Positions 1-64,000 of a stretch of 64,000 bases of DNA are shown here, piece after piece (position 1 is the stretch's first letter; each line of letters opens with the position of its first letter). Source of the stretch: Candidatus Saccharimonadia bacterium (GTDB lineage Bacteria > Patescibacteriota > Saccharimonadia > UBA4664 > JBBRNT01); assembly GCA_038230095.1 (NCBI GenBank), contig JBBRNT010000003.1:9811-73810 (forward strand), read 5' to 3'. A program made the position numbers and the translations under genes. Below the pieces are notes generated by a model. The model saw only the letters and a list, made by a program, of their open reading frames with translations, was not told where the DNA came from and searched no databases.

Positions 1-1
1 G

Positions 2-112
2 GCTACGGCTATCTACGAGGATGACAACCTGGATTTGGAGGCGCTCCAAGAAGCACTGGCCGAGGTCATTTCCGAGCGCCTGCAGGTGACATTCCCCGCT
101 ACCACTTCCTAG
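2..112 (+). CDS. 3' end of an upstream gene (C-terminal fragment ...IYEDDNLDLEALQEALAEVISERLQVTFPATTS*)
   Basis: Open frame running in from the window edge to TAG at 110-112; followed by a hairpin at 129-152. Confidence 0.3.
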   Translation, partial: ATAIYEDDNLDLEALQEALAEVISERLQVTFPATTS

Positions 113-128
113 AACTAGAACAGCCATA

Positions 129-156
129 ACGGCCAGGTATTTGCCTGGCCGTTTAC
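129..156 (+). terminator. hairpin terminator (acggccagg-tattt-gcctggccgt) with weak T-tract
   Basis: 9-bp inverted repeat directly after the partial CDS. Confidence 0.4.
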
Positions 157-238
157 AATTACGATCGGGTGCCTTGAAGCAGAGCGCGTTTTCTGCTAGG
201 ATAGGCCAGTTATTTACGCTACTATTGGCATCTATCCA

Positions 239-250
239 GATCTCATACAA
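239..250 (+). promoter_or_regulatory. tRNA-Asp promoter -10 (atctcaTACAATag)
   Basis: TACAAT at 245-250, 17 nt upstream of tRNA 5' end; same ATCT..TAYAATRG motif found before rnpB and several CDSs. Confidence 0.4.
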
Positions 251-267
251 TAGCGAGTCGACAATTT

Positions 268-344
268 GGGGTTGTGGTGTAGAGGCCTAACATGTCTCCC
301 TGTCACGGAGAAGATCGCCGGTTCGAATCCGGTCAACCCCGCCA
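268..344 (+). tRNA. tRNA-Asp (anticodon GTC), CCA encoded
   Basis: Cloverleaf: acceptor ggggttg/caacccc, anticodon arm tctcc-ctGTCac-ggaga, T-arm gccgg-ttcgaat-ccggt, discriminator G + CCA. Confidence 0.9.
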
Positions 345-346
345 TG

Positions 347-377
347 AAAAGAGCGTCACGAAAGTGGCGCTTTTTTC
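347..377 (+). terminator. rho-independent terminator (agcgtcac-GAAA-gtggcgct + T6)
   Basis: 8-bp stem with GNRA loop followed by TTTTTT; a near-identical copy occurs at 1242-1267. Confidence 0.75.
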
Positions 378-397
378 ATGGCTAGATTCACAGATTT

Positions 398-506
398 GAG
401 AACCGGCGAGGCCGGTTCGGCGTAGCGAGGTGGCACGCAGGAATGTATTCCGAGTACAACCGAGCGGAGAAGGACGCAGTCCGCTACCCGGTCAACCCCG
501 CCAACC
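398..506. repeat. repeat element R3 copy A (gagaaccggcgaggccggttcgg ... gtccgctacccggtcaaccccgccaacc); 3' part duplicates 16 nt of the tRNA-Asp 3' end
   Basis: Shares a 23-nt head and 19-nt tail with 2505-2550; contains ccggtcaaccccgcca identical to tRNA-Asp 329-344. Confidence 0.5.
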
Positions 507-585
507 AGTAATTGGGGTTTTACGAAGCCTCTTTGTTGTTCTCCCCTGGTCCTAACTGTCTTGACGACTCTGCTACGATAGAAGT

Positions 586-1101
586 ATGGAGCACGCACAT
601 CACAACATGGTTGCGAGCGAGCACTCGCCAAAAGAGATAGCCAAGTTCATCCTGGTGCTACTCGGCATTACGAGCGCATCTCTCCTGCTCACTAACTATT
701 TCGGCCCACAGACCTTCAGCGGGTTTATGCGCTGGTTCATGGGTGTATTCTTCCTGGTTTTTGCCGCTTTCAAGTTTCTGGGCTATGCCATGTTCGTCGA
801 GATGTTTGCTGGCTACGACGTTGTCGCCAGGCGGTCATCGCTGTATGCCAAGCTTTATCCTTTCATCGAACTATCACTGGGGTTACTGTATGTTTTCGAC
901 TTGGGTAGCACAGGTCGGGATGTGGTGACGCTGCTCATTATGGCTGTCAGCTCAGTCGGGGTGTACGGTGAAATAAGAAAGCGCAGTGGTATCCACTGCG
1001 CTTGTCTCGGTAACATCATCAAGCTGCCACTTAGCACTGTCAGCCTTGTCGAGGACGCCGGTATGGCCCTGATGGCCATTGCTATGCTGGCGCTACGCTA
1101 A
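586..1101 (+). CDS. small polytopic membrane protein, DoxX/MauE-like (CAC motif in a TM segment)
   Basis: 171-aa ORF, 4-5 hydrophobic helices; ATG with upstream purine-rich stretch. Confidence 0.45.
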   Translation: MEHAHHNMVASEHSPKEIAKFILVLLGITSASLLLTNYFGPQTFSGFMRWFMGVFFLVFAAFKFLGYAMFVEMFAGYDVVARRSSLYAKLYPFIELSLGLLYVFDLGSTGRDVVTLLIMAVSSVGVYGEIRKRSGIHCACLGNIIKLPLSTVSLVEDAGMALMAIAMLALR

Positions 1102-1206
1102 AGTATGAGTAGCATTGGGTATATCGAGACCCATATTGCGGAACACCGATACACAGTTCATATGCAGCCTTGCCAGCACGATAATTAACGCTACAACGCC
1201 GTTATA

Positions 1207-1240
1207 GTTCGAAAATCGTTAACCAGCTCCCGCCAAGAAA
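1207..1240. repeat. degenerate copy of tRNA 3' half (agTTCGAAaatcgttaaccagctcCCGCCA)
   Basis: T-loop-like TTCGAA plus ...CCGCCA end, immediately followed by the same terminator that follows tRNA-Asp. Confidence 0.45.
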
Positions 1241-1241
1241 A

Positions 1242-1267
1242 GAGCGTCACGCAAGTGGCGCTTTTTT
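1242..1267 (+). terminator. rho-independent terminator, second copy (agcgtcac-GCAA-gtggcgct + T6)
   Basis: Near-identical to 347-377. Confidence 0.7.
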
Positions 1268-1301
1268 CTTGGGATAACGACTCACACTAAACGAGAAATA
1301 T

Positions 1302-1330
1302 TGACATATAGGGTAATATATGATTATATA
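1302..1330 (+). promoter_or_regulatory. sigma70-like promoter TTGACA-17-TAATAT
   Basis: Consensus -35 at 1302-1307, -10 at 1325-1330 in an AT-rich spacer upstream of the 1391 CDS. Confidence 0.55.
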
Positions 1331-1390
1331 TTATAACTAATTCTAAAGGATTAGCGATTGGGGGAATCCCCACGACCCTTGAGGAGCATC

Positions 1391-1777
1391 ATGACAACAC
1401 TCTCACTGGACCAAAGCGTGGTCGAGAGCATCTTTCTCGACTGCCTTTTTAAGGATGGCGAGGTCAGCAGCAACCACGTGTTGGCCGAAGGCATCACCAT
1501 GACGGTCGGGTTCAACCCCGGTCGAATCGAAACTCATAAGGCCGAGATTGAGGCTCTCTTGGACGAACTGCCGGATCAATTCCAGGCATCCGGTGGTGGT
1601 GGCTGGTCGTTCCTTAACGCATGCGAGGACAAGCATGGCAACCTGTGGACGGGCCTGCACCGTCGCATGGAGCAGCTCTTCCTGCTTGGCATCGCAATTG
1701 GCAAGGTCGAGTACCAGCTTCCTCGTGACATGTGGGGCGCCCTACCTGGCGGCATGCCCTACCTCGTGGTCAAATAG
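1391..1777 (+). CDS. hypothetical protein (128 aa)
   Basis: ATG 1391 preceded by gaggag (1381-1386); maximal ORF begins at 1358. Confidence 0.5.
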   Translation: MTTLSLDQSVVESIFLDCLFKDGEVSSNHVLAEGITMTVGFNPGRIETHKAEIEALLDELPDQFQASGGGGWSFLNACEDKHGNLWTGLHRRMEQLFLLGIAIGKVEYQLPRDMWGALPGGMPYLVVK

Positions 1778-1863
1778 CCATAACAACCCCGCATGGGGCG
1801 CAGCAACACTAGTAATGGTGTAAGCCTCGCTCCGGCGGGGTTTTCACTTTTATGGCCTAACAA

Positions 1864-1893
1864 TACTTCGAAAATCGTTACCAGCTCCTGCCA
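1864..1893. repeat. second degenerate copy of tRNA 3' half (acTTCGAAaatcgttaccagctcctgCCA)
   Basis: 27/29 nt shared with 1207-1240. Confidence 0.4.
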
Positions 1894-1937
1894 CAGGAAA
1901 TTCCTCACCCCACGATGGGCATTTCAATTCGCCGAGT

Positions 1938-2399
1938 GTGATTGCACTTATGCTGAATACGCACTATATTGTGGCTATGATATTCGTTATCCTTGCTATC
2001 CTCGTCTGCGCCTACGAGTCATTAACCAAGGGCTGGTTCATATTCTACATGATACCCTTGGCCGTCATAGCCTTTCCGCTGACACTCACGCTCCAGGGGC
2101 TATCGTTTCGCTACCAGAGCCGCCTGGCCGACCCAGCTCAACTGATCAAGATGCGCAATATCCAGATCGGGGCTCTCCTGGCTCTCTACGTCTTTACACC
2201 TGGGGTAGGGGACACCAGTGAGGTGCTACTCTTTGGGTTCTATAGCACAGACAGCACAGCTTTGATCGGTATGTCTATGGTGCTTGCCTGGCTCGCCGCC
2301 ATTGCTGCCCTCTATGCCACCATTCGGTTGTTCTATGCGGTAGTTATGGCCGGGAAGCTCCCCGCCAAGCAGAGCCAACCCAAGCTCACAAACCCGTGA
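1938..2399 (+). CDS. hypothetical integral membrane protein (153 aa)
   Basis: GTG start at 1938 (alternative ATG 1950); 4 predicted TM helices; hairpin at 2464-2490 downstream. Confidence 0.5.
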   Translation: MIALMLNTHYIVAMIFVILAILVCAYESLTKGWFIFYMIPLAVIAFPLTLTLQGLSFRYQSRLADPAQLIKMRNIQIGALLALYVFTPGVGDTSEVLLFGFYSTDSTALIGMSMVLAWLAAIAALYATIRLFYAVVMAGKLPAKQSQPKLTNP

Positions 2400-2504
2400 A
2401 ATTATAGGTTGAGCTGAGAAATAGTTCTACCTTAATGCGCTCGAGCCCGCCCACAAAAGTCCGTCACCAGCGTGGTGGTCTTTTCTTTGTAACTCGAATC
2501 GGAT

Positions 2505-2550
2505 GAGAACAGGCGAGGCCGGTTTGGTGGAGTCCGCTATCTGGTTAACC
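2505..2550. repeat. repeat element R3 copy B (gagaacaggcgaggccggtttgg-tgga-gtccgctatctggttaacc); copy A minus its central ~60 nt
   Basis: Head and tail match 398-420 and 479-497. Confidence 0.45.
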
Positions 2551-2595
2551 AGGACGGAAGGCTTGTCGCGGCCGGGCGGCGTTCTCGGAGCCTAG

Positions 2596-4278
2596 TTAGA
2601 GCCTAACTACCACGGCACGACCGTCGGTAAAGAACCGGTCTCCACTGGCATTCTGGCCTAGCTCGGGGGCCACGACTTGCAAGAACTCTGAGTCCTGTGC
2701 GCCCAGGGAGCCAGCAATGTAGCTACGCTCAGCGTCAACATTGGGGTCAATGTGGTGCGTGGGGAGCCTAGCTGGCCCGGCAAACTCTATACCTTCATCG
2801 AAGCTGGCGGTGGCAACCCAGATAGGCCGACCATCGGGCAGGGCAAAATCTGTCCGCCAAATCCGGGTGTGGTGACGCTGGCGGAGGGTATTGCTGGCCG
2901 TGGGTTTCTCAAATGCCAGGTCCTGAGGCTTGGCTAGTAAGTAGGAGGGCGTGACGGGGGCCGATAGGTACTGGCCACCCTGGAAGCCAACAGCTACAGC
3001 CCGAAGGGTATTAAAGAGCGTCGAGGGGTCGGCCTTGGTCCAGCCAGCCTGTTCGTAGCGCTGTTTTATCTGGTCCTCGTAGCCCACGTAGATGAATCCA
3101 ATAGGCTCCATATGCGCGCCAGTCAGGGTCTCACTGTACAGCGGCAGCTGGCTGGTGGTTTGCTCGTTGAGCGCTGCCAGCATCCTGTAGCCTGGCGTGG
3201 CAAGAGATACAGTGGGTCGGATAAATATTGGCGCGAGGATAATGCTAAATACCGCGATCGCGAGAGGCACAAAGAGCAGCTTTCGCGCTGGCACTATTGC
3301 TGTACGCTGCCCCCATAGCTGGTAGCGGGCAGAGAGCTCCAGGCAAGCAATAATAATCGTAAGTAGGAAGCCACCAAAAAGCACACTCGCCAAAACGTCA
3401 CTCGGGTAGTGGACGCCTAGGTAGATACGACTCAGGCCAACGAGAAAGACCACGGTAAGGTACGTCGCAGCAATAACAAGCCGGGCCAGCGTGGATTGAA
3501 GCGACTTGTAAAGAAAATAGGCCAACAGCCCATAGAGGAGCGTGGCGCGGAGCGCGTGGCCGCTGGGGAAGCTGGCACTGCTCTCGTGGATGAGGCTTAG
3601 ATAATTTTCAGGCCGAGTACGGCCAACCAGGTGCTTCAATAGAGTGGCTATGAGTTCCTCGGCGACAAACACCGCGGGCAACAGGGCAGCCAGGTATTTC
3701 TGGCCACATCGCCACAGTACCCACCCGAAAAGCGCAGTGAGTACTATCATGGTTTGCCAATTCGCTAGGAACGTAATAATGCTAAAAAAGCTGGTTTGCG
3801 CGGACGGCCGGGTGCTGGGTACTAGGTTGATCACCCGGGTGTCGATGCGAGTGAGTACCTCTTTGAGAAGCACCTGCCGGGTAATGCCAGCAAAGCCCAT
3901 AAGCCAGGCCAGGGCGATAGCGATAGCTACGGTTAAGCCGGGGCCAGTGGGGGAGGCAATGTCGAACCGCCGACGGAGCCAGCTAACCACTGGCGATTTA
4001 CTGCGCAGTATGGTGCGGATGTAACTATTCTTTTGGATGCCGTCCCAGGCAGAAACCAGAATGGAGCCGACTATTTGCAGTGGTTTCCACAGTATGACGA
4101 CCAGGCTGTGAATGAAGGTGAGTGCGAGGATGAGCTGGAGGAGGATAGCCATAGCGAAGAGCGCCGGGGAACCAAATACGTCCCAAGTTTTGGCTAGGTA
4201 TAGATTGATTGCTGACAAGATGATGGCAAGGGCTGATAGTACTAGGTAGGCTCTGAGCTTGAGGTGGGGTTTGTTCAT
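2596..4278 (-). CDS. membrane-bound PAP2-family phosphatase with large C-terminal extracytoplasmic domain (LssY-C-like)
   Basis: PAP2 motifs KX6RP (GRTRPENY), PSGH (SFPSGHA), SRX5HX3D (SRIYLGVHYPSD); about 8 TM helices N-terminal. Confidence 0.8.
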   Translation of the reverse strand: MNKPHLKLRAYLVLSALAIILSAINLYLAKTWDVFGSPALFAMAILLQLILALTFIHSLVVILWKPLQIVGSILVSAWDGIQKNSYIRTILRSKSPVVSWLRRRFDIASPTGPGLTVAIAIALAWLMGFAGITRQVLLKEVLTRIDTRVINLVPSTRPSAQTSFFSIITFLANWQTMIVLTALFGWVLWRCGQKYLAALLPAVFVAEELIATLLKHLVGRTRPENYLSLIHESSASFPSGHALRATLLYGLLAYFLYKSLQSTLARLVIAATYLTVVFLVGLSRIYLGVHYPSDVLASVLFGGFLLTIIIACLELSARYQLWGQRTAIVPARKLLFVPLAIAVFSIILAPIFIRPTVSLATPGYRMLAALNEQTTSQLPLYSETLTGAHMEPIGFIYVGYEDQIKQRYEQAGWTKADPSTLFNTLRAVAVGFQGGQYLSAPVTPSYLLAKPQDLAFEKPTASNTLRQRHHTRIWRTDFALPDGRPIWVATASFDEGIEFAGPARLPTHHIDPNVDAERSYIAGSLGAQDSEFLQVVAPELGQNASGDRFFTDGRAVVVRL

Positions 4279-4423
4279 ATAAGCATAGTGTAGTACGGAA
4301 CGCTATGAGGAGGAAAGCAGCGAGCCTGGCTTGGGCTCAGGCGTAGAAAAGTGCGTCGTACTGCTGGTGGTTCTTCTAGGCATTGGCCTTTGCAGAGCCA
4401 TCTTTCTCTGGTATCCTTGCCCA

Positions 4424-5029
4424 ATGCCGAACCAAACGCTTCGTATTGTGGTAGTTCCTGGTCTTGATGATGGCAAGTACAACATTCTTGGTCTGGTGTC
4501 CCGCATCTGGAATAGCGACCAGGTTCAGATCTATCCGTTGCCGGTAGGTTGGCGCAATGGTGCCTCCTACAAACGCAAGCTGGCCACGTTGCTGGAGCTG
4601 GTGGATGAGCTACTGGCGACTGGCGATCCGGTGGCGATTGTGGGCATTAGTGCCGGGGCTAGCCTAGCGCTCAACGCTTACACCCTCCGCCCCCGACTCC
4701 TCGGTATGGCCAACCTGTGTGGCACCCTGCGCTTTGGGCTTGCGCCGCCGGCGTCCCTGACGCGCCGTGCCTGGGCTGTCCCGGCCTACCACGACTCGGT
4801 GCTAGCCTGCGAGGTGACCCAAGAGAAACTGACGGTGGAGCAACGCCGGCGAGTGCTCATAATGAAGCCGCTGCGTGACGGCATTGTGCCGCTTGCGACC
4901 ATGACGCTCCGGGGCGCCAAAGAGCACCGGGTGGTGGGAGTGAACCACTCGCAAAGCATTGTGACAGCTCTGCTGCTGTACCGCCGAACTATGGTGGGGT
5001 TCTTCCAAGATCTCCTACAGACTGCATAA
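4424..5029 (+). CDS. alpha/beta-hydrolase fold protein (GISAGAS nucleophile elbow)
   Basis: GxSxG motif and beta-strand IVVVPGLDD at N-terminus; start uncertain (maximal ORF from TTG 4331, first ATG 4424). Confidence 0.6.
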   Translation: MPNQTLRIVVVPGLDDGKYNILGLVSRIWNSDQVQIYPLPVGWRNGASYKRKLATLLELVDELLATGDPVAIVGISAGASLALNAYTLRPRLLGMANLCGTLRFGLAPPASLTRRAWAVPAYHDSVLACEVTQEKLTVEQRRRVLIMKPLRDGIVPLATMTLRGAKEHRVVGVNHSQSIVTALLLYRRTMVGFFQDLLQTA

Positions 5030-5058
5030 GTAAGGCGCCACGTAAGTGGCGCCTTTTT
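5030..5058 (+). terminator. rho-independent terminator (ggcgccac-GTAA-gtggcgcc + T5)
   Basis: Perfect 8-bp stem, GNRA loop, T-run; immediately after TAA 5027-5029. Confidence 0.8.
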
Positions 5059-5091
5059 CAAATGCGTTGCTCACCTCTGACGGCGACAAGC

Positions 5092-5100
5092 TGGTATAAT
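5092..5100 (+). promoter_or_regulatory. extended -10 promoter ctgGTATAAT
   Basis: TGnTATAAT; member of the recurring ATCTGGTAYAAT motif family. Confidence 0.45.
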
Positions 5101-5127
5101 TTGGTTAAGTATAACGATGGGGCGCAG

Positions 5128-5832
5128 GTGGGCGAGAGACCAGAAAAATCAACTCCTGGCGATTGGCAAAGCGGGCAGAATGAATACGCTGAGCTTGGCG
5201 TAGCTGAACCGCATAAGCCTGATCAAACGCTGCGTACCGACAGGACACTAGAGCAGTACCGAACTGTTTTTGGTCAAGAGCTGGGTACTCGCGACGAGCT
5301 CATTCTTGATCTGGGGGCGGGCGATGCAACGATGGCCGACGAGCTGGAGGAGTTGACTAGTCATCGGGCGACTGTGGTGCGCTTCGACCGCGATTATCTG
5401 GACCATCCACCAGATGGTGAGGCGATTGCTATTACCGGTGACGCTACACGCATGCCGTTTGCCAATGACGTCTTTGACAGAGTGGTGAGCCATAATATGA
5501 TGTACTATCTCGGCCGAGATAAGGGCGCCGAGGCATTTGCTGAGACCTTACGGGTGCTGAAGCCTGGGGGCGAGGCGGCAATCTTCCCAGCCAAGCCACT
5601 TTCCCGTGTCGATTCGGATATTGCCCATACGGAAAGGCATGCCGGCGTGCTTTTCCCGACACTCCTCGTGACAAAGCCAGCGGATTTCTCCAGCTGGACA
5701 AATGAGCGCAAGGCGGAGGTATATCGTGAGTTATCTCGTGTGGTCACGCCAGGCGCCACATTGGACCGTCTCATACACTGGAAGATGGCGCGTGCTATCG
5801 GAAAGCGTGGCACGCATAGAAAAAGCCTGTAA
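5128..5832 (+). CDS. class I SAM-dependent methyltransferase (type 11-like)
   Basis: Motif I LDLGAGDA, motif post-I/II; start uncertain: ORF opens at ATG 5062 inside the terminator T-run, first in-frame start after the -10 is GTG 5128. Confidence 0.6.
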   Translation: MGERPEKSTPGDWQSGQNEYAELGVAEPHKPDQTLRTDRTLEQYRTVFGQELGTRDELILDLGAGDATMADELEELTSHRATVVRFDRDYLDHPPDGEAIAITGDATRMPFANDVFDRVVSHNMMYYLGRDKGAEAFAETLRVLKPGGEAAIFPAKPLSRVDSDIAHTERHAGVLFPTLLVTKPADFSSWTNERKAEVYRELSRVVTPGATLDRLIHWKMARAIGKRGTHRKSL

Positions 5833-6100
5833 CATGCCATACATTACTCGGGCATAGCCACTCCGGTAGTTTGGGCTAGTCCCGGCTGCTTACAGCCGGG
5901 AATGGGCGCTTTCTGTATGGGCGTCCAGTGTGCCAAAAAAGCATTTCATAGATGGCTTTTAGTAGCATAAATACTTTTTTAATCGAGAGTAACCTCATGC
6001 GGCTATGGACACAGGCGCATTTTAGTGCTTAAATAAGCCTCATTCTATCCAGAAGTACCTCGTCCGGAACAAACCGCGGCGAATTAGGGAGGAGAGTCCT

Positions 6101-6580
6101 GTGGCATGGTTCAAGAAACGCCCTACCCCCATTCTACCCAGCGCGGCAGCAGCAGCGCGGTGGTGGGCAGACCACCTGCGGCAGGGATATAACCGCTTCC
6201 AGGTGGATGACAGCTCTCCGACTGGGGGCTTTATCACCGCAATGGGGGCCGTGGCACATGCGGGCCGTGGCAACGCACCCACCAAAGACCAGATCGACAG
6301 CTTCGAATTGTGGCTTGCCACGTCCATTAGCCGGGAGCTATTGCGACTGACAAAGGCGTACAACAATCACAACCTTGATTTCGTGCCATACGTGGACCTG
6401 GGTGTCGATTACAGCCCCAAGGGCTTACTGCGTCAAGCGCTGATCGAGAGGGATCTGTTCGACCACTCCATGGTCATGCCCACCAAGTCCCACATGACCG
6501 TGACTCCCACCGGCGTCCAGGTGATTCCTGGCTACAAGGCCAGCCCGATCGAGCTGGTTCTGGCCGAGACCACGGTGTGA
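6101..6580 (+). CDS. hypothetical protein (159 aa)
   Basis: GTG start with gggaggagag RBS 7 nt upstream; palindrome ggcccgggga-gatttc-tccccgggcc downstream at 6613-6640. Confidence 0.5.
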   Translation: MAWFKKRPTPILPSAAAAARWWADHLRQGYNRFQVDDSSPTGGFITAMGAVAHAGRGNAPTKDQIDSFELWLATSISRELLRLTKAYNNHNLDFVPYVDLGVDYSPKGLLRQALIERDLFDHSMVMPTKSHMTVTPTGVQVIPGYKASPIELVLAETTV

Positions 6581-6721
6581 GTGACATGATCTTAAGATAA
6601 TTGTACGTATGCGGCCCGGGGAGATTTCTCCCCGGGCCGTTATCCGTATGATGTGTCCAGCTTGAAGTAACTGATCCCTCGGAATGAGACATGCCTTAGT
6701 TCGGGGATTTTGCTTTGGGGC

Positions 6722-6750
6722 TTGACGCCAGAAATAGCTAGGAATAAACT
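6722..6750 (+). promoter_or_regulatory. promoter TTGACG-17-TAAACT for the ArsR-family gene
   Basis: -35 6722-6727, -10 6745-6750. Confidence 0.45.
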
Positions 6751-6767
6751 TAACCCTAAGGTTAAGT
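6748..6767 (+). promoter_or_regulatory. operator-like palindrome ACTTAACC-ctaa-GGTTAAGT overlapping -10/start codon
   Basis: Perfect 8-bp inverted repeat ending 1 nt before ATG 6768 of the ArsR-family regulator (autoregulatory site by position). Confidence 0.55.
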
Positions 6768-7109
6768 ATGCAAGACAACACCCCACAACCAACGCTCGAT
6801 GCCCTCTTCCTGGCGCTGTCACACGGCAAGCGCCGGGGGATGGTGCATATGCTGGCGCTGCAACCCGCAACGGTGAGCCAACTGGCGCGTGACCAAGGGC
6901 TGTCGCTACCGGCAATGCATAAGCATATGGCTATCCTAGAGGCAGCCCAGCTGGTGCAGCGTAAGAAAGCTGGTCGTACCACCTTCGTGGCACTCAATCG
7001 GCGTTCGTTGGGCCTGGTGTGGGAGTGGGCCATGCAGTACCGAACCGAGTGGGGGAGCGACCAAGCCACACTAGAGAACTACGTAGCTAGCCTCTCTAGT
7101 CCTAGCTAA
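6768..7109 (+). CDS. ArsR/SmtB-family winged-helix transcriptional regulator
   Basis: HTH signature ...VSQLARDQGLSLPAMHKHMAILEAAQLV...; size 113 aa. Confidence 0.8.
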   Translation: MQDNTPQPTLDALFLALSHGKRRGMVHMLALQPATVSQLARDQGLSLPAMHKHMAILEAAQLVQRKKAGRTTFVALNRRSLGLVWEWAMQYRTEWGSDQATLENYVASLSSPS

Positions 7110-7169
7110 CGGACCAGTATGATTAGTGTATTAATTACAATAACAGCTCGAAAGAGTAAGGAGTAACAC

Positions 7170-7469
7170 ATGGGAAAATACGTTTTCGAATATTACGACA
7201 CCAAGAATATGTCCAAAGAGGATTCAATGCCAGCCTGGAATGCCTGGTTTGGCGCAATGGGTGACAAGATTATGGATGGGGGTAATCCATTTGCAGACGG
7301 TGGCCAGGCGGTAGAGCCATCTGGCGTGAGCACCATCGAGAACTGGCCTTGCACCGGCTACACTATAGTGAAGGCAGATAGTATGGACGAGGCCACGGCC
7401 ATGGCCAAGACCTGCCCCGTGGTAGTGAGTGGCGGTACCGTGCGCGTCTATGAAGCCCTACCTATGTAG
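7170..7469 (+). CDS. small conserved protein, possibly YciI-like/dimeric alpha-beta barrel fold
   Basis: 99 aa, strong RBS gtaaggag; fold assignment is a guess. Confidence 0.4.
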   Translation: MGKYVFEYYDTKNMSKEDSMPAWNAWFGAMGDKIMDGGNPFADGGQAVEPSGVSTIENWPCTGYTIVKADSMDEATAMAKTCPVVVSGGTVRVYEALPM

Positions 7470-7486
7470 TCTGGCCTGATTATGCG

Positions 7487-7518
7487 AAAACGCCCCATCA
7501 TACGATGGGGCGTTTTGG
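7487..7518 (+). terminator. rho-independent terminator (aaaacgccccatc-atac-gatggggcgtttt)
   Basis: Hairpin plus flanking A/T tracts; bidirectional shape. Confidence 0.8.
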
Positions 7519-7530
7519 TTATGAGGATGA

Positions 7531-7578
7531 GAAACCCCCGTAGCAGATCGTGGATTCGATGCACTACGGGGGTTTGGC
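7531..7578 (-). terminator. long-loop hairpin (aaacccccgtag ... ctacgggggttt) downstream of the minus-strand gene ending at 7582
   Basis: 12-bp stem. Confidence 0.5.
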
Positions 7579-7581
7579 CTG

Positions 7582-8136
7582 CTAGTAGCCACGGGCGGCC
7601 CGGCGGGCTCGGCGACGGGACCAGCCCTGGGTTCTGAGCCACTTGGCGCCGCGTCGACAGCGTTGCCGTCTGGCCTGGTCCTTCCAGAAGAAGGGGAAGA
7701 GCGGTTCCCTGGCGGAGGCTTGCCAGGCTGCCCGCCGGACGGCGTGGTCTGACTTGCCGCCGAGGAGCCTGCCAAGCGCGAGCACGGTCAGGTTCATTAC
7801 TAGTCGCCAGGCCAGGTAGACCCGGAATCCAAGCCAGTACAGCGACCAGAGCGCCCAGACTGTGTCCCAGCTCTGAAGCACTGCAGCTACCACGGCGATT
7901 ACTGAGTAGGCCACGGTGATAAACGCCAGGTACTCGCGGGTGTCCGGTAGCACCGGGCTCCACCACCGCAGGAAGGCCCGCAGGTGCTCGCGCGGGGTGA
8001 GGCTGCCAAGGGCGGGCTCTTTCGGCTTGTCTACGCCGTCGTCGAACAAGCTGTCGTAGGGTACCGGTGTGGCCAAAGTCATTCGATTGACCTCGTGGCT
8101 GAAGCAGATAGGGCAGAGCCGACTATCCTTTCCCAA
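7582..8136 (-). CDS. hypothetical membrane protein with N-terminal CPICF zinc-ribbon-like motif and Arg-rich C-terminus
   Basis: 184-aa ORF, 2-3 TM helices. Confidence 0.5.
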   Translation of the reverse strand: MGKDSRLCPICFSHEVNRMTLATPVPYDSLFDDGVDKPKEPALGSLTPREHLRAFLRWWSPVLPDTREYLAFITVAYSVIAVVAAVLQSWDTVWALWSLYWLGFRVYLAWRLVMNLTVLALGRLLGGKSDHAVRRAAWQASAREPLFPFFWKDQARRQRCRRGAKWLRTQGWSRRRARRAARGY

Positions 8137-8391
8137 CCCCGAAACTAGCCGGGGTAGCTGGGGATTGTCGGCCGGAAAGGTGTGTCGCCAACCGCAACTG
8201 CGGCAGGTTTCGTATCCGAGAATTAGATCTGTGTTGTAAATGGCCTCCTTGGGGCTTGGGGCGCGTTTGCCTTGTGATAGGTATAGCCCGTGAGGTGATG
8301 GAAGTCAAGATTGGCTGCTGGTTATGCTTGGCGTAGGCCGACAACTATGTCACTATAGGCTCGTTCCTTACCATCGAGACAGGAGGCCACT

Positions 8392-8658
8392 ATGGCCGAT
8401 CATCACCAGCTGGGCACTGCGCAGCAACGAATGGGCCCATTGACGGGCACCGGTGGGGTGAGTGTTGGGTTCCCCGTTGAGTGTGGGAGCTGCAGTGTGC
8501 GGTTCGTGGTGGATGAAAGAAAACTCCGCGGTGCGCACGATGTGCACAATCCATACGTGCGCGAGCTGTGGTGCCCTTGCTGCGGTAGCAAGCTGCCGGC
8601 CAAACCCGTGGGGCATCACGTGATGCGCCCCATGCCATTGTTTGGATTGGACGACTGA
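8392..8658 (+). CDS. small zinc-ribbon protein (CxxC...CxxC)
   Basis: aggagg RBS; ATGA overlap with the next gene. Confidence 0.5.
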   Translation: MADHHQLGTAQQRMGPLTGTGGVSVGFPVECGSCSVRFVVDERKLRGAHDVHNPYVRELWCPCCGSKLPAKPVGHHVMRPMPLFGLDD

Positions 8659-8891
8659 TGCGCAGGGTTGGGGGGCGTACCCCGAGAAGTGGCACAACAG
8701 TACCGGTCCCAGTTGATTCGGGGACCGAGCCGTGCCCATACTGTGAAGACGTGGTAACCGCCCTTGATTTAGCTGCGCAAAAGGCGCATATGGAAGCGTG
8801 CCATCCGGAAGTCATAGAGCGGCGTCTGAGCGAGAATGGATTTACCCGTCTGCCCGACGGTAGCGTCCATGACGACTGGGCGTCCGACTAG
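8658..8891 (+). CDS. small C2H2-like zinc-finger protein (CPYC...H-x4-HP)
   Basis: tgATG overlap with upstream gene; paralogous to 9535-9732. Confidence 0.5.
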   Translation: MRRVGGRTPRSGTTVPVPVDSGTEPCPYCEDVVTALDLAAQKAHMEACHPEVIERRLSENGFTRLPDGSVHDDWASD

Positions 8892-9022
8892 CCCCCAAGC
8901 ATGAGCAAGAGCTTCTGTTTGGGGGCTCTTCTTTTGGGGCGGGTGAAGACGCTATTGCTTGTAGTCTGGACAGAGAAGTTGTATGGTATATTATTCATCT
9001 GAGACCCGTGGAGGCGAAACTA

Positions 9023-9538
9023 ATGAATGTACCCGCAGAAGTAGCACTATCGATCAAGATCGGTGCAGATACGCCCATGGCCGTACGTGAGGCACTGACT
9101 GATCTGTTGCGCGCGTTGCGTGACTCGCCGGACGTGGCAGTTCTGGAGGCCCTACCGACGGTTCCAGAAACCCAATTCTTCGACCACGTAGACCTGTGCT
9201 CCTACTTTCAGTCACAGGGCAGCAATCGTAGCCAGGCACTGGACCAAGCACGCCGCATCCTCTCCAACCTTCTAGTGGTACCCACTGCGCGGTTGGCGAT
9301 GTGTGGGCAGTGCAAACAGTGGCACGGAGTATGTCGGTGCCATGGGCATAAATCCGCTGGTAGGTCGCAGCCAGAAGGCTGGGTATACGACTGGGCTTAC
9401 CGTTACTGCTGGCGCTACAGCGTGCCTGCAACTAAAGCATTGAGCGAGCTAGATCTACGGAACTTCTCCAAAGTGAGTCTAGAGCGACTTCGGGCATTCC
9501 TGGACCAGCTGCAGTGTGAGGCGGTGACAGCGGCATGA
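9023..9538 (+). CDS. hypothetical Cys-rich protein (171 aa)
   Basis: ATG 9023 with ggagg 8 nt upstream (maximal ORF from GTG 9008). Confidence 0.5.
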   Translation: MNVPAEVALSIKIGADTPMAVREALTDLLRALRDSPDVAVLEALPTVPETQFFDHVDLCSYFQSQGSNRSQALDQARRILSNLLVVPTARLAMCGQCKQWHGVCRCHGHKSAGRSQPEGWVYDWAYRYCWRYSVPATKALSELDLRNFSKVSLERLRAFLDQLQCEAVTAA

Positions 9539-9732
9539 TGTCCGAACTGCCTCAGACAATGAAGTGTGGTGGCTGCGACACGCAGTTACCTACGGGGGAC
9601 GCTGCAGCGTTCCAGTCACATCTGGATACAGACCACCCCAGTGCACTGGTGCGCGGCTTGCTTAGGAGTGGCTTTGTCCAAACGCGGCATGGCCAGCCCT
9701 GGACCCTGCCCGGAATCTACCCAGCCCCCTAG
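9535..9732 (+). CDS. small C2H2-like zinc-finger protein (CGGC...H-x4-HP), paralogue of 8658-8891
   Basis: ATGATG overlap with upstream stop; shared motif A-x-Q-x2-H-x3-(C/D)-HP. Confidence 0.5.
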   Translation: MMSELPQTMKCGGCDTQLPTGDAAAFQSHLDTDHPSALVRGLLRSGFVQTRHGQPWTLPGIYPAP

Positions 9733-9895
9733 TAAGAGCGAAAGCTCCCGCTTGGGGGCTTTCTTATGTAGCGGCACCGATGAGGGGTGTCGACAGAAGC
9801 CCTTACGCTTGCAATTCTCGGTGTGCCGTTGCACCATATATCAGTTCAAATGCGTTTGCTGGTGCGCCTCACTAGCCGTACCCAAGGAGAGCACC

Positions 9896-10546
9896 ATGCT
9901 TTCAGATGCCGAGACGGCAAAATTCTCAACCCAGGTGCCGGCGCGAGCTGTTCTGGGTCTGCTGTACAAGTTCACACCGCCAGAGTCGGCGTACAACGAT
10001 ACCATCCGGTTGGTGAAGTTCCTGACTGGTCTGGACGAGCTGCCCGATGATTTGTTTGAGCTCTTTCAGTACGAAGACGCGGAGGTAGACAGGCATCCTC
10101 TCTTGAGGGCCTGTGTAGCGGAGATCCAGCAGCAGCTGGATGAGGACTTCCGAAGAGTAGAGATGCCACGGTCCATCAGTAGCGGTACCAGCGAGGCCTG
10201 GCTGACCTACCAGCTGACGCAGTGTGAGGAAGCGTATGAAGTTATTCCCATGCTGGTCCCTGGTGCGGTCTACGAGCTGTCTGGGCCGACCAACCTGGGC
10301 GTGTCGCCACCGCGCTATGAGCTGGTTGGTCTGGCGCACTACATGACAGACGGAAAGAAGCGGGATGGCACGAAGGTGGTCTGCAGAACCCTGTCTCTCG
10401 GCAGCCTGCTGATCTGGTCGCTGGATGATTTTCTGGGAGAAGTAGCCCCCGTGGTAGACCAGCTGACGAGGGCCCAGAGCGATCCGGCGGCAGATTGGGG
10501 ACCGGTGCGCCGGTTCCACTACATGCTTGAGCAGCCTCGCCACTAA
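9896..10546 (+). CDS. hypothetical protein (216 aa)
   Basis: ATG 9896 with aaggaga RBS; the longer ORF from 9566 overlaps the previous gene and lacks an RBS. Confidence 0.5.
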   Translation: MLSDAETAKFSTQVPARAVLGLLYKFTPPESAYNDTIRLVKFLTGLDELPDDLFELFQYEDAEVDRHPLLRACVAEIQQQLDEDFRRVEMPRSISSGTSEAWLTYQLTQCEEAYEVIPMLVPGAVYELSGPTNLGVSPPRYELVGLAHYMTDGKKRDGTKVVCRTLSLGSLLIWSLDDFLGEVAPVVDQLTRAQSDPAADWGPVRRFHYMLEQPRH

Positions 10547-10561
10547 GCCAGATGTTCTGGT

Positions 10562-10589
10562 AGCGCCCCATGAAAATGGGGCGCTTTTC
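10562..10589 (+). terminator. rho-independent terminator (agcgccccat-gaaa-atggggcgct + TTTTC)
   Basis: 10-bp stem, GNRA loop. Confidence 0.8.
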
Positions 10590-10593
10590 AATT

Positions 10594-10642
10594 GATAAAA
10601 ACCCGCCCCAGGGTACAGAAAGAATCTGTGAACTGGGGCGGG
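10594..10642 (-). terminator. hairpin (cccgcccca...tggggcggg) with A-run on plus strand = T-run for the minus-strand gene
   Basis: 9-bp stem, 23-nt loop. Confidence 0.5.
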
Positions 10643-10668
10643 AGGGGAGAGGAGAGGAGAGGAGAGGC
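10641..10668. repeat. GA-rich simple repeat (GAGAG/GAGGA units x5)
   Basis: gggaggggagaggagaggagaggagagg between convergent genes. Confidence 0.6.
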
Positions 10669-11226
10669 CTACCAGACCTTGCCAGGGAGCCAGTAGTTGA
10701 GCCAAGGCCAGAGCTCATTCCAGCGATTCTCCGAGATGTGGAGCGTGGTATTGAGTCCAGGTAGCCCAAGGCCGGTGGAGGTCTCAATGAGCGCCACATT
10801 GGCTTGCTCACGGATGACCAGTACATTGGAGGTATTCCAGGTGGCCTGGTGCACCCAGCGGTGGCTGGCGGCGTCTCGGAACAGGAGACCACCATAGTGG
10901 TCGTGGTCGCGGAGGCAAGGAATGAAGAAGACCAGCCCGCGCTCTAGCGCGATCAGGACGCCAAGAAACTCCTCATGGCCGCTATCACGCCAGTGGGTGG
11001 GGGTGCGGGCTGCGAAGCCGCCTGTGTGGCCATAGAGCACGACACTACTGCGGCCGGACGATTGCGGACTACTTCTAGCCGAGAGGTGGAAGTGCTCAGC
11101 CAGGAAGAGTATGGCTTGGTGAGCCCACTGCAGGTGGTGATCATGGTTCTCGGCGCAGTGTTCGAGCTCCTCGTTACGCAGTGCGAGCAGGGCTTCGTGG
11201 ACGCCGGTGAGATTGAGTTTGGGCAT
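10669..11226 (-). CDS. hypothetical His-rich protein (185 aa; HDHH..WAHQ motif, possibly a DinB/YfiT-like metal-binding bundle)
   Basis: Start set at ATG 11224-11226 (MPKLNL...), which has a perfect ggagg RBS 6 nt upstream; the longer ORF to 11262 lacks one. Confidence 0.5.
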   Translation of the reverse strand: MPKLNLTGVHEALLALRNEELEHCAENHDHHLQWAHQAILFLAEHFHLSARSSPQSSGRSSVVLYGHTGGFAARTPTHWRDSGHEEFLGVLIALERGLVFFIPCLRDHDHYGGLLFRDAASHRWVHQATWNTSNVLVIREQANVALIETSTGLGLPGLNTTLHISENRWNELWPWLNYWLPGKVW

Positions 11227-11440
11227 GGTAGCCTCCAGGTGGTCTGAAAGAGCGGGAAACAAAAAACGGTCAGGGCCGCTGGGACAGAGTATAGACGAAT
11301 GTGCGGAAATGAAAAGCTGGCTCTCCTGGGAAGCATTGAATACACAATTTATATTAGTCCTAGTACCGGATAATTCTTGATCGAAGGTGGATTACGGCGT
11401 ATAACAGCTAGTGTTCGTGTACCGAGAGAAAGTTGACAGT

Positions 11441-11902
11441 ATGATCATCCTCTTGTTCGACGGGCAGGTCGGAAGCAATCTCCGCTCTGTTGTAATGAAC
11501 GCCCACCCGGCGGGGTCCACGGTCTACTTCGCCCACAGCATGACCGACGCCCGGAATAGCTACATCCAGCTTTATCACAAGCCCAACCTGGTGATTGCGC
11601 ACAGCTCTGTGGAGGCAATGAGTGCACTGGCACAGGGCCTGCGCCAGGATGGCTGCCAGTGTCCCATTCTGGCGCTGGCCGATGATCCTGAAGCTGGCGT
11701 GGGGCTACGAGCGAGCAGTTGTAGCCTTGTGGTGTCCATGGTGGCCTTTATCATGTACTCGTCTCGGTTCTTACGACTGTTTAGGCCGGACCAGACTGTG
11801 GACGACGAGCTTGCCAACAGCCTGTTTTTGCTCAAGATGGATGAAGAGGGTGTGCTGTCGCTGCCCGCGATTGTGAGCCTGCCCCCTACCGTAGGTGAGT
11901 GA
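11441..11902 (+). CDS. hypothetical protein (153 aa)
   Basis: ATG 11441 (MIILLFDGQ...); maximal ORF from 11411. Confidence 0.45.
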   Translation: MIILLFDGQVGSNLRSVVMNAHPAGSTVYFAHSMTDARNSYIQLYHKPNLVIAHSSVEAMSALAQGLRQDGCQCPILALADDPEAGVGLRASSCSLVVSMVAFIMYSSRFLRLFRPDQTVDDELANSLFLLKMDEEGVLSLPAIVSLPPTVGE

Positions 11903-12112
11903 TGGTGCCATAGGGCTGTGCGTCTCTGCGATAGGCATCCTAGGCTTCGTGTTTGCCAAGCTGTCGCTGCCTTCGGTCAAGGTGTCGGTAGTACTGTCGG
12001 CAGTAGGTCTGGGGTGGCGGTATACCACTTGAATTAGATGTGCCAGACGGCCTAGGACAATTGTTCTGGGCCGTTTTACAATCGGGGTGTCGAGGCAAGG
12101 TATACTAGGACT

Positions 12113-12592
12113 ATGAAATATACTCGGTTGCTGGACAATACATTTGAGCTAAGCCTAATTCTAAAGGGGATTGATGGTGTGCTGGAGCTCGTAGGTGCCG
12201 TGCTGCTCGTGGCATTGCCACCTAGTACTATTAGCAGTGTCGCAAGGTTCGTAACCGAGCACGAGCTGTCGCGTGACTCTCGTGACTGGGTTTCGAGGCA
12301 TATTGTTAGTTTGGCACACCACTTGGCTAGTGGGACAAATTGGTTTGGGTTTGCCTACTTACTATCGCACGGTGTGGTTAAGCTGGTGCTAGTGGTTGCG
12401 CTCCTGCGACACCGGCTCTGGGCCTACCCGTGGATGATGGGTTTTATTGGTATTTTTACGTTGTATCAGGTCTATCGTTTGGGTTATTCCTTCTCTATTG
12501 GGCTATTTGTCCTGACACTTTTTGATCTATTTATTATCTGGCTGACCTGGCTTGAGTATCGAAAGGCTCATGGCTCAGGAGCCGCCGCCTAG
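12113..12592 (+). CDS. DUF2127-like small membrane protein
   Basis: 159 aa, 4 TM helices, tatact -10 at 12099-12104. Confidence 0.55.
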   Translation: MKYTRLLDNTFELSLILKGIDGVLELVGAVLLVALPPSTISSVARFVTEHELSRDSRDWVSRHIVSLAHHLASGTNWFGFAYLLSHGVVKLVLVVALLRHRLWAYPWMMGFIGIFTLYQVYRLGYSFSIGLFVLTLFDLFIIWLTWLEYRKAHGSGAAA

Positions 12593-12793
12593 CTACAGGA
12601 CATTCTGTACCCCAGGTACTAATTTGCCAAATAAAAAGCCCCGTGAAGTACGGGGTGGGGCAGGCGGCTTGGGCGGTGGATGAGATGGAGAGGGTAGGCG
12701 GGATACGTCGGGCAGGAGTGAGCTGAGTGTTTCGGTGAACCACGCACGCTGCGGATGGGATAGGCAGTGTGCGTGGTTCACGCGATGTGGTGG

Positions 12794-12907
12794 CTACTTG
12801 CGCTTGGTGTCGTGCGTCTTGCCGGTCTGACGCTTGGCCGGCTTGGGGGTAGCGCGCGTCGCGCTCTTGGCCTTGGCCTGCTTACTTTTGTTGCTGGGTG
12901 TGCCCAC
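12794..12907 (-). CDS. possible small basic protein (37 aa, MGTPSNKSKQAKAKSATRATPKPAKRQTGKTHDTKRK), GTG start
   Basis: gaggag RBS 5 nt before GTG; not in the ORF track (below 60 aa); 13-bp inverted repeat 12735-12784 downstream. Confidence 0.2.
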   Translation of the reverse strand: MGTPSNKSKQAKAKSATRATPKPAKRQTGKTHDTKRK

Positions 12908-13182
12908 GATGACTCCTCGGTCTCGAGATTGGATGGCTGGACGGGTCTATTATTGGGGCGCAGCTAGGAATTGTCAATTCGAGAAAGTGTTGCGGGGAAA
13001 TGAGCGAGATCTAGGCTGGCAATGCTCATGCTGGCACCGCAGCCAGAAAGTGACCAGAAAAGGGCGGATCTCATAGCGGGATTGTAGCTCGACAATACAG
13101 CTCTGGCCACGGGCCCGTGAAGCGGCTGGTATTCTGGAGCTCCTGGCCAGAATTGATATGGCCTTGCAACTGTTTGGCCATA

Positions 13183-13212
13183 GGGTCTCGACGTAGTGTC
13201 GAGACCCTTTTC
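13183..13212 (+). terminator. orphan rho-independent terminator (gggtctcgac-gtagt-gtcgagaccc + TTTTC)
   Basis: Perfect 10-bp stem; no convincing CDS upstream on this strand. Confidence 0.6.
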
Positions 13213-13273
13213 TATTGCATCATAGCCCACTGTGCCTAGACTCCTGTTGCGGTAATGCTATAATACTTGTTAT

Positions 13274-13729
13274 ATGGAGCAACAACGTCAACGTCGCAGC
13301 ATGAGCGACATTCGCCCAGCTCGTCCGATGGACACTATTGTCCGTCCGTCAGCTAAAGCCCGCCCGGCTATGCCGGTTGCTATGCCCGTACCCGCGGTAG
13401 CACCGGCCGTGTCAGAGCCAGTGTACTCCGAGCCTGCCCGCGTAGCAGCTAAGCCGTCGCGTGCTCAGCGCAAGCAAGAGAAGAAGGCCGAGAAGCTATC
13501 TTTGAAGCAGGCTCGTGCCGGACACAGCGACGGCCAGTTTCTGGATAGCGTAGAGCTGCCCCCAGCGCCAGTGGCTATGCCTGCCGAAGATGCGCAAACT
13601 CTGCTAGCTCCTGCCCCCCGCAAACGCAAGAAGAGCCCAGCTATAGCCATTGTTTTGCTCATTCTTATCCCACTGATTGCGGCAGCCGTGGCCTACTACC
13701 TGTTCTTCCTCCGAGTAGTCCCCAGCTAG
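13274..13729 (+). CDS. Pro/Ala-rich low-complexity protein with C-terminal TM anchor (151 aa)
   Basis: tgcTATAAT extended -10 at 13250-13258; C-terminal AIAIVLLILIPLIAAAVAYYLFFL helix. Confidence 0.5.
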   Translation: MEQQRQRRSMSDIRPARPMDTIVRPSAKARPAMPVAMPVPAVAPAVSEPVYSEPARVAAKPSRAQRKQEKKAEKLSLKQARAGHSDGQFLDSVELPPAPVAMPAEDAQTLLAPAPRKRKKSPAIAIVLLILIPLIAAAVAYYLFFLRVVPS

Positions 13730-13853
13730 TCCTTCAACCATTAGCACAAAGCTACAAAACTAGCTGAGGCTGGGTTGCCTAGTTTGTAATATCGGCTAAT
13801 GTTCCTGCTGGCCTGCGGTCGTATAGTGAGCCTAAGTAACGAGGACATCACTA

Positions 13854-14033
13854 ATGGCCCAGTCACGAATGAACAAAATAAAAGCCCTGCACGGCATGGC
13901 CAACGACACTTCATCTGGAGTTTTCTGGATGAGCCTGGAAGAGGCAAAACTGGCAATCGGGGACAAGTACGAGTTCTTGGCTGATCGCTATGAGCGTCGT
14001 TACCAAAAGCCTGTTGTTAAGCGTAAAGCCTAG
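13854..14033 (+). CDS. small hypothetical protein (59 aa)
   Basis: gagga RBS 9 nt upstream of ATG; followed by the terminator at 14060-14092. Confidence 0.35.
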   Translation: MAQSRMNKIKALHGMANDTSSGVFWMSLEEAKLAIGDKYEFLADRYERRYQKPVVKRKA

Positions 14034-14059
14034 CCACACAGCACAACCACAAGTACGGT

Positions 14060-14092
14060 CAAAAGCCCCCTAGCCGCGGGGTTTTTGAATTT
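14060..14092 (+). terminator. rho-independent terminator (aaaagcccc...ggggttttt)
   Basis: G/C stem flanked by A- and T-tracts. Confidence 0.6.
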
Positions 14093-14156
14093 TTGTCAGC
14101 CCACCTGTTACGGTTATGGCTTGACAAGGCAAAACTGGCATAGTATTGTGACTGCC

Positions 14157-14249
14157 ATGAATCGTCCTACTACAACAAGCTGTCCCAAGCATTGGTTTAC
14201 CTACTTTATGCATGCCAAGAGGCAGGCCAGTTTGTTGTTGTCGCAGTAA
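14157..14249 (+). CDS. candidate leaderless micro-ORF (30 aa, MNRPTTTSCPKHWFTYFMHAKRQASLLLSQ) or small RNA
   Basis: TTGACA (14121-14126) -17- TATTGT puts the transcription start at the ATG; strong terminator 14275-14304. Confidence 0.2.
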   Translation: MNRPTTTSCPKHWFTYFMHAKRQASLLLSQ

Positions 14250-14274
14250 CGTCCTAGACAATTTCGAAACCCCT

Positions 14275-14304
14275 AGACCTCTCGGCAGCGAGAGGTCTTT
14301 TTTG
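14275..14304 (+). terminator. rho-independent terminator (agacctctcg-gcagc-gagaggtct + T6)
   Basis: Perfect 10-bp stem + TTTTTT. Confidence 0.8.
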
Positions 14305-14331
14305 TAATAGTAAATAATAAGGAAATACGCC

Positions 14332-14784
14332 ATGACCACCCCTAGTCAGAGTAAACCAACAAAGATAATTGTTTTTGATTTCAACCGTACCCTGTATGAC
14401 CCAGAGGGACATCAGCTGTTTCCTGGTGCCCGCCAGCTGCTTGATCTGGCTGCAGAGCGGGGATACCGGCTAGTCTTGCTCAGCCAGGCGGTGGCCAGCC
14501 GGGCGGAGTTAATCCGCGAGCTAGGACTGGCTAGATACTTTGTGGAGATCCAGCTGGTGGAGCGTAAGGGGATGCAGCTGATAGCTGGCATTACCGAACG
14601 GTACCGGCCCAATCTAACACAGAGCTATGTGGTGGGTGACCGCGCGCTGGGTGAGGTCCGGCTGGGCTACCAGGCGGGTTGGCAGACTATCTGGCTGAAA
14701 GCCGGTCGATTTGCCGATGAGCTCCCAGGGTTTAGCCCAACGCATACGGTCACAAGCCTGTCCGACATTGAAAACCTAATCTAA
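14332..14784 (+). CDS. HAD-superfamily hydrolase
   Basis: Motif I FDFNRT (DxN variant), motif IV VGDR; 150 aa. Confidence 0.7.
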   Translation: MTTPSQSKPTKIIVFDFNRTLYDPEGHQLFPGARQLLDLAAERGYRLVLLSQAVASRAELIRELGLARYFVEIQLVERKGMQLIAGITERYRPNLTQSYVVGDRALGEVRLGYQAGWQTIWLKAGRFADELPGFSPTHTVTSLSDIENLI

Positions 14785-14874
14785 GGCCTCCGCTGTGTTT
14801 CATGGCCACCAGCCGGCAGTATTACTGCAGTAGCTGCCGGCAACCGCCATGAAACCACAACCAAAGGGGTAGAA

Positions 14875-16146
14875 GTGACTACATACCAGGAACTAGAGGC
14901 CATTGTCTATGAGACAGGACTCTGGCATGGGGGCCGTCGTGATAGCCACGGCTTCGTACTGTCGCCAGAAGCGTTCGAACTGCCCGCTGCCGATGTGGGC
15001 GAGCTGGATGCTCTGGCCAAGTCCGTCCACAACTGCCTGCTTGGCGTAAGCCGACTTATGGCAATAGCGGCCAATTCGGCGCTGCACGGCTCAAGCGATG
15101 GCTATAGCCAGCTCTACAGGGCACTTACGAAGGGCTCGGCTTACAAGCTGCCGACGGTGCGTCCGGCTAATATCCCCCTGCTCGCCAAGGTGGATCTCAT
15201 GGTAGACCGGCATGGCTGCTACAAGATTGCCGAAATTGATGCAACCAATCCACGGAGCCTCGGGTACTCTGTTCTGGGGCGCAAGCTAGTAAGCCACCTA
15301 ATGCCCAGTAGCCGGCAGCTTCCGGGGGTAGTGGAGTATCTGGCCAACCACCTGCATAGCCAGAAGACGACGGAGATTACCTTCCTGTATGGTGACACTC
15401 AGCGGTTCTATGAGCCCGAGTTTCGAATTCTGGCGCAAGCATTGGCGCTTTGCGGTATTGCCATGAAGGTCATAAACGAGACAGAGGTGGCCGTGAGGGA
15501 CGGTGTTGCGGTGGTGCGCCGTACAGGTGAGCCACTACCGGGCTGGTATATGGATCTGCCACTAATGAACAAGAACCCCGAGTTGATTAAGTGGTTACGG
15601 GAAATGGCCAGCCAATCAGCTATCCAATTCGTAGTACCCCCAAAGCACTTCCTGAGTTCCAAGGCACTACTCGCCATGCTCAGCAACCCGGGAGGTGATC
15701 GGCGACTTGAGGCGTTGCTCGAAACCCAGATTGCAGAAAGTGATCTAGGGCGGGTACGGCAAGCGCTGCCGACAACCTGGCTCATGCATCCGGGGGTGGG
15801 TGAGATAGCGCTCTCGCCTTCGGGGCACGTACTGAAGAGAGTGGTGGCGTCGGGCATGAAGGGTGTGTGGCTCGCCGGTGACCCCGGTTTTGACGAGGCG
15901 CTTCAGGCTTCGACAACCAAGGCCGAGGAGGGGAACTACGTGCTTCAAGCTCGAGTCCTGGGCCGGGAGCTGGCCTGGACTACGCTGTCCGCGCCTGCAC
16001 AAGCCGAACGCCACGCCGACTACCAGTTGCGTCTGACGGCCTATTGCACCCGAGAGGGGCTGAAGGACCTGGCGGTGACAGCCTGTCGAGGTCCCCGAGT
16101 ACACGGCGGTAAGGCTGCCATCCTGACGGGTACGGTGATTGTGTAG
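14875..16146 (+). CDS. hypothetical protein, possibly ATP-grasp / glutathionylspermidine-synthase-like ligase
   Basis: 423 aa, GTG start with aagggg RBS; fold assignment from weak motif resemblance only (KVDLMVDRHG..KIAEIDATNP). Confidence 0.45.
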   Translation: MTTYQELEAIVYETGLWHGGRRDSHGFVLSPEAFELPAADVGELDALAKSVHNCLLGVSRLMAIAANSALHGSSDGYSQLYRALTKGSAYKLPTVRPANIPLLAKVDLMVDRHGCYKIAEIDATNPRSLGYSVLGRKLVSHLMPSSRQLPGVVEYLANHLHSQKTTEITFLYGDTQRFYEPEFRILAQALALCGIAMKVINETEVAVRDGVAVVRRTGEPLPGWYMDLPLMNKNPELIKWLREMASQSAIQFVVPPKHFLSSKALLAMLSNPGGDRRLEALLETQIAESDLGRVRQALPTTWLMHPGVGEIALSPSGHVLKRVVASGMKGVWLAGDPGFDEALQASTTKAEEGNYVLQARVLGRELAWTTLSAPAQAERHADYQLRLTAYCTREGLKDLAVTACRGPRVHGGKAAILTGTVIV

Positions 16147-16243
16147 AATTTTGACCCCGACTGGGCGCTTGCCTAGTCGGGGTTTTACCTGTAGCTGGAT
16201 TGAACATGCATAGTGCGGTAAAATCAGAGTCGTCGATCGTATC

Positions 16244-16319
16244 CGCCGATGTAGCTCAGTTGGTAGAGCAGTGCTTTCGTAAAGCAAAGGTCAGCGGTTC
16301 AACTCCGCTCATCGGCTCC
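16244..16319 (+). tRNA. tRNA-Thr (anticodon CGT), CCA encoded
   Basis: gccgatg acceptor, D-arm gtagctcagttggtagagc, anticodon loop ttCGTaa, T-arm agcgg-ttcaact-ccgct. Confidence 0.9.
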
Positions 16320-16393
16320 AGCGGGTATAGTTTAGTGGTAGAACGCGACCTTCCCAAGGTTGAGATGCGGGTCCGATTCCCGCTACCCGCTCC
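16320..16393 (+). tRNA. tRNA-Gly (anticodon CCC), CCA encoded
   Basis: gcgggta acceptor, anticodon loop ttCCCaa, T-arm gcggg-tccgatt-cccgc; abuts tRNA-Thr with no spacer. Confidence 0.9.
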
Positions 16394-16431
16394 AAAACAA
16401 ATGGCTCACCTCCGGGTGAGCCATTTGTTTT
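16394..16431 (+). terminator. rho-independent terminator (aaacaaatggctcacc-tccg-ggtgagccatttgttt)
   Basis: 16-bp stem with T-run. Confidence 0.85.
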
Positions 16432-16683
16432 GGTAAGACTTATGAATTGTGGATATTTGACCGCTTTATTCATGACTTTGGAATTAACGTGATTAAAATA
16501 TGTAGATATATTTCTGGCATTATGGGCGGCGTAGTCAGATGCCATTATATGAAACACTGCGGTGCTAAACCTGTTGAGACTGAACACATGGATTGTTCGA
16601 GTAACCTATTTTGACAATTGAGGCCTGTAAAGCACTCACTGGTGCTGGGTGCGCTGGCATTACCCAGCAGGAATGCGCCGTTC

Positions 16684-16692
16684 TGGTATAAT
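16684..16692 (+). promoter_or_regulatory. extended -10 promoter cTGGTATAAT, leaderless transcript
   Basis: -10 ends 6 nt before ATG 16699. Confidence 0.5.
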
Positions 16693-16698
16693 AAGTGC

Positions 16699-17097
16699 AT
16701 GAAGCGCTTATCGCTCGCCACTTGGCGCCACAATCTAGGCGGAGGGTTTACCAGGCTGTTTAAACAACGGCTATTTAGTGACCGGCTGTCCCTCGGGGTG
16801 CTTGTCTCTAGCACTGTGCTAGTAGCGGTGAATATTGTAATCCTAGCCGCCAAGGTCCACCCCACCGACTACCAGGTGCCAGTCCAGTACAGTAGCCTCT
16901 CTGGCTCTGTGCTTGGCTCCTGGTATGAGCTCTATAAGATTGGTATTTTCAGTTTTGTCATATTGGTGGCCAATACGTTGCTGGCGCTGAAGAGCTTTAG
17001 TCGTAGCCGCATTACCAGCTTTTTTCTTCTGGGGAGTACGTTTGTGGTAAATCTACTATGCCTCTGCATAAGCCTGGCCTTCGCGAGGTACCTGTAA
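16699..17097 (+). CDS. hypothetical membrane protein (133 aa)
   Basis: ATG 16699 directly downstream of -10; TAAATG overlap with the GT2 gene. Confidence 0.5.
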   Translation: MKRLSLATWRHNLGGGFTRLFKQRLFSDRLSLGVLVSSTVLVAVNIVILAAKVHPTDYQVPVQYSSLSGSVLGSWYELYKIGIFSFVILVANTLLALKSFSRSRITSFFLLGSTFVVNLLCLCISLAFARYL

Positions 17098-18798
17098 ATG
17101 AGCGAGAAAGCACCCACGTCCAGCTATACCGACTTGGCAGATAGGGCTTGGTTTAAGCGGCTTTTCGAGATACTACCAGGAGCCATTACCTGGGTATTTC
17201 TGTTATCACCAATCATACTGAGCATTTTCGAGCCCATTGTAGTAGCCTACTTTATTATTGCCTTCGATCTGGTATGGCTAGTGAAGTCGCTTCGTCTTAG
17301 CTTCTACCTTATTCTCGGCTACACCCGACTAAGACATGCCCAACAGGTAAACTGGCAGGATCGCCTTACTGATCTAGACAATCTTGATGCGGCGATTGAG
17401 CGTGAGCAGGCAGCGCTGGACCTGTTCGTGGAACGCAACCACCATATACCGAGCCGACTGGCTATCTCCAAGACTAAGCGCCATATATATAGCAAGTATC
17501 GTAAGCGGGTACTGTACCTTCGTGAGCTACGTGATCATAAGGCGAAGGACAAACTAATTCTGGCGCCAAAAGACTTATACAACGTTGTAATAGTGGCAAC
17601 ATATAATGAGACAATAGACATTCTAGAACCCTCAATACAAGCTCTGGCAGATGTGGCTTATCCGCTGAACCAGCTTATCTTGGTTATTGCCTACGAAGAG
17701 CGGGGTGGACCCGGTACCAAGGCCAATGCCGACCTGTTGATTAAGAAATATGGGCACTTGTTTGGCCATGCCATGGCGATTGAGCATCCCGATGGTATTC
17801 CTGGGGAAGTACGTGGTAAGGGCGGTAATATTTCCCACGCTGCTAGGAAGCTAGTAGAGTACCTTGATACAAAAAATATCGATCCTATTAATGTAATTGT
17901 TACAACATTCGATAGCGATCATAGGGCGGATCCAGGCTACTTTGCCTATCTCACTTACGCCTACGCTATTAACCCCAATCGTATTTATAAGTCCTTCCAG
18001 CCGGTGCCCATGTTCTATAACAATATTTGGGACGTACCGGCGCCTATGCGCGTGATTGCCACCGGCAACTCCTTCTGGATCATCATGGAAGCAATGCGCC
18101 CACACCGCTTGCGGAACTTTGCAGCTCACGCCCAGAGCCTGAAGACCCTGATAGACACCGATTTCTGGAGTGTGACCTCTATCGTAGAGGATGGGCACCA
18201 ATACTGGCGTACGTATTTTGCCTACGATGGGAACCACGAGGTAGTACCACTCTTTATCCCAGTCTACCAAGACGCTGTGCTTGCGAGCACCTACCGCCAA
18301 ACGTTGAAGGTCCAGTACCTGCAGCTGCGCCGCTGGGCTTGGGGTATATCTGACTTTACCTACGTGGTGTCACAATCGGTGAAGAACCCGCAGATAAAAC
18401 TGAGCGATAAGCTAGTACACTTGTGGCGGCTATTTGAGGGGCACTTTAGTTGGGCGACAGCGCCACTAATTCTGACCTTTGTAGCGTGGTTACCCCTGTA
18501 CCTGAACGGCCGGTTTGCCGACCAGCTGATTGCACACCAACTACCAATTATTGCCAGCCGTATCCTAAACTTTGCGCTTGTTGGTATCTTTACGACGGTG
18601 GTGATTAGCCTTATCTCGCTCCCGCCCCGCCCTGCCCGGTATAAGCGGAGTAAGCACGTGTTTATGGTACTGCAGTGGCTACTGCTCCCGGTGATAGCGA
18701 TTATCTTCAGTGCTTTTCCAGCTATAGACGCGCAGACGCGGCTCATGCTTGGTAAGTACCTGGACTTCCGGGTAACGGACAAGTCGAGAAAGCAGTGA
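17098..18798 (+). CDS. integral-membrane family-2 glycosyltransferase (cellulose-synthase-like fold)
   Basis: GT-A core with D..DxD..(Q/R)xxRW-like regions (VVIVATYNE, TTFDSDHRAD, QLRRWAWG) flanked by N- and C-terminal TM bundles. Confidence 0.75.
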   Translation: MSEKAPTSSYTDLADRAWFKRLFEILPGAITWVFLLSPIILSIFEPIVVAYFIIAFDLVWLVKSLRLSFYLILGYTRLRHAQQVNWQDRLTDLDNLDAAIEREQAALDLFVERNHHIPSRLAISKTKRHIYSKYRKRVLYLRELRDHKAKDKLILAPKDLYNVVIVATYNETIDILEPSIQALADVAYPLNQLILVIAYEERGGPGTKANADLLIKKYGHLFGHAMAIEHPDGIPGEVRGKGGNISHAARKLVEYLDTKNIDPINVIVTTFDSDHRADPGYFAYLTYAYAINPNRIYKSFQPVPMFYNNIWDVPAPMRVIATGNSFWIIMEAMRPHRLRNFAAHAQSLKTLIDTDFWSVTSIVEDGHQYWRTYFAYDGNHEVVPLFIPVYQDAVLASTYRQTLKVQYLQLRRWAWGISDFTYVVSQSVKNPQIKLSDKLVHLWRLFEGHFSWATAPLILTFVAWLPLYLNGRFADQLIAHQLPIIASRILNFALVGIFTTVVISLISLPPRPARYKRSKHVFMVLQWLLLPVIAIIFSAFPAIDAQTRLMLGKYLDFRVTDKSRKQ

Positions 18799-19856
18799 TG
18801 TACGGATTTGGATTTCTTCTAGCGGCGCTGCTTTCTATGCTGTTGGTGCCGCTGGTAGAGCGCTTTGCGCGACGGATAGGGGCCATAGATGAGCCAGTGG
18901 GCGGTCGCAAGATACATAAGCGAGCCGTGGTACGGCTGGGTGGTCTGGCGATGGCGGGTGCATTTATACTGACCGTGCTCTATGCGCTTGGTGCTAGCCG
19001 GCAGCTACTGGGATTGCTGGGCGGCATTGTGGTACTGGTGACGGTGGGGGTAGTCGACGATATTCATAGCCTGGGGCCGTGGACTAAGCTAGGGTGGCAG
19101 GTAGTGGCAGCCGGCGTGGCGCTGGCGGGCGGCATTGGCATTACGAGCCTGACCAATCCGCTTGGGGGTGTGATCAATCTGCAAATTGGACGGTTTGCGC
19201 TGGACTGGGGGAGTCTCCACTTCCACATTTCGCCAATTGCCAATATCCTGAGCCTGCTGTGGATGGTGGCATTGATAAATGCTATCAACTTTCTGGATGG
19301 CCTAGACGGTCTGGCGGGTGGTGTGTCGGCTATAGCAGCATTTATCATGTTCCTGCTGGCGGTGGGCCCCCGGGTGCACCAGCCAGAGGTGGCTCTGCTA
19401 GCTATTATTCTCTGCGGGGCGGCAGTCGGCTGGCTGCCAGCTAACTTCTACCCGGCCAAGATGTTTATGGGTGATTCTGGCGCGTATTTTCTGGGACTCA
19501 CTCTGGCAATGCTTGCGATCTATTCGGGAGCCAAGCTGGCTACAGCCGCACTAGTATTAGGTATACCGTTGCTCGACATGGGCTGGGCAGTAATCCGCAG
19601 GTTGTCACAGCACCGCTCTCCGTTCAGTTCGGATAGGGGACACCTGCATCACCTCATGCTGGACGCGGGCTTGTCACAGCGCCAGGCAGTGGTCATTTTC
19701 TACATTATTGCCGCTGTGTTCGGTGGCGCTGCCCTGTTTAGCAATAGTTTTGCCAAGCTGATAGCCTTCGTCTTACTCGTGGTGGTCATGGCGGTATTGA
19801 CTATGGTTCTTGCTCGGGCCGCTGCCCGCAATAAGGCCGGTATGAGCCAGTCCTAG
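18798..19856 (+). CDS. polyprenyl-phosphate N-acetylhexosamine-1-phosphate transferase (MraY/WecA/TagO family)
   Basis: VVDDIHSL and NAINFLDGLDGLAGG signatures; about 10 TM helices; tgATG overlap with the GT2 gene. Confidence 0.85.
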   Translation: MYGFGFLLAALLSMLLVPLVERFARRIGAIDEPVGGRKIHKRAVVRLGGLAMAGAFILTVLYALGASRQLLGLLGGIVVLVTVGVVDDIHSLGPWTKLGWQVVAAGVALAGGIGITSLTNPLGGVINLQIGRFALDWGSLHFHISPIANILSLLWMVALINAINFLDGLDGLAGGVSAIAAFIMFLLAVGPRVHQPEVALLAIILCGAAVGWLPANFYPAKMFMGDSGAYFLGLTLAMLAIYSGAKLATAALVLGIPLLDMGWAVIRRLSQHRSPFSSDRGHLHHLMLDAGLSQRQAVVIFYIIAAVFGGAALFSNSFAKLIAFVLLVVVMAVLTMVLARAAARNKAGMSQS

Positions 19857-19912
19857 CATTGCGTCTACTCCAGATAACTGCTATAATGCGGACATTGTAA
19901 GCGGGGTGCACT

Positions 19913-20260
19913 ATGAGTCGTAAATTTTTGCAGGAATTAATCAAAAATTTGCAGGAGTTCTATAAGTGCCCTACGTGCGATACCAACTATCACTTTGACG
20001 ATATCAAATTCCTCGGTAACCTCGATAACTACTGCTTTGTTCAGCTCACCTGCCATAGCTGCTCACTGCCGGTACTAGCTACTGTCTCCGCTGGAGACAA
20101 GAAGCTAGCTGGCCGTAAGCGTCGCAGTGATGCTACCACCAAGGAGCAGACGCAGTTCAAGGCCCGCGGAGAGATTACCGCCAACGAGATAGCCGGTTTC
20201 CACAGCTTCATTCGAGATTTTTCGGGAAGCCTATCTTCCATCACTCGTTCCGGTCATTAA
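19913..20260 (+). CDS. zinc-ribbon hypothetical protein (CPTC...CHSC)
   Basis: 115-aa ORF. Confidence 0.5.
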   Translation: MSRKFLQELIKNLQEFYKCPTCDTNYHFDDIKFLGNLDNYCFVQLTCHSCSLPVLATVSAGDKKLAGRKRRSDATTKEQTQFKARGEITANEIAGFHSFIRDFSGSLSSITRSGH

Positions 20261-20291
20261 ATAGTTCGTTCTAGAAAGGATCGCATAGATC

Positions 20292-20957
20292 ATGGATAAA
20301 ATCGTATTAGCGTTGTCCGGACGCAAAGAGAAGGGTAAAGCTAACGCTGCGCTCCGCGCCCAGGGTCTAACCCCAGCCGTAGTCTACGGTCACGGCGTAG
20401 AGTCTGAGTCCGTTTCGGCATCTACCAAAGAACTGACCAAGGTGTACTCCGAGGCCGGAGGAAACAAGATTATTAGCCTGAAAGTAGACGGTGCAAAAGA
20501 AACCAACGCATTGATCCACGACGTGCAGCATGACGTGCGCACTGGCGAGCTTACCCACGCCGACTTCTACATTGTCCGTATGGACGAGAAGCTAACGACC
20601 GCTGTACCACTGTACTTTGTTGGTGAGTCTACGGCCGTATTCCAGATGGAGGGCGTACTCCTCAAGGCACTGGAGACTGTGGAAGTCGAGGCTCTGCCTG
20701 GCGACCTTCCTGACCACATTGAAGTCGATATCTCTGTTCTTGACGACTTCGAAAAGGCCATCCACGTATCTGACCTAAAGGCACCGAAGGGTGTTGAGAT
20801 TCTTGACGAGGCCGACTCACTCGTGGCCCGCGTTGAAGAGCCTCGTAGCGAAGAAGAGCTAGCCGAACTAGAGACGGAAGTAACCGAAGTACTGCCTGAG
20901 GGCGTAGCTGAGGAAGCGCCCGCTGGCGACGCAGCCGATACCAAGAAGACTCAGTAG
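20292..20957 (+). CDS. rplY: 50S ribosomal protein L25 / general stress protein Ctc (long form)
   Basis: L25 N-domain (LRAQGLTPAVVYGHGVE, HADFY) plus Ctc C-domain and acidic tail. Confidence 0.9.
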   Translation: MDKIVLALSGRKEKGKANAALRAQGLTPAVVYGHGVESESVSASTKELTKVYSEAGGNKIISLKVDGAKETNALIHDVQHDVRTGELTHADFYIVRMDEKLTTAVPLYFVGESTAVFQMEGVLLKALETVEVEALPGDLPDHIEVDISVLDDFEKAIHVSDLKAPKGVEILDEADSLVARVEEPRSEEELAELETEVTEVLPEGVAEEAPAGDAADTKKTQ

Positions 20958-21016
20958 TTAATCTGCCTTGCGAAAATAGCGCCCCACATGGGGCGCTATT
21001 TGGTTATAATGATGGC

Positions 21017-21487
21017 ATGAAACCAACTATTCGCCTGGCGCTAGCGGCTGATCTAGAGAATGTGCAACGCCTGAACGCAGCATTATTTGCAGTGGACGGG
21101 CCACATGACGCCCATTTGGATGCCGCCTGGCCCATGGGGGCCGGGGCAGAGTACTTTGGCGGCGCCATAGCCGGCGAGACCGGTGTATGCTTTGTGGCCG
21201 AAGTAGATGAGACCATTGCTGGCTACCTGGTGGGCGCCATGCATGAAGAGACAGTAGCGTACCGCCCCGTCGTGGTGGCAGAGCTGGAGAATATGCTAGT
21301 GGATGAGCAGTATCGCGGGTTTGGGCTGGGGTCGCTTCTGGTAGAGTTCTTTAAGAGCTGGGCGAGGCAGAATGGGGCCGAGGCTATACAGGTGTCTGCC
21401 TATGCGGGTAATACACGGGCTCAGCACTTCTACCGCAAGCACGGCTTTAGTGACTATGCGCTGACACTGGAAGCACGGCTGGACTAG
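21017..21487 (+). CDS. GNAT-family N-acetyltransferase
   Basis: Acetyl-CoA binding motif QYRGFGLGSLLV... Confidence 0.75.
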   Translation: MKPTIRLALAADLENVQRLNAALFAVDGPHDAHLDAAWPMGAGAEYFGGAIAGETGVCFVAEVDETIAGYLVGAMHEETVAYRPVVVAELENMLVDEQYRGFGLGSLLVEFFKSWARQNGAEAIQVSAYAGNTRAQHFYRKHGFSDYALTLEARLD

Positions 21488-21624
21488 GTAGGAGCCGGAC
21501 ATTCGCAATTACCATACTCTCTCAGATGGATTTGGAGCGTATCTCAGAGGCATGGAGGCCGTTTCGAACCTGGGCAATGGTACTCATACGGGCGGTAGGG
21601 CCGCAGCTGCTGACCTAGACCCGG

Positions 21625-22071
21625 CTACTGGTACTTCTTAAGCTCGCGTTGTAGCTGAGCGTCGCTACCAAGGTCTGTCTGGTAGGCCAGGTAGCGTAGG
21701 AAGGCCGTAGTATTATAGTGCTTGAGTGTGACAAGGGTAATACGTGCGATCTCGGATGTGGCGATTTCGCGTTGCTTGGTGTCCAATAGCTTGGCCTCTA
21801 CCGTGTCTGTAACGCCGTCTACGGTAGTTTCCTTGGCCGGAATGGATAAGAATGCCCCATAGATACCGGAATAGAGCTTGGCACGCGAGTAGCGTTCCTT
21901 CTTCCCGGTCATTTTGATTACCTTCAGAAAGCCCAGGTCTACGGCCTCGTAGGTGGTAAATGACTCTTTGCAGGATAGGCAGCGTCGTCGCCGCCAGATT
22001 TGGGTACCAAAACGGGTGGGGCGGGAGTTGAAAACATCGGTACTGTCTGCGCGGCAATATGGGCATTTCAT
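21625..22071 (-). CDS. nrdR: transcriptional repressor NrdR
   Basis: MKCPYC...C..C zinc ribbon followed by ATP-cone; 148 aa. Confidence 0.9.
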   Translation of the reverse strand: MKCPYCRADSTDVFNSRPTRFGTQIWRRRRCLSCKESFTTYEAVDLGFLKVIKMTGKKERYSRAKLYSGIYGAFLSIPAKETTVDGVTDTVEAKLLDTKQREIATSEIARITLVTLKHYNTTAFLRYLAYQTDLGSDAQLQRELKKYQ

Positions 22072-22229
22072 GTATACATGTTGTCATATGACTGGTAATT
22101 TTCCTAGTGGAAAACTGGCACCAAATGGGGATAAGCGGGTATTGGGATACCCGCTATGGGCATATGTAGCGCTATGAATCCAGAAAGGCTGTTGTATGCT
22201 TGACCTAGTCCGAGAGAACGGAGCGACCA

Positions 22230-23039
22230 TTGAAAACCCGACCATATATTGGCGTTACTGGCTTTACGAGGCGGGTGGAGGTGGTGCAGCTACTGAACCA
22301 CCTGACGGCCTGTGAGTTTCCGGCTACCCGCCGTCTGATGGTGGGTATACTGGTCTCAAGCAAGAGTATGCAGGGTGAGGCCCTGAAGCCGGAGTGGGCG
22401 GCGCAGTACCCTGAACCTACTGCCATTGCTGGCTTGATTGTGCCGGATCGGCGAGCCATTTATCTGGCACACTATAACACCAAGAGCCTAGAACTTGCCG
22501 ACGAGCTTTGCAGGGTTCTGGAGCTAGCGCCTGAGCTAGATGGCTTTCAGTTAAATGTGTCCTGGCCACATCCTGGGCAGCTCGAGAAGTTTCGGAAGCT
22601 GTACCCGGATAAGCTGATGGTCGTACAGCTGGGTAGTAAGGCACTTGCCGCCGTAGGGTGCAGTGAGGACGAACCAAGAAATGTATCTGGCATACGAAAC
22701 CGCCTAGCTATCTACGTAGGGCTTGTCGACCACCTTTTGCTCGATCGATCGGGTGGACTCGGGCACGCGTTCGATCCGCTCGCAGCGGCCGAGACTATTT
22801 CTGCGGTCAATGCCGAGGCAGATTTCCAGATAGGCATGGGTATTGGTGGCGGTCTTTCTTGCCAGACCGTTGGCACACAGATCATGCCGTGTCTACGGGT
22901 GTATCCAGAGCTGAGCTGGGATGCCCAGGGCAAGCTCCTGGGTGAGGGTGGGCACTTGGATATTGATCTCGCCGCTAGCTACCTGACGGCCTCGGCACAA
23001 GCTCTGCGCGATCTGGACCGGGTAACTCCCATTGTCTGA
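22230..23039 (+). CDS. hypothetical TIM-barrel-like protein, weak resemblance to phosphoribosylanthranilate isomerase (TrpF) family
   Basis: TTG start with ggag RBS; motifs IGVTGFT and LLLDRSGGLGHAFD resemble TrpF signatures; low certainty. Confidence 0.4.
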   Translation: MKTRPYIGVTGFTRRVEVVQLLNHLTACEFPATRRLMVGILVSSKSMQGEALKPEWAAQYPEPTAIAGLIVPDRRAIYLAHYNTKSLELADELCRVLELAPELDGFQLNVSWPHPGQLEKFRKLYPDKLMVVQLGSKALAAVGCSEDEPRNVSGIRNRLAIYVGLVDHLLLDRSGGLGHAFDPLAAAETISAVNAEADFQIGMGIGGGLSCQTVGTQIMPCLRVYPELSWDAQGKLLGEGGHLDIDLAASYLTASAQALRDLDRVTPIV

Positions 23040-23042
23040 CCG

Positions 23043-23074
23043 GCCGCTCCTCCTTTATGGAGGAGCGGCTTTTT
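23043..23074 (+). terminator. rho-independent terminator (ccgctcctcc-tttatg-gaggagcgg + CTTTTT)
   Basis: 9-bp stem + T-run. Confidence 0.85.
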
Positions 23075-23179
23075 ACTACTCTCTTAATTATTCTCATGCT
23101 TGAAAAAAATGGCCAAATCTGTTAGAGTACGCGACAACCCAATCCAAGAGTAATCTCTGGAAGCAAGGATGTACCTAAT

Positions 23180-23842
23180 ATGATGGCTGTACCGAATACC
23201 CCCCTCGAAGTTCTCGATGTTGAGTTGGCCCATATCCGAGGCTGGCTTGGAACTGGCGCGATCAACATTTTTGGATTGCCGTATGCCGGTAAGGACACTC
23301 AATGCACTCGTGTTGCTACGGCCTTGGGTGGTGCAGTGATTGATGGTGGCGGACTTCTCCGTCGCAATCCGCACATGACCGAAGATGAGCGCAAAATCAT
23401 GGAGGCCGGTGAGCTACTACCCATTGACGTCTACCTGCGACTGGTCGTTCCAGTACTCGGTAACCCGCTACATGGGGGAAAGCCCCTGGTTCTGTCATCG
23501 GTTGGTCGCTTTTTTGGGGAGGAAGGTGCGGTTATGCGTGCCTCGAAAGCTGCAGACCACACCTTGCGAGTAGTGGTTCTGCTGGAAGTTTCAGATGACG
23601 ACGTCCTACAGCACCAGGCTGAGGCTGCGGCGAACGAAGATCGTGGAATTCGTGCTGACGATGACCCGGGTAAGTTGACGCGGAGAATCGACGAGTTTCA
23701 CACCAAGACGGCGCCGGTAATTGATTTCTACCGTCAATCAGGAAAGCTGGTTGCCATTCAGGGAAGTGGAACCAAAGACGAGGTGTTTTACCGCATCGTT
23801 CACGCTATATATGATTTTGCCGTGACTCATCCTCGCCGCTGA
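23180..23842 (+). CDS. divergent adenylate-kinase-family nucleoside monophosphate kinase
   Basis: P-loop GLPYAGKDTQ, NMP-binding VIDGGGLLR, LID-like R-x-DD..GKLTRRIDEF; P-loop Gly to Asp substitution. Confidence 0.6.
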   Translation: MMAVPNTPLEVLDVELAHIRGWLGTGAINIFGLPYAGKDTQCTRVATALGGAVIDGGGLLRRNPHMTEDERKIMEAGELLPIDVYLRLVVPVLGNPLHGGKPLVLSSVGRFFGEEGAVMRASKAADHTLRVVVLLEVSDDDVLQHQAEAAANEDRGIRADDDPGKLTRRIDEFHTKTAPVIDFYRQSGKLVAIQGSGTKDEVFYRIVHAIYDFAVTHPRR

Positions 23843-23889
23843 CCGCCCGCTACCTTGCCGCCACCCCATCTGGGGCGGCGGTTCTTTAT

Positions 23890-25131
23890 TTAATCAGGTA
23901 TGTCCATTGTCACATGATGGGAGTTACCAAAACCGACCCGGTCCTTCATGATGGGGGCAAGCAGCTGACGGGCGGGGAGTATGCTGCGCCGACCGAAGCG
24001 TGACTCTATGAGGTCTACGGCCTGGCTAATACGGTCATCTCGACTCGACAGATCAAACAAGGTGCCGGGCAGGGCAGCATTAGGCACTAGATCAAACGCC
24101 GTGACGCCGACAAGACGAACTGGCTTATCTAGCGGTGCGCGTTCGAGAATGCGGCGGACATGGGCGTAGAAGCTAGCAGTGTCAGTGAAGGCCAGCTTGC
24201 CACGATGGTGGCCCTCCCAGTGGGTGCGGTCGGTGTAGCGCAGATGGACGGCGATGCCACGCGCCCCGAAACTAGCTCCGCGCAGACGGGTAGCCGCCTT
24301 GCTTACAAGCTGGCTAGCTGTACTGAGTACCTGGTCTAGGCTGCGAGCGGGGGCAGGGACTATAGTGGTCTCATGTCCAATAGTCCGGCGTATGGTGGGC
24401 CGCTGATCCACTTCATAGCCACGTAGGCGTAGGTACCAGGCCTGGCCATTGGCACCAAAGGCCCTAGCAAGCTTCGCGTAGGGTGCCTGGAAAAAATCGA
24501 CCGGCGTGTAGATGTCCAGCTCGTGTAAGCGCTGAGCCATACGCGAGGCAACACCATGGAGGTCAGTCAGGCGTAGTTGGCTGTAGAAGTGTTCCAGCTC
24601 CTCAGTACGGATGATGGTAAGGCCGTTGGGCTTCTTGAAATTGGAGCCCATCTTGGCCAGGAACTGATTGGGGGCAATACCAATAGAGCAGCTCAGCTGG
24701 CTCCCAATACTCCAGACGCGGGCCTTAATGTCGTGCGCTAGGCTGACGGCGTCGCCCCGCAGGTCCCTGGGTACTACTAAGAAGGCCTCGTCGATACTCT
24801 TGGGGTGTACCCGGCAGCGCGTGTCATTGAGGGCTTCCATAATGCGCCGGTGGTAGTCGCGGTAGTTGGCGGGATTATCACCTAGCAAGATTATGTCGGG
24901 ACAGAGCTGACGGGCCTCGGGTATGGGGGTACCGGTCTTAACACCGAAACGTTTGGCTTCGATGGAAGCGGCAATAATGCAGGTATTGTCGTTGATGAAT
25001 GGGCAGACGCCAACGGGGCGTCCGCGCAGCTCCGGGTGCTCTTGCTGCTCTACTGAAGCAAAGAACGAATTCATATCCACAAAGAGGGCCGCCCCCTCTT
25101 GTGGTTGAGCTGCAAGCATACCCTCTAGCAT
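23890..25131 (-). CDS. dinB: DNA polymerase IV (Y-family, DinB)
   Basis: FVDMNSFFASVE, SIDEAF..D motifs; 413 aa. Confidence 0.9.
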   Translation of the reverse strand: MLEGMLAAQPQEGAALFVDMNSFFASVEQQEHPELRGRPVGVCPFINDNTCIIAASIEAKRFGVKTGTPIPEARQLCPDIILLGDNPANYRDYHRRIMEALNDTRCRVHPKSIDEAFLVVPRDLRGDAVSLAHDIKARVWSIGSQLSCSIGIAPNQFLAKMGSNFKKPNGLTIIRTEELEHFYSQLRLTDLHGVASRMAQRLHELDIYTPVDFFQAPYAKLARAFGANGQAWYLRLRGYEVDQRPTIRRTIGHETTIVPAPARSLDQVLSTASQLVSKAATRLRGASFGARGIAVHLRYTDRTHWEGHHRGKLAFTDTASFYAHVRRILERAPLDKPVRLVGVTAFDLVPNAALPGTLFDLSSRDDRISQAVDLIESRFGRRSILPARQLLAPIMKDRVGFGNSHHVTMDIPD

Positions 25132-25134
25132 GGG

Positions 25135-25587
25135 CTAAGAGGTACGGGCGGCCACGAGCTCATCAGCGGCCTTAGTTGAAGACCTGGTTGTGACGCTTGT
25201 TTGGCGGCCTTTAATGTACTTAATCAGCCCCCAGCACTGCTTAATCACACCAGTAGCTTGCTCGAGCTGATCGGCAGTCTTGCCGTAGCCAGTCTTCTCA
25301 TACTCAGTGAGTAGCTTCTTGGCTTGCTCCGACTAGGCTATGGCTGCGTGCAGGCTATCGAGCTTAATAGCGTAACTATAGCGGCGATGGGCCTCATAGA
25401 TATGGTGGGCGATAGCGGCTGTACTGCGGCGCAGATCATTGGCTAGGCCATAGGTCTCCGTTTCTGGTAGGGCAGAGGAGAGGGCTATACCCTGGTCTTC
25501 GAGCTGGCGAGCGAGCGCATAGACGCGGAGGTCCCCGATGGAGGAGGCACTACGACTGCTGACGGTTGGTTTGGTTTGGTTGGTCAT
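25135..25587 (-). pseudogene. four-helix-bundle protein (23S rRNA IVS protein / Avd family) interrupted by an in-frame TAG at 25330-25332
   Basis: Both halves match the family (YGLANDLRRSTAAIAHHIYEA... and ...KLLTEYEKTGY..QATGVIKQCWGLIKY); 84 aa + stop + 65 aa in one frame. Confidence 0.55.
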
Positions 25588-25705
25588 GAAAATCCCCTTA
25601 CATTAGTTGGCATCCCTTAGCCGCATCTACTGCGTGCGTCCGAGGGTGCTTGCTCACAGCGCGACTATATACGAACAAATACCGAACAGTCAAGCTAAAA
25701 AAATA

Positions 25706-25909
25706 CTAATCTGGTAAATTGGCCGGAAAGCTGTTGAGGGGATCGGTCAGGTCCTTCGCTAGTAGTGAGACTTGCTCTTCGCTGAGGGATGGAGCCGTCT
25801 GTTCTGGACTGTGCCCTAGGGTGTCTTGATCACTAGATGTAGGAAATGTTTCTGATGAGCCTGGTAGGCGTTCAAAAAAACACTCCTGTAAGCTATGGTA
25901 TTTGGTCAC
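25706..25909 (-). CDS. questionable small acidic ORF (67 aa)
   Basis: ORF only; lower-GC region. Confidence 0.2.
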   Translation of the reverse strand: MTKYHSLQECFFERLPGSSETFPTSSDQDTLGHSPEQTAPSLSEEQVSLLAKDLTDPLNSFPANLPD

Positions 25910-26063
25910 ATGGCCTCGCGATAGTTAAGACATTGATTCAGATTGGTAGCTGAACTAGTTTTTTGATTAGTGCTAGTTTAGCCCTTCACGGAGTGAGCGT
26001 CAAAGTGCTAAATGGCAATTTCGGATGAGAATAGTACTGATTATTTGTGTAAAAAGCGCTAGC

Positions 26064-27236
26064 TTAGGATTGATAGAACATGAGGCCAAGCTTAATCTGG
26101 AGGGCGTCTTCGAAGTGGCGCGGATCTAGCCCAATCAGCTTCTTAGTTTTCTCAAGGCGATAGATGAGTGTATTGCGGTGTACGTGGAGCCCGAGTGCCG
26201 CCTCGGTCAGGTTTAGGTTGGACCCAAGAAAGGCCTGGACGGTTCTGAAGAGCTGATCGTCGGCTACAAGGGGAGATAGGATCTGGTGAGCAAGCTCAGT
26301 TTTGCGGTCAGCGCCAACATGCGCCAAGGTAATAAACATGCCGACGTCCTTAATGTGGTAGGGCCGCCCCGCACCCCAGACTTTAGTACCAATATTGAGC
26401 GCCAGAATAGCATCCTGATAGCTTTTACGTAAGCCTGACAGATCGGGATAGTACTGACCTATGCCAATAGTGACAGCTCCTTGATGTAGTTTTGACAACG
26501 TATCGTGTACGAACTTTCCCCGTTCCTTCAGGAACCGAATGGTGTTGCTTAGGCTCAGGCTCTCTCCACCAATACCTTTGAGTAGGATGAAGGTATTGGA
26601 GTGGGCGTAGACAATAATATTATCCTGATAGTTCTGGAAAGCCGAACGGATGGCAGCGCAAATAACTTCGGCTGAGGCCATGACGGCGAGACGATACTCA
26701 CTGGAATCGGGGGCAAGACCTTCGGTTCCAACGTCTTCAAAGCCAGCCAGGTGCAGGAGCATGACGGACTGGGGGAAATGGATATTAATTTTGAGAATAT
26801 CGGCCTGCTGGTTGGCCTGGTCATTGGTCATAGAGGCATCATCCAGGAGGAGCTTAATGAAGTCTGCTCGTAGCGCATCGGCTGAGTTTAGCTTGCCCAT
26901 GACAAAGTGTTGGTGGATGAGCACTTCGGCCAGTCCTTGGAGTAAGCTGATGGTTTCGCCGGTGGTAGCGCGTCCAGTTTCGATGAGCCCAAACACACCA
27001 ATGACCCGGCCCTCATAGACAAAGGGCTCCCAGCGGACGTTGAGGCCGCCAGTGCGTGACTCTATGGGCCGATTGGTCTGACAGGCGGCGAGTGCCTCCG
27101 GGATGGTCTTGCCGACCAGCACGCCGCCAGCCATGACCTGGCCATGAAGATCCGCCACCAGAAGGTCTCGGCCGAGTACGCCGGTGACTTGGGACGCGAG
27201 CTGGTTAGCTAGTTCAGGCCCGATAAGCATAGTCAT
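26064..27236 (-). CDS. CdaR/PucR-family transcriptional regulator (sugar-diacid-regulator-like)
   Basis: C-terminal PucR HTH (NLTEAALGLHVHRNTLIYRLEKTKKLIGLDPRHFEDALQ). Confidence 0.75.
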   Translation of the reverse strand: MTMLIGPELANQLASQVTGVLGRDLLVADLHGQVMAGGVLVGKTIPEALAACQTNRPIESRTGGLNVRWEPFVYEGRVIGVFGLIETGRATTGETISLLQGLAEVLIHQHFVMGKLNSADALRADFIKLLLDDASMTNDQANQQADILKINIHFPQSVMLLHLAGFEDVGTEGLAPDSSEYRLAVMASAEVICAAIRSAFQNYQDNIIVYAHSNTFILLKGIGGESLSLSNTIRFLKERGKFVHDTLSKLHQGAVTIGIGQYYPDLSGLRKSYQDAILALNIGTKVWGAGRPYHIKDVGMFITLAHVGADRKTELAHQILSPLVADDQLFRTVQAFLGSNLNLTEAALGLHVHRNTLIYRLEKTKKLIGLDPRHFEDALQIKLGLMFYQS

Positions 27237-28359
27237 CCTCCATAAACTTGCCGTAGAGCATGGCCAGCTTTATCTGAACTGCATCCTCAAACACCCGCGG
27301 ATCTAGACCCAGTGCGTCATTGATGCGGTCTAGGCGATAGACTAGGGTGTTGCGGTGAATACCGAGGCGGTTGGCGGTGGCGGTAAGAGCCATATCTAGG
27401 TCGAAGAATGCCTCCAGCGTGACGAGAACCTCGCTATTGGTATCAATCTTGTCGAGAAGATCGCGACTAAAGTAGATATTATCTTGGTCAACGCCAGACA
27501 GTAGGGGAGCAACTACGCCAAAGTCGTCAATATGGTAGATGCTATTGCCGTCCCAGCGCTGGCGACCGAGCTCTATGGCCGAGCTAGCCTCGCGAAAGCT
27601 ATGGGCTAGGCCGCCACGGCCATGGTGGTAGTTGCCAACCCCAATGATGGCGGGTAGCTTCACCTCGGCGTGGACAATGTCGTAGAGAGTGGGGATGGAC
27701 TTCTTGAAGCCGGCCAAACTGTCTTCTAGCTCGCTGCTACCACCTTGTATGTCCTTGAGAATAACAAATTTATTTTCGCCAATGTAGGTCACAATATTGT
27801 CTCGGCTGGTAGTGTAGAACGAGCTTAGCGCCCGCGCAATGCCGGACTTGTAGCGGCTAATGCGAGTGTCTCGGTCGGAAGAGGGAGTTCGCATAATAGT
27901 AGTGAGCACCGGATCGTCTATGGCCACTAGCACAGCTACGCGCGGCCTGGTGAGGTCTAGGTCGTGGATAGCGGCCTCTGTGGATACTGAGGTAGGGTCC
28001 AGGGTGTCGTCTTGCAGTAGGTCGTAGATAAACTTGTCGGTGCGTTCCTCGACGCGGGGCATTTGGTCGATGAGTAGCTGCTGGTGGAGGATGAGCTCGG
28101 CAATTGAGCGGATAAGTGGCTCAAGCTCCTCAGCGCTGCCCAAGGCAGGGCTAGTGACAATGAAGCCGGCTGGCTGGCCGGCGTAGTTGAAGCTAATTGA
28201 AGTGGGCTGCTGAGTAACGACGAGTACTTCCTCGACGCCGATTTGGTTGGTGGCAAGGACAGTGCCCGAGGGGTCGACAACAGAGATAGGTTGTCCTACT
28301 AGTCCTGCCACCTTATGCTGGATCTTTTCGGCGATCTGAAGATTGAGCACCACGGTCAC
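27214..28359 (-). CDS. CdaR/PucR-family transcriptional regulator, paralogue of the downstream gene
   Basis: Same C-terminal HTH (NRLGIHRNTLVYRLDRINDALGLDPRVFEDAVQ); 23-nt overlap with the paralogue. Confidence 0.75.
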   Translation of the reverse strand: MTVVLNLQIAEKIQHKVAGLVGQPISVVDPSGTVLATNQIGVEEVLVVTQQPTSISFNYAGQPAGFIVTSPALGSAEELEPLIRSIAELILHQQLLIDQMPRVEERTDKFIYDLLQDDTLDPTSVSTEAAIHDLDLTRPRVAVLVAIDDPVLTTIMRTPSSDRDTRISRYKSGIARALSSFYTTSRDNIVTYIGENKFVILKDIQGGSSELEDSLAGFKKSIPTLYDIVHAEVKLPAIIGVGNYHHGRGGLAHSFREASSAIELGRQRWDGNSIYHIDDFGVVAPLLSGVDQDNIYFSRDLLDKIDTNSEVLVTLEAFFDLDMALTATANRLGIHRNTLVYRLDRINDALGLDPRVFEDAVQIKLAMLYGKFMEDDYAYRA

Positions 28360-28661
28360 CCCGCATTCAGCCTATCTGAAAATCGCGTCATTGGCTGACT
28401 GCGATACAGATAGGCGTTTTTGTAATTTCGTACAATTATAGTAAGCCTGTAGTTGTAGGAACTGCAAGCTTAAGCGGAATATATTTACTTGATACTAGCA
28501 TAAGAATAATGTAGTTTTTACAACAATTCGGTAATGCTTTTTGAGTAAGTGGTGGTGTGGGAGGTGCCGTCTCAGGCTTATTTGCTCTATATGCTTCGGG
28601 GTGAACGGAGATAGGTTGATCTGAGCAGTGTTTTAGGGTATATTCATGAACGTTCATTCGT

Positions 28662-28738
28662 GGGTCCTTAGCTCAGTTGGCTAGAGCGCTTCCTTGACGT
28701 GGAAGAGGTCAGAGGTTCGACTCCTCTAGGACCCACCA
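28662..28738 (+). tRNA. tRNA-Val (anticodon GAC), CCA encoded
   Basis: gggtcct acceptor, anticodon arm cttcc-ttGACgt-ggaag, T-arm agagg-ttcgact-cctct. Confidence 0.9.
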
Positions 28739-28746
28739 AAGCAAAC

Positions 28747-28768
28747 ACCAGCATTCGCTGGTTTTTTG
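28747..28768 (+). terminator. rho-independent terminator (accagc-attc-gctggt + T6)
   Basis: Immediately after tRNA-Val. Confidence 0.75.
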
Positions 28769-28789
28769 TTTTCAAGCTATAATCTGGGT

Positions 28790-30184
28790 ATGAAACCAGG
28801 AAGCCATCTACACTTTATTGGCATTGCCGGCCATGCCATGCGCGGGATTGCGCTGGCAGCCGTGGACCTGGGCTACAAGGTGACTGGCTCGGATGAGGCT
28901 GGCGGCCCACCCGGGACGGATTGGCTAGACGCCAAGAGTATTACGTGGTGGCGAGAACCCGATACTAAGCGGATGGAGGGCGTTGACGCCGTGATCATCA
29001 GTGGCGGTACTAAGCCAGACTTTGTAGAAATTGCCTGGGCCCAGGAGCGACAGGTACCGGTGCTGTCATTTGCAGAGCTGGTGGGGGCTATGGCGGCCGA
29101 GAAGCGACGGATTGTGGTGGCAGGTACACATGGAAAGACGACTACTAGCTCACTTATTACGTGGCTGCTGGAGTCGGCGGGGCGCCACCCAGACTTTCTG
29201 ATAGGCATTCAACCACGCAATTTCGACTCGAGCTCACGCTTGACGACAGATAGCGATGTCATAGTGTTTGAGGGCGATGAGTACACTGCTAGCCAGATAG
29301 ACCCCCAGCCCAAGTTCAACTACTATAAGCCGGATAATCTGGTGGTAACGGCGCTTGAAATGGACCATCCGGATGTGTTTAAGAACGTGGAAGAGATTGC
29401 CGAGCACTTTACTAAGCTAGTAGCAGGAGTGCCGGCCGATGGCCAGGTGAGTTACTGGGTAGGGGCTGAGCGGCTAGCGGCATTGATGAGCGAGGCCAGG
29501 CCCGACGCGCTGAGTTATGATCTGGATAATGCCCACTGGACAGCCTCGGATATTGCATACATGCCAGCTGGCCTTGAGTTTACCGTAAACTATGAGGACA
29601 ATGAGTTGGGCCGCGTGCGGGTGGGGCTGTATGGCGAGCATAATGTCTTGAACACCCTAGGCGCCGTGTCGGCGGTCATGGCGGAAGCCGTACCGTTTGA
29701 GGAGATAGCCGATGGTATGCAGAGCTTTCTGGGTGCCAGCCGTCGTTTTGAGCGCGTAAGTGCGGACGGCGCTGCGGTAACGATCATAGACGACTACGCG
29801 CACCATCCTACTGAGGTTGCGGCGACGATAGCCGCTGCCAAACGGCACTTCCCCGACGGCAAGGTGATAGCGTTGTTCCGGCCTCACACGTATTCCCGCA
29901 CGGCCCAGTTGCTTGCCGAGTACCACGAGGCCTTTGCCCTGGCCGATGTGACCTTTGTGACAGATATTGAAGCCGCACGTGAAGGCGGACAGGAGGAACA
30001 GTACCACGTATCTGGAGAGGACGTGGTGACAGGTGCCAAAGGCGATGTGCGGTATGCTCCAGACCGCTCAAAAATTGTTGACTTAATTACAACAGAAGCC
30101 AAGCCGGGCGATCTGGTGTTGTCCATGACAGTGGGTAGCTACGAGAACATAGTGAAGGAGCTAAATACGCGGCTCAATGGCTAG
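28790..30184 (+). CDS. mpl: Mur ligase of the MurC/Mpl type (closest to UDP-MurNAc:tripeptide ligase Mpl)
   Basis: HFIGIAG..GSD N-terminus, AGTHGKTTT P-loop, EGDEY and KF.YY.P..L....LEMDHPDVF matching the Mpl pattern; leaderless ATG 7 nt after a TATAAT (28778-28783). Confidence 0.75.
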   Translation: MKPGSHLHFIGIAGHAMRGIALAAVDLGYKVTGSDEAGGPPGTDWLDAKSITWWREPDTKRMEGVDAVIISGGTKPDFVEIAWAQERQVPVLSFAELVGAMAAEKRRIVVAGTHGKTTTSSLITWLLESAGRHPDFLIGIQPRNFDSSSRLTTDSDVIVFEGDEYTASQIDPQPKFNYYKPDNLVVTALEMDHPDVFKNVEEIAEHFTKLVAGVPADGQVSYWVGAERLAALMSEARPDALSYDLDNAHWTASDIAYMPAGLEFTVNYEDNELGRVRVGLYGEHNVLNTLGAVSAVMAEAVPFEEIADGMQSFLGASRRFERVSADGAAVTIIDDYAHHPTEVAATIAAAKRHFPDGKVIALFRPHTYSRTAQLLAEYHEAFALADVTFVTDIEAAREGGQEEQYHVSGEDVVTGAKGDVRYAPDRSKIVDLITTEAKPGDLVLSMTVGSYENIVKELNTRLNG

Positions 30185-30230
30185 CCAGAGCCTAGATCTG
30201 TTATAATCGGTCGGTCCTTGTGCGCAATAT

Positions 30231-30307
30231 GGGTAATTAGCTCAGCTGGTTAGAGCGCTTGATTCACATTCAAGAGGTCACAGGTTCGAATCCTGTATTA
30301 CCCACCA
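30231..30307 (+). tRNA. tRNA-Val (anticodon CAC), CCA encoded
   Basis: gggtaat acceptor, anticodon arm cttga-ttCACat-tcaag, T-arm cacag-gttcgaat-cctgt. Confidence 0.9.
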
Positions 30308-30320
30308 GGATTTATTTGAA

Positions 30321-30346
30321 ATACCGCCGCAGGGCGGTTTCTTGTT
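30321..30346 (+). terminator. rho-independent terminator (ccgcc-gcag-ggcgg + TTTCTTG)
   Basis: After tRNA-Val(CAC). Confidence 0.6.
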
Positions 30347-30429
30347 GCCTAGCACAAGTAGTTGATTGACGAATGTGGCTGGATCATTAATACTGTCTGC
30401 GACAGTTCTACCGACGCCGAGGAGGCAAT

Positions 30430-30889
30430 TATGACTGTAGTAATTGAAGGAATCGATGCGGCTTATGCGCGGAACCGCAATCGGCCGAGGCTTCACTGGC
30501 GAGCAAAACAAACGAAAGGCAGGCTGTCCCACGTCCTCGATGGCATAGGACAGCAACAGTATGGCGGACGGGTGGATAGCCTGTTTGCAGGCTCGCTGAT
30601 CTGGCTGATCGAGGTGCTCGAGCCGCTGGTGAAACTGCCTCGCGATGTAGTGGGACGAGCCATGGTCTGGGACGGCCTTCTGACTGATGGCGAGGAGTCC
30701 TACTGGCTGGTCCTGAGCTGGGCTACCCCATGGGACACTTGGCGTGACACAGAGCTAGCCATCCGGCGCCAGCACAAGACAGTGAAAGATCTGGCCGAGG
30801 GTGGTACGGTGAGCCTTCGACGATTGTCGGCACTGGCCCAGTTCCTAGCCCCATACGCAGAGTTTCTCGATCGTCTAGCGGAGTTCTGA
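30430..30889 (+). CDS. hypothetical protein (153 aa)
   Basis: ATG with gaggagg RBS; maximal ORF from TTG 30362; ATGA overlap with the MOSC gene. Confidence 0.45.
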
Positions 30890-31470
30890 TGGACGACGAA
30901 GTAGCTATGCCGAGGCGGCTGACGGGGACGGTGACAGGCTGTTGGATTGTAGAGGGCGAGGGCGTAGAGTCAACGCATCGCGAAATGCTCACACTCAACC
31001 TGAAAGGCATTGTCTGCGACCGCCACTCGGGGTTTACCAGGTACTCCGGCGCCCGCGAGGCGCCGTTCTACCCCATTGGCACCCAGATACGCAACGACCG
31101 GCAGGTCTCGCTGGTATCAGCCGAAGAAATGGCCGAGATCCAAGCTGCACTCGGTGTGGGCGAGATACTGCCCGGGTGGTTGGGAGCCAATATTCTGATC
31201 GCGGGTATTCCAGGCTTCACCGCACTACCAGCAACTGCTCGCTTGCAGTTCTCGCGCGGCACTGTCCTAGTGGTGCACCACGAAAACTACCCCTGCGGTG
31301 CCCCCGGTAGAGTCATTGGAGAGCAGCGGCCGTTTTTGATTGATCCGCGGTCCAGTTTCAAGCGTGCAGCGGCCGGCCGGCGAGGTCTGGTGGGCTGGGT
31401 GGAGCGAGCAGGGCAGATCTGGCTAGGTGATACGGTCGAGGTGTATGAGCTGGATGAGATAATCAAGTAG
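30889..31470 (+). CDS. MOSC-domain protein
   Basis: MOSC beta-barrel features (LNLKGIVCDRH...conserved Cys in ENYPCGAPG). Confidence 0.65.
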   Translation: MDDEVAMPRRLTGTVTGCWIVEGEGVESTHREMLTLNLKGIVCDRHSGFTRYSGAREAPFYPIGTQIRNDRQVSLVSAEEMAEIQAALGVGEILPGWLGANILIAGIPGFTALPATARLQFSRGTVLVVHHENYPCGAPGRVIGEQRPFLIDPRSSFKRAAAGRRGLVGWVERAGQIWLGDTVEVYELDEIIK

Positions 31471-31475
31471 CAAAC

Positions 31476-31503
31476 GGGCCGGAGCGTAAGCTCCGGCCCT
31501 TGA
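31476..31503 (+). terminator. hairpin terminator (gggccggag-cgtaa-gctccggccc)
   Basis: 9-bp G/C stem, short T-tract. Confidence 0.5.
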
Positions 31504-31691
31504 ATTTCTGGCTATCTGGTGCTACATTTGGCCTAGGTTAATAAAGCGTTGAGTGGCCTACCAACCCACGAGCTTCGTCCGCCAGTAACGCATATTGGCA
31601 AAGAGTGGCCGCAATGGCAATCCAAGTGGAACCGTCCGAAAGGACCTTGGAGTAACCAGGCGGTTTTTGTTATACCGCCGAAGGAGATACT

Positions 31692-33557
31692 ATGGCACAG
31701 AAAAGTAAGCAGGCTCATACGGTAGACACCGATCAGCTCTATGCAATGCGGCACTCGCTGGCGCATATTATGGCGACGGCTATTCAGAAGCTGCACCCAG
31801 ACGCCAAGTTTGGTGTGGGCCCGGTAGTGGATAATGGCTTCTACTATGACGTAGACGTAGCACAGCCTATTACCGAAGAAGAGTTGAAGGCGATTGAGAA
31901 GAAGATGGCCGAAGTTATTAAGGCCAACTACCCATTTGAGCGGCGCGAGCTGGGGCTGGATGAAGCTATCGCTAAGGTAACGGCCGAAAAACAGGATTAT
32001 AAGATTGAGCTGCTCAATGATTTGAAAGTCCATGGTACAACGAGCGCTAAGGATATTGCTGGTGACACCCTAGAAGTGACCAGAAATGATGTAGATGTAA
32101 CAACGGTATCGTTCTACAAGGATGGTCCGTTTGAAGACCTTTGTCGCGGCCCACACCTGGAATCCACAGGTAAGGTCGGTGCATTTAAGCTTATGCGCGT
32201 ATCTGGCGCCTACTGGCGCGGTGATCAATCCAAGGCCCAAATGCAGCGGGTATACGGTGTAGCATTTGCGACTCGTGATGAGCTAAAGGCTCACCTCACC
32301 ATGCTGGAAGAGGCTGAACGGCGCGACCACCGCAAGCTTGGCCAGGAACTGGATCTATTTGTCTTCAGCGATCTAGTAGGCCAGGGCCTCCCACTATGGA
32401 CGCCACGCGGCACCATCCTGCGTCGCCAACTGGACAACTTTGTCCAGGAGATGCGTGACGAGTACGGCTTCCAGGAAGTGGCAATTCCGCACATTACCAA
32501 GAAAGAACTCTACGAGAAGAGCGGACACTGGGGTAAGTTTAAGGACGATCTGTTCCGCATCAATACCCGCGAGGGCCATGAGTTTGCCATGAAGCCCATG
32601 AACTGTCCGCATCATACCCAGATCTACGCTTCTCGCCCGCGTAGCTACCGTGACTTGCCTATCCGCTACCGTGAGACGACTATGGTCTACCGTGATGAGC
32701 AGAGTGGCGAGCTCGGCGGACTGTCACGCGTGCGTTCTATCACCCAGGATGACGCGCACGTGTTCTGCCGCCAGCAACAGATTCAGGTTGAAGTGCTCAA
32801 GCTATGGGACATAGTGGAGCGGTTCTACGGTGCGTTTGATCTGAAGCTGCGGCTGCGTGTTTCTACCCACGACCCCGAGAAAATGGAGGCGTATACAGGC
32901 TCGGCAGCAGCTTGGGAAAGCTCCGTTGCACAGCTAGAGGCCATAGCCCAGGGGAAGTTGGGTGACGACTACGAGATTGGTGTTGGCGAGGCAGCGTTCT
33001 ATGGTCCCAAACTAGACTTCATGGCGAAGGACGCAATTGCTCGGGAGCATCAGGTAGCTACGATCCAGCTCGACTTCAACCAGCCTGAGGGCTTTGATCT
33101 GACCTGTACCAATGAGCAGGGTGAGGGCGAGCGGATTGTGATGATCCATTGCGCAATTATGGGCAGTATTGAGCGATTTCTTTCGGTTCTTATTGAACAC
33201 ACGGCTGGCCGGTTCCCAGTCTGGCTGGCGCCGGAACAGATCCGGGTAACCACCGTGAACGACACAGACGAGCTTAGCGACTTTGCCGGGGAAGTAGTAG
33301 CCGACATGAAGCTACTGGGGCTCAGGGCACACCTCGACAACTCCAGCGATAGCGTGGGTAAGAAGATTCGCTCGGCTGAACTGGCCAAGGTGCCCTATAC
33401 CATTGTAATTGGCGAGAAGGAAGTGCGGACGCGCGAGGTAACACCACGTATTCGTAAGGATCTGAGCGTGAAAGAACCGGTGGCTATGGATGTAGACCTG
33501 TTCAGTAAGAGCGTGGCTAATGAAGCCAAGAGCCGCACTATGCGGTCATCGCTCTAG
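31692..33557 (+). CDS. thrS: threonine--tRNA ligase lacking the N-terminal TGS domain
   Basis: RHSLAHIMATAIQKL...GVGPVVDNGFYYDVD editing-domain signature, class II motifs, C-terminal anticodon-binding domain; begins directly at the N2 domain. Confidence 0.92.
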   Translation: MAQKSKQAHTVDTDQLYAMRHSLAHIMATAIQKLHPDAKFGVGPVVDNGFYYDVDVAQPITEEELKAIEKKMAEVIKANYPFERRELGLDEAIAKVTAEKQDYKIELLNDLKVHGTTSAKDIAGDTLEVTRNDVDVTTVSFYKDGPFEDLCRGPHLESTGKVGAFKLMRVSGAYWRGDQSKAQMQRVYGVAFATRDELKAHLTMLEEAERRDHRKLGQELDLFVFSDLVGQGLPLWTPRGTILRRQLDNFVQEMRDEYGFQEVAIPHITKKELYEKSGHWGKFKDDLFRINTREGHEFAMKPMNCPHHTQIYASRPRSYRDLPIRYRETTMVYRDEQSGELGGLSRVRSITQDDAHVFCRQQQIQVEVLKLWDIVERFYGAFDLKLRLRVSTHDPEKMEAYTGSAAAWESSVAQLEAIAQGKLGDDYEIGVGEAAFYGPKLDFMAKDAIAREHQVATIQLDFNQPEGFDLTCTNEQGEGERIVMIHCAIMGSIERFLSVLIEHTAGRFPVWLAPEQIRVTTVNDTDELSDFAGEVVADMKLLGLRAHLDNSSDSVGKKIRSAELAKVPYTIVIGEKEVRTREVTPRIRKDLSVKEPVAMDVDLFSKSVANEAKSRTMRSSL

Positions 33558-33560
33558 GCG

Positions 33561-33932
33561 ATGGAGCAGCTGCCGCCAATGTTTGCCGACCGGGTCTACG
33601 CGCTGGTAGCGCGGATCCCACGGGGGCGCGTCATGACCTATGGGCAGATTGCAGCACTGTGCGGGAGCCCACGAGCAGCCAGGCAGGTGGGCCAGGTGGC
33701 GCACTGGGGGCCGATGGATCTGCCCTGGCAGCGTGTGGTAAATAAGCAGGGGGGACTGGCTGGTGGCTACACTACAGGTGGGCGGGCGGCGCACAAAGCA
33801 GACCTGGAGGCCGATGGGGTGGCCGTGAGTGACGACTACAGTGTAGATATAGCGCGGCTTACCTGGTGGCCGCAGGACTTGACGCCCGAGCACCAGCCCC
33901 TACCGCTGCCCAAACAAGATAATCTTTTGTAA
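33561..33932 (+). CDS. alkyltransferase-like (ATL) protein: MGMT DNA-binding domain with Trp in place of the active-site Cys (PWQRV)
   Basis: YGQIAALCGSPRAARQVG helix-turn-helix + PWQRVVN instead of PCHRV. Confidence 0.75.
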   Translation: MEQLPPMFADRVYALVARIPRGRVMTYGQIAALCGSPRAARQVGQVAHWGPMDLPWQRVVNKQGGLAGGYTTGGRAAHKADLEADGVAVSDDYSVDIARLTWWPQDLTPEHQPLPLPKQDNLL

Positions 33933-34858
33933 TGAACATGATGGTAAATACTACGGAACCCAAGCTGGTTATTATTCTCGGCCCCACGGCATCGGGCAAA
34001 TCTGATCTTGGCATGGAACTGGCCAGACGGTTTAATGGCGAGATAATAGCGGCCGATTCACGGACGGTATACCGTGGGATGGACATTGGCACTGCTAAGC
34101 CTAGCCTCGGTGATCAGACTGAAATACAGCACTGGGGTCTAGACTTGGTTGAGCCGAATGAGCCGTTTAATGCTGCACAGTTTAAGGCCTATGCTAATGC
34201 TGCGGTTGCTAATATTGCCGGCCGAGGGAAACTGCCAATAATGGTAGGTGGGACTGGCTTGTACATAGATGCTGTACTTTATGACTATCGGTTTCCGACT
34301 GGCGACGACATTGCAAAACGCAGCGAATATGCGGCGATGGGCGTGGGGAAATTGCTTGAATTGCTGCAAATAAATAATCCCGATAAATACGCTGTAATTG
34401 ACCATGCGAATAAACGACGAATTATTCGGGCCTTAGAAAATAATCAGAATAATGAAAACAAATCGGGCAGTCCCAGACCGCAGACACTGGTGCTGGGGCT
34501 GGAATTGAACAAAGAAATTATTCAATCTAGGATTGAGCTAAGAGCCAAAAAAATGCTTAGCAAAGGCATAATCGAGGAAGTACGCAGGACTGGCGAAACA
34601 TTTGGATGGGACTCTGAGGCCATGTCTGGAATTATTTATCGAGTATTTAAAATGATTGCCCAGACGGGTGAAAATAATCCTGAAATAATCGAAGCTGCAC
34701 TGGCGGAGTTTATAGCCAGCGACAAAAAATTGGTGAAAAAACAGTTGACATGGTTTCGGCGAAGCCCACACATAACGTGGCTAAACGCAGCCGATCCGGC
34801 CGTGCTGGTTGCCCAGGCGGACGGGCTAGTTCGGACATTTGTAGCCACTGACTTATAA
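33932..34858 (+). CDS. miaA: tRNA dimethylallyltransferase
   Basis: P-loop GPTASGKS, conserved AADSRTVYRGMDIGTAKP and VGGTGLY motifs; TAATG overlap. Confidence 0.9.
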   Translation: MNMMVNTTEPKLVIILGPTASGKSDLGMELARRFNGEIIAADSRTVYRGMDIGTAKPSLGDQTEIQHWGLDLVEPNEPFNAAQFKAYANAAVANIAGRGKLPIMVGGTGLYIDAVLYDYRFPTGDDIAKRSEYAAMGVGKLLELLQINNPDKYAVIDHANKRRIIRALENNQNNENKSGSPRPQTLVLGLELNKEIIQSRIELRAKKMLSKGIIEEVRRTGETFGWDSEAMSGIIYRVFKMIAQTGENNPEIIEAALAEFIASDKKLVKKQLTWFRRSPHITWLNAADPAVLVAQADGLVRTFVATDL

Positions 34859-34865
34859 TAGAGCT

Positions 34866-36242
34866 ATGAAAAAGCGACTGACAATTGCAGCGGCAAAAAG
34901 CGCTCGAATGGCAACGCGGCTGCTGGGCCGTGGTACTGGCTCGGCCTTGCCGGGGTACGTGGCCGAACGGCTCGATGGACATATTCTAGCCAAGCTTGGT
35001 CGTGAGCTACCGCAGGGTAGTGTGCTTGTCACTGGCACCAACGGTAAAACTACCACAACCAAGCTGCTACGGGAGATGGTCGATACGCTAGGCATCCGTG
35101 TAATTAATAACCGAGCTGGATCCAACCTGTACCGGGGCATTGTGTCCACTCTGATTGCGGCAACAGATTGGCGCGCTCGGGTGCGGGGCGATATAGGTAT
35201 TTTCGAAGTGGACGAGGCAGCTATGGTGGAGGTAGCGCCGGCGCTACAGCCAAAGCTGATCGTAGTGCTCAACCTGTTCCGGGACCAACTGGACCGGTAC
35301 GGGGAACTAGATACTACGGCTAAGCTCATTGGTAAAGCCATAGCGAGCACGCAGGCAGAAGTGTGGCTGAACGCGGACGATCCGCTCGTGGCTAGCCTGG
35401 CCAGCTATTGCAGCGACCCAGCGCGAGTGCACTACTTTGGAGTTGAGGCGGCCTACCGATCTAAACTGGCTCACGACTACACGGCCGACTCTATCCATGA
35501 TCCGGCCAGTGGTGAGCTTCTAGAATACTCTCAGGTATTCTATGGCCACCTGGGTCACTACTCCAGCAAGGCTACCAAGCGGCCGACGCCGGCAGTAGCA
35601 CTGACGCAGTACACGCCACATGATCTAGCCAGTACGCTCAAGCTTAGGTTAGCTGGAGGGGAAGGGCTGGAGGTAAGCCTGGCATTGCCAGGACTCTATA
35701 ATGCCTATAACGCCCTAGCAGCAGTAGCATTGAGCCAAGTACTTGGGGTGAATTCGGCCCGGATGTCGCAGGTGCTATCTGTAACTAACCCAGCATTTGG
35801 CAGGGTTGAGAAGCTACATCTGGCTGGCCGAGAAGTACGGCTGCTGCTTATTAAGAATCCTACAGGCTTTAACCAAATAATCGAGACATTCCTGTTGCAA
35901 AAAATACAACAAAAAGTATTGATTATCATCAATGATAACTTTGCGGATGGGCGTGACGTGTCTTGGCTCTGGGACGTGGCCATAGAGGATCTAGCCAGCT
36001 TAAACCACGAGATATATCTGTCGGGTGTTCGCCGATACGATATGGCCCTGCGTCTGAAGTATGCGAATATGCCAGTGGCCGGCATAGATGCGACGCCGGC
36101 CGACGTATTGCAGCGCTTGGTGCACCAAGAAACCAAGCCTGGTGAGGTTATCTATGTACTGCCTACCTATACTGCGTTGCTGGAGCTGCGGAGTGGTCTT
36201 GAAAAAATGGGTAAGCTGGCGCCGCCGGGGGAGGACGTATGA
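34866..36242 (+). CDS. murT: lipid II isoglutaminyl synthase, Mur-ligase-like subunit MurT
   Basis: Mur-ligase central domain (VTGTNGKTTT) + C-terminal DUF1727-like domain; translationally coupled (ATGA) to a GatD-type amidotransferase. Confidence 0.8.
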   Translation: MKKRLTIAAAKSARMATRLLGRGTGSALPGYVAERLDGHILAKLGRELPQGSVLVTGTNGKTTTTKLLREMVDTLGIRVINNRAGSNLYRGIVSTLIAATDWRARVRGDIGIFEVDEAAMVEVAPALQPKLIVVLNLFRDQLDRYGELDTTAKLIGKAIASTQAEVWLNADDPLVASLASYCSDPARVHYFGVEAAYRSKLAHDYTADSIHDPASGELLEYSQVFYGHLGHYSSKATKRPTPAVALTQYTPHDLASTLKLRLAGGEGLEVSLALPGLYNAYNALAAVALSQVLGVNSARMSQVLSVTNPAFGRVEKLHLAGREVRLLLIKNPTGFNQIIETFLLQKIQQKVLIIINDNFADGRDVSWLWDVAIEDLASLNHEIYLSGVRRYDMALRLKYANMPVAGIDATPADVLQRLVHQETKPGEVIYVLPTYTALLELRSGLEKMGKLAPPGEDV

Positions 36243-36955
36243 AGCAATCATTAACTATTCTGTATTTGTACCCCACAGAGATGAACATATATGGGGACCG
36301 AGGAAACGTTCTGGCCCTGCAGCGCCGGCTGGAGTGGCGGGGTATTGAGGCACGGGTAATAGAAGCCGGAGTCGGTGAGACCGTAGACTGGACCGAAGTA
36401 GACCTGGTGTTTGCCGGTGGCGGGCAGGACCGCGGACAGATAGCAGTGGGCCTGGACCTCGGTAAGCGATCCCCGCAAATCCACGATGCCGTACGCCGGG
36501 GCGTGGTCTTCCTGACCATCTGTGGAACATACCAGCTATTTACGCGTGGGTTCCGTACGGCGACTGGTGAGCATATTCCGGGTATTGGAGTATTTGATGC
36601 TGAGACTGTGGCCGGACCGAAGCGCCTGATTGGTAACACTACGGTGGAGTCACCATGGGGTGAGCTAGTGGGCTTTGAAAACCACAGTGGGCTGACCTAC
36701 CTGGACCGAGGCAAAGATAGCCTGGGTTACACCAAGGTAGGTGGTAATAATGGCAGTACCGGGGACGAAGGTGCTATTGCCCATAACTGTTTTGGCACGT
36801 ACCTACATGGACCTGTTTTACCCAAGAACCCCGAACTGGCGGACCACCTACTCAGCCTAGCTCTGGAGCGTAAATATCCCGGTAGTTTACTTGGCAAGCT
36901 AGACGATGCGCTAGAAGACCTGGCTCATCAGATTGCCAGTAAGCGGCCGCGCTAG
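36239..36955 (+). CDS. gatD: lipid II isoglutaminyl synthase, glutamine amidotransferase subunit GatD
   Basis: CobB/CobQ-type GATase (catalytic Cys in ICGTYQLF, His in YLHGP), 238 aa. Confidence 0.8.
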   Translation: MKQSLTILYLYPTEMNIYGDRGNVLALQRRLEWRGIEARVIEAGVGETVDWTEVDLVFAGGGQDRGQIAVGLDLGKRSPQIHDAVRRGVVFLTICGTYQLFTRGFRTATGEHIPGIGVFDAETVAGPKRLIGNTTVESPWGELVGFENHSGLTYLDRGKDSLGYTKVGGNNGSTGDEGAIAHNCFGTYLHGPVLPKNPELADHLLSLALERKYPGSLLGKLDDALEDLAHQIASKRPR

Positions 36956-36965
36956 ACCTGAGTAA

Positions 36966-37004
36966 CAAAAAACGCACCCGTGGCCGCCCGCGGGTGCGTT
37001 TTTA
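36966..37004 (+). terminator. bidirectional rho-independent terminator (aacgcacccg...cgggtgcgtt + T5)
   Basis: Between convergent gatD and the minus-strand membrane gene. Confidence 0.8.
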
Positions 37005-37015
37005 CTATAATCCGA

Positions 37016-37735
37016 CTAGTCGCGCTTGTCGCTACCTAAGCCGACCCGCAGGTTGGCTACAGCTGAATTAATAGACTTTTCGGCGGCACTTTTACCACCC
37101 AGGCCAAAGGCCAGGCCACCGGCCAGCGCTAGCATGGCGACAATGGCGGTAAACAGGCGGTCTAGGAATAGCGTATTTACGCCAAGCTGAGCCAGGGTCG
37201 TAAAGGCAACAATGGTCAAAATGGCGTACTTAGCTAGGTTCGAAAGGAATACCGAGGCGCGAGCGCCCACGGCGACGGCGCCGCTGAGTACTAGGCGGCT
37301 GGTCAGATCTGCGACCACAAATCCTACTAAGACGAGTACTGCAGCGACCAGAACATTGGGAACATATCCAAGGAGCTTGGAAATGACATTATTGACGTCC
37401 TCTAGGTGGGCAATTGTGAGGGCCTGGAGTAGAAACACGATTACAAAGAACCACTTCACAAGGTCCCCTATGAAACCGGCAATATCAAACTTACCAGGGA
37501 ATACTTTGCCAAGGCCTACACGGTCCGTGAGGCCCTTGAGCTTGATCGCGCGTAGGACGCGCACCACCACCGACTTGAGTACGACACCGACGACCACACC
37601 GACGAGCAGGACAATTAGAGCCGCCAACAGATCTGGCAGGAAACTAAATACTTTGCTGAGCGAATTGCCGACACCGGTAGATACCGAATCGGCCCATCCG
37701 CCTACAGAATTTGATTGCACACAACCTCCACTCAT
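37016..37735 (-). CDS. membrane protein with conserved-TM-helix repeats (mechanosensitive-channel N-terminal-like)
   Basis: 239 aa, 4-5 TM helices; family call tentative. Confidence 0.45.
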   Translation of the reverse strand: MSGGCVQSNSVGGWADSVSTGVGNSLSKVFSFLPDLLAALIVLLVGVVVGVVLKSVVVRVLRAIKLKGLTDRVGLGKVFPGKFDIAGFIGDLVKWFFVIVFLLQALTIAHLEDVNNVISKLLGYVPNVLVAAVLVLVGFVVADLTSRLVLSGAVAVGARASVFLSNLAKYAILTIVAFTTLAQLGVNTLFLDRLFTAIVAMLALAGGLAFGLGGKSAAEKSINSAVANLRVGLGSDKRD

Positions 37736-37807
37736 TATTACTTAATCCTGTCATACTCCTTATGGCGCCTGATTGTCAAATTATGCTACTTGCCGATAGG
37801 AGACTTC

Positions 37808-39166
37808 ATGCTTATGCTTATGCTGATGCGTGCAAGGAAACCAAAATTTGTGAAACACGGCCCGCGGGTAGTTACGCGTGAAGGCCAGAAGGGTATTGGC
37901 GGTCTGCTCCGTATCCTCGGTCCTGGCATTATTACTGGTGCTGCCGATGATGATCCGTCGGGTATAGCAACGTACTCGCAGGCCGGTGCCCAGTACGGCT
38001 TCCATATGCCATGGACTATGCTTTTCACCTACCCACTCATGACAGCGGTCCAGGAGGCCTGCATGCGCATTGGCGCGGTCACGGGCAAGGGGCTGGCGGC
38101 GATTGTGCGCGAGAACTACTCACGGCGCATCCTGTACCCGGTGGTACTGCTGGTGGTGCTGGCAAATACGCTCAATATTGGCTCGGACATTGGCGCTATG
38201 GCAGCGAGCGCTAAGCTGGTACTACCAGGCCTACCATTCTCGCTCCTTGCGGTGGCATTCTCGCTCGTCATGCTCATACTCGAGGTGTTTGTGTCCTACC
38301 GCACTTATGTGCGCATACTGAAGTGGCTGGCGCTGGCGCTGTTTGCTTACTTTATTACTGCTTTTCTAGTGGCGGTGCCGTGGGCGGAGGTGCTGCGGGC
38401 TACCCTGGTGCCTCACGTGGAATTTACTAAGGAGTACCTGTACATAATTGTGGCCATATTTGGTACCACTATCTCCCCGTACCTATTCTTCTGGCAGACG
38501 AGTGAGGTGGTGGAGGACGAGATAGCGGAGCACCGGCTACCGCAGAAGGGTGGTATCCCTAGGCTCACTAAGCCCTACCTGCGACGGTTACGCATAGACA
38601 CCTGGGTGGGTATGCTGTTCTCCAATGTGTCTGCCTGGTTCATGATTGTGGTTGGCGCGGTGGTACTGAACCATGCTGGTATTACCACTATTAATTCTGC
38701 GGCTGATGCAGCAAGGGCACTGGAGCCGCTGGTGCACACGTTCCCGAACGCTGGGGCGCTGGCCAAGCTTATCTTCGCGGTAGGAGTTGTAGGTATTGGA
38801 CTCATGAGCGTGCCGGTATTGGCTGGCTCCTCGTCCTACGCTATTGCTGAGACCTTTAGCTGGAAGGAAGGTCTGTCGCGCAAGTTCACCCAAGCACGCG
38901 GATTCTACCTGGTGATTATATTTGGAACCCTGGGTGGATTGCTATTTAACTTTGTAGGCTTTGATCCGATTAAGGCACTGGTGTTCACGTCAGTGTTCAA
39001 TGGTATTGCCGCCGTGCCACTCATCTTCTTGATTGCACGGGTCTCTAGCAGGGCGGACATTATGGGTGAACACAAAAGTGGCAAGTACTCTAAGGCTGGT
39101 CTATGGATAGCATTTTCGGTGATGGCAGTGTTTGCTCTGGCTCTCCTGGCCTCCTTTGTTATCTAG
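37808..39166 (+). CDS. mntH: NRAMP-family divalent metal transporter
   Basis: GPGIITGAADDDPSGIATYSQAGAQYGF and MPWTMLF signatures; 11 TM; start at first ATG of an ATGCTT ATGCTT ATGCTG ATG run with aggaga RBS. Confidence 0.85.
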   Translation: MLMLMLMRARKPKFVKHGPRVVTREGQKGIGGLLRILGPGIITGAADDDPSGIATYSQAGAQYGFHMPWTMLFTYPLMTAVQEACMRIGAVTGKGLAAIVRENYSRRILYPVVLLVVLANTLNIGSDIGAMAASAKLVLPGLPFSLLAVAFSLVMLILEVFVSYRTYVRILKWLALALFAYFITAFLVAVPWAEVLRATLVPHVEFTKEYLYIIVAIFGTTISPYLFFWQTSEVVEDEIAEHRLPQKGGIPRLTKPYLRRLRIDTWVGMLFSNVSAWFMIVVGAVVLNHAGITTINSAADAARALEPLVHTFPNAGALAKLIFAVGVVGIGLMSVPVLAGSSSYAIAETFSWKEGLSRKFTQARGFYLVIIFGTLGGLLFNFVGFDPIKALVFTSVFNGIAAVPLIFLIARVSSRADIMGEHKSGKYSKAGLWIAFSVMAVFALALLASFVI

Positions 39167-39273
39167 GCTCGCAAATGGTGACTGTCAGTAAGTGATTGTG
39201 GCTGTTTCGCAAAGTCTGCTATAATTTTGTTCGAATACCAGGTGGTGTTTCTAACCCGCAACGGGAGTACTAC

Positions 39274-39969
39274 ATGTTCGAGCAATTGTTTGGTTCAAAA
39301 ACCCGGGTCAAGCTGCTGAGCCTATTTCTGAATAATCCAGAACGGCCATACTACGTGCGCGAAATAACTCGCAAGATTGACGAGCAGATTAACTCCGTCC
39401 GTCGTGAGCTCTCCAATATGCTCTCAATCGGTATCATCAAATCTGACTCGGCCAATAACCGACTGTATTATCAGGCCAATACCAAGTACCAATACTATCC
39501 AGAGCTCCAGAAAATATTCTCAACAATCCCAATTAAGAGCCGCGTAGCCAAAGAAACCAAGGAAGAGGACCAGATAGCTACCAAGCTGCGTAGTACGGGC
39601 TCAATAGAGCTGGCCTTTCTGACGGGTAGCTTTGTCCGCGAGGACTATGTGAACATAGACCTGCTCATTGTAGGCGATGTTAACCGTGCGAAGGTAGGTA
39701 AGGTGGTGGGGGAGATAGAAAAAGAGCTGGCGCGCGAGGTAAACTACGCCATATTCACGCCAGCAGACTTTAACTACCGGATGACGCTGAATGACCGGTT
39801 TCTGGCTACGGTTATGGATGCCAAGCGCATAGTACTCATAGATGCCAAGGCTAATGACAAACCGGCGGCTATTGTGGGCCCTGACATGGAGCCTGACGAC
39901 GGATGGGGTGCGCCTGCCTTTGCGCCGATTAGCGATACCAATTTTACTGAAGATGAGGAGTTGATCTAA
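39274..39969 (+). CDS. winged-helix DNA-binding protein with C-terminal nucleotidyltransferase-like domain
   Basis: N-terminal HTH (TRVKLLSLFLNNPERPYYVREI) and C-terminal LAFLTGSFVRED..DLLIVGD region; gggag RBS. Confidence 0.45.
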   Translation: MFEQLFGSKTRVKLLSLFLNNPERPYYVREITRKIDEQINSVRRELSNMLSIGIIKSDSANNRLYYQANTKYQYYPELQKIFSTIPIKSRVAKETKEEDQIATKLRSTGSIELAFLTGSFVREDYVNIDLLIVGDVNRAKVGKVVGEIEKELAREVNYAIFTPADFNYRMTLNDRFLATVMDAKRIVLIDAKANDKPAAIVGPDMEPDDGWGAPAFAPISDTNFTEDEELI

Positions 39970-40580
39970 TGGACATTACTTACCTAGGAGCTGGTTCAGT
40001 CCGGCTGGCTGCACGCGGGCTTAGCATTGTGTGCGACCCGGCTGCCGGGACCAAAGTGACAGGGGAGGTGGTAACCATCTCGAGCCCAGACGTGAAGGCC
40101 GCTACAGCTGGCGCTAAGATGGTGCTCGAGACCCCTGGCGAGTTTGAGATAGCCGGCAGCCTGGTTGTCGGTATACCTACTAGACTGCACGTAGACGAAG
40201 CCGGTGAGCGCGGGACGGCCTACACTGTAACTATCGAGGGCGTACGGGTAGCAGTTCTGGGCAACATTGCCCCTGAGCTGACGGGCGAACAGCTTGAGGC
40301 GATCGGTGAAGTGCATGTACTGGTAATCCCAGTCGGTGGTCACGGCCTTACCCTTGACGCTGAGGCCGCTGCCGCCCTGGTTGGCCAGCTGGAGCCACGC
40401 TATGTTATACCAGTCCACTACGACGACGGCGTTACCGTCTATCCTATTCCCCAAGACAAGCTAGACACATTCCTGTCAGCTGTGGGTATGCACTCCGAGC
40501 CAGTAGCAAAGCTAAAAGTGACGGAGAAGGATCTGCCAGCCGAGACGACGGTGGTGGTACTTGAGCCTCAGATGGGCTAG
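39969..40580 (+). CDS. metallo-beta-lactamase-fold hydrolase (UlaG-like / Lactamase_B_3)
   Basis: ITYLGAGSVRL...VCDP start and HYDD...motifs; TAATG overlap. Confidence 0.65.
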   Translation: MDITYLGAGSVRLAARGLSIVCDPAAGTKVTGEVVTISSPDVKAATAGAKMVLETPGEFEIAGSLVVGIPTRLHVDEAGERGTAYTVTIEGVRVAVLGNIAPELTGEQLEAIGEVHVLVIPVGGHGLTLDAEAAAALVGQLEPRYVIPVHYDDGVTVYPIPQDKLDTFLSAVGMHSEPVAKLKVTEKDLPAETTVVVLEPQMG

Positions 40581-40610
40581 CCGTCCGGCGAACTTCTGTA
40601 GCAGACATAT

Positions 40611-40642
40611 ACTAAAAAGCCCCCTGAGTAGGGGGCTTTTTA
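40611..40642 (+). terminator. bidirectional rho-independent terminator (aaaagccccct-gagt-agggggctttt)
   Basis: Serves convergent genes 39969-40580(+) and rpmB(-). Confidence 0.85.
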
Positions 40643-40656
40643 GTAGCTGATTGAGA

Positions 40657-40953
40657 TTAGGCTTGGGCGGGGGCTTTGGTCTTGCTTGTAGTCTTATTCC
40701 CAGCCTTAGTTTCGGTCTTGGTTTCCGCCTTGGCGGCTGTCTTTGCAGCAACGGCTTCGCCGGCCTGCTTCTTGTACTTGGCTAGAGTGCGGAGGCAGCT
40801 AGTGCAGATCTTGATCTGCAGGCGTGTTCCGTCGACCTCTAGCGTTTGACGCTGGAGGTTTGGTTTCCAAACTTTGTTGGTCTTGCGCTGTGAGAAACTC
40901 ACATTGTGACCAAACTGTTTTCCTTTTCCGCAGATTTCGCAGGCATATGCCAT
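40657..40953 (-). CDS. rpmB: 50S ribosomal protein L28 with Lys/Ala/Thr-rich C-terminal extension
   Basis: MAYACEICGKGKQFGHNVSFSQRKTNKVWKPNLQ matches L28; about 35-aa basic tail. Confidence 0.9.
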   Translation of the reverse strand: MAYACEICGKGKQFGHNVSFSQRKTNKVWKPNLQRQTLEVDGTRLQIKICTSCLRTLAKYKKQAGEAVAAKTAAKAETKTETKAGNKTTSKTKAPAQA

Positions 40954-41027
40954 AAAGCACCGAATTAACTCTCCGATATTAGCTTATCTAGAGAGAAATG
41001 TCAATCTGATCGTAGGTGAGGTAGAAT

Positions 41028-41660
41028 ATGAGCATGATTCTGGGTTTCGTGTACATATTTGTGGCGCTACTACTGGCGATTGTACTGCATGAGTTCGCGC
41101 ACGCCCTCGTAGGGCACTGGCTTGGCGATGGCACGGCCCAGGCGCATGGTCGGCTCACGCTGAACCCGCTGGCCCATATAGACCCGCTGACAACCGTTCT
41201 GATGCCTCTGTTGCTCATCATTGCCCACTCACCGGTGGTATTTGGTGCGGCGAAGCCAGTGCCGTTCAACCCCTGGGCGGTCCGCTACGGTAAGTGGGGG
41301 GTGGTGATGGTGTCGCTGGCTGGTCCAGCTACGAACTTTCTCATTGCCGCGTTCTTTGCACTCTGGCTGCGGGTGGGGCTGGTGGCGCCGGCTGGGTATG
41401 AGCTATTTATCCGGATTATTATTACCAATGTGGGGTTTGGGTTTTTTAATCTTATTCCGTTTCCGCCGCTCGATGGCTCACGTCTGCTATATGCCGTGGC
41501 GCCGCATGGGCTGCGAGACGTTATGGACCGGATTGAGAAGGCGGGGCTTGCCGCGGTGTTTGTGTTCCTGTTTATCTTGGGCCCATTTGTACTGCCGTAT
41601 CTAAATGTACTTATTGGCTCAGTGGTTCAGTTCCTGATCCCGGGTCTCACTAGTCTATAG
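41028..41660 (+). CDS. site-2 protease family (M50) zinc metalloprotease
   Basis: HEFAH zinc motif inside TM helix, LDGS motif. Confidence 0.85.
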   Translation: MSMILGFVYIFVALLLAIVLHEFAHALVGHWLGDGTAQAHGRLTLNPLAHIDPLTTVLMPLLLIIAHSPVVFGAAKPVPFNPWAVRYGKWGVVMVSLAGPATNFLIAAFFALWLRVGLVAPAGYELFIRIIITNVGFGFFNLIPFPPLDGSRLLYAVAPHGLRDVMDRIEKAGLAAVFVFLFILGPFVLPYLNVLIGSVVQFLIPGLTSL

Positions 41661-41884
41661 TCGACAGGCGGCTCGCCCGGTATACTAGAAGGGTCTCTGC
41701 CTCATTCGCTGATGGCTGCTTATTTTTCTCTGTTATATTCTTTTTGGGAGCCTAAGATTGCTCCTGGCCTTGGCCTGGATGCTGCGGGCACCCACCTGCT
41801 ACTTGGCAGGGAAAGAATGTGCGGTCGGGCGGTGAAGCGGAGCGCAATTATTTGACGGCTATGGCCGTCCTTCTCGTTGGCGAT

Positions 41885-41912
41885 GACAAACGGGTCCTGA
41901 GTCCTTATAATG
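41885..41912 (+). promoter_or_regulatory. promoter TGACAA-16-TATAAT for tRNA-Pro
   Basis: Near-consensus hexamers; -10 ends 12 nt before the tRNA 5' end. Confidence 0.55.
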
Positions 41913-41924
41913 TGACAGTTGCTA

Positions 41925-42000
41925 CAGGGTGTAGCTTAGTTGGTAAAGCGCTGGGCTGGGGGTCCAGAGACCGCAGGTTCAAGTCCTGTCACCCTGACCA
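41925..42000 (+). tRNA. tRNA-Pro (anticodon GGG), CCA encoded
   Basis: cagggtg acceptor, anticodon arm ctggg-ctGGGgg-tccag, T-arm gcagg-ttcaagt-cctgt. Confidence 0.88.
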
Positions 42001-42002
42001 AG

Positions 42003-42066
42003 TCAAAACCTGCCTTTCAGCTTGCATCTCTCAGACACGAGATTTCAGCTCAGGGCAGGTTTTTGG
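42003..42066 (+). terminator. long hairpin terminator (aaaacctgcc...gggcaggttttt)
   Basis: 10-bp terminal stem + T5. Confidence 0.6.
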
Positions 42067-42137
42067 TTCCTGGGCAGCACGGGGGAGCTGTTTGTGACGT
42101 GGTTTTGTTTGGTGAGCGGCTGCGATAGACTAGTCCT

Positions 42138-42689
42138 ATGATTACGTTCCAACCCTACGACGAGCGGCACCACGCCGAGCAGCTGCGAGACTGGCTGAAC
42201 ACCCCCCATGTCTACGCCTGGTGGGGCAGGGAGCGCCTGCCTGAGTCTATTGGCGGGGCGGGGAAGGCCGCGGCCACGCTAGATGAGGTGCACCGAGACT
42301 TCGGAGTGGGTGATGCTGATACACACTATTACATGACGCTACTTGATGGCCGGCCAATAGGGCTTACACAGTGGTGCCGGGTGGATGACTATGCGGGCTA
42401 CCCAGAAATGTTAGGCGTGGTGGACGCTGTAGGGATTGATCTGCTGATTGGCGAGGAGGGGGCTACCGGTAGGGGTATTGGTACGCGGATAATCCGCCAA
42501 TTCACCCAGAAAGTGGCTATGCCGGGCTCGGGCTTGAACGTAGCTGTGGCGGACCCGGAGGAGGCCAATGTGGCGTCCTGGCGGGCATTTGAGAAAGCTG
42601 GCTACAGGCACATTAAGACATTTGAGGGTGAGCGCGGGCATGTGACACGGCTAATGATGTTCAGCGAAGAGCCTGCTTCTAGTAATTAA
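42138..42689 (+). CDS. GNAT-family acetyltransferase (aminoglycoside-N-acetyltransferase-like)
   Basis: 183 aa; RGIGTRIIRQF acetyl-CoA-binding region. Confidence 0.65.
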   Translation: MITFQPYDERHHAEQLRDWLNTPHVYAWWGRERLPESIGGAGKAAATLDEVHRDFGVGDADTHYYMTLLDGRPIGLTQWCRVDDYAGYPEMLGVVDAVGIDLLIGEEGATGRGIGTRIIRQFTQKVAMPGSGLNVAVADPEEANVASWRAFEKAGYRHIKTFEGERGHVTRLMMFSEEPASSN

Positions 42690-42734
42690 CCAGTAACATG
42701 GTTATGCTTGAGACAATTAACTGGAGCGCGTGCT

Positions 42735-43457
42735 ATGATGCGCCGTTTGCTGAATATTCGCCTGAGCTTCTTCTACCCAATTGTATTTATTGCTTTCCTG
42801 CTTATCCTGACACACATAAAACGAGTGACACTGACGAGCGGGCAGTTAACGCTCTTCTCGGTAAACTCCTTCCTATATGCCTACTATCTGGGGCCTATTC
42901 TAGGGGCTCAGAAAGCGCGCGTGGACGACCTGAGTAATACCGTACGATCAGAGAACATGGTCATGCTGGACATACTAGCGCAGGCCCATCTGCTGCCAGC
43001 AGCCGACCGCAAAGCGTTGAAAACCAGGGTGGCGGCCTACTTAGACAGTATTATTGGCAATCCAGATGTGGGGGCTGAGAATGAACACTATGATGCCTTG
43101 CTTCAGTTCCTGACTCAGGAGAAGTACAGGAGTAACTCGACTATGGGTACAATTCTTGCTCGATTCACGAAGACCCAAGAAAACCGCGATAAAATCTCTT
43201 TGCAGCTAGCACGCCGCATGTTTAGCCATGAGTGGATGGTGCTGCTGGTACTCTTCATGATTACCATCTACTTTATCGTTCAGGTTGACTATGGCAAGTC
43301 GCTGTTGTTTACAGTAATTGCAGCGCTCCTGTGCACTGGACTAAGCTTACTTATATTTATTTTGGCTAAATACGCTACACTTACCCATAAACAGGCTAAA
43401 CAGATCTGGAAGCCTCTCGAAAAGTTGCGCGCATCCCACTTTACGGATATTGCCTAG
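42735..43457 (+). CDS. hypothetical membrane protein (about 240 aa)
   Basis: ATGATG start; 2 N-terminal and 2 C-terminal TM helices. Confidence 0.5.
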   Translation: MMRRLLNIRLSFFYPIVFIAFLLILTHIKRVTLTSGQLTLFSVNSFLYAYYLGPILGAQKARVDDLSNTVRSENMVMLDILAQAHLLPAADRKALKTRVAAYLDSIIGNPDVGAENEHYDALLQFLTQEKYRSNSTMGTILARFTKTQENRDKISLQLARRMFSHEWMVLLVLFMITIYFIVQVDYGKSLLFTVIAALLCTGLSLLIFILAKYATLTHKQAKQIWKPLEKLRASHFTDIA

Positions 43458-43602
43458 ACTGGTAACTATCGTTAGCATTGTTGTTTTAAATACAACAAAA
43501 GTTAACTCAATTCCACCTGAAAACACCAAGTAGGCGTTTTGAGGGCTGAGACTTGGGGGATGGCGTTGGTGAGTCTTCACATAGCTAGCACCTAGGACCA
43601 GA

Positions 43603-43634
43603 AAGATTGAAAAATATACTCGTATCTGGTATAA
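43603..43634 (+). promoter_or_regulatory. rnpB promoter TTGAAA-17-tcTGGTATAAT
   Basis: Extended -10 of the recurring motif; TSS about 43641. Confidence 0.6.
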
Positions 43635-43640
43635 TAGATA

Positions 43641-44041
43641 AGCTAGATTGCTAGATGATCGCTTAGGCTGCAAGGCCTGGGAGGAAAGTCCGGACAGCAT
43701 AGAGTAGGACGGTTGCTAACGGCAACCGGGAGTACGTTCGACCATTCTTTCTCTCGAGAAAAGACCGGTCGAGCCAAGCCTAGGGAAAGTGCCACAGAAA
43801 CGAAACCACCCAGCGTAAGCTGGGAACGGGTGAAACGCGCGAGGTAAAAGCTCGTAGTCGCCATGGGTGACCATGGTGGGAGGCAAACCCCGTCCGCTGC
43901 AAGGCAGTTAGTCTACCCCAAGGGGCGTTACTCGCGTCGACTAACGGGTGTCCGCACGAGACTATTGGCAACAATAGTCCCAGATAGATGATCATCGCCC
44001 TGCAAGGGGAGACAGAATCCGGCTTACCGGCAATCTGGCAC
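43641..44041 (+). ncRNA. rnpB: RNase P RNA, bacterial type A
   Basis: GGAAAGTCCGG (P4 5' strand), gccacAGAAA, ACAGAATCCGGCTTA (P4 3' strand), P1 pairing agattgc/gcaatct; about 400 nt without ORFs. Confidence 0.85.
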
Positions 44042-44045
44042 TAGA

Positions 44046-44078
44046 ATACTCACTCCTAGGAGAGAGTATTTTTGTTTT
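44046..44078 (+). terminator. terminator hairpin after rnpB (atactc...gagtat + TTTTGTTTTG)
   Basis: 6-bp stem + T-rich tail. Confidence 0.55.
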
Positions 44079-44112
44079 GAGCTATACTGCATTCAAAGTA
44101 TGGAGACGTGTA

Positions 44113-45105
44113 ATGAGTGCCCTGGAGCATGAAGGTAGCGAGCAGTCTGCAACAAGCATAGATACAGCACAACAGCTGAGTAGCGAGCTAGAGGCTATTC
44201 ACACTGTGGCAGAGGTAGCTGATGACAGTAGCGAGTCCGCTCCCCTCATGCCCGAGCGCGAAGCGGTGGAGCATGGCCACTGGTCCGAGCCATTTCCAGA
44301 TTGGATGGAGAAAATGCGAGATCCGGAAATGGGCTTCTATCCGGCAAAAGTGGCTGAGCTGAAGCGCATATTTGCCTTACTAGACCATGCCAGTGACGAT
44401 GAGTTGCGCATTGGTTTCGGCACCATCGGACTGCCGCCGGATGTGATTGCTACTATACCCGGGGACGAGCGCGAAGCATTTTGTCACCTAGATGACCTAG
44501 AGCTCCAACTCCCATTAGGATCTAAGAAGAGAATGGAAGAGGGGAGCTGGGAGTCGGGGGTTATGGCTCGACTCACCGAAAGGCTGCCGGATACATTTAC
44601 GCTCATTCGAGCAGATATGAAGCGGCTGGGAATAGAGGAGTGGGGCCTGGAACCGGTAGCTATTCGTGCAAATCATACCTACATGGTAAAGCCGCCGGGC
44701 GGTAACCCAGGATGGCACCTGGATAACCTCAACTCCGAATACGATCCTAGGACCGTACGGTACCTTATGACGGATAATCTGCCGACTATGTCGCGAGTTG
44801 GGGAGGCCCATGTCGATCTAGGTGATCATATGGCTCGTATCTATGATGAATTTACCGGGGCACCAATACCGGAAACAGTTAGGCCTATGCACTATAAGCC
44901 GGGTACCGGGCTTTCAAATCACCTGATGGTTAATCCTGGTACGGCTGTCGTTGGCACTGCGGGAGATAATTTTGATATTATGCGATTCGGTTTAGCGGAT
45001 GAGCATGTGGCACCTTTTCTTGAAGGTGCTGGTGCTGATACACCTCAGCAGGAGATAACCCGGACGTTTGTATTCTTACAGGCGGTACCACCAAGGCCAG
45101 CCTAA
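44113..45105 (+). CDS. hypothetical protein, paralogue 1 of a tandem pair (possible HxD...H Fe(II)/2OG-oxygenase-like core)
   Basis: ATG 44113 with ggaga RBS (maximal ORF from TTG 44077); about 35% identical to the next gene over about 300 aa. Confidence 0.55.
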   Translation: MSALEHEGSEQSATSIDTAQQLSSELEAIHTVAEVADDSSESAPLMPEREAVEHGHWSEPFPDWMEKMRDPEMGFYPAKVAELKRIFALLDHASDDELRIGFGTIGLPPDVIATIPGDEREAFCHLDDLELQLPLGSKKRMEEGSWESGVMARLTERLPDTFTLIRADMKRLGIEEWGLEPVAIRANHTYMVKPPGGNPGWHLDNLNSEYDPRTVRYLMTDNLPTMSRVGEAHVDLGDHMARIYDEFTGAPIPETVRPMHYKPGTGLSNHLMVNPGTAVVGTAGDNFDIMRFGLADEHVAPFLEGAGADTPQQEITRTFVFLQAVPPRPA

Positions 45106-45124
45106 GACTTCGGATTCCGGCATC

Positions 45125-45133
45125 TGGTACAAT
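45125..45133 (+). promoter_or_regulatory. extended -10 promoter atcTGGTACAATgg
   Basis: Recurring motif; precedes paralogue 2. Confidence 0.5.
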
Positions 45134-45169
45134 GGCTGCAAAAATCTATGCACAAGAAAGGCAATATAC

Positions 45170-46210
45170 ATGCAAGACACTACTGAACTACCGCAAAAAG
45201 ATGAACGAGCAGATTTCTCAGGTGCTTCGCTTGCATTGGAGCTCGAGGCCTCATCTAGCGCTAACCCTGATAGTGACGGGCTCCTGGTGCTCACCCATGA
45301 AGATGAGCTATCGCCAGAGTCCCAGAAATCTGCTGAGGAACAGGCGTTGGACCTGCAGAGCCCGCATTGGTCTGCTGAGTTCCCGGATTGGGTAGAGCGC
45401 CTATCCGATCCCGAGCTGGGCTACCACCCCGCCAAGGTCAAGGAGATCAGGCGAATTCTACATTTGATCGAGAATGCCGATGAAGACTCGTTGAGAGTGG
45501 GCTTTGGTACGGTATCTTTGCCGGCCGATGTGGTCGGACGAGTTCCGCAGTCGGAGCAGCAGGCGTTTCGGGAACTTGATGATCTAGAATTGGAACGGCC
45601 ACTTTCTCCAGATAGAAAGCGCCTAGATTCAGAGTATGGGCGCCGCGTCATGCAAGAACTAGAAGCACGATTACCTGAAACTATCGCTGTAATCCGGGAG
45701 GATCTTCAAAGGCTAGGGCTAGCTGATTGGACCATCGGCCTGTTAGCAATTCGAGCCAATCATCCAACAGATGCGAAGGGTTTTGGATGGCATATTGATG
45801 ATCTAAGTAGCGAATATGATCCTCGGACGCCGCGCTGGCTGATAGCGGACAGAGTAGCAACCAACTCCATGGTTGGCGAGAACCATATCTCATTTGGCGG
45901 CGTCCATGACAACCCATATGATCAGTACACCGGGAAGATTCGGTCTCTTAAGCTAACCCCTGCGACCTATAAGCCGGGTGACCCGCTAGCCAATAGATTG
46001 GGGAGCCCACAAGGAGCGGTTGTAGAGGGTAGTGCAGGAGGAAATTATGATATTCAGCGCTTTGGCTTAGCAGATGTACACTGTGGTCCGTATACTAATG
46101 ATCCTGCGGTTGAAGCGGCACTGAACACTGAGAAACGTACGTTTATCTTCCTACATGCCTTGCCGCCAGATCAGTTACCAGAAGTTTCAGTAGACTGCCC
46201 AAGCTCTTAG
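45170..46210 (+). CDS. hypothetical protein, paralogue 2 of the tandem pair
   Basis: ATG 45170 downstream of its own promoter; shares HWS.EFPDW...GFGT..LP.DV...LDDLEL...AIRANH...WH.D.L.SEYDPRT...RFGLAD blocks with 44113-45105. Confidence 0.55.
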   Translation: MQDTTELPQKDERADFSGASLALELEASSSANPDSDGLLVLTHEDELSPESQKSAEEQALDLQSPHWSAEFPDWVERLSDPELGYHPAKVKEIRRILHLIENADEDSLRVGFGTVSLPADVVGRVPQSEQQAFRELDDLELERPLSPDRKRLDSEYGRRVMQELEARLPETIAVIREDLQRLGLADWTIGLLAIRANHPTDAKGFGWHIDDLSSEYDPRTPRWLIADRVATNSMVGENHISFGGVHDNPYDQYTGKIRSLKLTPATYKPGDPLANRLGSPQGAVVEGSAGGNYDIQRFGLADVHCGPYTNDPAVEAALNTEKRTFIFLHALPPDQLPEVSVDCPSS

Positions 46211-46221
46211 AGCCTGGTATC

Positions 46222-46230
46222 TGGTACAAT
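46222..46230 (+). promoter_or_regulatory. extended -10 promoter atcTGGTACAATag
   Basis: -10 ends 14 nt before ATG 46245 (very short leader). Confidence 0.5.
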
Positions 46231-46244
46231 AGCCACATCATTCT

Positions 46245-47699
46245 ATGCGCAAGAAAAGCGAACTCATCCTCAACCTATTGCTCCTGCCGATAGACGGTCT
46301 GGCTGTGCTGTCGGCATTTGTGTTGGCCTACATTCTACGCGTTAAGCTAGATGGGCGGCCGGTGGCATACCCGATCGGAGCCATGCTATTTCTGAAGATT
46401 GTGCTCTTTGCGGTACCGGTCTGGATTATTATTTTTGCACTGGCCGGTCTATACAACATGACGAGCATTAATCGCCGATTTGCCGAGCTGGGTAAGATTG
46501 TGGTGGGCGTGTCCGGTGGCGCTATGACCCTGATACTGCTCGATTTTTTCAGCCGCCAGCCGATATTCCCATCGCGAGCCATCCCGGTCTACGGCTATGG
46601 CCTAAGCCTAGTGCTGGTAGTGCTGGGACGAACAATCTGGCGCGCGTTTGTCCGGTCGCTGAATAGATATGGGATTGCGGTGCAAAATGCGGTGGTGGTG
46701 GGGAGTGGCCCAATTGCACGAATGATCATCGCAGACCTCACACGAAGCCCTAAGACTGGCTACCAGGTAGTGGCTGTGCTAGAGACGGCGAGGCACGCCG
46801 GAAAGCAGCTGCGACCAATACCGGTCTACCGCAGCATAGAGTCGTTGGTCAAAGCCCACGGACTGGATATTCAGGTGGTTATACAGGCGGACTCGGCACT
46901 AACACCCGGCGAGGTACAGAACCTGGTTAACTATGCTAGCAGTCACCATTGGCGTTACCGGTTTGTACCTAACCAGTTCGGCATGTTTGCGACTAACGCA
47001 GAGTTTGCCACGATAGCTGGGCTGCCAGTGATTGAGATATGTCGCACCCCGCTCGATGGCTGGGGGCGGATTGTGAAGCGTCTCTTCGATGTATTTGGCG
47101 CTTTAGCGGGTATGGTAGTACTGTCTCCGTTATACCTGGTAATAGCTATTATCTCAAAGCTGACGGACCCTGGCCCGGTGTTCTATAGCCATAAGCGAGT
47201 GAGTCGTAGTGGTGCGCCAATCCAGGTGTACAAGTTCCGAACTATGACCTACAAGTGGTCGCCACGGCCCGGGTACAAGTACACCACAGCCGAAGAGGCC
47301 TTGATTGGTATGGGTAGGCCCGATCTGGTTGAGGAGTTCAAGAAGTCGCAAAAACTGGAGCATGATCCTCGAGTAAATGCCTTTGGGAGGTTCCTGCGTC
47401 GCAGTAGCCTAGATGAGCTCCCGCAGCTCTTCAATGTACTGCGTGGTGAGTTGTCGCTGGTAGGCCCACGGCCTGTGGTAGAGGCTGAGCTAGAGCGCTA
47501 TGGTGACCAGGCTGCGGCGTTCCTATCCCTGAAACCAGGTATTACGGGTATGTGGCAGGTGTCGGGCCGGAGCGACATTGGCTATGATGAGCGGGTGAAG
47601 TTAGACATATACTACGTAGAGAACTGGTCGTTGCTGCTGGACATTCAGATCCTCATTAAGACCTTTGTAATAATCCTACGTGGGCGGGGAGCCTACTAG
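46245..47699 (+). CDS. polyprenyl glycosylphosphotransferase (bacterial sugar transferase, WbaP/EpsL-like)
   Basis: N-terminal TM bundle + C-terminal sugar-transferase domain with SLVGPRP and DIYYVENWS motifs. Confidence 0.85.
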   Translation: MRKKSELILNLLLLPIDGLAVLSAFVLAYILRVKLDGRPVAYPIGAMLFLKIVLFAVPVWIIIFALAGLYNMTSINRRFAELGKIVVGVSGGAMTLILLDFFSRQPIFPSRAIPVYGYGLSLVLVVLGRTIWRAFVRSLNRYGIAVQNAVVVGSGPIARMIIADLTRSPKTGYQVVAVLETARHAGKQLRPIPVYRSIESLVKAHGLDIQVVIQADSALTPGEVQNLVNYASSHHWRYRFVPNQFGMFATNAEFATIAGLPVIEICRTPLDGWGRIVKRLFDVFGALAGMVVLSPLYLVIAIISKLTDPGPVFYSHKRVSRSGAPIQVYKFRTMTYKWSPRPGYKYTTAEEALIGMGRPDLVEEFKKSQKLEHDPRVNAFGRFLRRSSLDELPQLFNVLRGELSLVGPRPVVEAELERYGDQAAAFLSLKPGITGMWQVSGRSDIGYDERVKLDIYYVENWSLLLDIQILIKTFVIILRGRGAY

Positions 47700-48817
47700 T
47701 GGACGGCTTACGGGTAGCATTGGTACACGACTGGCTTACTAACCAGGGCGGGGGTGAGCGAGTCCTGTGGTCGCTGCACTTGGCCTTTCCGGATGCGCCC
47801 ATCTACACCTCGGTGTTTGAGCCGGCAGTGATGACTCAGTTCGCTGATCTAGACGTGCGGACGTCGTTCTTGCAAAAGTGGCCTCTGGCGCGTAAGAAGC
47901 ATCAGCTGTTTCCGGCCCTACGTACTATGGCTTTTGAGTCATTTGATTTCTCGGAATACGATGTAGTTATTAGTACTAATTCTGCCGAATCGAAAGGCAT
48001 TATTACCGGTCCTAAAACCCTACATATTAACTACATTTTCACCCCTACTCGCTACTACTGGAGCGGCTACCATGACTACTTGGCTCAGCCAGGAATGGGG
48101 CGGCTGAACGGGTTGGTGCGTAGAGTAATGCCTCGCGTAGTTAGCCGGATGCGTCAATGGGACTATGCGGCGGCCCAACGCGCAGATATGGTTGTTGCTA
48201 TCTCCGAGTATGTAGGTGCGCGAGTAACTAAGTACTACCGCCGCGATTGGGGTGTGGTATACCCGCCAGTAGAGGTAGACCGCCTCAAGCCAGCGGCTAA
48301 GCGTGGAGACTTCTACCTGGTGGTGTCACGGCTCATACCATATAAACGGGTAGATCTGGCTGTGGCCGCCGCAAGGGAGCTTAATCTACCGCTGATTGTC
48401 ATAGGCGACGGGAGTGAACGAAGCCGTCTAGAGGCCATGGCTGGCCCAAAAACCCAGTTCCTCGGCCGACGTAGCGACGCGGAGGTGGCAGAGTACTATG
48501 GAAAAGCCAAGGCCTTCCTATTTACCGCTGATGAGGATTTTGGAATAACACCCCTAGAGGCCATGGCAGCCGGCGCGCCGGTAGTGGCGTTTGGCCGGGG
48601 TGGCGCATTAGAGACGGTGGTGCCAGGTAAGACGGGCGTGTTCTTCTCGGAGCAGACGCCGTCATCGCTGATCCAGGCGCTGAAGCACCTGGATACGCTT
48701 AAGCTTGATACGCTGACTATTCGTAAGCAGGCCGAGCGCTTTAGCGAGCGCCGGTTTATCGTGGAAATGCAGCAGCTGGTGAGACGGGCTATAGCAAGCC
48801 GGCAGTCAGACAACTAA
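47699..48817 (+). CDS. family-4 (GT-B, group 1) glycosyltransferase
   Basis: EDFGITPLEAMAAGAPVVA... E-x7-E motif region; ATGA-type overlap with upstream gene. Confidence 0.85.
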   Translation: MDGLRVALVHDWLTNQGGGERVLWSLHLAFPDAPIYTSVFEPAVMTQFADLDVRTSFLQKWPLARKKHQLFPALRTMAFESFDFSEYDVVISTNSAESKGIITGPKTLHINYIFTPTRYYWSGYHDYLAQPGMGRLNGLVRRVMPRVVSRMRQWDYAAAQRADMVVAISEYVGARVTKYYRRDWGVVYPPVEVDRLKPAAKRGDFYLVVSRLIPYKRVDLAVAAARELNLPLIVIGDGSERSRLEAMAGPKTQFLGRRSDAEVAEYYGKAKAFLFTADEDFGITPLEAMAAGAPVVAFGRGGALETVVPGKTGVFFSEQTPSSLIQALKHLDTLKLDTLTIRKQAERFSERRFIVEMQQLVRRAIASRQSDN

Positions 48818-48845
48818 AAAACCCTGCCTCATGCAGGGTTTTTTA
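48816..48845 (+). terminator. bidirectional rho-independent terminator (aaaaaccctgc-ctcat-gcagggttttt)
   Basis: Between GT4 gene (+) and rplT (-). Confidence 0.85.
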
Positions 48846-48860
48846 GTAAGCACACAGAGA

Positions 48861-49211
48861 CTACTTAGCTTTGGCGGCAGTATCTACGACGGCCGTGAAG
48901 GCCTTGGGCTGGTTGGTGGCTAGTTCGGAGAGGATCTTGCGATCTAGAGTAACACCAGCTACCTTGAGGCCATGGATGAACTTGCTGTATGACAGGGCTG
49001 TGCCTTCGAGGCCAGCATTGATACGGGTAATCCACAGTGCGCGGAAGTCACGCTTACCATTACGACGGTCGCGGTACTGGTAGCTGAGGGCTTTGAGTAC
49101 AGCTTGACGGGCCAGCTTAACACTAGCCTGACGGGAAGCGGTCATACCCTTCGTCTGGGCCTTGAGTCGCTTGTGTTTGGCGTGGGTTGTAACGCCTCGT
49201 TTAACGCGCAT
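48861..49211 (-). CDS. rplT: 50S ribosomal protein L20
   Basis: MRVKRGVTTHAKHKRLKAQTKG... canonical L20 N-terminus. Confidence 0.92.
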   Translation of the reverse strand: MRVKRGVTTHAKHKRLKAQTKGMTASRQASVKLARQAVLKALSYQYRDRRNGKRDFRALWITRINAGLEGTALSYSKFIHGLKVAGVTLDRKILSELATNQPKAFTAVVDTAAKAK

Positions 49212-49412
49212 TTATTTGTAGCTCCCTAGCATTTTCTTTACGTTAGCAGCATCACCGTGGGCAACCTGGAATTCGTTGACATAGGTCCGCTTGGTTGAAG
49301 CCGACTTATGACTAAACATGTGATTGCGATTGGCCTTACGACGAAGCATTTTGCCAGTGGCAGTCAGCTTAATCCGTTTGGCCATTCCTTTGTGTGTCTT
49401 CATTTTTGGCAT
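49212..49412 (-). CDS. rpmI: 50S ribosomal protein L35
   Basis: MPKMKTHKGMAKRIKLTATGK... canonical L35. Confidence 0.9.
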   Translation of the reverse strand: MPKMKTHKGMAKRIKLTATGKMLRRKANRNHMFSHKSASTKRTYVNEFQVAHGDAANVKKMLGSYK

Positions 49413-49917
49413 CTTTGTTCTGTCCTATTATCATATTGAGATCGCGGCCGGTGAGCTGGGGTTTCTGTTCTACGGTGCCTACGTCCGAGAGCATCTCAGT
49501 AACGCGGGCTAGTATAGCATGGCCAAGAGCGGGGTGGGTTATCTCTCGTCCGCGGAAGAGGAGACTAATCTTCACCTTGTGGCCTTCCCCGATAAACTTT
49601 CGGGCGTGTTTGAGCTTGGTGGCCAGGTCGTGCTCGCCAATCTTGAGTCCCAATCGAACTTGTTTAACCTCGACGAGCTTCTGATTCTTTTTAGACTTCT
49701 GAAGCTGCTTGGTTTGCTCGTACTTGTACTTGCCCCAGTCGAGTATTTTGGCTACTGGAGGCTGGGCGGTTGGGGAGATTTCTGCAAGATCATATCCGGC
49801 GGCATCAGCGGCGGCGAGGGCCTCTCTGAGGCTGACGATGCCAAGCTGCTCCCCGTCCAATCCGATAAGACGGACGGTAGAAGCAGTGATTTCATGATTC
49901 AGGCGGATACGATTGAT
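49369..49917 (-). CDS. infC: translation initiation factor IF-3, probable AUC start codon
   Basis: Conserved N-terminus INRIRLNHEITASTVRLIG lies upstream of the TTG used by the ORF track; an in-frame TAA 4 codons further up leaves only ATC (49915-49917) 8 nt after an AAGGAG RBS; C-terminus overlaps rpmI by 44 nt. Confidence 0.8.
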   Translation of the reverse strand: MNRIRLNHEITASTVRLIGLDGEQLGIVSLREALAAADAAGYDLAEISPTAQPPVAKILDWGKYKYEQTKQLQKSKKNQKLVEVKQVRLGLKIGEHDLATKLKHARKFIGEGHKVKISLLFRGREITHPALGHAILARVTEMLSDVGTVEQKPQLTGRDLNMIIGQNKDAKNEDTQRNGQTD

Positions 49918-50000
49918 GCGGTCATCTCCTTAAGCTCTTGCAGGATTCTAGCAAAAAACCGCTATTCGGTCAAATAATTTCCTACCTAGAGCCCAGATCA

Positions 50001-50903
50001 CTAGCTAAGGTCTTTTTTTCGAGGCGTCTTTTCCGTCGGCCGGAAAGCGTTTTCGGGCTTATCGCAAATGAAACGGATCTCCTGATCGGTGAGTCTGATA
50101 GCAATGGGCGTTCGGCCAGATACCTTGCTATCGATCATAATACCAGCCGCTGGACTAGTCTCTACTACCAGGCGTTCTGCATAGAGACGAGTGGTTATAT
50201 GGTCCAGAGGAGCGCCAGAGGTGGCCGTGCGCTGCCATAGGTAGGATGTAAGCTGACGGCGATTGGGTGAATCAGCAAGGCTTATGAGCAGGCGATCGTC
50301 GGCAAGGGGATCGAGAAATTTCTGGTTGGCTACCGAAAGTGTAAAGAACTCACAGTCTACCTCGTAATCATCATCTATCTTTAGGTGAGCCGCCAGAGTC
50401 TGGTATTTGCGGGCCTGGCGCCAGCTATTGCGAAAGTGCTTGGCGCGGTCCCGAAGCTTACTACCCGCTACATCCACCGTCTTGTCTTGGTCGGTTTCGA
50501 AACCAATGGTGAGCTCGGAAAGGAAGTAGTGCTGGCCGGCCGCGAGTAAGCGATAGGTGGTAATACGACGCGCCGCAAGCAAGGGCAGACTCTGTTGCCA
50601 GGTGCTAATACCAAGCTGGTTAGCAAGCTTATTGGTACGACCAATCGGAATAATTCCAACAGCCGCGGTGTGGCCGACTACACCATTCATGACCTCGTTA
50701 ACAGTTTCGTCGCCGCCTACTGCTACGATTGTCTGGAAACCCTTCTCTACAGCCAGCTGCGCTAGGCGAGTTGCGTCGCCGGGTCCCGTTGTCTTCACAA
50801 ACTCGCCGGCAATACCGAGCTGCTCAAGGCTGTCCCGAAGCTTGTCCTGAATGCCATTGATGGCGCCGCGACCAGAAGTAGGATTCGTTATGTAGTAGTA
50901 CAT
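50001..50903 (-). CDS. diacylglycerol/lipid kinase family protein (YegS/DagK-like)
   Basis: DAGK catalytic-domain signature TIVAVGGDETVNEV. Confidence 0.8.
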   Translation of the reverse strand: MYYYITNPTSGRGAINGIQDKLRDSLEQLGIAGEFVKTTGPGDATRLAQLAVEKGFQTIVAVGGDETVNEVMNGVVGHTAAVGIIPIGRTNKLANQLGISTWQQSLPLLAARRITTYRLLAAGQHYFLSELTIGFETDQDKTVDVAGSKLRDRAKHFRNSWRQARKYQTLAAHLKIDDDYEVDCEFFTLSVANQKFLDPLADDRLLISLADSPNRRQLTSYLWQRTATSGAPLDHITTRLYAERLVVETSPAAGIMIDSKVSGRTPIAIRLTDQEIRFICDKPENAFRPTEKTPRKKDLS

Positions 50904-50912
50904 GGTGGGTTC

Positions 50913-51305
50913 CTAATGGCTGGCGGAAGCTTCCGCGGGAGCATCAGTTGTTTCGGGTAAACTGGTGCGGCAGGAGCCAACGAAGGCGGCTCCTGAGCTA
51001 ATGCCGAGCGTACCAGTTTTGAGATCGCCCTCTAGGCGACCGGCTTCGGTAATGACGGTTTCTCCCTCGGCTGTGACATTGCCAAAGACCTGGCCGCCAA
51101 GAGTGACATTAATAGCGGTAATATTACCGTGGATAACAGCATTGGCGCCAATCGTGACATTGCCGGCAGCTTTCAGATCACCCTGCAGAGCGCCATCGAT
51201 GGCTATGTCACCATCGCTGCGCAGATTGCCACGTATTTTGACGCCGGCGGCTATAAGAGTCTCACTGGTAGCCATGGTGGCAATATGGGTTGTGCGTCGG
51301 GCCAT
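50913..51305 (-). CDS. bactofilin-family polymerising protein
   Basis: Beta-helical repeat G-x-I/V-x-G-x-V pattern throughout (GNVTIGANAVIHGNITAINVTLGGQVFGNVTAEG). Confidence 0.8.
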   Translation of the reverse strand: MARRTTHIATMATSETLIAAGVKIRGNLRSDGDIAIDGALQGDLKAAGNVTIGANAVIHGNITAINVTLGGQVFGNVTAEGETVITEAGRLEGDLKTGTLGISSGAAFVGSCRTSLPETTDAPAEASASH

Positions 51306-51307
51306 GA

Positions 51308-51790
51308 TTATTCCTTTCCAGTTGGTGGTTTGGGCGGAGTGGGCTTAATGGCTATAGCTAGGGCCTGAGTCTCTTCTTTGGCGAGTGGGTAGGTGGAGTG
51401 GCCTTGGTCGACTGGCTTCATATAGATACGTGTGCCTTCGCGGCCATGGATACTGGTGAGAACGTAGCCACTGTCTTGGTTGTTTATAACCGCTAGAGAG
51501 AAGCTCTGGTCGCCGCCAGTGTCGCCAAATGGGTTGTATCGGACAATACCTACCTTGCCAAGAGCACGCTCAGACATGCCCGTAATGCGGTCGTAGCTAG
51601 CACGGAGCTCATCTAGATTGGCTGCAACGGTTTGGACGCGCTTGTAGTAGCCATGGACGGCCGACTCCAGGTTCTCGGACTTGGCGCCACCCATTAGTAC
51701 TGTCAGCCGGTTGCGCACGGCTAGTACCTCTCGTACGAGAAGACCAACGGCAAGGCATAATAGGCCGATAAATATATAGGCAATAGTCAT
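51308..51790 (-). CDS. DUF4446-family protein with N-terminal TM anchor
   Basis: YNPFGDTGGDQSF signature. Confidence 0.6.
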   Translation of the reverse strand: MTIAYIFIGLLCLAVGLLVREVLAVRNRLTVLMGGAKSENLESAVHGYYKRVQTVAANLDELRASYDRITGMSERALGKVGIVRYNPFGDTGGDQSFSLAVINNQDSGYVLTSIHGREGTRIYMKPVDQGHSTYPLAKEETQALAIAIKPTPPKPPTGKE

Positions 51791-51887
51791 AAAATGAGTT
51801 TCTCCATGGGACTATCCTAGTATAGGGCCGCTAGCACTGGTATTCAACCTACACAGCGAATCTGGTCTGTGATACGATAGACCTGAT

Positions 51888-52178
51888 ATGAGTAAGAAGA
51901 AATCACGCAAGAAACAGCAATTCAAATACGGCCAATCTGGCGCTAGTCAGAACATTTCCCAAGCGACCACCGAGATGGGCGCTGGGGTAGTGACTGCTAA
52001 GGTGCCTAGTAAGCAACAGCAGGCACTGGCCGGAGTCGATGACTTCAGCTACGTACGTAGCGATCTTATGCGCGTCGCAGTATTCGCGGCTATCTGTATT
52101 GGCCTCGAGCTCGCGGTCTGGATTGCTTTCAATAAGACCGGTCTGGGCGTAAAAGCCTACAGTCTCTTTAAGCTGTAG
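51888..52178 (+). CDS. small Lys-rich protein with C-terminal TM helix (96 aa)
   Basis: ORF with basic N-terminus; weakly supported. Confidence 0.35.
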   Translation: MSKKKSRKKQQFKYGQSGASQNISQATTEMGAGVVTAKVPSKQQQALAGVDDFSYVRSDLMRVAVFAAICIGLELAVWIAFNKTGLGVKAYSLFKL

Positions 52179-53667
52179 GACGGTACTGTAGGGCCTCGGC
52201 CAGATGTCCCGGCTCAATCTCGGTGCTGCTAGCCAGATCCGCTATGGTTCTGGCTACTTTTATTACCCGGAAGTAGGCTCTGGCGGATAGAAGCAGTCGG
52301 CTAAGCGCCTGGTCGGCCAGGGCCTTGGCTTCGGTCGTTAGGCTGGCCCACTTACGGATATCGGCGGTGGTGAGCGTGGCGTTGGTGCGCGTCGTGGTTC
52401 CGAAGCGCTCCTGTTGCCTAGCGCGGGCAGCAGCTACTCGCTGGGCAATGTCGAACGATGCCTCGGACCGGTCCGCACGCGCCATCTCGTCACGACGGAT
52501 GGCTGACAGGTGTACTACCAGATCGATCCGATCAAGTAGGGGACCTGAGAGCTTCTTCTGATAGCGGGTAATAGCCCCTGCAGTGCAGCTACAGTTCTTG
52601 GTTGCGTCGCCAAAGTAGCCACAGGGGCAGGGGTTCTGGGTGGCAATTAGCATGAACCGGGCCGGATAGGATACTGCACTGTGCGCCCTGGCTATACTGA
52701 TGGTTCCGTCCTCCAGTGGCTGCCTGAGGGCTTCGATGATGACACGAGGAAACTCCGGCAGCTCGTCTAGGAATAGTACGCCATTGTGGCTCAGGCTAAT
52801 CTCGCCAGGACGAGGCCAGCTCCCGCCACCGATGAGTGCTACGTGACTGGCGGTGTGGTGCGGCCCACGCCAGGGGCGCTCGCCGTTTAGCCCATACTCG
52901 AGGCCAGCAAGACTATAGAGCTTGGCTGTCTCAACTCGCTCGGCGCTTGAGAGTAGGGGAAGTATGCCGGCCGCTGCTTTCGCAAGCATGGTTTTGCCGC
53001 ACCCGGGTGGGCCGGACATGAGTATATTGTGTCCACCAGCAGCAGCTATCTCCAGCGCCCGCTTGGCCTGTATTTGACCATAGACGTCGGCCATATCTGT
53101 AGTAATTTTAACAACAATATTAGATATGTTTCTGGAGATGATCGGTGTTATTTCTGCTTCGCCCAACAGATGTAAGTACAGTGTTTTAAGGTCCGGTATG
53201 GCAATTATTGGAATACCTTCAATGTTACTGGCTTCCTCGGCATTGGCGGTCGGTATATAGACGCATTTCAGCGCCTTCTCACGGGCAAGCTCGGCTGTTG
53301 CAAGGACACCCTTGGTGGCGCGGAGCGAGCCATCGAGCCCTAGTTCGCCCCAGAATAGACTGTTCTTGGTGGCCTCATGGCCGATCTGCTCGGTGGCCAC
53401 TAGCATGGCTACGGCAATAGCCAGATCGTAGCCTGAACCGTCCTTTGGTAAGTCTGCTGGCGCAAGATTGACGGTAACCTTCTTAGGCGGAAAGGTGAGC
53501 CCACTATTGCGAATAGCGCCACGGACACGTTCCCTGGCCTGGTCCACAGCTTTGTCACCGAGGCCAACGATAGCAAAGCCGGGTAGACCGTTGGCCAGGT
53601 CGCACTCCACGGTGACGAGCTGGCCTTCAAAGCCAATGTGGGTCGCAGCGTAGGTTGTTGCTAGCAT
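52168..53667 (-). CDS. comM: YifB/ComM-family Mg-chelatase-like AAA+ ATPase
   Basis: ChlI-type Walker A MSGPPGCGKTMLA, N-terminal Lon-like domain, C-terminal ComM domain. Confidence 0.88.
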   Translation of the reverse strand: MLATTYAATHIGFEGQLVTVECDLANGLPGFAIVGLGDKAVDQARERVRGAIRNSGLTFPPKKVTVNLAPADLPKDGSGYDLAIAVAMLVATEQIGHEATKNSLFWGELGLDGSLRATKGVLATAELAREKALKCVYIPTANAEEASNIEGIPIIAIPDLKTLYLHLLGEAEITPIISRNISNIVVKITTDMADVYGQIQAKRALEIAAAGGHNILMSGPPGCGKTMLAKAAAGILPLLSSAERVETAKLYSLAGLEYGLNGERPWRGPHHTASHVALIGGGSWPRPGEISLSHNGVLFLDELPEFPRVIIEALRQPLEDGTISIARAHSAVSYPARFMLIATQNPCPCGYFGDATKNCSCTAGAITRYQKKLSGPLLDRIDLVVHLSAIRRDEMARADRSEASFDIAQRVAAARARQQERFGTTTRTNATLTTADIRKWASLTTEAKALADQALSRLLLSARAYFRVIKVARTIADLASSTEIEPGHLAEALQYRPTA

Positions 53668-53781
53668 AATACCTCCTTTGATAGGCGATATTACCGAACA
53701 TAAACCGTACTGTCAAGCGCAAGGTGGTGGATACCGGCGCGGTGCAACGTGCCTGGCTGCTATAGTCTGGACAAGTTCAAG

Positions 53782-54783
53782 CTAGAGCTTGTCCTGGTAC
53801 CAGAGCGAGGCATACTCGGGGGAGATAGGGTTGATGATAACGCCGGTGGAGAGCTCGAAACCAGCCCAAATATTGGGCCTGGGCTCTAGTTTGAGGTGGA
53901 AATGCTGGTGCTCACCGGCCAGAGAGTCCTGGAGAAAGTAATTGTAGTCTATGTTCACGCTATCAAGCTTACCGGTCAGTTTTTTAAGCATTACCGCAAA
54001 CGAGTGGCGCTCGGAGTCCGTAAGATCCGCAAAGCGAGCTCGCTGCTGCTTCGGTAATATCCAGACCCCAAAGGCCTCACGGACGGCGTAGGGCGAGAGC
54101 GCTATAGCGTGTTCGTCCTCGAATATAATGCGCTGTTTCTCGCCGAGCTCCCACTGGATAATGTCCTGGAATGGTGAGCTCCCGTGCGCTCTGACGTATT
54201 CATCGTAGGCTGCAGCTTCTAGCTCGACCGTGGGCGGGATAAACGGTATGGCAACAATCTGGGAGTGGGAGTGAGCGATGCTGGCGCCAGCGTTGGGGCC
54301 GCTGTTCTTGAAAACCACCACGTAGCGGATGCCTTCAAGCGCCTGTAGCGCCTTGGTGCGGCTCATATAGGCTTCGAATATTCGCTCTATCTGCGCTACG
54401 GGTAGGTCGGAGAAGCGGGACTGGTAGTCAGGAGTATCAACGACAATTTCTTGGCTTCCGTAAGCCCTAGGATTGTCGAGAGACAGGGCCGAGTACAAAT
54501 TTTTGATCACCCGCACCTGCCAGTCCCCATGACTGTTTTTTAGTTCAAATATGCTTTTGTCGGCTTCAAACGCCGGCTGGGTGGCGACCGGTCGATCCGG
54601 CTGAGTGGTTTTGCTAAAGCTATCCGGGCGTAAGCTACGCTTGGGTGCAATGACCACATAGCGTTCAAGGAAGTAGTGCTTGCGAATCTCAGACTGCGAG
54701 CTGACGTCACGCATGGTACGCGTAGAGTTGGCCAGAGAGTGGCGGTGGACATGCAGATTAGCAGCTGATCGTGGATCATTCAT
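53782..54783 (-). CDS. galactose-1-phosphate uridylyltransferase-like HIT-superfamily nucleotidyltransferase
   Basis: HxHxQ-type motif ASIAHSHSQIVA in second half-barrel; 333 aa tandem HIT-like halves. Confidence 0.55.
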   Translation of the reverse strand: MNDPRSAANLHVHRHSLANSTRTMRDVSSQSEIRKHYFLERYVVIAPKRSLRPDSFSKTTQPDRPVATQPAFEADKSIFELKNSHGDWQVRVIKNLYSALSLDNPRAYGSQEIVVDTPDYQSRFSDLPVAQIERIFEAYMSRTKALQALEGIRYVVVFKNSGPNAGASIAHSHSQIVAIPFIPPTVELEAAAYDEYVRAHGSSPFQDIIQWELGEKQRIIFEDEHAIALSPYAVREAFGVWILPKQQRARFADLTDSERHSFAVMLKKLTGKLDSVNIDYNYFLQDSLAGEHQHFHLKLEPRPNIWAGFELSTGVIINPISPEYASLWYQDKL

Positions 54784-54854
54784 AGACTAAGCGTAACAAC
54801 TTTGTTCTAAAACGGCTAGCGCAAGATGGTTCCAGTTTTGCTATACTACAAATA

Positions 54855-56027
54855 ATGAGTACCAAAACCCAGGTCACACCAAGAAAACGGCGCATACTAG
54901 TCCTTACTGCGCCTGTTGGTGGCGGCCATATGGCAATAGCTAAGGTACTCACAGAGAAGCTGACCGAGCGCTACGGTAAGGACTACGATGTAAGCTTCTG
55001 CGATGTGTTTGAAGAAGTTGCACTGCCGATGCAGTTCCAGAAAATGCTCGGACCGGGCTACGCTCTGTCAGTGAAGGCACTCAAGTCCTACCCCTACCGC
55101 CTATTTTTCGATTTCGCGAACTCTAATCCGGATATGGTCAATAAAGTGTTCACTGCCATGTTCCAGTCTGGTGCCATCGAGATAATGCACAAATACAAGC
55201 CAGACATTGTAGTCTCGACGTTCCCAATTATTAGCTATATTGCGGCGCGAACTGTGAAAGAGAGTATTCGGCAGAATGTACCGGTTATTAGTATCGTGAC
55301 TGATGCTGGCGACGTACACCGGCTGTGGTTGATGGGAGTGGAGGACGCAATCCTAGTCTCCACCCCTGAGACAATGGACTATGCGGTAAAGCTGGGTGTG
55401 CCGCGAGACAAGCTGCACTACCTGGGCTTTCCGGTGGGCAAGGAGTTCTACAATCTACGGCCACAGGCGGAGGCTCGTAAGCTGCTAGGCCTCAAGAATA
55501 TACCTACGGCGTTGTTTACCAATGGGGGTTTGGGTCTGAGCCCCGCCAAGTTCGTGCGTATGGCCAAGATAGTTGCGAAGCTAGGTGCGAACCAGCAGTT
55601 TATCTTTATTTGCGGCAAGAACCAGCAGCTCCAGGACAAGCTCATAGCGATGGATCTGCCCAAGAATGTGCACGTCTATGGGTTTGTGAACAACATCTAC
55701 GACTTTATCGCGGCTAGCGATATTGCCATCCAGAAAGCTGGCTGGTTATCACTGTATGAGGCCATGGTAGCGCGTAAGCCGACTATTGTTTTTGACGTGG
55801 TTCCTGGTCAGGAAGAGCCTAACGCGGAGTTTATTGAACGCCATAAGGTAGGCGAGCTCATTACTAAGCCCCAGGATGTGGTGGACAGAGTATTGTATTA
55901 TTTACAACAGCCGCAAGCCCTGCAGGCCTTCCAGAAGAATTTCGACATTCTAAACTTAGATGAAAAAGCCGGTGAGAAGATTGCCGACTTTATCGTTGAT
56001 AACTTCTCTAACACGAAGATAAAGTAA
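54855..56027 (+). CDS. MGDG-synthase-like (UgtP/GT28-type) diacylglycerol glycosyltransferase
   Basis: N-terminal ILVLTAPVGGGHMAIAKVL motif typical of the MGDG_synth family; GT-B C-domain. Confidence 0.75.
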   Translation: MSTKTQVTPRKRRILVLTAPVGGGHMAIAKVLTEKLTERYGKDYDVSFCDVFEEVALPMQFQKMLGPGYALSVKALKSYPYRLFFDFANSNPDMVNKVFTAMFQSGAIEIMHKYKPDIVVSTFPIISYIAARTVKESIRQNVPVISIVTDAGDVHRLWLMGVEDAILVSTPETMDYAVKLGVPRDKLHYLGFPVGKEFYNLRPQAEARKLLGLKNIPTALFTNGGLGLSPAKFVRMAKIVAKLGANQQFIFICGKNQQLQDKLIAMDLPKNVHVYGFVNNIYDFIAASDIAIQKAGWLSLYEAMVARKPTIVFDVVPGQEEPNAEFIERHKVGELITKPQDVVDRVLYYLQQPQALQAFQKNFDILNLDEKAGEKIADFIVDNFSNTKIK

Positions 56028-56063
56028 GTTGTTCTGTTCGCCGTGACGTGGCATAATGTGCTT

Positions 56064-57101
56064 ATGCTAAAAAAATCGGGTCAAACCCACCCTCGACTCA
56101 AGAAATTTGCTACTGGACTGGCCTTCGTCATAGCCGGATTTGGACTCATATTGGCTAGCTTGGTCTGGTCTTTCTGGGGTAGTTCTACCAAGCTGCCAAT
56201 TGTAGACGGAGTGACATTCTCGGCCAAGTATAGCCGCGAGCTAGATCTAGACCCCAAAGCAGTCTTAACTGCATTGATCAATGACCTAGGGATCCGTCAC
56301 TTCCGGATGATGAGTTACTGGGACATACACGAGCCTGCAGACGGTACATTTGACTTTAGTGAGCTCGACTGGCAGATGAAGATGGCTGAGGAGTCTGGCT
56401 CCAAGGTAACGCTGGCTGTAGGGCTGCGCCAACCCCGTTGGCCAGAGTGCCATACTCCCGGGTGGGCCAAGACCCTGCCTGACGCAGATAAGCGTATTAA
56501 GCTGTATGAGTACATGACGAAGACTATTGAGCGCTACCGCTTTAGTCCGGCTCTGGAAAGCTACCAGCTGGAGAATGAGGCCCTGAATACTGCCTTCGGA
56601 GAGTGTCATGACTTTGATCGGGCCCGACTGGTATATGAGTACAATCTAGTGAAGGGCCTTGACGCTAGCCACCCGATTATTATTAGCGTTAGTAATGAGT
56701 TTGGGATACCTATTGGGGCGCCACGTGGGGATGAAGTGGGCTTCTCTATCTACCACCGCGTCTACGATGCGCATGTCACCCACGGCTACTATGAGTACCC
56801 CATACCGGCGTGGTACCACGGCTTGCGGGCTGCTGTTATTGAGCGCATTACACATCGCCAGACTGTTATCCATGAGCTGCAGGCAGAGCCATGGGGTCCT
56901 AGAGCCACTAAGGACCTCAGCATAGAAGAGCAGAACAAGTCTATGGATGCGGCCAATCTACTCGGACGCTACGGCTATGCCAAGGCTACAGGTATACGTC
57001 AGTTCGACTTCTGGGGCGCCGAGTGGTGGTACTGGCGTTTGACGCAGAAAAATGACCCTTCACTGTGGAACACTGCCAAGCAAATCTTCGGCAAGAACTA
57101 A
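56064..57101 (+). CDS. clan GH-A-like TIM-barrel glycoside hydrolase with N-terminal signal anchor
   Basis: YQLENEALN (acid/base-like NE) and ...HELQAEPWG (nucleophile-like E) spacing typical of retaining GH-A enzymes; leaderless ATG 7 nt after tgGCATAAT. Confidence 0.5.
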   Translation: MLKKSGQTHPRLKKFATGLAFVIAGFGLILASLVWSFWGSSTKLPIVDGVTFSAKYSRELDLDPKAVLTALINDLGIRHFRMMSYWDIHEPADGTFDFSELDWQMKMAEESGSKVTLAVGLRQPRWPECHTPGWAKTLPDADKRIKLYEYMTKTIERYRFSPALESYQLENEALNTAFGECHDFDRARLVYEYNLVKGLDASHPIIISVSNEFGIPIGAPRGDEVGFSIYHRVYDAHVTHGYYEYPIPAWYHGLRAAVIERITHRQTVIHELQAEPWGPRATKDLSIEEQNKSMDAANLLGRYGYAKATGIRQFDFWGAEWWYWRLTQKNDPSLWNTAKQIFGKN

Positions 57102-57123
57102 CAGCCAGGCTACTCGGGCTTCT

Positions 57124-57969
57124 ATGACAGCAGCACTACGAACCTGGCGCGAGCTTACGCACAACGTTAACGGAACGGTGGTGCACTATGCCCATACTGG
57201 TAGTACCACACAGCCAGTACTAGTGCTCCTGCATGGCTTTCGGAGTAACCGCCATGGGCTAGATGCACTTACTGAGCAGCTGAGGGGGTACCAGGTCTTT
57301 GCTCCAGACATCCCCGGTTTTGGCCAGACTGAGCCTGTCAGCCCACCTATTACACTGGAGCGTCAGTCGGCCGTTCTAACGGCATTTATAGAACAAGTTG
57401 TGGCTGGGCCATTTACACTGATTGGCCACTCGCTAGGGGCATCCATTGCACTTCTCATGGCAGGCTCGTTTGGGGCGGAGTTGCAATCGGTAGTGCTCAT
57501 AAGCCCGGTTACCAAGCCCACACGCTTGTTGAGCGTTTTTATCCATATCTACTTTAGGATGGCATTGCTGCTTCCGGATAAGATAAAGCAAATGTGGTTT
57601 GGTAACAAGACAATGGTCTGGCTCGTAGACCGCTGGATGTTTCGCACCGGGACCAAGCACGCTCAGAACCGGATCATATCCCAGGATTGGAGTAACATTA
57701 ATGAGAACCGTCCCGAAATTCTTATTCGGACGACCTTAAGCTACGAGTCTACACGTTTCGAACGCGCAGCCAAGCAAATACTCATGCCAGTCTACTGCAT
57801 TGGTGGTGACAGTGATCCGCTTGTTCCAGTTCGCAAACTCAGGCGCGTGGCGCGCACTATACCGCATGCCAAACTTGAGCTACTACCGGGCAGGGGACAC
57901 CTGTTCCCGGTAGAAGAGCCGCAATACGCTGGTAAGCTTATACGTACCTGGTTCGAGGCTCAGGACTAG
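57124..57969 (+). CDS. alpha/beta hydrolase
   Basis: HGFRSN oxyanion region, GHSLG nucleophile elbow, C-terminal His in GRGHLFPVEEP. Confidence 0.65.
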   Translation: MTAALRTWRELTHNVNGTVVHYAHTGSTTQPVLVLLHGFRSNRHGLDALTEQLRGYQVFAPDIPGFGQTEPVSPPITLERQSAVLTAFIEQVVAGPFTLIGHSLGASIALLMAGSFGAELQSVVLISPVTKPTRLLSVFIHIYFRMALLLPDKIKQMWFGNKTMVWLVDRWMFRTGTKHAQNRIISQDWSNINENRPEILIRTTLSYESTRFERAAKQILMPVYCIGGDSDPLVPVRKLRRVARTIPHAKLELLPGRGHLFPVEEPQYAGKLIRTWFEAQD

Positions 57970-58160
57970 TCTGCGTAGGGCTTACTTCGGAGCTCGCTAA
58001 GGTATTGGTTCACAGCCGCTAGGTCATGAGTGACATAGTCTGGCTTGACCGCAAACGCGGCCTCATATGCTCGTTCGAACTGTTCACGCTCAGATTTACT
58101 CTGAATGCGCTCGCCAAACTGTTGTGATTTTGGCTTCGATCTAATAATTTCTTTTGCCAT
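57966..58160 (-). CDS. small hypothetical protein (64 aa)
   Basis: ORF only. Confidence 0.3.
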   Translation of the reverse strand: MAKEIIRSKPKSQQFGERIQSKSEREQFERAYEAAFAVKPDYVTHDLAAVNQYLSELRSKPYAD

Positions 58161-58339
58161 AACCCCTCCACAAGATTATGAGACTATACTAATACACATT
58201 TGTCTATATGCCAATACCCTTATGACTAATATTCTTGCCTTAGCCAAGGCATTTTTTGTGAGAATGGAGCAAGTGGTGAGGGGACAAGGGCGGGAGGACT
58301 ACGCCCATTGCGCCAATTAACATCTATGACTACTCGGCT

Positions 58340-58445
58340 TAGCTTAGAATTTCTTTCTCCTCTTTCTTGGTACTTTTGTTTCGGCAAAAGTACCCAAAAC
58401 CATGCGAGACTACGAGCCGCCTTCCGGCGTACTCATGCTCGCTGA
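58340..58445 (+). repeat. structured repeat element, copy 1 (hairpin ggtacttttg-tttcgg-caaaagtacc + second stem-loop)
   Basis: About 95% identical to 63453-63556 over about 105 nt; not protein-coding in a common frame. Confidence 0.6.
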
Positions 58446-58586
58446 AGCTGTATTTTTTCGATGCTCAGGAGTGGCTGGAGGAGGCGGAAGGAGGGCAGCG
58501 AGGGCGTGGGAGGGTAGGTGGGAGGTTGAAGGAATGATCGGTAGGAGCTAGAATGATGGTTGTTCTTGGTTAATTACAGTATGACG

Positions 58587-58965
58587 CGGGGCTGACCAGC
58601 TTTGACGTTTGGACTTTTACAACCTAGCTTGCAAGCCGTAGGTATGCGTTAAATCCACCAATCAATAGATGCAAACTCTATCGTATCGCGCGTGAAGGCT
58701 CTGTTCGCAGCTCCTTCATTCGCACCAGCTTTCGCCTAATCGCCTAAGCCATCGACCTCCTGACGCCAGATAGGGGCCGGCCGGTGCCAAATTATCTGAC
58801 TGCTTTACAACTGAGATATGCGTTGTAATTAAGACTACAATCTGCTCCTCATTCTTATTTCGTTTACTTCAAGAGGATGGGGCTAAGACAACAAAGTAAA
58901 CTACGCTTGTAGACGGCTGGGTTGTATCCAGACGGACCCGGGTGCAATTCCCGGCAGCTCCTCCA
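58587..58965 (+). ncRNA. ssrA: tmRNA (SsrA)
   Basis: 5' GGGGCTGA + ctttgacg (cf. E. coli GGGGCUGAUUCUGGAUUCGACGGG); 3' ggacccgggtgcaattcccggCAGCTCCtCCA (cf. E. coli ggacgcggguucaacucccgcCAGCUCCACCA); G3:U wobble in acceptor; resume site aatagatGCAAAC (cf. AAUAGUCGCAAAC); tag ORF 58670-58738. Confidence 0.9.
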
Positions 58966-58998
58966 AAAGCGCCTCAGCTCTTGCTGGGGCGTTTTTGG
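58966..58998 (+). terminator. terminator after ssrA (agcgcc...ggggcg + T5)
   Basis: Weak stem, clear T-run. Confidence 0.45.
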
Positions 58999-59019
58999 AG
59001 GGATTAGAAAGTAACAGCC

Positions 59020-59044
59020 ACTCACGAGTGAGTGGCTGATTTCT
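59020..59044 (-). terminator. hairpin cagccactca-cgag-tgagtggctg downstream of the minus-strand gene ending at 59064
   Basis: Perfect 10-bp stem. Confidence 0.55.
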
Positions 59045-59063
59045 CCTGTTAAGGAGGAGGTTA

Positions 59064-59582
59064 TTAGCAGTAGTTGGGGTGGACCCCCATCATTTGGTTC
59101 CAGCTGGCCGTCTGGCTGCGGATGATCCCATTGAGGCGCCGGGCGACGTCACCAAAGGTGATTGAGTCGAAGAGCACACCCCGGGCGGCCTCTTGGCTTG
59201 CTAGGGTCTCGAACCGAGCCAGGTGCACCAGGACTTCGGGGTTGGTGACGGGCAGCTGCACTGCACGCCTCCGGGGCTCGTGGTGGGTGCAGACAATTCT
59301 CGACTGCTCGTGCCAGGCTGCCGGCCAGCTTCGCATGAGCTGCTCCAGCTCAGTTGCCCAGCCGTGGGTAGCGTCCGAACTCAGCCAGTGCAGGGCGAGT
59401 GGGTGGTGTACCTCGCCAAACGAGCGGTATGTCACCTCTGCCCCCATGTATTGGGCATCGTCGAGCCAGTAGTGATAGGCCTTGGCAGTGACATCGGTCG
59501 TGCCGCGGGTCCGGACAATGTCCATCCGCAGCGCCAGCTTGCTACTGCCCATTGCTTCGAAAAGCCATCGTGTGTCGGTCAA
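59064..59582 (-). CDS. hypothetical protein (172 aa)
   Basis: ORF; pair of 25-nt direct repeats in its upstream region (59600-59680). Confidence 0.45.
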   Translation of the reverse strand: MTDTRWLFEAMGSSKLALRMDIVRTRGTTDVTAKAYHYWLDDAQYMGAEVTYRSFGEVHHPLALHWLSSDATHGWATELEQLMRSWPAAWHEQSRIVCTHHEPRRRAVQLPVTNPEVLVHLARFETLASQEAARGVLFDSITFGDVARRLNGIIRSQTASWNQMMGVHPNYC

Positions 59583-59983
59583 GGTACTTCCTCCAGTTGC
59601 CTAGGCCTAGGCCATCGGCTATGTGTTGGGTGTGGGGTACTGCGCCAATTGTCTAGGCAGGGCCATCGACTATGGACTTGATGCTGCTGCAATCCCATTC
59701 AGGATTGGGCCCATGATACCACAGATTGTTTGGAGGGAATTCGATCGACAGGTGCTTTTGTTGGCAAATACGTAAATGCAGACATGGCTGAAGCTGGTAT
59801 AGCGGTGTAAAACGAATTAATCCCGCATACTACTCTGGGGGAGTGGTGTAGAACGTGCGACGGGGCTAGTAGACCGAGAGCACTATCATGGCGCTTTACT
59901 TTGGCGGTAACGCTTGTATGGGGGGCGGGTTACTGGTAATACTGTAGCTACACGCCCTACGGCCAGTTCCTTGAGGAGATAGT

Positions 59984-60559
59984 ATGCGCTCACTACATTT
60001 GCTTGAACAGAACAGCGTCTGCGACCATGTCGCAGTGCTGAACGATTCCGCTATCCCCGGCGGAAGCGGAAGCTGCCCGCTCCTGGCCGACTGTACCGCC
60101 GGGCGGGTAGTGGGACACGGTGGGCTTCAATGCGTTCCCAGGACGGCCCAAGAGGTGGCGCGTAATGTTCTGAGCGGACGGGTGGCGCCCGAGGTAGAAC
60201 TGCGCGAACTGCGCCAATCGCCCTTGTTTCGGCCGGGTCAAGTGCGGTTCATTGACCCATATGCGGGGCAGGTGCCCGGTGAGGCTACCATTGACGCCAG
60301 CTTGGTTATGTCCCAGATTCGACAATGGGTGGCCGTTCTGCTGGATACACCCGTGCCCGAACCGGTGGCCCCCGCTGACCACTGCAAAAGGCACAGTGAG
60401 TACACCGAAGGCTGCTCCAACTGCGGTATGGCCCGGCTGGTCATGCTGGACCGGACGGACGTGGTCTGGCCAGGCGGCCGTCCCGCTCGAGTCCCGCGTG
60501 ATCAGTGCCGCTGCCCAGTACTACGCGTGGGTGACTTCTGCCCGGTTCACGGCGGATAG
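59984..60559 (+). CDS. hypothetical Cys-rich protein (191 aa)
   Basis: gaggag RBS 59965-59970. Confidence 0.45.
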   Translation: MRSLHLLEQNSVCDHVAVLNDSAIPGGSGSCPLLADCTAGRVVGHGGLQCVPRTAQEVARNVLSGRVAPEVELRELRQSPLFRPGQVRFIDPYAGQVPGEATIDASLVMSQIRQWVAVLLDTPVPEPVAPADHCKRHSEYTEGCSNCGMARLVMLDRTDVVWPGGRPARVPRDQCRCPVLRVGDFCPVHGG

Positions 60560-60714
60560 CCACACAGCGCTCAGTTGTCTTCGGATGACTGGGCGCTTTC
60601 ATTTGCCTTGAATAATTTCTAATCTAGAGTACTATTGCTGTCATCTGGCAATCGCCAGGGTACACGCCACCAATAAGGGTTCGCCATGAGGTGCACAGAT
60701 AGAAAGGTAGGCTC

Positions 60715-61413
60715 ATGGACTCGTCTACGGCCACTTTATCAGAAGCAGATACCGACCTCCTCAATGCCATTCAAGGCGGTATACACCCGGACCGACTGTC
60801 GACGGGGGTTAAGCTGGAGGTACTCCGGCATGCGATTGGCGTACTCACCAAAATGGGTGGCAAGTCGCCTGGCTTTCGGCCCCTGTCAGGCCGGTACCCC
60901 GAGACCGGATCGTTCTCGCCCTACGTAGACTTGCTGTACCCAGCCGGCCTTGGTGAGACCACGAAGGTCAATCAGATCTTTCGTATGGAGTCTGTCGAAA
61001 TAGGCGGTTTCAAGAAGGGTAAGCGAGCGCCGCACAAGTACGTGCGCAAGCATCATGCTCAGGATGACGTCCGTTGGGTGACGCACGACCACTACCTGGT
61101 AACTCAGGACGGCCTCATGTTGCGGGAAAGCCAGACGATCTACCTACGGCGCGTAGGTGATGAACAGGAAAATATCTGCGCCGCCGTAGATATGACAGTC
61201 ATGGACGATGCGGCGATCCTGGCATTCTTGGAACTGCCATACACGAGTGATTTCGGGGTGCTGTCATCGTGCCTCAAGAGCATCCGAATCAGCATTCGTG
61301 CCAGCATCGCAGAATCTCGTGACCGGCTTGCTAGCCTGGAGGCGATGCACGCTCAGATCGACGCTGTCTGGCACCGAGCTGGCGGGCCCACCGGTAGCTT
61401 GCCGAGGTACTGA
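60715..61413 (+). CDS. hypothetical protein (232 aa)
   Basis: ORF with good coding periodicity. Confidence 0.45.
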   Translation: MDSSTATLSEADTDLLNAIQGGIHPDRLSTGVKLEVLRHAIGVLTKMGGKSPGFRPLSGRYPETGSFSPYVDLLYPAGLGETTKVNQIFRMESVEIGGFKKGKRAPHKYVRKHHAQDDVRWVTHDHYLVTQDGLMLRESQTIYLRRVGDEQENICAAVDMTVMDDAAILAFLELPYTSDFGVLSSCLKSIRISIRASIAESRDRLASLEAMHAQIDAVWHRAGGPTGSLPRY

Positions 61414-61593
61414 CCAATGCAGCACCCCCAGTAATGGGGGTGCTTTTACGTATAACCTAAAAACCCCGCAGACTGCAGGGGTGCAAGAGCGATTGGGAGG
61501 TATTATCTCCAGGTGGTGGAGCCGCGTTAGTGGCGGCAATACTCATTATCTCTCGAAATACTATTGTATTAAGCACAACAACTATGGCCACCA

Positions 61594-61830
61594 TTGACCA
61601 ATCCCTATGGCCCGGCCATTATAGAGCCAGTGAATAATTTTGACGCCTACACTCAGGAGCGAAGGGTGCTACCGTGCGCGGATAAGCTGAGCTTTGCGAC
61701 AAACGAGCTAGCAGCAGCAGCCGCGAGCTATGCGGTTTGGCAGAGGGGGAGTGAGAGTGCCAATGTGCGGTCCTATAAGTGCCGTTACTGTACGAGCTGG
61801 CACCTAGGCACGGACTATGAGGCGGAATGA
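61594..61830 (+). CDS. small hypothetical Cys-containing protein (78 aa; CRYCTSWH)
   Basis: ORF abutting the convergent nuclease gene. Confidence 0.3.
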   Translation: MTNPYGPAIIEPVNNFDAYTQERRVLPCADKLSFATNELAAAAASYAVWQRGSESANVRSYKCRYCTSWHLGTDYEAE

Positions 61831-63348
61831 CTACGTGGCGTAGTGTGGCTCGGCCGTGTTGCTTAGCTGAGCAAGCTCGGTAGGGCTGAGGGGCCGGAGC
61901 TCTATCTGGGAAGGGCGCTGCTCAAGTACTTGACGCAGTATTTTGTACACGTCCATATCGAAGCCCAGATCTAGTTTTTGGTACTCTGGATCACCAAATT
62001 CTGATTCAAGGAGGAGGGCCGTAACGCGCCATTGGTCGATAATAAAGCCATCGACCCGCTCTAGGTCGGCGGAACGCTCTAGCAGAAGGGCGGCTCCAGC
62101 AAAGGGCCATTTGCTCAGACGTTGGTCTGAGAGTGCCTGGGTAAGTAGCAGGTTGTAGCTGGCGGGGGAGATGGTACCCAGGCAGGCGCCCGAGCACTTG
62201 CCCAGTTGCTGGGCAAAGCAGGTACCTCGGGACTTATCTAGCCCCATGAGGCGGGGGCACAGGTGGTGCTCGGCAGTAATGCCTTCTAGGGTCTCGCGAG
62301 CCTCTTTGCGTGAGCGGTAGCCAATATGGATGGTATCTGGCGATAGTTCCTCGGAGTAATCACCAATATGGCCGGTAAGATAGCCTACAGCATTAGTTGT
62401 AAACTCTACAACAAATAAACGTTCTGCACGCCGCAGCTTACGGTTGTGGAGTGGCTGAAGCTCCTTAACCAGGCGTGACTCCAGGAGCAAGGCGCCAATC
62501 TCCCCGGCGGTTTTGATGGTGCGAATGTGGTGGGTTTGCTGAGCCAGGCGGAGCTCGCGGTACTGGCGATGGTCGTCGGACAGGTGGGACAGGACTCGCG
62601 ACCTAATATTAACGCTCTTGCCGACGTAGAGAGGTAGTGCTTGATCGTCTTCGAATACGTAGACACCTGGAGACTCGGGTAGGGTCTGGATAAGACTAGC
62701 GTCTAGATGAGGCGGTAGCGACTGGCGCTTGAGCTGCTGGGCTATTGCGGTGTTGAGGCTGTCTAGATCGTGGTCTGCTAAGATGCGATGCCAGAAATCC
62801 CAGAGCACCTTGGCATCGTCTAGGGCGCGGTGTCGGCGGGCCGTCTCAAAGCCAAAGCGCTGAATTATCTTCTCTAGGCTATGGCCGCGGTGCTCGGGGT
62901 AGAGCCAGCGGGAGAGTCGAACGGTGCAGAGTAGCTCTGGTTCAAAGCCCTGGCCAAGGCGCTTATACTCTTGCTTGATAAACGAATAGTCGAAGCGGAC
63001 ATTGTGCGCTACGAACAGCGCTCCATCAAGGATAGCCCTCAGCTCATCTGCCATGTCGGCAAAATGGGGGGCAGTGCGTAAGTCTGCATCTGTGAGGCCG
63101 GTGAGCTGGGTGATAAAGGCCGGAAGGCGGCTATCTGGGTTAAGCAGCGTATGGAAGGTGCGGACAACCCGGCCGCCCTCGACACGCACTACGCCAATCT
63201 CGGTAACCTTGCCGTAGTGGTAGTTGGCACCAGTAGTTTCAATGTCTATGAAGGCCAATGGCTGGTTGTAGTGCTTGGCTGCTATGGTACCCCTCCTTGC
63301 CGGACATGCTATGGACTTAATCATAACGCGAACAAAAGCCGTAATCAA
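61831..63348 (-). CDS. DnaQ-like DEDDh 3'-5' exonuclease fused to a GIY-YIG (UvrC/Cho-like) nuclease domain
   Basis: Exo I AFIDIETTG, Exo II HNVRFDYSFI, Exo III HRALDDAKV; GIY-YIG GVYVFEDDQALPLYVGKSVNIRSRVLSHL. Confidence 0.8.
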   Translation of the reverse strand: MITAFVRVMIKSIACPARRGTIAAKHYNQPLAFIDIETTGANYHYGKVTEIGVVRVEGGRVVRTFHTLLNPDSRLPAFITQLTGLTDADLRTAPHFADMADELRAILDGALFVAHNVRFDYSFIKQEYKRLGQGFEPELLCTVRLSRWLYPEHRGHSLEKIIQRFGFETARRHRALDDAKVLWDFWHRILADHDLDSLNTAIAQQLKRQSLPPHLDASLIQTLPESPGVYVFEDDQALPLYVGKSVNIRSRVLSHLSDDHRQYRELRLAQQTHHIRTIKTAGEIGALLLESRLVKELQPLHNRKLRRAERLFVVEFTTNAVGYLTGHIGDYSEELSPDTIHIGYRSRKEARETLEGITAEHHLCPRLMGLDKSRGTCFAQQLGKCSGACLGTISPASYNLLLTQALSDQRLSKWPFAGAALLLERSADLERVDGFIIDQWRVTALLLESEFGDPEYQKLDLGFDMDVYKILRQVLEQRPSQIELRPLSPTELAQLSNTAEPHYAT

Positions 63349-63452
63349 GATGGGGCTGGGTGGTTGGATTTGTGTTGCGTGCAGGTTGCTAGCGAGGGAA
63401 GAATTCTATCCCCAATACATCCATTTCAGTTATGGCCTATACTGCTAGTCCG

Positions 63453-63556
63453 AGAATTTCTTCGTTTCTTTCTTGGTACTTTTGTTTCGGCAAAAGTACC
63501 CAAAACCATGCGAGACAACGAGCCGCCGTTCCCGGCATACTCATGCTCGCGGATGA
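63453..63556 (+). repeat. structured repeat element, copy 2
   Basis: See 58340-58445; the inner stem of the second stem-loop differs by 4-bp-stem-preserving changes (cgcc/ggcg vs gccg/cggc). Confidence 0.6.
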
Positions 63557-63643
63557 GTGAATTGGATGGTGGTTAAGCAAAGACTGGGGTCAACTGTTAC
63601 TCCTATTTGCCAAGCACGAGTAGCATACTGGTCCCCATAGTTT

Positions 63644-63686
63644 GAGAAGAAAGGGAAACACCCTGCCGGGAGCCCGGCAGGGTGTT
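63644..63686 (-). terminator. hairpin aacaccctgccggg-agc-cccggcagggtgtt with A-tract on plus strand (T-tract for the minus-strand gene)
   Basis: 14-bp stem. Confidence 0.55.
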
Positions 63687-64000
63687 AGGACTCGAAGAGG
63701 CTTGGGTGGGGGTATGGGGCGAGGAGGGTGGGTTCGGCGGCTAGCACTGAAACGTCGCGGAGACGGATGTTGCTGTCAGCCGGCTCGAAGAGACGGATCT
63801 GAGGGTCATCCAGCCGGCGACCCCGGCGGATTAGCTTGCCCTGCACGTAGTACATGCCGGCGGGGATATTCCAGCTACAGGTGCTTCTAACAGCGCAGTG
63901 GCCACAGGAGCGGCTGTAGCTATTGCGTTGGCCGGTGCTCCAGGTGACCGGGATGGCGTTGACCTCGCGGGCACGAGCCACCAGCCGATTGCCTTCTGGG
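63685..64000 (-). CDS. 3' part of a gene continuing beyond the window end (hypothetical)
   Basis: Open frame to the window edge on the minus strand; high GC, so could be a shadow ORF. Confidence 0.25.
   Translation of the reverse strand, partial: PEGNRLVARAREVNAIPVTWSTGQRNSYSRSCGHCAVRSTCSWNIPAGMYYVQGKLIRRGRRLDDPQIRLFEPADSNIRLRDVSVLAAEPTLLAPYPHPSLFES

What the first reader, a model, noticed from the sequence alone, without database searches (positions are those of the whole stretch)
268..2600. tRNA-Asp followed by decayed, repeated att-like fragments, a duplicated terminator and a third repeat: stacked mini-islets
- The 16 nt ccggtcaaccccgcca of the tRNA-Asp 3' end (329-344) recurs exactly at 488-503.
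- Two more degenerate T-arm/acceptor-like copies (TTCGAAaatcgttaaccagctcCCGCCA) lie at 1207-1240 and 1864-1893.
- The terminator that follows the tRNA (347-377) is duplicated almost verbatim at 1242-1267.
- A third element (398-506) recurs in shortened form at 2505-2550.

Each repeat boundary delimits a single small gene: a membrane protein at 586-1101, a hypothetical with a consensus promoter at 1391-1777, and a membrane protein at 1938-2399. Direct repeats of a tRNA 3' end are the footprint of site-specific integration. Several nested copies suggest successive insertions that have since lost their integrases.
Basis: seen in the sequence. Interest (0 to 1): 0.55.

Follow-up and report, generated by a model that had tools for sequence, protein, structure and literature searches.

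The report
Decayed integration scars after tRNA-Asp
Just after a tRNA-Asp gene in a Saccharibacteria genome, partial copies of the tRNA's end separate three small unrelated genes, which is the ordinary scar left when foreign DNA inserts repeatedly at a tRNA gene, here in unusually small form and with no integrase left.

Summary
The repeats are real. None of them recurs elsewhere in the 64 kb window.

**Structure.** Five sites share a 7-nt core, CC(C/T)GCC(A/C), which is the last bases of tRNA-Asp. They lie at 338, 497, 1229, 1887 and 2446. The sequences on either side of the core are shuffled between sites:
- Left arms pair as tRNA with 497, and 1229 with 1887.
- Right arms, a terminator hairpin, pair as 338 with 1229, and more weakly with 2446.
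- The partial copies begin at the anticodon loop or the T arm, never in the tRNA's 5' half.

This pattern points to recombination at the tRNA 3' end. It is what serial integration predicts, with each new insert pushing older ones further from the tRNA.

**Genes.** The sites separate three real single-gene units:
- A is a MauE-family membrane protein.
- B belongs to a family found in jumbo phages and in more than 500 Saccharibacteria proteins, in changing genomic contexts.
- C is a rare membrane protein.

**Limits.**
- No integrase was found in the window.
- No close relative exists in the collections searched, so presence or absence of the inserts could not be tested.
- The outer repeat extends about 200 nt beyond the tRNA, into the terminator and element X. 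A simple attachment-site core does not explain this.

**Verdict.** This is a miniature, integrase-less, tRNA-anchored island, a new member of a known kind. Interest is modest.

The parts
268..344 (+). tRNA-Asp(GTC) with encoded CCA. Site M1 carries the 7-nt core CCCGCCA at 338-344.
   Evidence: ARAGORN; Rfam RF00005 at 63 bits; cloverleaf fold.
342..381 (+). T1: an 18-bp hairpin terminator with a GAAA loop and an A tract and T tract on either side. Its stem includes the tRNA's CCA.
   Evidence: Fold z-score -6.5; repeat family D1.
397..487 (+). Element X, non-coding, with a hairpin at 400-418. No significant overall fold.
   Evidence: Repeat families D3 and D6; fold z-score -1.5.
465..503 (+). 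Site M1b: a 39-nt partial copy of the tRNA 3' half that starts just after the anticodon. The last 16 nt are exact and the T-arm part is scrambled. The core lies at 497-503.
   Evidence: p about 0.001; 22/36 ungapped, p 2.5e-5.
586..1101 (+). Gene A: a MauE/DoxX-like membrane protein of 171 aa. It appears to be a leaderless transcription unit with its own promoter.
   Evidence: Pfam PF07291, E 1.3e-14; a 62% identical homologue in L019 with the same promoter-to-ATG layout.
1204..1235 (+). Site M2: the 'P' arm ATAGTTCGAAAATCGTTAACCAGCT followed by the core CCCGCCA. It looks like a decayed, indel-ridden copy of the tRNA T arm and acceptor.
   Evidence: p about 0.02 against the tRNA arm.
1233..1272 (+). 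T2: a copy of T1 with 3 differences. Two are compensatory stem changes and one turns one GNRA loop into another. It terminates gene A.
   Evidence: fold z-score -4.9.
1299..1390 (+). Promoter and leader of gene B. The -35 element TTGACA lies at 1301-1306, followed by a 17-nt spacer, TG and an AT-rich -10. The ribosome-binding site GAGGAG lies at 1380-1385.
   Evidence: Read directly from the sequence. The -35 element and 17-nt spacer are conserved upstream of the homologues in L002, L013 and L008.
1391..1777 (+). Gene B: a 128-aa protein of unknown function, family phrog_26039.
   Evidence: PHROG E 2.8e-37; jumbo-phage homologues at 32-60%; 520 homologues, mostly 60-78% identical; AF2 pLDDT 89.7 with no strong fold match.
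1786..1850 (+). Long hairpin terminator of gene B, conserved together with the gene in relatives.
   Evidence: Fold z-score -4.0; DNA conservation in L002 and L013.
1863..1893 (+). Site M3: a second copy of the P arm plus the core (CCTGCCA). Its right arm is unique.
   Evidence: (left arm 24/27 against M2).
1950..2399 (+). Gene C: a 149-aa predicted four-helix membrane protein (an alternative GTG start lies at 1938). It belongs to a rare family.
   Evidence: Only itself found in the 5.8-billion-protein search; 71 distant relatives at 44% identity or less in the exhaustive search; gene call in L004.
2410..2452 (+). Site M4: a decayed partial tRNA 3'-half copy with the core CCCGCCC at 2446-2452.
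   Evidence: 52-nt ungapped match to tRNA end plus T1; 18/36 against the M1b arm, p 0.0015; 15/36 against the tRNA, p 0.025.
2453..2489 (+). T4: a decayed terminator copy lying between the convergent genes C and D.
   Evidence: (26-27/40 against T1 and T2; null 99.9th percentile 19/40).
2504..2558 (+). X': a shortened copy of X with an internal deletion of about 52 nt. It lacks the CCGCCA core.
2596..4278 (-). Gene D (PAP2 plus LssY_C domains), the distal boundary of the repeat-bearing region.
   Evidence: Pfam. Best non-self homologues are 55-57% identical and not syntenic.

Best explanation
The region is a historical scar, not a working device. The 3' end of tRNA-Asp has been used repeatedly as a recombination target.

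**Mechanism (inferred).** Each incoming DNA carried its own copy of the tRNA end. It recombined at or near the last 7 nt (CCCGCCA) and regenerated an intact tRNA. The previous tRNA end, with whatever followed it, was pushed further downstream.

**Observed order (shown).** tRNA-O-T1-X-[A]-P-O-T2-[B]-P-O-Q-[C]-L4-O-T4-X'. Here O is the core, T the terminator, P and L4 are left arms, and Q is a unique right arm.

**How the order follows from the model (inferred).**
- The original locus was tRNA-O-T4-X'.
- Unit C arrived first, then unit B, then unit A together with T1-X.
- Units A and B used nearly identical attachment regions (P-O-T).

**Later events (inferred).** The recombinase genes were lost or acted in trans. 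The displaced tRNA ends decayed. T1 and T2 were kept by selection because they terminate the tRNA and gene A transcripts.

**What remains (shown).** Three self-contained single-gene transcription units: a MauE-like membrane protein, a phage-family protein, and a rare membrane protein.

The repeats, the shuffling of arms, the boundaries and the nature of the genes are shown. The integration events, their order and the enzyme are inferred.
For: - Five sites share the core. Left arms pair as M1 with M1b (23/29) and M2 with M3 (24/27). Right arms pair as M1 with M2 (34/40), M1 with M4 (26/40) and M2 with M4 (27/40), against a null 99.9th percentile of 19/40. M1b and M3 have unique right arms.
- The partial copies begin at the anticodon loop (M1b, position 306) or at the T arm (M2). 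No similarity to the tRNA 5' half lies upstream of them.
- The repeats occur only here in 64 kb. No other tRNA or the tmRNA in the window has 3'-end repeats.
- The three differences between T1 and T2 are one compensatory base-pair swap and one GNRA-to-GNRA loop change.
- Gene B matches phrog_26039 and occurs in jumbo phages. It lies in at least six different contexts in relatives, two of them arrays resembling mobile elements.
- The conserved B unit (promoter to terminator, about 1299-1850) ends just inside the flanking P-O repeats.
- The same logic is established for tandem ssrA islands in Dehalococcoides (PMC3146451), for tRNA-proximal islands in Prochlorococcus (bioRxiv 10.1101/2020.12.28.424599), and for integrase-less att-flanked CIMEs (PMC5704250).
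Against: - No recombinase domain appears in any of the 46 ORFs scanned, and there is no room for a remnant within 1-2600.
- No related element, attP or empty site was found in the viral, metagenome or genome collections.
- Genes A, B and C have host-like GC and GC3.
- Homology between the proximal and distal copies runs about 200 nt past the tRNA into T, the spacer and X. Homologous recombination or local duplication would explain this more simply.
- The islets are 0.16-0.7 kb, far smaller than any known autonomous integrative element.
- The tRNA-likeness of the P arm is only marginally significant.
Confidence: 0.55

Rival explanations
1. Local duplication and homologous recombination, without a site-specific integrase. 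The 16-nt direct repeats at 329-344 and 488-503 flank a 159-nt unit [T-X]. Unequal crossing-over, or Campbell-type homologous insertion of DNA taken up from related strains, duplicated the roughly 200-nt [tRNA 3' part-T-X] segment. Genes then accumulated between the copies.
For: - Collinear homology extends beyond the tRNA through the terminator, the spacer and X.
- X and X' share the same scrambled T-arm version, so both derive from one ancestral flank.
- No integrase is present.
- Base composition is host-like.
Against: - This does not explain why the left and right arms are shuffled exactly at the 7-nt core.
- It does not explain why the copies start at the canonical anticodon-loop and T-arm positions.
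- It does not explain why the 32-nt P-O pair neatly brackets the phage-family B unit.
Confidence: 0.25
2. The O-T and P-O units belong to a dispersed short repeat family (a terminator-bearing MITE or REP-like element), and several copies happen to lie near the tRNA.
For: - T is a perfect bidirectional hairpin, a typical body for a small dispersed repeat.
- A terminator at 5030-5062 resembles the right half of T1 (20/22).
Against: - No further copy of any unit occurs in the 64 kb window with up to 3 mismatches.
- None occurs in the loci fetched from other organisms or in the viral contigs.
- All copies are in one orientation, within 2.2 kb downstream of the one tRNA whose end they copy.
Confidence: 0.07
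3. The partial tRNA copies are functional tRNA-like RNA elements, acting as 3' processing or stability signals for the three mRNAs.
For: Each gene is followed by a unit containing a tRNA-end-like sequence. Both T1 and T2 are kept intact by compensatory change.
Against: - The P-O units and X/X' show no stable or tRNA-like fold. Fold z-scores are -1.5 and +0.2, and nothing pairs upstream of T2.
- The T-stem 5' strand and acceptor 5' strand are absent.
- ARAGORN and Rfam find nothing, even at permissive thresholds.
- The copies are visibly decaying.
Confidence: 0.03

Closest known systems
Tandem genomic islands at tRNA or tmRNA genes with arrays of displaced 3'-end direct repeats. Examples are the Dehalococcoides ssrA islands (PMC3146451) and Islander-type islands (PMC4383910).
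   Same: - An intact target gene sits at one end, with a series of same-orientation partial 3' copies downstream.
- A conserved non-tRNA motif lies immediately upstream of each repeat and marks the insertion point.
- The genome is small and streamlined, and newer inserts lie closest to the target gene.
   Different: - No integrase or integration module is present here.
- The islets are 0.16-0.7 kb with one gene each, against 7-30 kb in the known cases.
- The repeats are much more decayed.
- Homology continues beyond the tRNA into the terminator and X.
Growth of tRNA-proximal islands by tycheposons in Prochlorococcus (bioRxiv 10.1101/2020.12.28.424599).
   Same: The model of repeated integration at the tRNA, with older material pushed inward, leaving partial tRNAs and degenerated elements. 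Most island material lacks hallmark mobility genes.
   Different: No tycheposon hallmark genes (tyrosine recombinase, primase or replication module) occur in the window. The phylum differs, and the scale here is 2.2 kb.
CIMEs (cis-mobilizable elements): decayed integrative elements that keep attL and attR but have lost their integration and transfer genes. They accumulate by accretion (PMC5704250; Pavlovic et al. 2004, as cited there).
   Same: Att-like repeats flank cargo that has no recombinase. The elements are stacked in tandem at the 3' end of a target gene.
   Different: No related complete ICE or IME is known for this lineage, and mobilization is untested. Several of the sites here are probably too decayed to function.
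Repeats of the tRNA 3' end downstream of E. coli tyrT (from my own knowledge: Egan and Landy 1978; Rossi et al. 1981).
   Same: The tRNA 3' terminal segment is repeated together with downstream flank. Termination signals lie within the repeated units.
   Different: The tyrT repeats are tandem 178-bp units with no independent genes inserted between them.

Membership tests
tRNA-integrated genomic island (Islander definition) | Intact (regenerated) tRNA gene at one end | tested here: met
   tRNA-Asp 268-344.
tRNA-integrated genomic island (Islander definition) | Displaced 3' fragment of the same tRNA as a direct repeat at the other end | tested here: met
   16 nt exact and 39 nt partial at 465-503. 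Decayed copies at 1204-1235, 1863-1893 and 2410-2452.
tRNA-integrated genomic island (Islander definition) | Tyrosine (or serine) integrase gene inside the island | tested here: not met
   No recombinase Pfam domain in the 46 ORFs scanned across the window. Intergenic gaps in 1-2600 are at most 290 nt.
tRNA-integrated genomic island (Islander definition) | Presence or absence polymorphism among related genomes | not testable with these tools
   The tRNA-Asp sequence is absent from the genome (full 77 nt), viral and metagenome (3' 23 nt) collections. The nearest homologue of gene D is 57% identical and not syntenic.
CIME (cis-mobilizable element) | Flanked by attL and attR derived from the target gene | tested here: met
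   Each gene is bracketed by core-bearing sites.
CIME (cis-mobilizable element) | Lacks integration and transfer genes | tested here: met
   Only genes A, B and C are present.
CIME (cis-mobilizable element) | Derived from, and mobilizable by, a related complete integrative element | tested here: inconclusive
   No element carrying P-O, T or the tRNA end was found in the viral contigs. The metagenome scan was run for the tRNA end only and also found nothing. This lineage is poorly represented in the collections.
Integron cassette array | intI integrase with attI next to the array | tested here: not met
   No recombinase in the window. The upstream side is visible for only 267 nt.
Integron cassette array | attC sites that fold as imperfect hairpins | tested here: not met
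   The P-O units have no stable pairing (fold of 1190-1275 and 1778-1900).
Integron cassette array | Mostly promoterless cassettes | tested here: not met
   Genes A and B carry their own conserved promoters.
Tycheposon | Hallmark tyrosine recombinase plus replication module next to the tRNA | tested here: not met
   Neither was found among the ORFs scanned.

The most novel reading that the evidence does not exclude
The array is a still-active, integron-like single-gene cassette system anchored at a tRNA 3' end in an ultra-small CPR genome. The 32-nt P-O units would act as cassette-borne recombination sites. The tRNA end would act as the primary site. A recombinase encoded elsewhere, or on a phage, would shuffle self-contained promoter-gene-terminator cassettes between strains.

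The near-identical P-O-T attachment regions of units A and B are compatible with this. So is the fact that any O x O recombination would release a circle carrying one such site.
Probability: 0.07. Interest if true: 0.7.

Novelty: new member of a known kind. Interest (0 to 1): 0.3.

Why it matters
The finding shows that the classical process of island growth at a tRNA gene also leaves traces in Saccharibacteria, an episymbiotic lineage with a genome of about 1 Mb. Gene gain in this lineage is poorly understood.

Here the process can be reduced to single-gene units, each with its own promoter and terminator.

The shuffling of arms around a 7-nt core gives a concrete, testable crossover site. It would serve as a handle for looking for excision junctions in read data.

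It does not reveal a new mechanism.

Tried and rejected
**Searches for the tRNA-Asp locus in relatives.**
- The exact 77-nt tRNA in 185,579 species genomes gave no hit.
- The 23-nt 3' end in viral and metagenome contigs gave no hit.
- The gene D protein in the genome collection gave one non-syntenic locus at 53% identity, with no tRNA.
- Contexts of gene D homologues lacked synteny and tRNA-Asp.
- Gene A homologues in metagenomes were 62% identical or less, and none lies next to a tRNA.

**Searches for an element carrying P-O, T or X in viral contigs.** P-O and T gave nothing. X gave one hit in a high-GC phage. It is a short intergenic hairpin with no flanking similarity, at about the number expected by chance, so I rejected it.

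**RNA explanations.**
- Rfam at permissive thresholds returned only the tRNA.
- Folds of X and X' were not better than shuffles.
- Decayed whole-tRNA paralogues were rejected because no 5'-half similarity was found.

**Other checks.**
- An integron reading was rejected (see Membership tests).
- Base composition shows no foreign signature.
- Defence-system models (PADLOC) did not match genes A to D.
- A search for partial-tRNA repeats downstream of the tRNAs in the relative locus L002 found none.

Full report
**Observation**

The window comes from a Saccharibacteria (Patescibacteria) genome. The named homologues of its proteins come from that group. It carries the usual small-genome set of tRNAs, RNase P, 6S RNA and tmRNA.

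tRNA-Asp(GTC) lies at 268-344.
- The last 16 nt of the tRNA recur exactly at 488-503, and these are the only two copies in 64 kb.
- The tRNA end plus the following hairpin (338-381) recurs at 1229-1272 with 41 of 44 matches.
- A 32-nt unit at 1204-1235 recurs at 1863-1893.
- Element X (397-503) recurs in shortened form at 2504-2552.

None of the units occurs elsewhere in the window. None occurs in the loci fetched from other organisms. The other five tRNAs and the tmRNA in the window have no such repeats.

**Anatomy**

All five sites share a 7-nt core, O = CC(C/T)GCC(A/C), which is the last bases of the tRNA. I aligned the sites on the core and compared the arms.
- Left arms fall into two classes. 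The tRNA and M1b (465-503) match at 23/29. M2 and M3 share arm 'P', ATAGTTCGAAAATCGTTA(A)CCAGCT, at 24/27.
- Right arms fall into a different grouping. M1, M2 and M4 all carry the terminator T (34/40, 26/40 and 27/40, against a null 99.9th percentile of 19/40). M1b and M3 have unique right arms.

The arms are therefore shuffled exactly at the core. That is the attB/attP/attL/attR pattern of site-specific recombination.

The similarity of M1b to the tRNA starts at position 306, the last base of the anticodon loop. The similarity of M2 starts in the T arm (p about 0.02). The left arm of M4 matches the M1b arm at 18/36 ungapped (p 0.0015). Upstream of each partial copy there is no significant similarity to the tRNA's 5' half. 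They are therefore 3' fragments, not decayed whole tRNA genes. The anticodon loop and T loop are the classical crossover positions of tRNA-targeting integrases (Williams 2002, from my own knowledge; cited as 'Sublocations' in PMC3146451).

**Model**

The observed order is tRNA-O-T1-X-[A]-P-O-T2-[B]-P-O-Q-[C]-L4-O-T4-X'. This is what three successive integrations at the tRNA end would produce:
- The original flank was T4-X'.
- Unit C arrived first, with attachment region L4-O-Q.
- Unit B arrived next, with P-O-T2.
- Unit A arrived last, with P-O-T1-X.

Each event regenerated the tRNA and pushed earlier material downstream. The model predicts that T1 is closest to T2, that both differ from T4, and that the P arm of A matches the P arm of B. 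All of this is observed.

The same growth model is described for three known cases:
- Prochlorococcus tRNA islands (bioRxiv 10.1101/2020.12.28.424599).
- Dehalococcoides ssrA islands, where a non-ssrA motif upstream of each repeat likewise marks the insertion point (PMC3146451).
- Accretion of integrase-less CIMEs (PMC5704250).

**The genes**

All three genes are real.
- **Gene A (586-1101)** is a MauE-family membrane protein. A 62% identical homologue elsewhere shares its promoter and leaderless layout.
- **Gene B (1391-1777)** matches phage family phrog_26039 (E 2.8e-37). It has homologues in jumbo phages of Proteobacteria at 32-60% identity. It has 520 database homologues, mostly 60-78% identical, and those that carry names are from Saccharibacteria or Patescibacteria. 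In the relatives sampled it lies in at least six different contexts. These include two arrays of tiny same-strand genes typical of phages or plasmids, and a variable region downstream of tRNA-Phe and tRNA-Gly. The DNA conserved with relatives runs from the promoter to the 3' hairpin (about 1299-1850) and stops just inside the flanking P-O repeats.
- **Gene C (1950-2399)** found only itself in the indexed search. It has 71 distant relatives in the exhaustive search.

**Selection on the terminators**

T1 and T2 are perfect 18-bp hairpins (z-scores -6.5 and -4.9). Their three differences are a T-A to A-T swap of one base pair and a GAAA to GCAA loop change. Both hairpins are therefore being maintained, T1 for the tRNA and T2 for gene A. 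X, X' and the P-O units have no significant fold. No Rfam family matches them. This argues against a functional tRNA-like RNA.

**What does not fit or could not be tested**

- No recombinase domain occurs in any of the 46 ORFs scanned. There is also no room for a remnant within 1-2600.
- Genes A, B and C have host-like GC and GC3.
- The proximal and distal copies are collinear for about 200 nt: tRNA 3' part, T, spacer and X. They share the same scrambled T-arm version inside X. The incoming DNA must therefore have carried a flank homologous to this lineage's own tRNA-Asp downstream region. This suggests exchange of whole att-flanked segments among related strains, or a role for homologous recombination or unequal crossing-over between the 16-nt repeats.
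- No close relative of this organism is present in the collections. The tRNA end is absent from them. The best non-self homologue is 78% identical for gene B and 57% for gene D, and no relative shares synteny. Presence or absence of the inserts, which is the decisive test, could not be run.

**Verdict**

The best reading is a miniature, decayed, integrase-less, tRNA-anchored island built by recombination at the tRNA 3' end (confidence about 0.55). Local duplication or homologous recombination is the main rival (about 0.25). It is a new member of a well-known kind and of modest interest. The unusual points are the single-gene scale, the clean shuffling of arms around a 7-nt core, and the host lineage.

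Noticed in passing
[not shown]
   Followed up: partly
window 342-381 vs 1233-1272: The two terminator copies differ at three positions. Two form a compensatory base-pair swap in the stem and one changes a GAAA loop to GCAA. Both hairpins are therefore under selection.
   Followed up: yes
window 1786-1850; L002 6388-6460; L013 5376-5450: The long 3' hairpin of gene B, and its -35 element with a 17-nt spacer, are conserved at the DNA level together with the gene in relatives. The gene appears to travel as a promoter-gene-terminator unit.
   Followed up: partly
window 5030-5062: The terminator after ORF 4331-5029 resembles the right half of T1 (20/22 identical, GNRA loop). No core or tRNA-like sequence precedes it.
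   Followed up: no
window 2596-4278 (-): Gene D (PAP2 plus LssY_C) has no close Saccharibacteria orthologue (57% identity at best). It is about 47% identical to proteins of the actinobacterium Sinomonas. Actinobacteria are the usual hosts of Saccharibacteria (from my own knowledge), so this may be gene transfer between host and episymbiont. In relatives the gene sits in varying, island-like contexts. In L005 a ParB_N-domain gene and a serine recombinase gene lie about 3.4-5.8 kb downstream of it.
   Followed up: partly
window 560-588; L019 20-46: Gene A and its 62% identical homologue both start 7 nt after a -10-like hexamer, which suggests leaderless mRNAs.
   Followed up: no
L002 2300-12387; L013 900-10300: In two related genomes the region downstream of tRNA-Phe and tRNA-Gly is a variable run of small same-strand genes. 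It includes the gene B homologue, shows gene insertions and deletions between the two genomes, and ends in a DnaG-type zinc-ribbon (primase-like) gene, joined in L002 by PIN and AAA_25 genes. This may be another tRNA-anchored island, but no partial-tRNA repeats were found.
   Followed up: partly
L004 (Logan SRR19962015 contig) start = window 305: An independent assembly of the same organism breaks one base after the anticodon of tRNA-Asp. This is the point where the partial-copy homology begins. It may be a coincidence, or it may reflect a branch in the assembly graph.
   Followed up: no
window 16245-16394: tRNA-Thr(CGT) and tRNA-Gly(CCC) abut with no spacer. The CCA of the first is immediately followed by the first base of the second.
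   Followed up: no

What the first reader, a model, noticed from the sequence alone, without database searches (positions are those of the whole stretch)
8392..10546. Operon of small Cys/His zinc-finger-like proteins with two paralogous C2H2-type members
Five translationally coupled genes (ATGA/ATGATG overlaps). They include a CxxC...CxxC zinc ribbon (8392-8658). Two short proteins (8658-8891 and 9535-9732) are paralogues sharing the unusual motif C-x2-C-x10-12-A-x-Q-x2-H-x3-(C/D)-H-P, a C2H2-like knuckle that is rare in bacteria. Each follows a larger Cys-rich partner: the 88-aa zinc ribbon (8392-8658) and the 171-aa Cys-rich protein (9023-9538, CGQCKQWHGVCRCHGH). The upstream divergent gene (7582-8136) also begins with a zinc ribbon. 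Function is unknown. It could be a nucleic-acid-binding or regulatory module.
Basis: seen in the sequence. Interest (0 to 1): 0.5.

Follow-up and report, generated by a model that had tools for sequence, protein, structure and literature searches.

The report
Uncatalogued bacterial C2H2-type mini zinc fingers
Two short genes here belong to a real but uncatalogued family of tiny, acidic, single Cys2His2 zinc-finger proteins found in bacteria and phages; each is translationally coupled to a different Cys-rich partner gene, and their function is still unknown.

Summary
The ORFs are real genes. Three related metagenomic loci keep them under purifying selection (dN/dS 0.06-0.32) and keep every proposed Cys/His ligand.

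The layout is not one five-gene coupled operon. It is two bicistronic units: A-B (8392-8891) and C-D (9023-9732). Each has a stop/start overlap and ends in a conserved hairpin. A third gene, E, is unrelated and is not conserved beside the cluster.

B and D are paralogues, but they belong to two different subfamilies. The wider family has about 120 clusters among 1.84 billion representative proteins. Members have a median length of 66 aa and a median pI of 5.2. The core is C-P-x-C-x14-H-M-x3-H-P, followed by a helix and a beta-hairpin. Members occur in bacterial chromosomes, including CPR bacteria, and in phage-like gene arrays.

No Pfam, NCBIfam, PHROG or PADLOC model covers the family. Its nearest sequence and fold relatives are eukaryotic BED/SPIN-DOC and classical C2H2 fingers, all below membership thresholds.

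A (a 4-Cys zinc ribbon) and C (a CxxC-x6-CxC cluster) are lineage-specific. Other family members carry comparable Cys clusters fused N-terminal to the finger, which suggests that partner and finger work as one unit.

My best guess is that the fingers are zinc-stabilised protein-binding adaptor subunits, not classical DNA-reading fingers. The function is unproven.

The parts
8392..8658 (+). Gene A: 88-aa lineage-specific zinc ribbon (C31-x2-C34 ... C61-x-C63-C64), first gene of unit 1, with its own AGGAGG Shine-Dalgarno (SD) site
   Evidence: The orthologues in L002 and L011/L010 are 64-71% identical with dN/dS 0.15-0.24, and all five Cys are invariant. The start at 8392 is supported by the conserved N-terminus MA(D/E)xHxLGTAQQ and by the SD in L011. 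Pfam gives only a sub-threshold Zn_ribbon_4 match (16.5 bits against a cut-off of 30.3).
8658..8891 (+). Gene B: 77-aa acidic (pI 5.0) single Cys2His2 finger of the 'B-type' subfamily, with ligands C26, C29, H44, H49. It has a conserved Arg-rich N-terminal tail, no SD of its own, and its start overlaps the A stop (TGATG).
   Evidence: dN/dS is 0.06-0.32 against three relatives. The family HMM scores 77 bits. The AF2 model shows b23-25, b32-34, a38-48, a50-59, b62-64, b70-72, with core pLDDT 80-86.
8890..8935 (+). Hairpin plus T-run: intrinsic terminator of unit A-B
   Evidence: -29 kcal/mol, z -3.8. A hairpin sits at the same place in L002 (-35.5 kcal/mol) and L010 (-18.5 kcal/mol), with compensatory changes. 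It is 79% identical over 38 nt to the hairpin after D.
8948..9022 (+). Conserved promoter/5'UTR block of unit C-D (GCTATTGCTTG..AGT...GAAGTTGTA..GTAT..TATTCATC ... GGAGG)
   Evidence: The B-C intergenic alignment, which also includes the terminator, has 82% mean column identity across three genomes. Over the same genomes, synonymous sites differ at 57-88% of positions (pS). A sigma-70-like site was found at 8967-8994. Which hexamers are actually used was not resolved.
9023..9538 (+). Gene C: 171-aa lineage-specific protein with a conserved Cys cluster C-x2-C-x6-C-x-C (C94, C97, C104, C106; numbering as) plus C59. It is the first gene of unit 2 and has a GGAGG SD.
   Evidence: Orthologues are 55-66% identical with dN/dS 0.19-0.24. 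There is no match in Pfam, NCBIfam, PHROG or PADLOC, in PDB, in phages or in JGI metagenomes. The single-sequence AF2 model failed (pLDDT 41).
9535..9732 (+). Gene D: 65-aa single Cys2His2 finger of the divergent 'D-type' subfamily, with ligands C11, C14, H29, H34. It has no SD of its own, and its start overlaps the C stop (ATGA).
   Evidence: Orthologues are P0013 (in L008/L009) and the D gene of L010, at 57-67% identity and dN/dS about 0.27. The family HMM scores 56 bits.
9723..9770 (+). Hairpin after D: terminator-like, with a weak T tract
   Evidence: -17.2 kcal/mol with z of only -1.4 in the window; -19.4 kcal/mol with z -3.5 in L010. The sequence is nearly invariant in three genomes.
9896..10546 (+). 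Gene E: 216-aa acidic protein with its own SD and a terminator (hairpin at 10562-10585). It is adjacent to the conserved module but not part of it.
   Evidence: The relatives have a NUDIX-like gene (L008) or an unrelated gene (L010) at this position, and E has no homologue in any fetched locus. E matches no family.
7582..8262 (-). Divergent neighbour U: a basic membrane-type protein. The CRSC-x27-CPIC zinc ribbon lies in the open frame upstream of the called start.
   Evidence: Its relation to the A-D module is unknown, because the relatives' contigs end before this point.

Best explanation
SHOWN.
- The locus holds two independently transcribed, translationally coupled gene pairs, A-B and C-D. 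Both pairs are conserved as a four-gene cluster in at least two related uncultured genomes.
- B and D are members of two subfamilies of an uncatalogued prokaryote/phage family of very small, mostly acidic proteins.
- Each family member is built on one Cys2His2 beta-beta-alpha zinc finger (C-P-x-C-x14-H-M-x3-H-P), extended by a second helix and a beta-hairpin (R-L-x2-A-G-F ... G-x-W-x-D).
- A is a 4-Cys zinc ribbon. C carries a CxxC-x6-CxC cluster. Both are specific to this lineage.

INFERRED.
- B and D lack their own ribosome-binding sites and overlap the upstream stop codon. They are therefore probably made by termination-reinitiation, in a fixed ratio with A and C.
- Each finger then binds its Cys-rich partner, so that A.B and C.D act like the single-chain 'Cys-cluster + finger' proteins seen elsewhere in the family.
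- Within such a complex the finger is a zinc-stabilised protein-protein (adaptor or regulatory) module aimed at a conserved cellular target. It is not a sequence-reading DNA finger.
- The family's frequent place in phage early-gene arrays suggests that the ancestral role is modulation of a host machine. The chromosomal copies here would be domesticated or moron-like versions.
For: - Coding and selection: dN/dS is 0.06-0.32 for A, B, C and D, and all ligand Cys/His are conserved.
- Unit structure: the overlaps, SD presence or absence, hairpins and conserved promoter block are documented.
- Synteny: L002+L008 carry A-B|C-D, and L011+L010 carry A-B|C-D.
- Family size: 121 hits at E<1e-3 among 1.84 billion representatives.
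- Family conservation: among 71 small members, C29, H44 and H49 are invariant, and C26, P27, M45, P50 and R56 are at least 90% conserved.
- Family properties: 152 single-domain members, median 66 aa, median pI 5.2, median domain net charge -4.
- Sequence relatives: a PDB profile hit to a ZFAT finger at E 6.8e-4, with TAX1BP1 UBZ at 0.01. The eukaryotic hits of the profile are BED/SPIN-DOC arrays.
- Partner-as-one-unit: 11 of 45 members with an N-terminal extension of at least 25 aa carry a Cys cluster before the finger, against 3.7% of background segments (rough binomial p about 6e-7).
  - P0170/P0171 have CxxC-x20-21-CxC, resembling A.
  - P0110 has CxxC-x6-CxC, the same spacing as C.
- Phage link: L004, L020 and L021 are arrays of tiny co-directional genes, one of them with RusA, and L017 is a 130-kb IMG/VR contig.
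Against: - No direct evidence of any A.B or C.D contact. No multimer modelling was possible.
- Family-wide there is no conserved neighbour. Many members are stand-alone genes in chromosomes (L005, L007, L018, L016).
- The fused Cys clusters show no detectable sequence homology to A or C. The Rosetta-stone argument therefore rests on architecture only.
- In L012 the gene overlapping a B-type finger is a D-type finger, not an A- or C-like protein. The relevant pairing could therefore be B with D.
- The nearest known relatives (BED and classical C2H2 fingers) are mostly DNA binders, and B-type proteins keep an Arg-rich tail.
- The fold-search scores are individually insignificant.
- The background set for the enrichment test is small, and the family members are not independent.
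Confidence: 0.45

Rival explanations
1. B and D are small DNA-binding transcription regulators, a prokaryotic counterpart of BED or Ros/MucR-type fingers. They would autoregulate their own bicistronic operons, with A and C as co-regulated cargo or co-factors.
For: - The closest sequence and fold relatives are DNA-binding BED and C2H2 fingers.
- B-type proteins keep an Arg-rich N-terminal tail, MRRLRVRTxR.
- The C-D promoter region is far more conserved than synonymous sites, as expected if it holds an operator.
Against: - The family is acidic: median pI 5.2 and domain charge -4. B has net charge -5.
- There is only one finger per protein.
- The residues on the helix between the second Cys and the first His are conserved across the family (D, A-Q, H-M-E) instead of varying with target.
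- No shared operator-like repeat was found between the two promoter regions.
- No Ros/MucR match was found.
Confidence: 0.25
2. The two pairs are conflict modules, either toxin-antitoxin-like or phage defence/anti-defence pairs. The acidic finger would neutralise or sense its Cys-rich partner.
For: - Each pair is a compact, overlapping two-gene unit with its own promoter and terminator.
- The second-gene products are acidic.
- The family is common in phage early-gene arrays.
- The genes flanking the cluster differ between relatives.
- A gives a weak PADLOC PDC-M14A match at E 8e-4.
- The nearby ORF 6101-6580 matches a PHROG.
Against: - No recognisable toxin, nuclease or other effector domain in A or C.
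- The PADLOC match is only a zinc-knuckle stretch.
- Most family members are stand-alone.
- No integrase or other mobile-element marker lies nearby. The window carries housekeeping RNA genes (RNase P, 6S RNA, tmRNA, six tRNAs), but the nearest, apart from a tRNA about 8 kb upstream, are 6-50 kb from the locus.
- Purifying selection on all four genes is uniform.
Confidence: 0.12
3. The functional pair is B-type with D-type. The two finger subfamilies would heterodimerise, and A and C would be lineage-specific add-ons.
For: - B-type and D-type genes co-occur in all four related loci.
- In L012/L013 a D-type gene directly overlaps a B-type gene by 8 nt, with no A or C.
- The two subfamilies are old, only 25% identical, and both are retained.
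Against: - In three of the four loci they are in different transcription units.
- No fused double-finger protein was found in the family. The apparent second domains are only CxxC motifs.
- Outside this lineage, members occur singly.
Confidence: 0.13
4. The small ORFs are chance ORFs, and the Cys/His pattern is a coincidence.
For: None after testing. The only point in favour is that all five proteins are singletons at 90% clustering.
Against: - dN/dS is well below 1, with an excess of third-position changes.
- Start sites, SDs, overlaps and terminators are conserved.
- There are 121 family hits.
Confidence: 0.01

Closest known systems
BED-type zinc fingers (Pfam PF02892), including the SPIN-DOC finger (PF18658, zf-C2H2_12)
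   Same: - The ligand pattern and spacing match: C-x2-C-x14-15-H-x4-H followed by P-[DE], as in ...RHLxxxHP(D/E)....
- A profile built from B, its orthologue and D retrieves BED/SPIN-DOC finger arrays as its only eukaryotic hits.
- zf-C2H2_12 is the most frequent weak Pfam match, seen in 18 of 71 members.
   Different: - No member reaches the Pfam gathering score.
- The N-terminal strand with a conserved aromatic residue, which distinguishes BED from plain C2H2 fingers (PMC1702500), is absent. Many members start 2-8 residues before the first Cys.
- The family has its own C-terminal helix plus beta-hairpin (RLxxAGF...GxWxD).
- Members are acidic, carry a single finger, and are prokaryotic or phage-encoded.
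Classical C2H2 (TFIIIA/Krueppel-type) zinc finger, PF00096
   Same: - The predicted fold is beta-hairpin plus helix, with two Cys on the hairpin and two His on the helix.
- A family-profile search of PDB hits a ZFAT finger at E 6.8e-4.
- CTCF, tramtrack and ZIM-1 fingers superpose over about 30 residues at 1.3-2.5 A.
   Different: - The spacing is x14, not x12.
- There is one finger only, with no TGEKP-type linker.
- Helix positions are conserved rather than variable.
- The net charge is acidic.
- No member reaches the Pfam cut-off.
Ubiquitin-binding zinc fingers (UBZ) of TAX1BP1, NDP52 and Pol kappa
   Same: These are single, small C2H2-type fingers that bind a protein, not DNA. The motif is similar: C-P-x-C-x3-[FL]-P-x2-D-x3-F-x2-H (PDB profile hits at E 0.01-0.4).
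   Different: - The E-values are not significant.
- The spacing differs by one residue, and UBZ has H-x3-H rather than H-x4-H.
- No ubiquitin system is known in these bacteria.
- The resemblance is a functional analogy only.
Ros/MucR prokaryotic zinc finger (PF05443)
   Same: It is the best-known bacterial Cys2His2-type zinc-binding domain (from general knowledge).
   Different: - Ros has C-x2-C-x9-H-x3-4-H in a larger, basic DNA-binding domain of about 58 residues (from general knowledge).
- B and D give no PF05443 match even at E<=1.
MJ0042-type / Zn_ribbon_4 zinc ribbons (for protein A)
   Same: Two Cys knuckles 26 residues apart flank a beta-rich segment. There is a weak Zn_ribbon_4 match at E 0.008.
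   Different: The score is below threshold (16.5 against 30.3 bits). The second knuckle is C-P-C-C. No homologues exist outside the three related loci.

Membership tests
Classical C2H2 zinc finger (PF00096 and related) | Two Cys and two His ligands, conserved, in the order C..C..H..H | tested here: met
   C26, C29, H44 and H49 are conserved in all orthologues. They are invariant or at least 90% conserved in 71 family members.
Classical C2H2 zinc finger (PF00096 and related) | Beta-beta-alpha fold | tested here: met
Classical C2H2 zinc finger (PF00096 and related) | Canonical spacing C-x2-4-C-x12-H-x3-5-H and a score above the Pfam gathering threshold | tested here: not met
   The spacing is x14. 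None of 71 members reaches the gathering score of any Pfam C2H2 model. The best PDB profile hit is ZFAT at E 6.8e-4.
BED finger (PF02892) / SPIN-DOC finger (PF18658) | Signature C-x2-C-xn-H-x3-5-[HC] | tested here: met
   The family has C-x2-C-x14-H-x4-H-P. The profile retrieves BED/SPIN-DOC arrays, identified as such.
BED finger (PF02892) / SPIN-DOC finger (PF18658) | Extra N-terminal strand with a conserved aromatic residue (PMC1702500) | tested here: not met
   There is no conserved aromatic residue upstream of the first Cys. Many members begin 2-8 residues before it.
BED finger (PF02892) / SPIN-DOC finger (PF18658) | Score above the Pfam gathering threshold | tested here: not met
   For zf-C2H2_12, the best result is E 5.4e-4, in 18 of 71 members. 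B scores 16.3 bits and D 14.3 bits against a cut-off of 27.3. zf-BED matches 2 of 71 members at E about 0.014.
Ros/MucR (PF05443) | Pfam match; C-x2-C-x9-H spacing; basic DNA-binding domain | tested here: not met
   No match at E<=1. The spacing is x14. B has pI 5.0 and D pI 6.2.
Zinc ribbon (protein A) | Two Cys knuckles separated by about 15-30 residues and conserved | tested here: met
   CGSC and CPCC are 26 residues apart and invariant in three sequences.
Zinc ribbon (protein A) | Membership of a curated zinc-ribbon family (Zn_ribbon_4 / MJ0042) | tested here: not met
   16.5 bits against a cut-off of 30.3. No NCBIfam match above cut-off.
Type II toxin-antitoxin or known defence system | A recognisable toxin/effector domain and antitoxin DNA-binding domain, or a PADLOC system model | tested here: not met
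   No Pfam, NCBIfam or PADLOC family for A-E beyond a 17.8-bit zinc-knuckle match.
Any of the above | Actual zinc binding and the identity of the ligand (DNA, RNA or protein) | not testable with these tools
   Requires metal analysis and binding assays.

The most novel reading that the evidence does not exclude
The B/D family is a genuine prokaryotic and phage lineage of BED/C2H2-type fingers, homologous to the eukaryotic BED/SPIN-DOC finger. It would be a minimal, free-standing, protein-binding form of the fold. Phages would use it to dock onto a conserved host machine, and bacteria would have captured it and paired it, by gene fusion or translational coupling, with assorted Cys-cluster modules. 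If so, it would give a concrete prokaryote/virus-side relative for a finger class thought to be essentially eukaryotic and transposon-borne, and it would define a new class of two-part zinc mini-proteins.
Probability: 0.2. Interest if true: 0.65.

Novelty: new variant of a known kind. Interest (0 to 1): 0.42.

Why it matters
- Cys2His2 fingers are the commonest DNA-binding module of eukaryotes but are very rare in bacteria. In one survey of prokaryotic genomes, zf-BED was among the rarest DNA-binding families tabulated (PMC7017128).
- This finding defines a coherent family of single-finger mini-proteins of about 66 aa that is missing from Pfam, NCBIfam, PHROGs and PADLOC.
- The family spans phages, CPR bacteria and this lineage, and it has a clear motif that can be used to annotate it.
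- It is relevant to the origin of C2H2/BED fingers.
- It adds a tractable example to the little-studied world of bacterial and phage small proteins.
- The split-versus-fused arrangement with Cys-cluster partners gives a directly testable hypothesis of complex formation.
- Without a function, the finding remains a family description, not a mechanism.

Tried and rejected
**Library searches**
- Pfam, NCBIfam, PHROGs and PADLOC on A-E and the flanking genes gave only sub-threshold zinc-knuckle matches.
- The same libraries run on 71 family members found no covering family.
- Pfam on 20 fusion proteins found no known fused domain.

**Homology searches**
- Word-indexed searches with B and with D returned only self plus one orthologue.
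- The genome-contig scan with the B/D alignment found nothing, not even the source genome.
- A flanking PAP2/LssY protein found only a 53%-identical Nanopelagicales MAG with no synteny, so the taxon of the window remains unknown.
- The metagenome scan with C found nothing.
- tblastn of C, E and two family members against 50,697 phage records and 72,556 plasmids gave no significant match; the only hit was C at E 0.5.

**Structure**
- AF2 of C from a single sequence failed (pLDDT 41).

**Relationships within the locus**
- A and C are not related to each other (hhalign probability 0.4%).
- BLAST of A, C, E, U and F against all family proteins found no homologous fusion.
- Apparent double-finger family members turned out to have only a CxxC as the 'second domain'.
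- No shared operator-like repeat was found between the two promoter regions.

**Literature**
- Literature searches found no description of this family.
Full report
**1. What is in the sequence**

The + strand of 8392-10546 carries five ORFs:

| Gene | Coordinates | Length |
|---|---|---|
| A | 8392-8658 | 88 aa |
| B | 8658-8891 | 77 aa |
| C | 9023-9538 | 171 aa |
| D | 9535-9732 | 65 aa |
| E | 9896-10546 | 216 aa |

- E's ATG follows AAGGAG. The 9566 start is only the longest ORF.
- A, C and E have Shine-Dalgarno (SD) sites (AGGAGG, GGAGG, AAGGAG). B and D have none.
- Only two junctions overlap. A/B reads TGATG (1 nt shared). C/D reads ATGATG (4 nt shared).
- Between B and C lie 131 nt. 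They hold a long hairpin plus T-run (-29 kcal/mol, z -3.8) and a promoter-like block.
- Between D and E lie 163 nt with another hairpin. E ends in a textbook terminator.
- The layout is therefore three transcription units (A-B, C-D, E), not one five-gene coupled operon.

**2. Are the genes real?**

All five proteins are singletons at 90% clustering. An exhaustive HMMER search and exact-sequence look-ups nevertheless recovered short metagenomic contigs from related organisms.

- L002 and L008 overlap exactly over 84 nt. Together they give A-B | C-D followed by a NUDIX-like gene.
- L011 and L010 give A-B | C-D followed by an unrelated gene.
- L012 and L013 give a D-type gene overlapping a B-type gene by 8 nt.
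- Pairwise dN/dS is 0.15-0.24 for A, 0.06-0.32 for B, 0.19-0.24 for C and about 0.27 for D. Changes are in excess at third codon positions.
- The conserved N-terminus and SD in L011 confirm 8392 as the A start.
- Conserved residues:
  - A: CGSC and CPCC.
  - B and D: C..C..H..H.
  - C: the four Cys of CxxC-x6-CxC plus one upstream Cys.
The C/D residue before the last His of B and D is also not conserved.
- Both overlaps, both hairpins (with compensatory changes) and the C-D promoter/5'UTR block are conserved. The intergenic alignment has 82% mean column identity, while synonymous sites differ at 57-88% of positions.
- E has no counterpart in any relative and is not part of the module.

**3. 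What B and D are**

- B and D align at 31% identity over 42 aa (E 8e-7).
- No curated family covers them. Pfam gives only sub-threshold zf-C2H2_12 (SPIN-DOC finger) matches. NCBIfam, PHROGs and PADLOC give nothing.
- A profile of B, its orthologue and D, searched against 1.84 billion representative proteins, found 121 proteins at E<1e-3.
- Most of these hits are prokaryote-type proteins of 50-100 aa. Their consensus is KCPGCxxxLPxxDxxAQxxHMxxxHPEIIxxRLxxAGxxxxxxxxWxD.
- Among 71 small members, C29, H44 and H49 are invariant. C26, P27, M45, P50 and R56 are at least 90% conserved.
- 152 single-domain members have a median length of 66 aa, a median pI of 5.2 and a median domain charge of -4.
- None of the 71 reaches any Pfam gathering score, and neither PHROGs nor NCBIfam has a model. 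The family is uncatalogued in these libraries.
- AF2 on B predicts strand-strand-helix (the finger), then a second helix and a beta-hairpin. The core pLDDT is 80-86.
- Fold searches are individually insignificant for so small a domain, but they agree in kind:
  - Foldseek aligns CTCF, tramtrack and ZIM-1 fingers at 1.3-2.5 A over about 30 residues.
- The family profile hits a ZFAT C2H2 finger in PDB at E 6.8e-4 and the TAX1BP1 UBZ fingers at 0.01-0.02.
- Apart from one low-complexity repeat protein, the long multi-stretch eukaryotic hits I scanned are all BED or SPIN-DOC finger arrays. They share the pattern C-x2-C-x14-15-H-x4-H-P-[DE].
- The nearest known kind is therefore the BED/C2H2 finger. 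Membership fails on two counts: the score thresholds, and the BED-defining N-terminal aromatic strand (PMC1702500), which is absent.
- B is close to the mainstream of the family, at 50-55% identity to many members. D, its orthologues and the upstream gene of L012 form a divergent clade. B ranks 110th of 153 among D's neighbours. B and D are therefore two old subfamilies kept together in this lineage, not a recent tandem duplicate.
- The 38-nt hairpins after the two genes are nonetheless 79% identical.

**4. Where the family lives**

I examined members on longer contigs and in related fetched loci.

- Four sit in phage-like arrays of tiny co-directional overlapping genes. These are L004, L020 (with DUF6085), L021 (with RusA) and L017 (a 130-kb IMG/VR contig).
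- Four are stand-alone genes in chromosomal-looking or unclassified contexts:
  - L005, next to Mur ligase, FtsQ and DNA polymerase III tau/gamma.
  - L007, between hydrogenase and pyruvate:ferredoxin oxidoreductase genes.
  - L018, a Candidatus Colwellbacteria MAG.
  - L016.
- Source names include Candidatus Paceibacterota and Colwellbacteria.
- No neighbour is conserved family-wide.
- No member was found in GenBank phages or in PLSDB plasmids by tblastn.
- The window carries RNase P RNA, 6S RNA, tmRNA and six tRNAs elsewhere. No integrase or other mobile-element marker was found among the ORFs scanned. Its taxon could not be determined.

**5. The partners**

- A is a 4-Cys zinc ribbon, with only a sub-threshold Zn_ribbon_4 match.
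- C has no detectable relative anywhere outside the three loci. It could not be modelled.
- A and C are unrelated to each other.
- The family's fusion proteins carry extensions that are unrelated to A, C or E and unrelated to one another. They hold no Pfam domain.
- However, 11 of the 45 members with an N-terminal extension of at least 25 aa carry a Cys cluster just upstream of the finger:
  - P0170/P0171 have CxxC-x20-21-CxC, an A-like ribbon.
  - P0110 has CxxC-x6-CxC, exactly the spacing of C.
  - The others are P0081, P0073, P0043, P0022, P0169, P0118, P0074 and P0017.
- Only 3.7% of background 70-aa segments have such a cluster (rough binomial p about 6e-7). The background set is small and the family members are not independent.
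- This is an architectural Rosetta-stone argument: a Cys-cluster module and the finger work as one unit. In this locus the unit is split into two translationally coupled genes.

**6. Mechanism (inference)**

- B and D have no SD and overlap the upstream stop codon. They are probably translated by reinitiation, in a fixed ratio with A and C, and assemble with them.
- Three features fit a protein-binding adaptor better than a sequence-reading DNA finger. UBZ fingers and the SPIN-DOC finger are precedents for such adaptors.
  - The fingers are acidic.
  - There is one finger per protein.
  - The residues on the 'recognition' helix are conserved across phages and distant bacteria.
- The phage early-gene context suggests a conserved host target.
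- I put about 0.45 on this composite. The structural and family identity is solid. The complex formation and the protein-binding role are unproven.
- Rivals:
  - an autoregulatory DNA-binding regulator (0.25);
  - a B-D heterodimer as the real pair (0.13);
  - a conflict or toxin-antitoxin-like module (0.12);
  - chance ORFs (0.01, refuted).

**7. Verdict**

- It is wrong on the operon structure, on the inclusion of E, on the details of the motif, and on the His residues of C.
- The finding is a new, uncatalogued family-level variant of a known fold class, with an interesting split/fused pairing to Cys-cluster modules. It has no demonstrated function.
- Interest is moderate.

Noticed in passing
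window 7582-8262 (- strand): The divergent neighbour's reading frame stays open about 180 nt upstream of the called start (ATG 8082). That stretch encodes a full CRSC-x27-CPIC zinc ribbon directly behind AAGGAGG (about 8244-8250). No ATG, GTG or TTG occurs there before TTG 8136. Possible explanations are a non-canonical start (ATT follows the SD by 2 nt), a sequencing error, or a decayed N-terminus.
   Followed up: partly
window 8890-8927 and 9723-9760: The hairpins after B and D are 79% identical over 38 nt, although B and D themselves are only about 25% identical. This suggests a shared origin or gene conversion of the 3' flanks.
   Followed up: partly
window 9795-9835; L010 1395-1430: A block of about 40 nt after the D hairpin (TTACGCTTGCAATTC..GGTGT..CGTTGCA, promoter-like) is conserved between the window and L010, even though the downstream genes are unrelated.
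   Followed up: no
L012 35-518 (also L013): In a third relative, an 88-aa D-type finger gene overlaps a 74-aa B-type finger gene by 8 nt, with no A- or C-like gene between them.
   Followed up: partly
window 6101-6580 (+): This 159-aa ORF matches phrog_8937 (unknown function) at E 6e-9. It is the only phage-family hit near the locus.
   Followed up: no
window 10669-11262 (-): The convergent downstream ORF is His-rich: 17 His in the 197-aa TTG-start ORF that was analysed (the gene caller's version is 185 aa, 10669-11226). It matches no family in any library.
   Followed up: no
window 6768-7469 (+): An ArsR/HTH_20-type regulator lacking an obvious metal-sensing Cys motif, followed by a weak, sub-threshold match to a YCII-like protein, lies just upstream of the divergent gene.
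   Followed up: no
window 41691-41847, 43643-44042, 58588-58965; tRNAs at 268, 16245, 16321, 28662, 30231, 41925: 6S RNA, class A RNase P RNA, tmRNA and six tRNA genes are present, so the window is bacterial chromosome and not a mobile element.
   Followed up: yes
L002 1-58: The first 58 nt of this public metagenome contig are Illumina adapter sequence (…GTGACTGGAGTTCAGACGTGTGCTCTTCCGATCT). The adapter truncates the orthologue of gene A.
   Followed up: yes
L017 5005-5493: The viral contig that carries a family member also encodes, about 500 nt upstream, a 162-aa protein with several CxxC(G) repeats resembling a DnaJ-type zinc-finger region. Further upstream, a ParB-like gene lies at 3748-4569.
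   Followed up: no

What the first reader, a model, noticed from the sequence alone, without database searches (positions are those of the whole stretch)
44113..46210. Tandem diverged paralogues of unknown function with independent promoters, between rnpB and the surface-glycan genes
Two proteins of 330 and 346 aa are collinear over about 300 residues. Shared blocks are HWS(E/A)(P/E)FPDW, GFGT..LP.DV, LDDLEL, AIRANH, WH(L/I)D(N/D)L(N/S)SEYDPRT and RFGLAD(E/V)H. Each has its own ATCTGGTACAAT extended -10. The conserved H-x-D followed by distal His and Arg resembles the facial triad of Fe(II)/2-oxoglutarate (PhyH-like) oxygenases, but that is only a guess. They lie immediately upstream of a WbaP-like sugar transferase and a GT4 gene, so a glycan- or lipid-modifying role is plausible.
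Basis: inference. Interest (0 to 1): 0.55.

Follow-up and report, generated by a model that had tools for sequence, protein, structure and literature searches.

The report
Orphan gene pair inserted beside rnpB
Two neighbouring genes in an uncultured Saccharimonadia (TM7) bacterium are real, diverged copies of one protein with no detectable relative in public data; they are a lineage-specific insertion between the RNase P RNA gene and a sugar-transferase gene, and their function, including the proposed oxygenase role, is unresolved.

Summary
The paralogue observation is correct. g1 (44113-45105, 330 aa) and g2 (45170-46210, 346 aa) are 45% identical over 272 residues (E 7e-88). Codon-position identities of 0.59/0.66/0.35 show both are selected coding genes.

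The promoter claim is half right. The exact TCTGGTACAAT motif lies before g2 and before wbaP, not before g1.

New findings:
- The window is a Saccharimonadia chromosome. In 14 relatives rnpB ends 19-120 nt upstream of wbaP; a fifteenth has rnpB inverted, 187 nt away. Here the gap is 2,202 nt and holds only g1 and g2.
- The g1-g2 spacer carries a copy of the wbaP promoter plus a relic of the first five wbaP codons. The ancestral gene was therefore duplicated in place together with that promoter.
- No homologue exists beyond the two proteins themselves in 1.84 billion representative proteins or in the genome, metagenome, viral, phage and plasmid collections.
- Pfam, NCBIfam, PHROGs, PADLOC and PDB sequence searches give nothing.
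- Both AlphaFold models are unreliable (pLDDT 41-43), and fold searches on the better one return noise.

The Fe(II)/2-oxoglutarate oxygenase idea rests only on motif resemblance in two sequences. It is neither supported nor excluded. Relatives with the same wbaP-GT4 pair lack these genes, which weakens the glycan-role argument. Interest is low to moderate.

The parts
43607..43635 (+). rnpB promoter: TTGAAA, 17 nt spacer, TG-extended TATAAT (the TCTGGTATAAT motif)
   Evidence: scores it 11/12 with an upstream TG. One search gives an exact motif match at 43625-43635. The -10 ends 7 nt before the rnpB 5' end.
43643..44042 (+). RNase P RNA gene (rnpB, bacterial class A)
   Evidence: RF00010, 247.1 bits, E 3e-79, full model.
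44040..44079 (+). rnpB intrinsic-terminator-like hairpin followed by UUUUUGUUUU
   Evidence: -12.9 kcal/mol, z -3.0, 0 of 200 shuffles fold as well. Palindrome I3.
44113..45105 (+). g1: 330-aa acidic soluble protein (pI 4.7) with an acidic, low-confidence N-terminal ~55 aa and a conserved ~275-aa domain
   Evidence: It is identical to the NCBI/Logan protein P0001. It has no family hits.
45100..45162 (+). Repeat D1, copy 1. It holds a duplicated wbaP promoter (TGG TACAAT at 45125-45133) and a relic of the wbaP start (ATG CAC AAG AAA GGC, 45148-45162). That ATG opens a 12-codon uORF, 45148-45186, out of frame with g2.
   Evidence: 63 nt, 71% identity, spacing 1097; 45/63 is the best non-self match in the window, the next best is 32, z about 8.5. 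The 29 nt downstream of the -10 alone match 21/29, with the next best 18.
45170..46210 (+). g2: 346-aa paralogue of g1
   Evidence: It is identical to the NCBI protein P0002.
46197..46259 (+). Repeat D1, copy 2. This is the ancestral wbaP promoter (TGG TACAAT at 46222-46230) and the true wbaP start (ATG CGC AAG AAA AGC, 46245-46259).
   Evidence: Relatives carry TGnTACAAT-type -10 elements at the same place before an MRK(K/R)SEL start.
46245..47699 (+). WbaP-like initiating phosphoglycosyl transferase. It is the conserved neighbour of rnpB in relatives.
   Evidence: Bac_transf 3.7e-62, CoA_binding_3. (44-58% identical orthologues in Saccharimonadia MAGs).
47699..48817 (+). GT4 glycosyltransferase, the conserved partner of wbaP

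Best explanation
Shown:
- g1 and g2 are real protein-coding paralogues of a taxonomically restricted (orphan) gene.
- The gene sits between the rnpB terminator and the wbaP promoter of one Saccharimonadia lineage. That junction is only 19-120 nt long in 14 relatives (187 nt in a fifteenth, where rnpB is inverted).
- The g1-g2 spacer holds a second copy of the wbaP extended -10 promoter and a decayed copy of the wbaP start, with the same 14-nt spacing between them.

Inferred:
- The gene was gained in this lineage and later duplicated in tandem, in place. The ~1.1-kb unit ran from just after rnpB to the fifth codon of wbaP.
- g2 is transcribed from this captured promoter.
- g1 has no comparable promoter. 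It depends on read-through of the rnpB terminator or on a weak -10-only site.
- No terminator-like site was found in the 34 nt that separate g2 from wbaP, so transcription from the g2 promoter probably also feeds wbaP-GT4.

The products:
- Both are acidic and lack hydrophobic N-termini, so they are presumably cytoplasmic proteins of 36-38 kDa.
- Each has a poorly conserved acidic N-terminal tail and a ~275-aa globular domain kept under purifying selection.
- They are accessory. They are not part of the conserved WbaP-GT4 pathway.

Biochemistry is not determined. My best guess, at about 0.15-0.2, is a metal-dependent enzyme with a beta-rich C-terminal half, possibly a very divergent double-stranded-beta-helix oxygenase.
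For: - Paralogy: E 7e-88.
- Coding selection: identity at codon positions 1/2/3 is 0.59/0.66/0.35. pN is 0.37 and pS 0.78, which is saturated.
- Lineage and synteny: WbaP relatives are all Saccharimonadia or Patescibacteria MAGs at 58% identity or less. The order M50 ... rnpB-wbaP-GT4-(rplT rpmI infC)-DAGK is conserved.
- Insertion: the rnpB-wbaP gap is 19-120 nt in 14 relatives and 187 nt, with rnpB inverted, in one. It is 2,202 nt here.
- No g homologue lies near wbaP in 81 loci.
- Duplication junction: repeat D1. Promoter homology with relatives.
- Orphan status: an exhaustive HMMER profile search of 1.84e9 representatives returns only P0001 and P0002. Word-indexed searches of 5.8e9 clusters find only the proteins themselves. 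Both are singleton clusters. Nothing was found in genome, metagenome or viral contigs, phages or plasmids.
- Atypical codon usage: GC3 is 0.50 and 0.48 against a mean of 0.61 and sd of 0.047 for 47 ORFs. Codon-fit z scores are -2.6 and -3.9.
- Protein properties: pI 4.6-4.7, and 13 acidic residues in the first 55.
Against: - There is no expression data, so promoter use and read-through are inferred from sequence alone.
- Synonymous sites between g1 and g2 are saturated, yet the 29 nt after the -10 remain 72% identical. That needs either constraint on the relic leader/uORF or gene conversion. Either would blur the simple one-step duplication story.
- Low GC3 also occurs in a housekeeping gene (miaA, 0.466), so codon usage is weak evidence for foreign origin.
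- The nearest sampled genome is distant (WbaP 58%). 'Gained here' cannot be separated from 'gained earlier in an unsampled clade'.
- Nothing constrains the biochemical function.
Confidence: 0.7

Rival explanations
1. One reading: both proteins are divergent Fe(II)/2-oxoglutarate (PhyH-like) dioxygenases. They would use an H202-x-D204...H298 facial triad and R317 to bind 2OG, and they would hydroxylate or otherwise modify the WbaP-initiated glycan or a lipid.
For: - H202, D204, H298 and R317 are invariant in both paralogues.
- By eye, using my own knowledge of AlkB and P4H-type motifs, the order AIRANH / GWHxD / RYLMTD ... GDNFDIxRFGLADxH ... RTFxFL resembles strands I, II, III, VI, VII and VIII of a double-stranded beta-helix. 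The long variable stretch falls where such enzymes usually carry inserts.
- The low-confidence AlphaFold models put strands at AIRANH, GWHxD and RTFxFL.
- The genes have the same orientation as wbaP-GT4 and lie tight against it.
Against: - No Pfam or NCBIfam hit to any 2OG, cupin or PhyH model was found, with whole proteins or halves, at E<=10.
- No 2OG oxygenase appears among PDB sequence hits at E<=10, although these enzymes are numerous in the PDB by my own knowledge.
- hhalign against E. coli AlkB gives probability 0.2%.
- Fold searches on the core model return noise.
- Five of the 13 His in g1 are conserved, about the overall 44% identity, so His conservation is not special.
- The distance from H298 to R317 is 19 residues, longer than the 9-11 typical of PhyH, TauD and PHD (my own knowledge).
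- Fifteen relatives with the same wbaP-GT4 pair lack the genes.
Confidence: 0.15
2. The pair is cargo left by a mobile element or phage, such as a defence, anti-defence or host-interaction factor of this episymbiont. It would have integrated next to the 3' end of an RNA gene, with the mobility genes since lost.
For: - The position is immediately 3' of a structured RNA gene. Such genes are classic integration targets for tRNA and tmRNA (my own knowledge).
- The insertion is lineage-specific.
- Codon usage is atypical.
- There are no homologues in cellular genomes.
- The rnpB terminator here is AT-rich, unlike the GC-rich hairpins of relatives.
Against: - There is no integrase, transposase or other extra ORF in the 2.2-kb insert.
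- No att-like duplication of the rnpB 3' end and no terminal inverted repeats were found.
- PADLOC gives nothing. PHROGs gives only one marginal hit (phrog_1843, E 0.016-0.03, g1 only).
- Nothing was found in IMG/VR, INPHARED phages or PLSDB plasmids.
- The one tblastn hit (Arthrobacter phage Chubster gp79, E=6) has hhalign probability 0.3%.
Confidence: 0.15
3. The ORFs are not functional genes. They would be chance ORFs or decaying pseudogenes in an expanded spacer.
For: There are no homologues and no expression data. AlphaFold confidence is low.
Against: - Both are intact ORFs of more than 330 codons.
- Paralogue similarity is strongest at codon positions 1 and 2 and near random at position 3.
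- 63% of aligned residues are conservative matches.
- g1 has a good GGAG Shine-Dalgarno sequence.
- No alternative frame or strand shows similarity to anything.
Confidence: 0.02

Closest known systems
Taxonomically restricted (orphan) genes of Candidate Phyla Radiation / Saccharibacteria genomes
   Same: There is no detectable homologue outside one lineage. The genes are accessory and sit inside an otherwise conserved syntenic backbone. Their codon usage is atypical.
   Different: Two diverged copies allow a direct demonstration of purifying selection. The duplication junction is still readable as a captured wbaP promoter and start relic.
Fe(II)/2-oxoglutarate-dependent oxygenases (PhyH PF05721, AlkB-like 2OG-FeII_Oxy_2 and related double-stranded-beta-helix families)
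   Same: There is a conserved H-x-D, a distal His about 95 residues later and a downstream Arg on a hydrophobic, strand-like segment. The C-terminal half has low helix propensity.
   Different: There is no significant sequence or profile match to any member or model, and no reliable structural model. The His-to-Arg spacing is longer than in PhyH and TauD. Membership is not established.
Promoter capture by tandem segmental duplication
   Same: A duplication unit that includes the downstream gene's promoter and first codons places a second copy of that promoter in front of the distal paralogue.
   Different: The captured promoter is that of a conserved glycan-initiating transferase. The relic start codon now opens a 12-codon uORF overlapping the g2 start. 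Whether that uORF does anything is unknown.
Genomic islets integrated at the 3' ends of tRNA/tmRNA genes
   Same: A lineage-specific insert lies directly 3' of a structured RNA gene.
   Different: It has no integrase, no att repeat and no mobility genes. The target is rnpB, which is not a usual integration site.

Membership tests
Fe(II)/2-oxoglutarate oxygenase superfamily (PhyH-like) | Significant sequence or profile match to a curated 2OG-oxygenase or cupin family model, or to a solved member | tested here: not met
   Pfam gives 0 families for whole proteins, and no 2OG-oxygenase or cupin model among half-protein hits at E<=10 (one marginal Phage_TAC_7 hit, E 0.15). NCBIfam gives only a VWA_dom_MadC hit at E 0.054. 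PDB phmmer/hmmsearch at E<=10 returns no oxygenase. hhalign against AlkB gives probability 0.2%.
Fe(II)/2-oxoglutarate oxygenase superfamily (PhyH-like) | Double-stranded beta-helix (jelly-roll) core fold | tested here: inconclusive
Fe(II)/2-oxoglutarate oxygenase superfamily (PhyH-like) | Conserved HxD/E...H facial triad plus an Arg/Lys that binds the 2OG C5 carboxylate | tested here: inconclusive
   H202, D204, H298 and R317 are invariant. There are only two sequences at 44% identity, and 5 of the 13 His in g1 are conserved, about the background rate.
Fe(II)/2-oxoglutarate oxygenase superfamily (PhyH-like) | Fe(II)- and 2OG-dependent catalysis | not testable with these tools
   This needs purified protein.
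WbaP/GT4 surface-glycan gene cluster (functional membership) | Conserved co-localisation with wbaP-GT4 across related genomes | tested here: not met
   None of 15 relatives has any gene between rnpB and wbaP. tblastn of g1 and g2 against 81 wbaP loci gives no hit.
Integrative genomic islet at an RNA-gene 3' end | Integrase or recombinase, plus a flanking direct repeat of the RNA gene's 3' end | tested here: not met
   The sense strand carries only g1, g2 and one 87-aa ORF nested out of frame inside g2. The repeats found duplicate the wbaP promoter, not rnpB, and there are no terminal inverted repeats.
Taxonomically restricted (orphan) gene family | No homologue outside the lineage despite exhaustive search, with evidence that the ORF is under coding selection | tested here: met
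   Searches show no relatives. One search shows the codon-position pattern, with pN 0.37 well below pS 0.78.
In-situ tandem segmental duplication | Head-to-tail paralogues with constant register and a junction that carries sequence from the downstream flank | tested here: met
   Register is 1075-1114 nt throughout. Repeat D1 contains the wbaP promoter and five wbaP codons, 45/63 identical, the best non-self match in the window.

The most novel reading that the evidence does not exclude
The conserved ~275-aa domain is a previously unseen enzyme family, either a new fold or an extremely divergent non-haem-iron oxygenase. It would be confined to one Saccharimonadia clade and wired by promoter capture into the wbaP-GT4 transcription unit. 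There it would tailor the episymbiont's surface glycan or otherwise mediate host interaction.
Probability: 0.1. Interest if true: 0.55.

Novelty: new member of a known kind. Interest (0 to 1): 0.25.

Why it matters
As it stands, this is one more piece of CPR 'dark matter': a selected protein family with no relatives and no assignable fold.

It has two modest points of value. First, it is a clean, datable example of how an orphan gene becomes established. It was inserted into a 19-120-nt conserved spacer, then duplicated in tandem in a way that captured a neighbouring gene's strong promoter. Second, the pair is a well-defined target for structure prediction by single-sequence methods or for experimental structure determination.

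If the domain proved to be a new enzyme acting on the WbaP-initiated glycan, it would bear on how Saccharibacteria vary their surfaces. Nothing here shows that.

Tried and rejected
- Pfam, NCBIfam, PHROGs and PADLOC scans of whole proteins, plus Pfam and PHROGs scans of N- and C-terminal halves, found nothing usable. The marginal hits phrog_1843 (E 0.016, g1 only), VWA_dom_MadC (E 0.054) and Phage_TAC_7 (E 0.15) were judged noise.
- PDB sequence searches with single proteins and with profiles returned only an OsmC-family protein, PCNA, ZapB, L19 and the N-termini of GNAT toxins, at E 0.08-2. All are short, inconsistent matches.
- All three allowed word-indexed homologue searches and the single exhaustive HMMER job found only the two proteins themselves. 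One search was a parameter error.
- Genome, metagenome and viral contig scans used tool-chosen peptide patterns and my own degenerate pattern for WHxD....EYDPRT. They gave 0 relatives.
- tblastn against phages and plasmids gave one hit each at E 5-6. I followed the phage hit, Arthrobacter phage Chubster gp79 (phrog_8725). hhalign probability is 0.3%, so I rejected it.
An attempt to collect AlkB relatives from viral contigs to build a profile found none. I did not pursue profile-profile tests further. A 2-sequence query (Neff 1.4) adds little beyond the deep Pfam profiles already scanned.
- I considered other motif readings by eye: a Rossmann GxGxxG (GFGTIG in g1, but GFGTVS in g2), a nucleotidyltransferase G[GS]...DxE (spacing too long, and LDDLEL is modelled as helix), HNH, and SAM-methyltransferase motif I. 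None is conserved or supported.
- An internal repeat between the N- and C-terminal halves is not significant.
- Origin from another frame, strand or local gene was tested by tblastx and blastn of the insert against the window and 82 loci, with no result.
- Literature searches for SRR19962015 and for rnpB as an integration site gave nothing relevant.
Full report
**1. What is there**

The + strand holds two ORFs. g1 runs 44113-45105 (330 aa) and g2 runs 45170-46210 (346 aa). These lengths match the database entries for these two proteins, P0001 and P0002.

BLASTP aligns g1 residues 56-327 with g2 residues 66-333 at 45% identity and 63% positives, E 7e-88. No third copy exists in the window.

The neighbours are as stated:
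- rnpB lies at 43643-44042 (RF00010, 247 bits).
- A WbaP-like Bac_transf/CoA_binding_3 gene lies at 46245-47699, followed by a GT4 gene at 47699-48817.
- rplT, rpmI and infC follow on the opposite strand.

**2. Are they genes?**

Yes. On the codon alignment, identity at positions 1/2/3 is 0.59/0.66/0.35 in the core. pN is 0.37, while pS is 0.78, which is saturated. This is the pattern expected from long-term purifying selection on both copies.

g1 has a GGAG 7 nt before its ATG. Both proteins are acidic (pI 4.6-4.7). Neither has a hydrophobic N-terminus. The first ~55 residues are acidic (13 D+E), poorly conserved and modelled without confidence.

**3. Promoters**

TCTGGTAYAAT is a recurrent motif in this genome. 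With up to one mismatch it occurs 7 times, against 1.66 expected, and all 7 are on the + strand.

The four exact copies are:
- 16682.
- 43625, the rnpB promoter, whose -10 ends 7 nt before the RNA's 5' end.
- 45123, before g2.
- 46220, before wbaP.

Upstream of g1 there is only ATCTGGCACTAGAAT, which overlaps the rnpB 3' end. After it comes a terminator-like hairpin with a U-tract (-12.9 kcal/mol, z -3.0). The consensus scan finds no promoter in front of g1.

**4. Organism and synteny**

The WbaP-like protein finds its best relatives, at 44-58% identity, only in Saccharimonadia, Saccharibacteria and other Patescibacteria MAGs. No GTDB representative is close.

The backbone order M50 protease ... 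rnpB-wbaP-GT4-(rplT rpmI infC)-DAGK-like gene is conserved in these relatives. The rest of the window is housekeeping: miaA, murT/gatD, Nramp, a ChlI-like ATPase, galT-like and an MGDG-synthase-like GT.

**5. The pair is an insertion**

In 14 relatives rnpB ends 19-120 nt upstream of the wbaP start codon, on the same strand. These are L002-L005 and L007-L016. In L006 rnpB is inverted, 187 nt away.

In the window the gap is 2,202 nt and contains only g1 and g2. tblastn of g1 and g2 against all 81 fetched loci finds nothing.

**6. How the pair arose**

A 63-nt direct repeat links 45100-45162 with 46197-46259. It is 71% identical, with a spacing of 1097 nt, the same register as the coding paralogy. 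It is by far the best non-self match in the window: 45/63, with the next best at 32, z about 8.5.

Both copies contain ATCTGGTACAAT, then 14 nt, then ATGC(A/G)CAAGAAA(G/A)GC. The 29 nt downstream of the -10 alone match 21/29, with the next best at 18.

- At 46245 this sequence is the true wbaP start (MRKKS). Relatives have the same MRK(K/R)SEL start, with a TGnTACAAT-like -10 in front.
- At 45148 it is a relic (MHKKG). It opens a 12-codon uORF that ends at 45186 and is out of frame with the g2 ATG at 45170.

From this I infer an ancestral order of rnpB-terminator-g-P(wbaP)-wbaP. A tandem duplication followed, with a unit that ran from just after rnpB to wbaP codon 5. As a result g2 inherited a copy of the wbaP promoter.

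One point remains unexplained. The relic stays 72% identical although synonymous sites are saturated. That implies either constraint on the leader or gene conversion.

**7. Relatives elsewhere**

None were found.
- A HMMER profile of the two paralogues, read against 1.84 billion representatives of about 15 billion proteins, returns only the two proteins themselves.
- Three word-indexed searches agree.
- Both proteins are singleton clusters.
- Pattern-plus-tblastn scans of GTDB species genomes, JGI metagenomes and IMG/VR find nothing.
- A degenerate DNA pattern for WHxD....EYDPRT finds nothing.
- tblastn against phage and plasmid records gives only E 5-6 noise. One of those hits was followed up and rejected.
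- The only other occurrence is a Logan contig that is 100% identical to the window.

**8. Fold and function**

- No Pfam, NCBIfam, PADLOC or credible PHROG family matches, with whole proteins or, for Pfam and PHROGs, with halves.
- PDB sequence and profile searches at E<=10 return short, inconsistent matches and no oxygenase.
- AlphaFold2 with the only available alignment (two sequences) gives pLDDT 40.6 for full g1 and 43.0 for the g2 core. The C-terminal half is unmodelled.

The oxygenase hypothesis therefore stands only on motif resemblance.
- In its favour, H202-x-D204, H298 and R317 are invariant. By eye, the order of hydrophobic segments resembles strands I-III and VI-VIII of a double-stranded beta-helix. 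That comparison rests on my own knowledge, not on a tool result.
- Against it, His residues are conserved no more than average, and only two sequences exist. hhalign against AlkB gives probability 0.2%.

I rate it about 0.15.

**9. The glycan argument**

Adjacency to wbaP-GT4 results from an insertion into the rnpB-wbaP spacer. Relatives with the same transferase pair do without these genes, so guilt by association is weak.

It is still true that g2 ends 34 nt before wbaP with no terminator-like site called there. Transcription from the g2 promoter probably continues into wbaP-GT4.

**10. Origin**

Codon usage is atypical. GC3 is 0.50 and 0.48 against 0.61 +/- 0.047 for 47 ORFs, and codon-fit z scores are -2.6 and -3.9. 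This hints at foreign origin or low expression. However, miaA has a similar GC3.

The insert has no integrase, no att-like repeat and no terminal inverted repeats. Alternative frames and local DNA show no similarity to it. Its source is unknown.

**11. Verdict**

- The oxygenase and glycan interpretation is unsupported but not excluded.
- What is actually there is an orphan gene pair. It was created by a lineage-specific insertion followed by an in-situ tandem duplication that captured the wbaP promoter.
- This is a known kind of event, and such orphan genes are commonly reported in CPR genomes. Interest is low to moderate.

Noticed in passing
window 5090, 16682, 30197, 39215, 43625, 45123, 46220 (all + strand): TCTGGTAYAAT, an extended -10 with a fixed TC prefix, recurs 7 times with up to one mismatch against 1.66 expected. 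It sits in front of rnpB, tRNA-Val (30231), wbaP and g2. It looks like this genome's strong-promoter consensus.
   Followed up: partly
L014 9274-9900 (JAYRII010000015.1, Saccharimonadia MAG): The RNase P RNA hit spans 627 nt instead of about 330-430. The cmscan alignment shows an AT-rich insertion of about 220 nt inside the hairpin at model positions 126-147 (which I take to be P12), plus a 53-nt expansion further 3'.
   Followed up: partly
window 41691-41847 and 41925-42000; L012 8318-8477 and 8480-8552: 6S RNA is directly followed by a tRNA gene, both in the window (tRNA-Pro GGG, 77 nt downstream) and in relative L012 (2 nt downstream). This suggests a conserved 6S-tRNA co-transcription unit in this clade.
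   Followed up: no
window 42138-42689 and 42708-43457: A GNAT acetyltransferase and a bestrophin-like membrane protein lie between tRNA-Pro and rnpB. Neither has a counterpart (E<1e-5) in the relatives' loci, so the interval upstream of rnpB is a second variable spot.
   Followed up: partly
window 46225-46247: Only 14 nt separate the wbaP -10 hexamer from its ATG and no Shine-Dalgarno sequence is visible. This predicts a near-leaderless wbaP mRNA. The relatives read have 11-25 nt between their -10-like hexamer and the ATG.
   Followed up: no
L006 9423-9813 (OY970378.1): In this complete-chromosome MAG rnpB is inverted relative to wbaP, with a 187-nt gap, whereas 14 other relatives have it co-oriented.
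   Followed up: no
window 33932-34858: miaA (IPP transferase) has the lowest GC3 (0.466) of 47 long ORFs, lower than the orphan pair. GC3 alone is therefore not a reliable marker of foreign DNA here.
   Followed up: partly
window 58588-58965: A tmRNA gene (RF00023, 108 bits). L012 also has a tmRNA about 10 kb downstream of wbaP, so the synteny extends at least that far.
   Followed up: no
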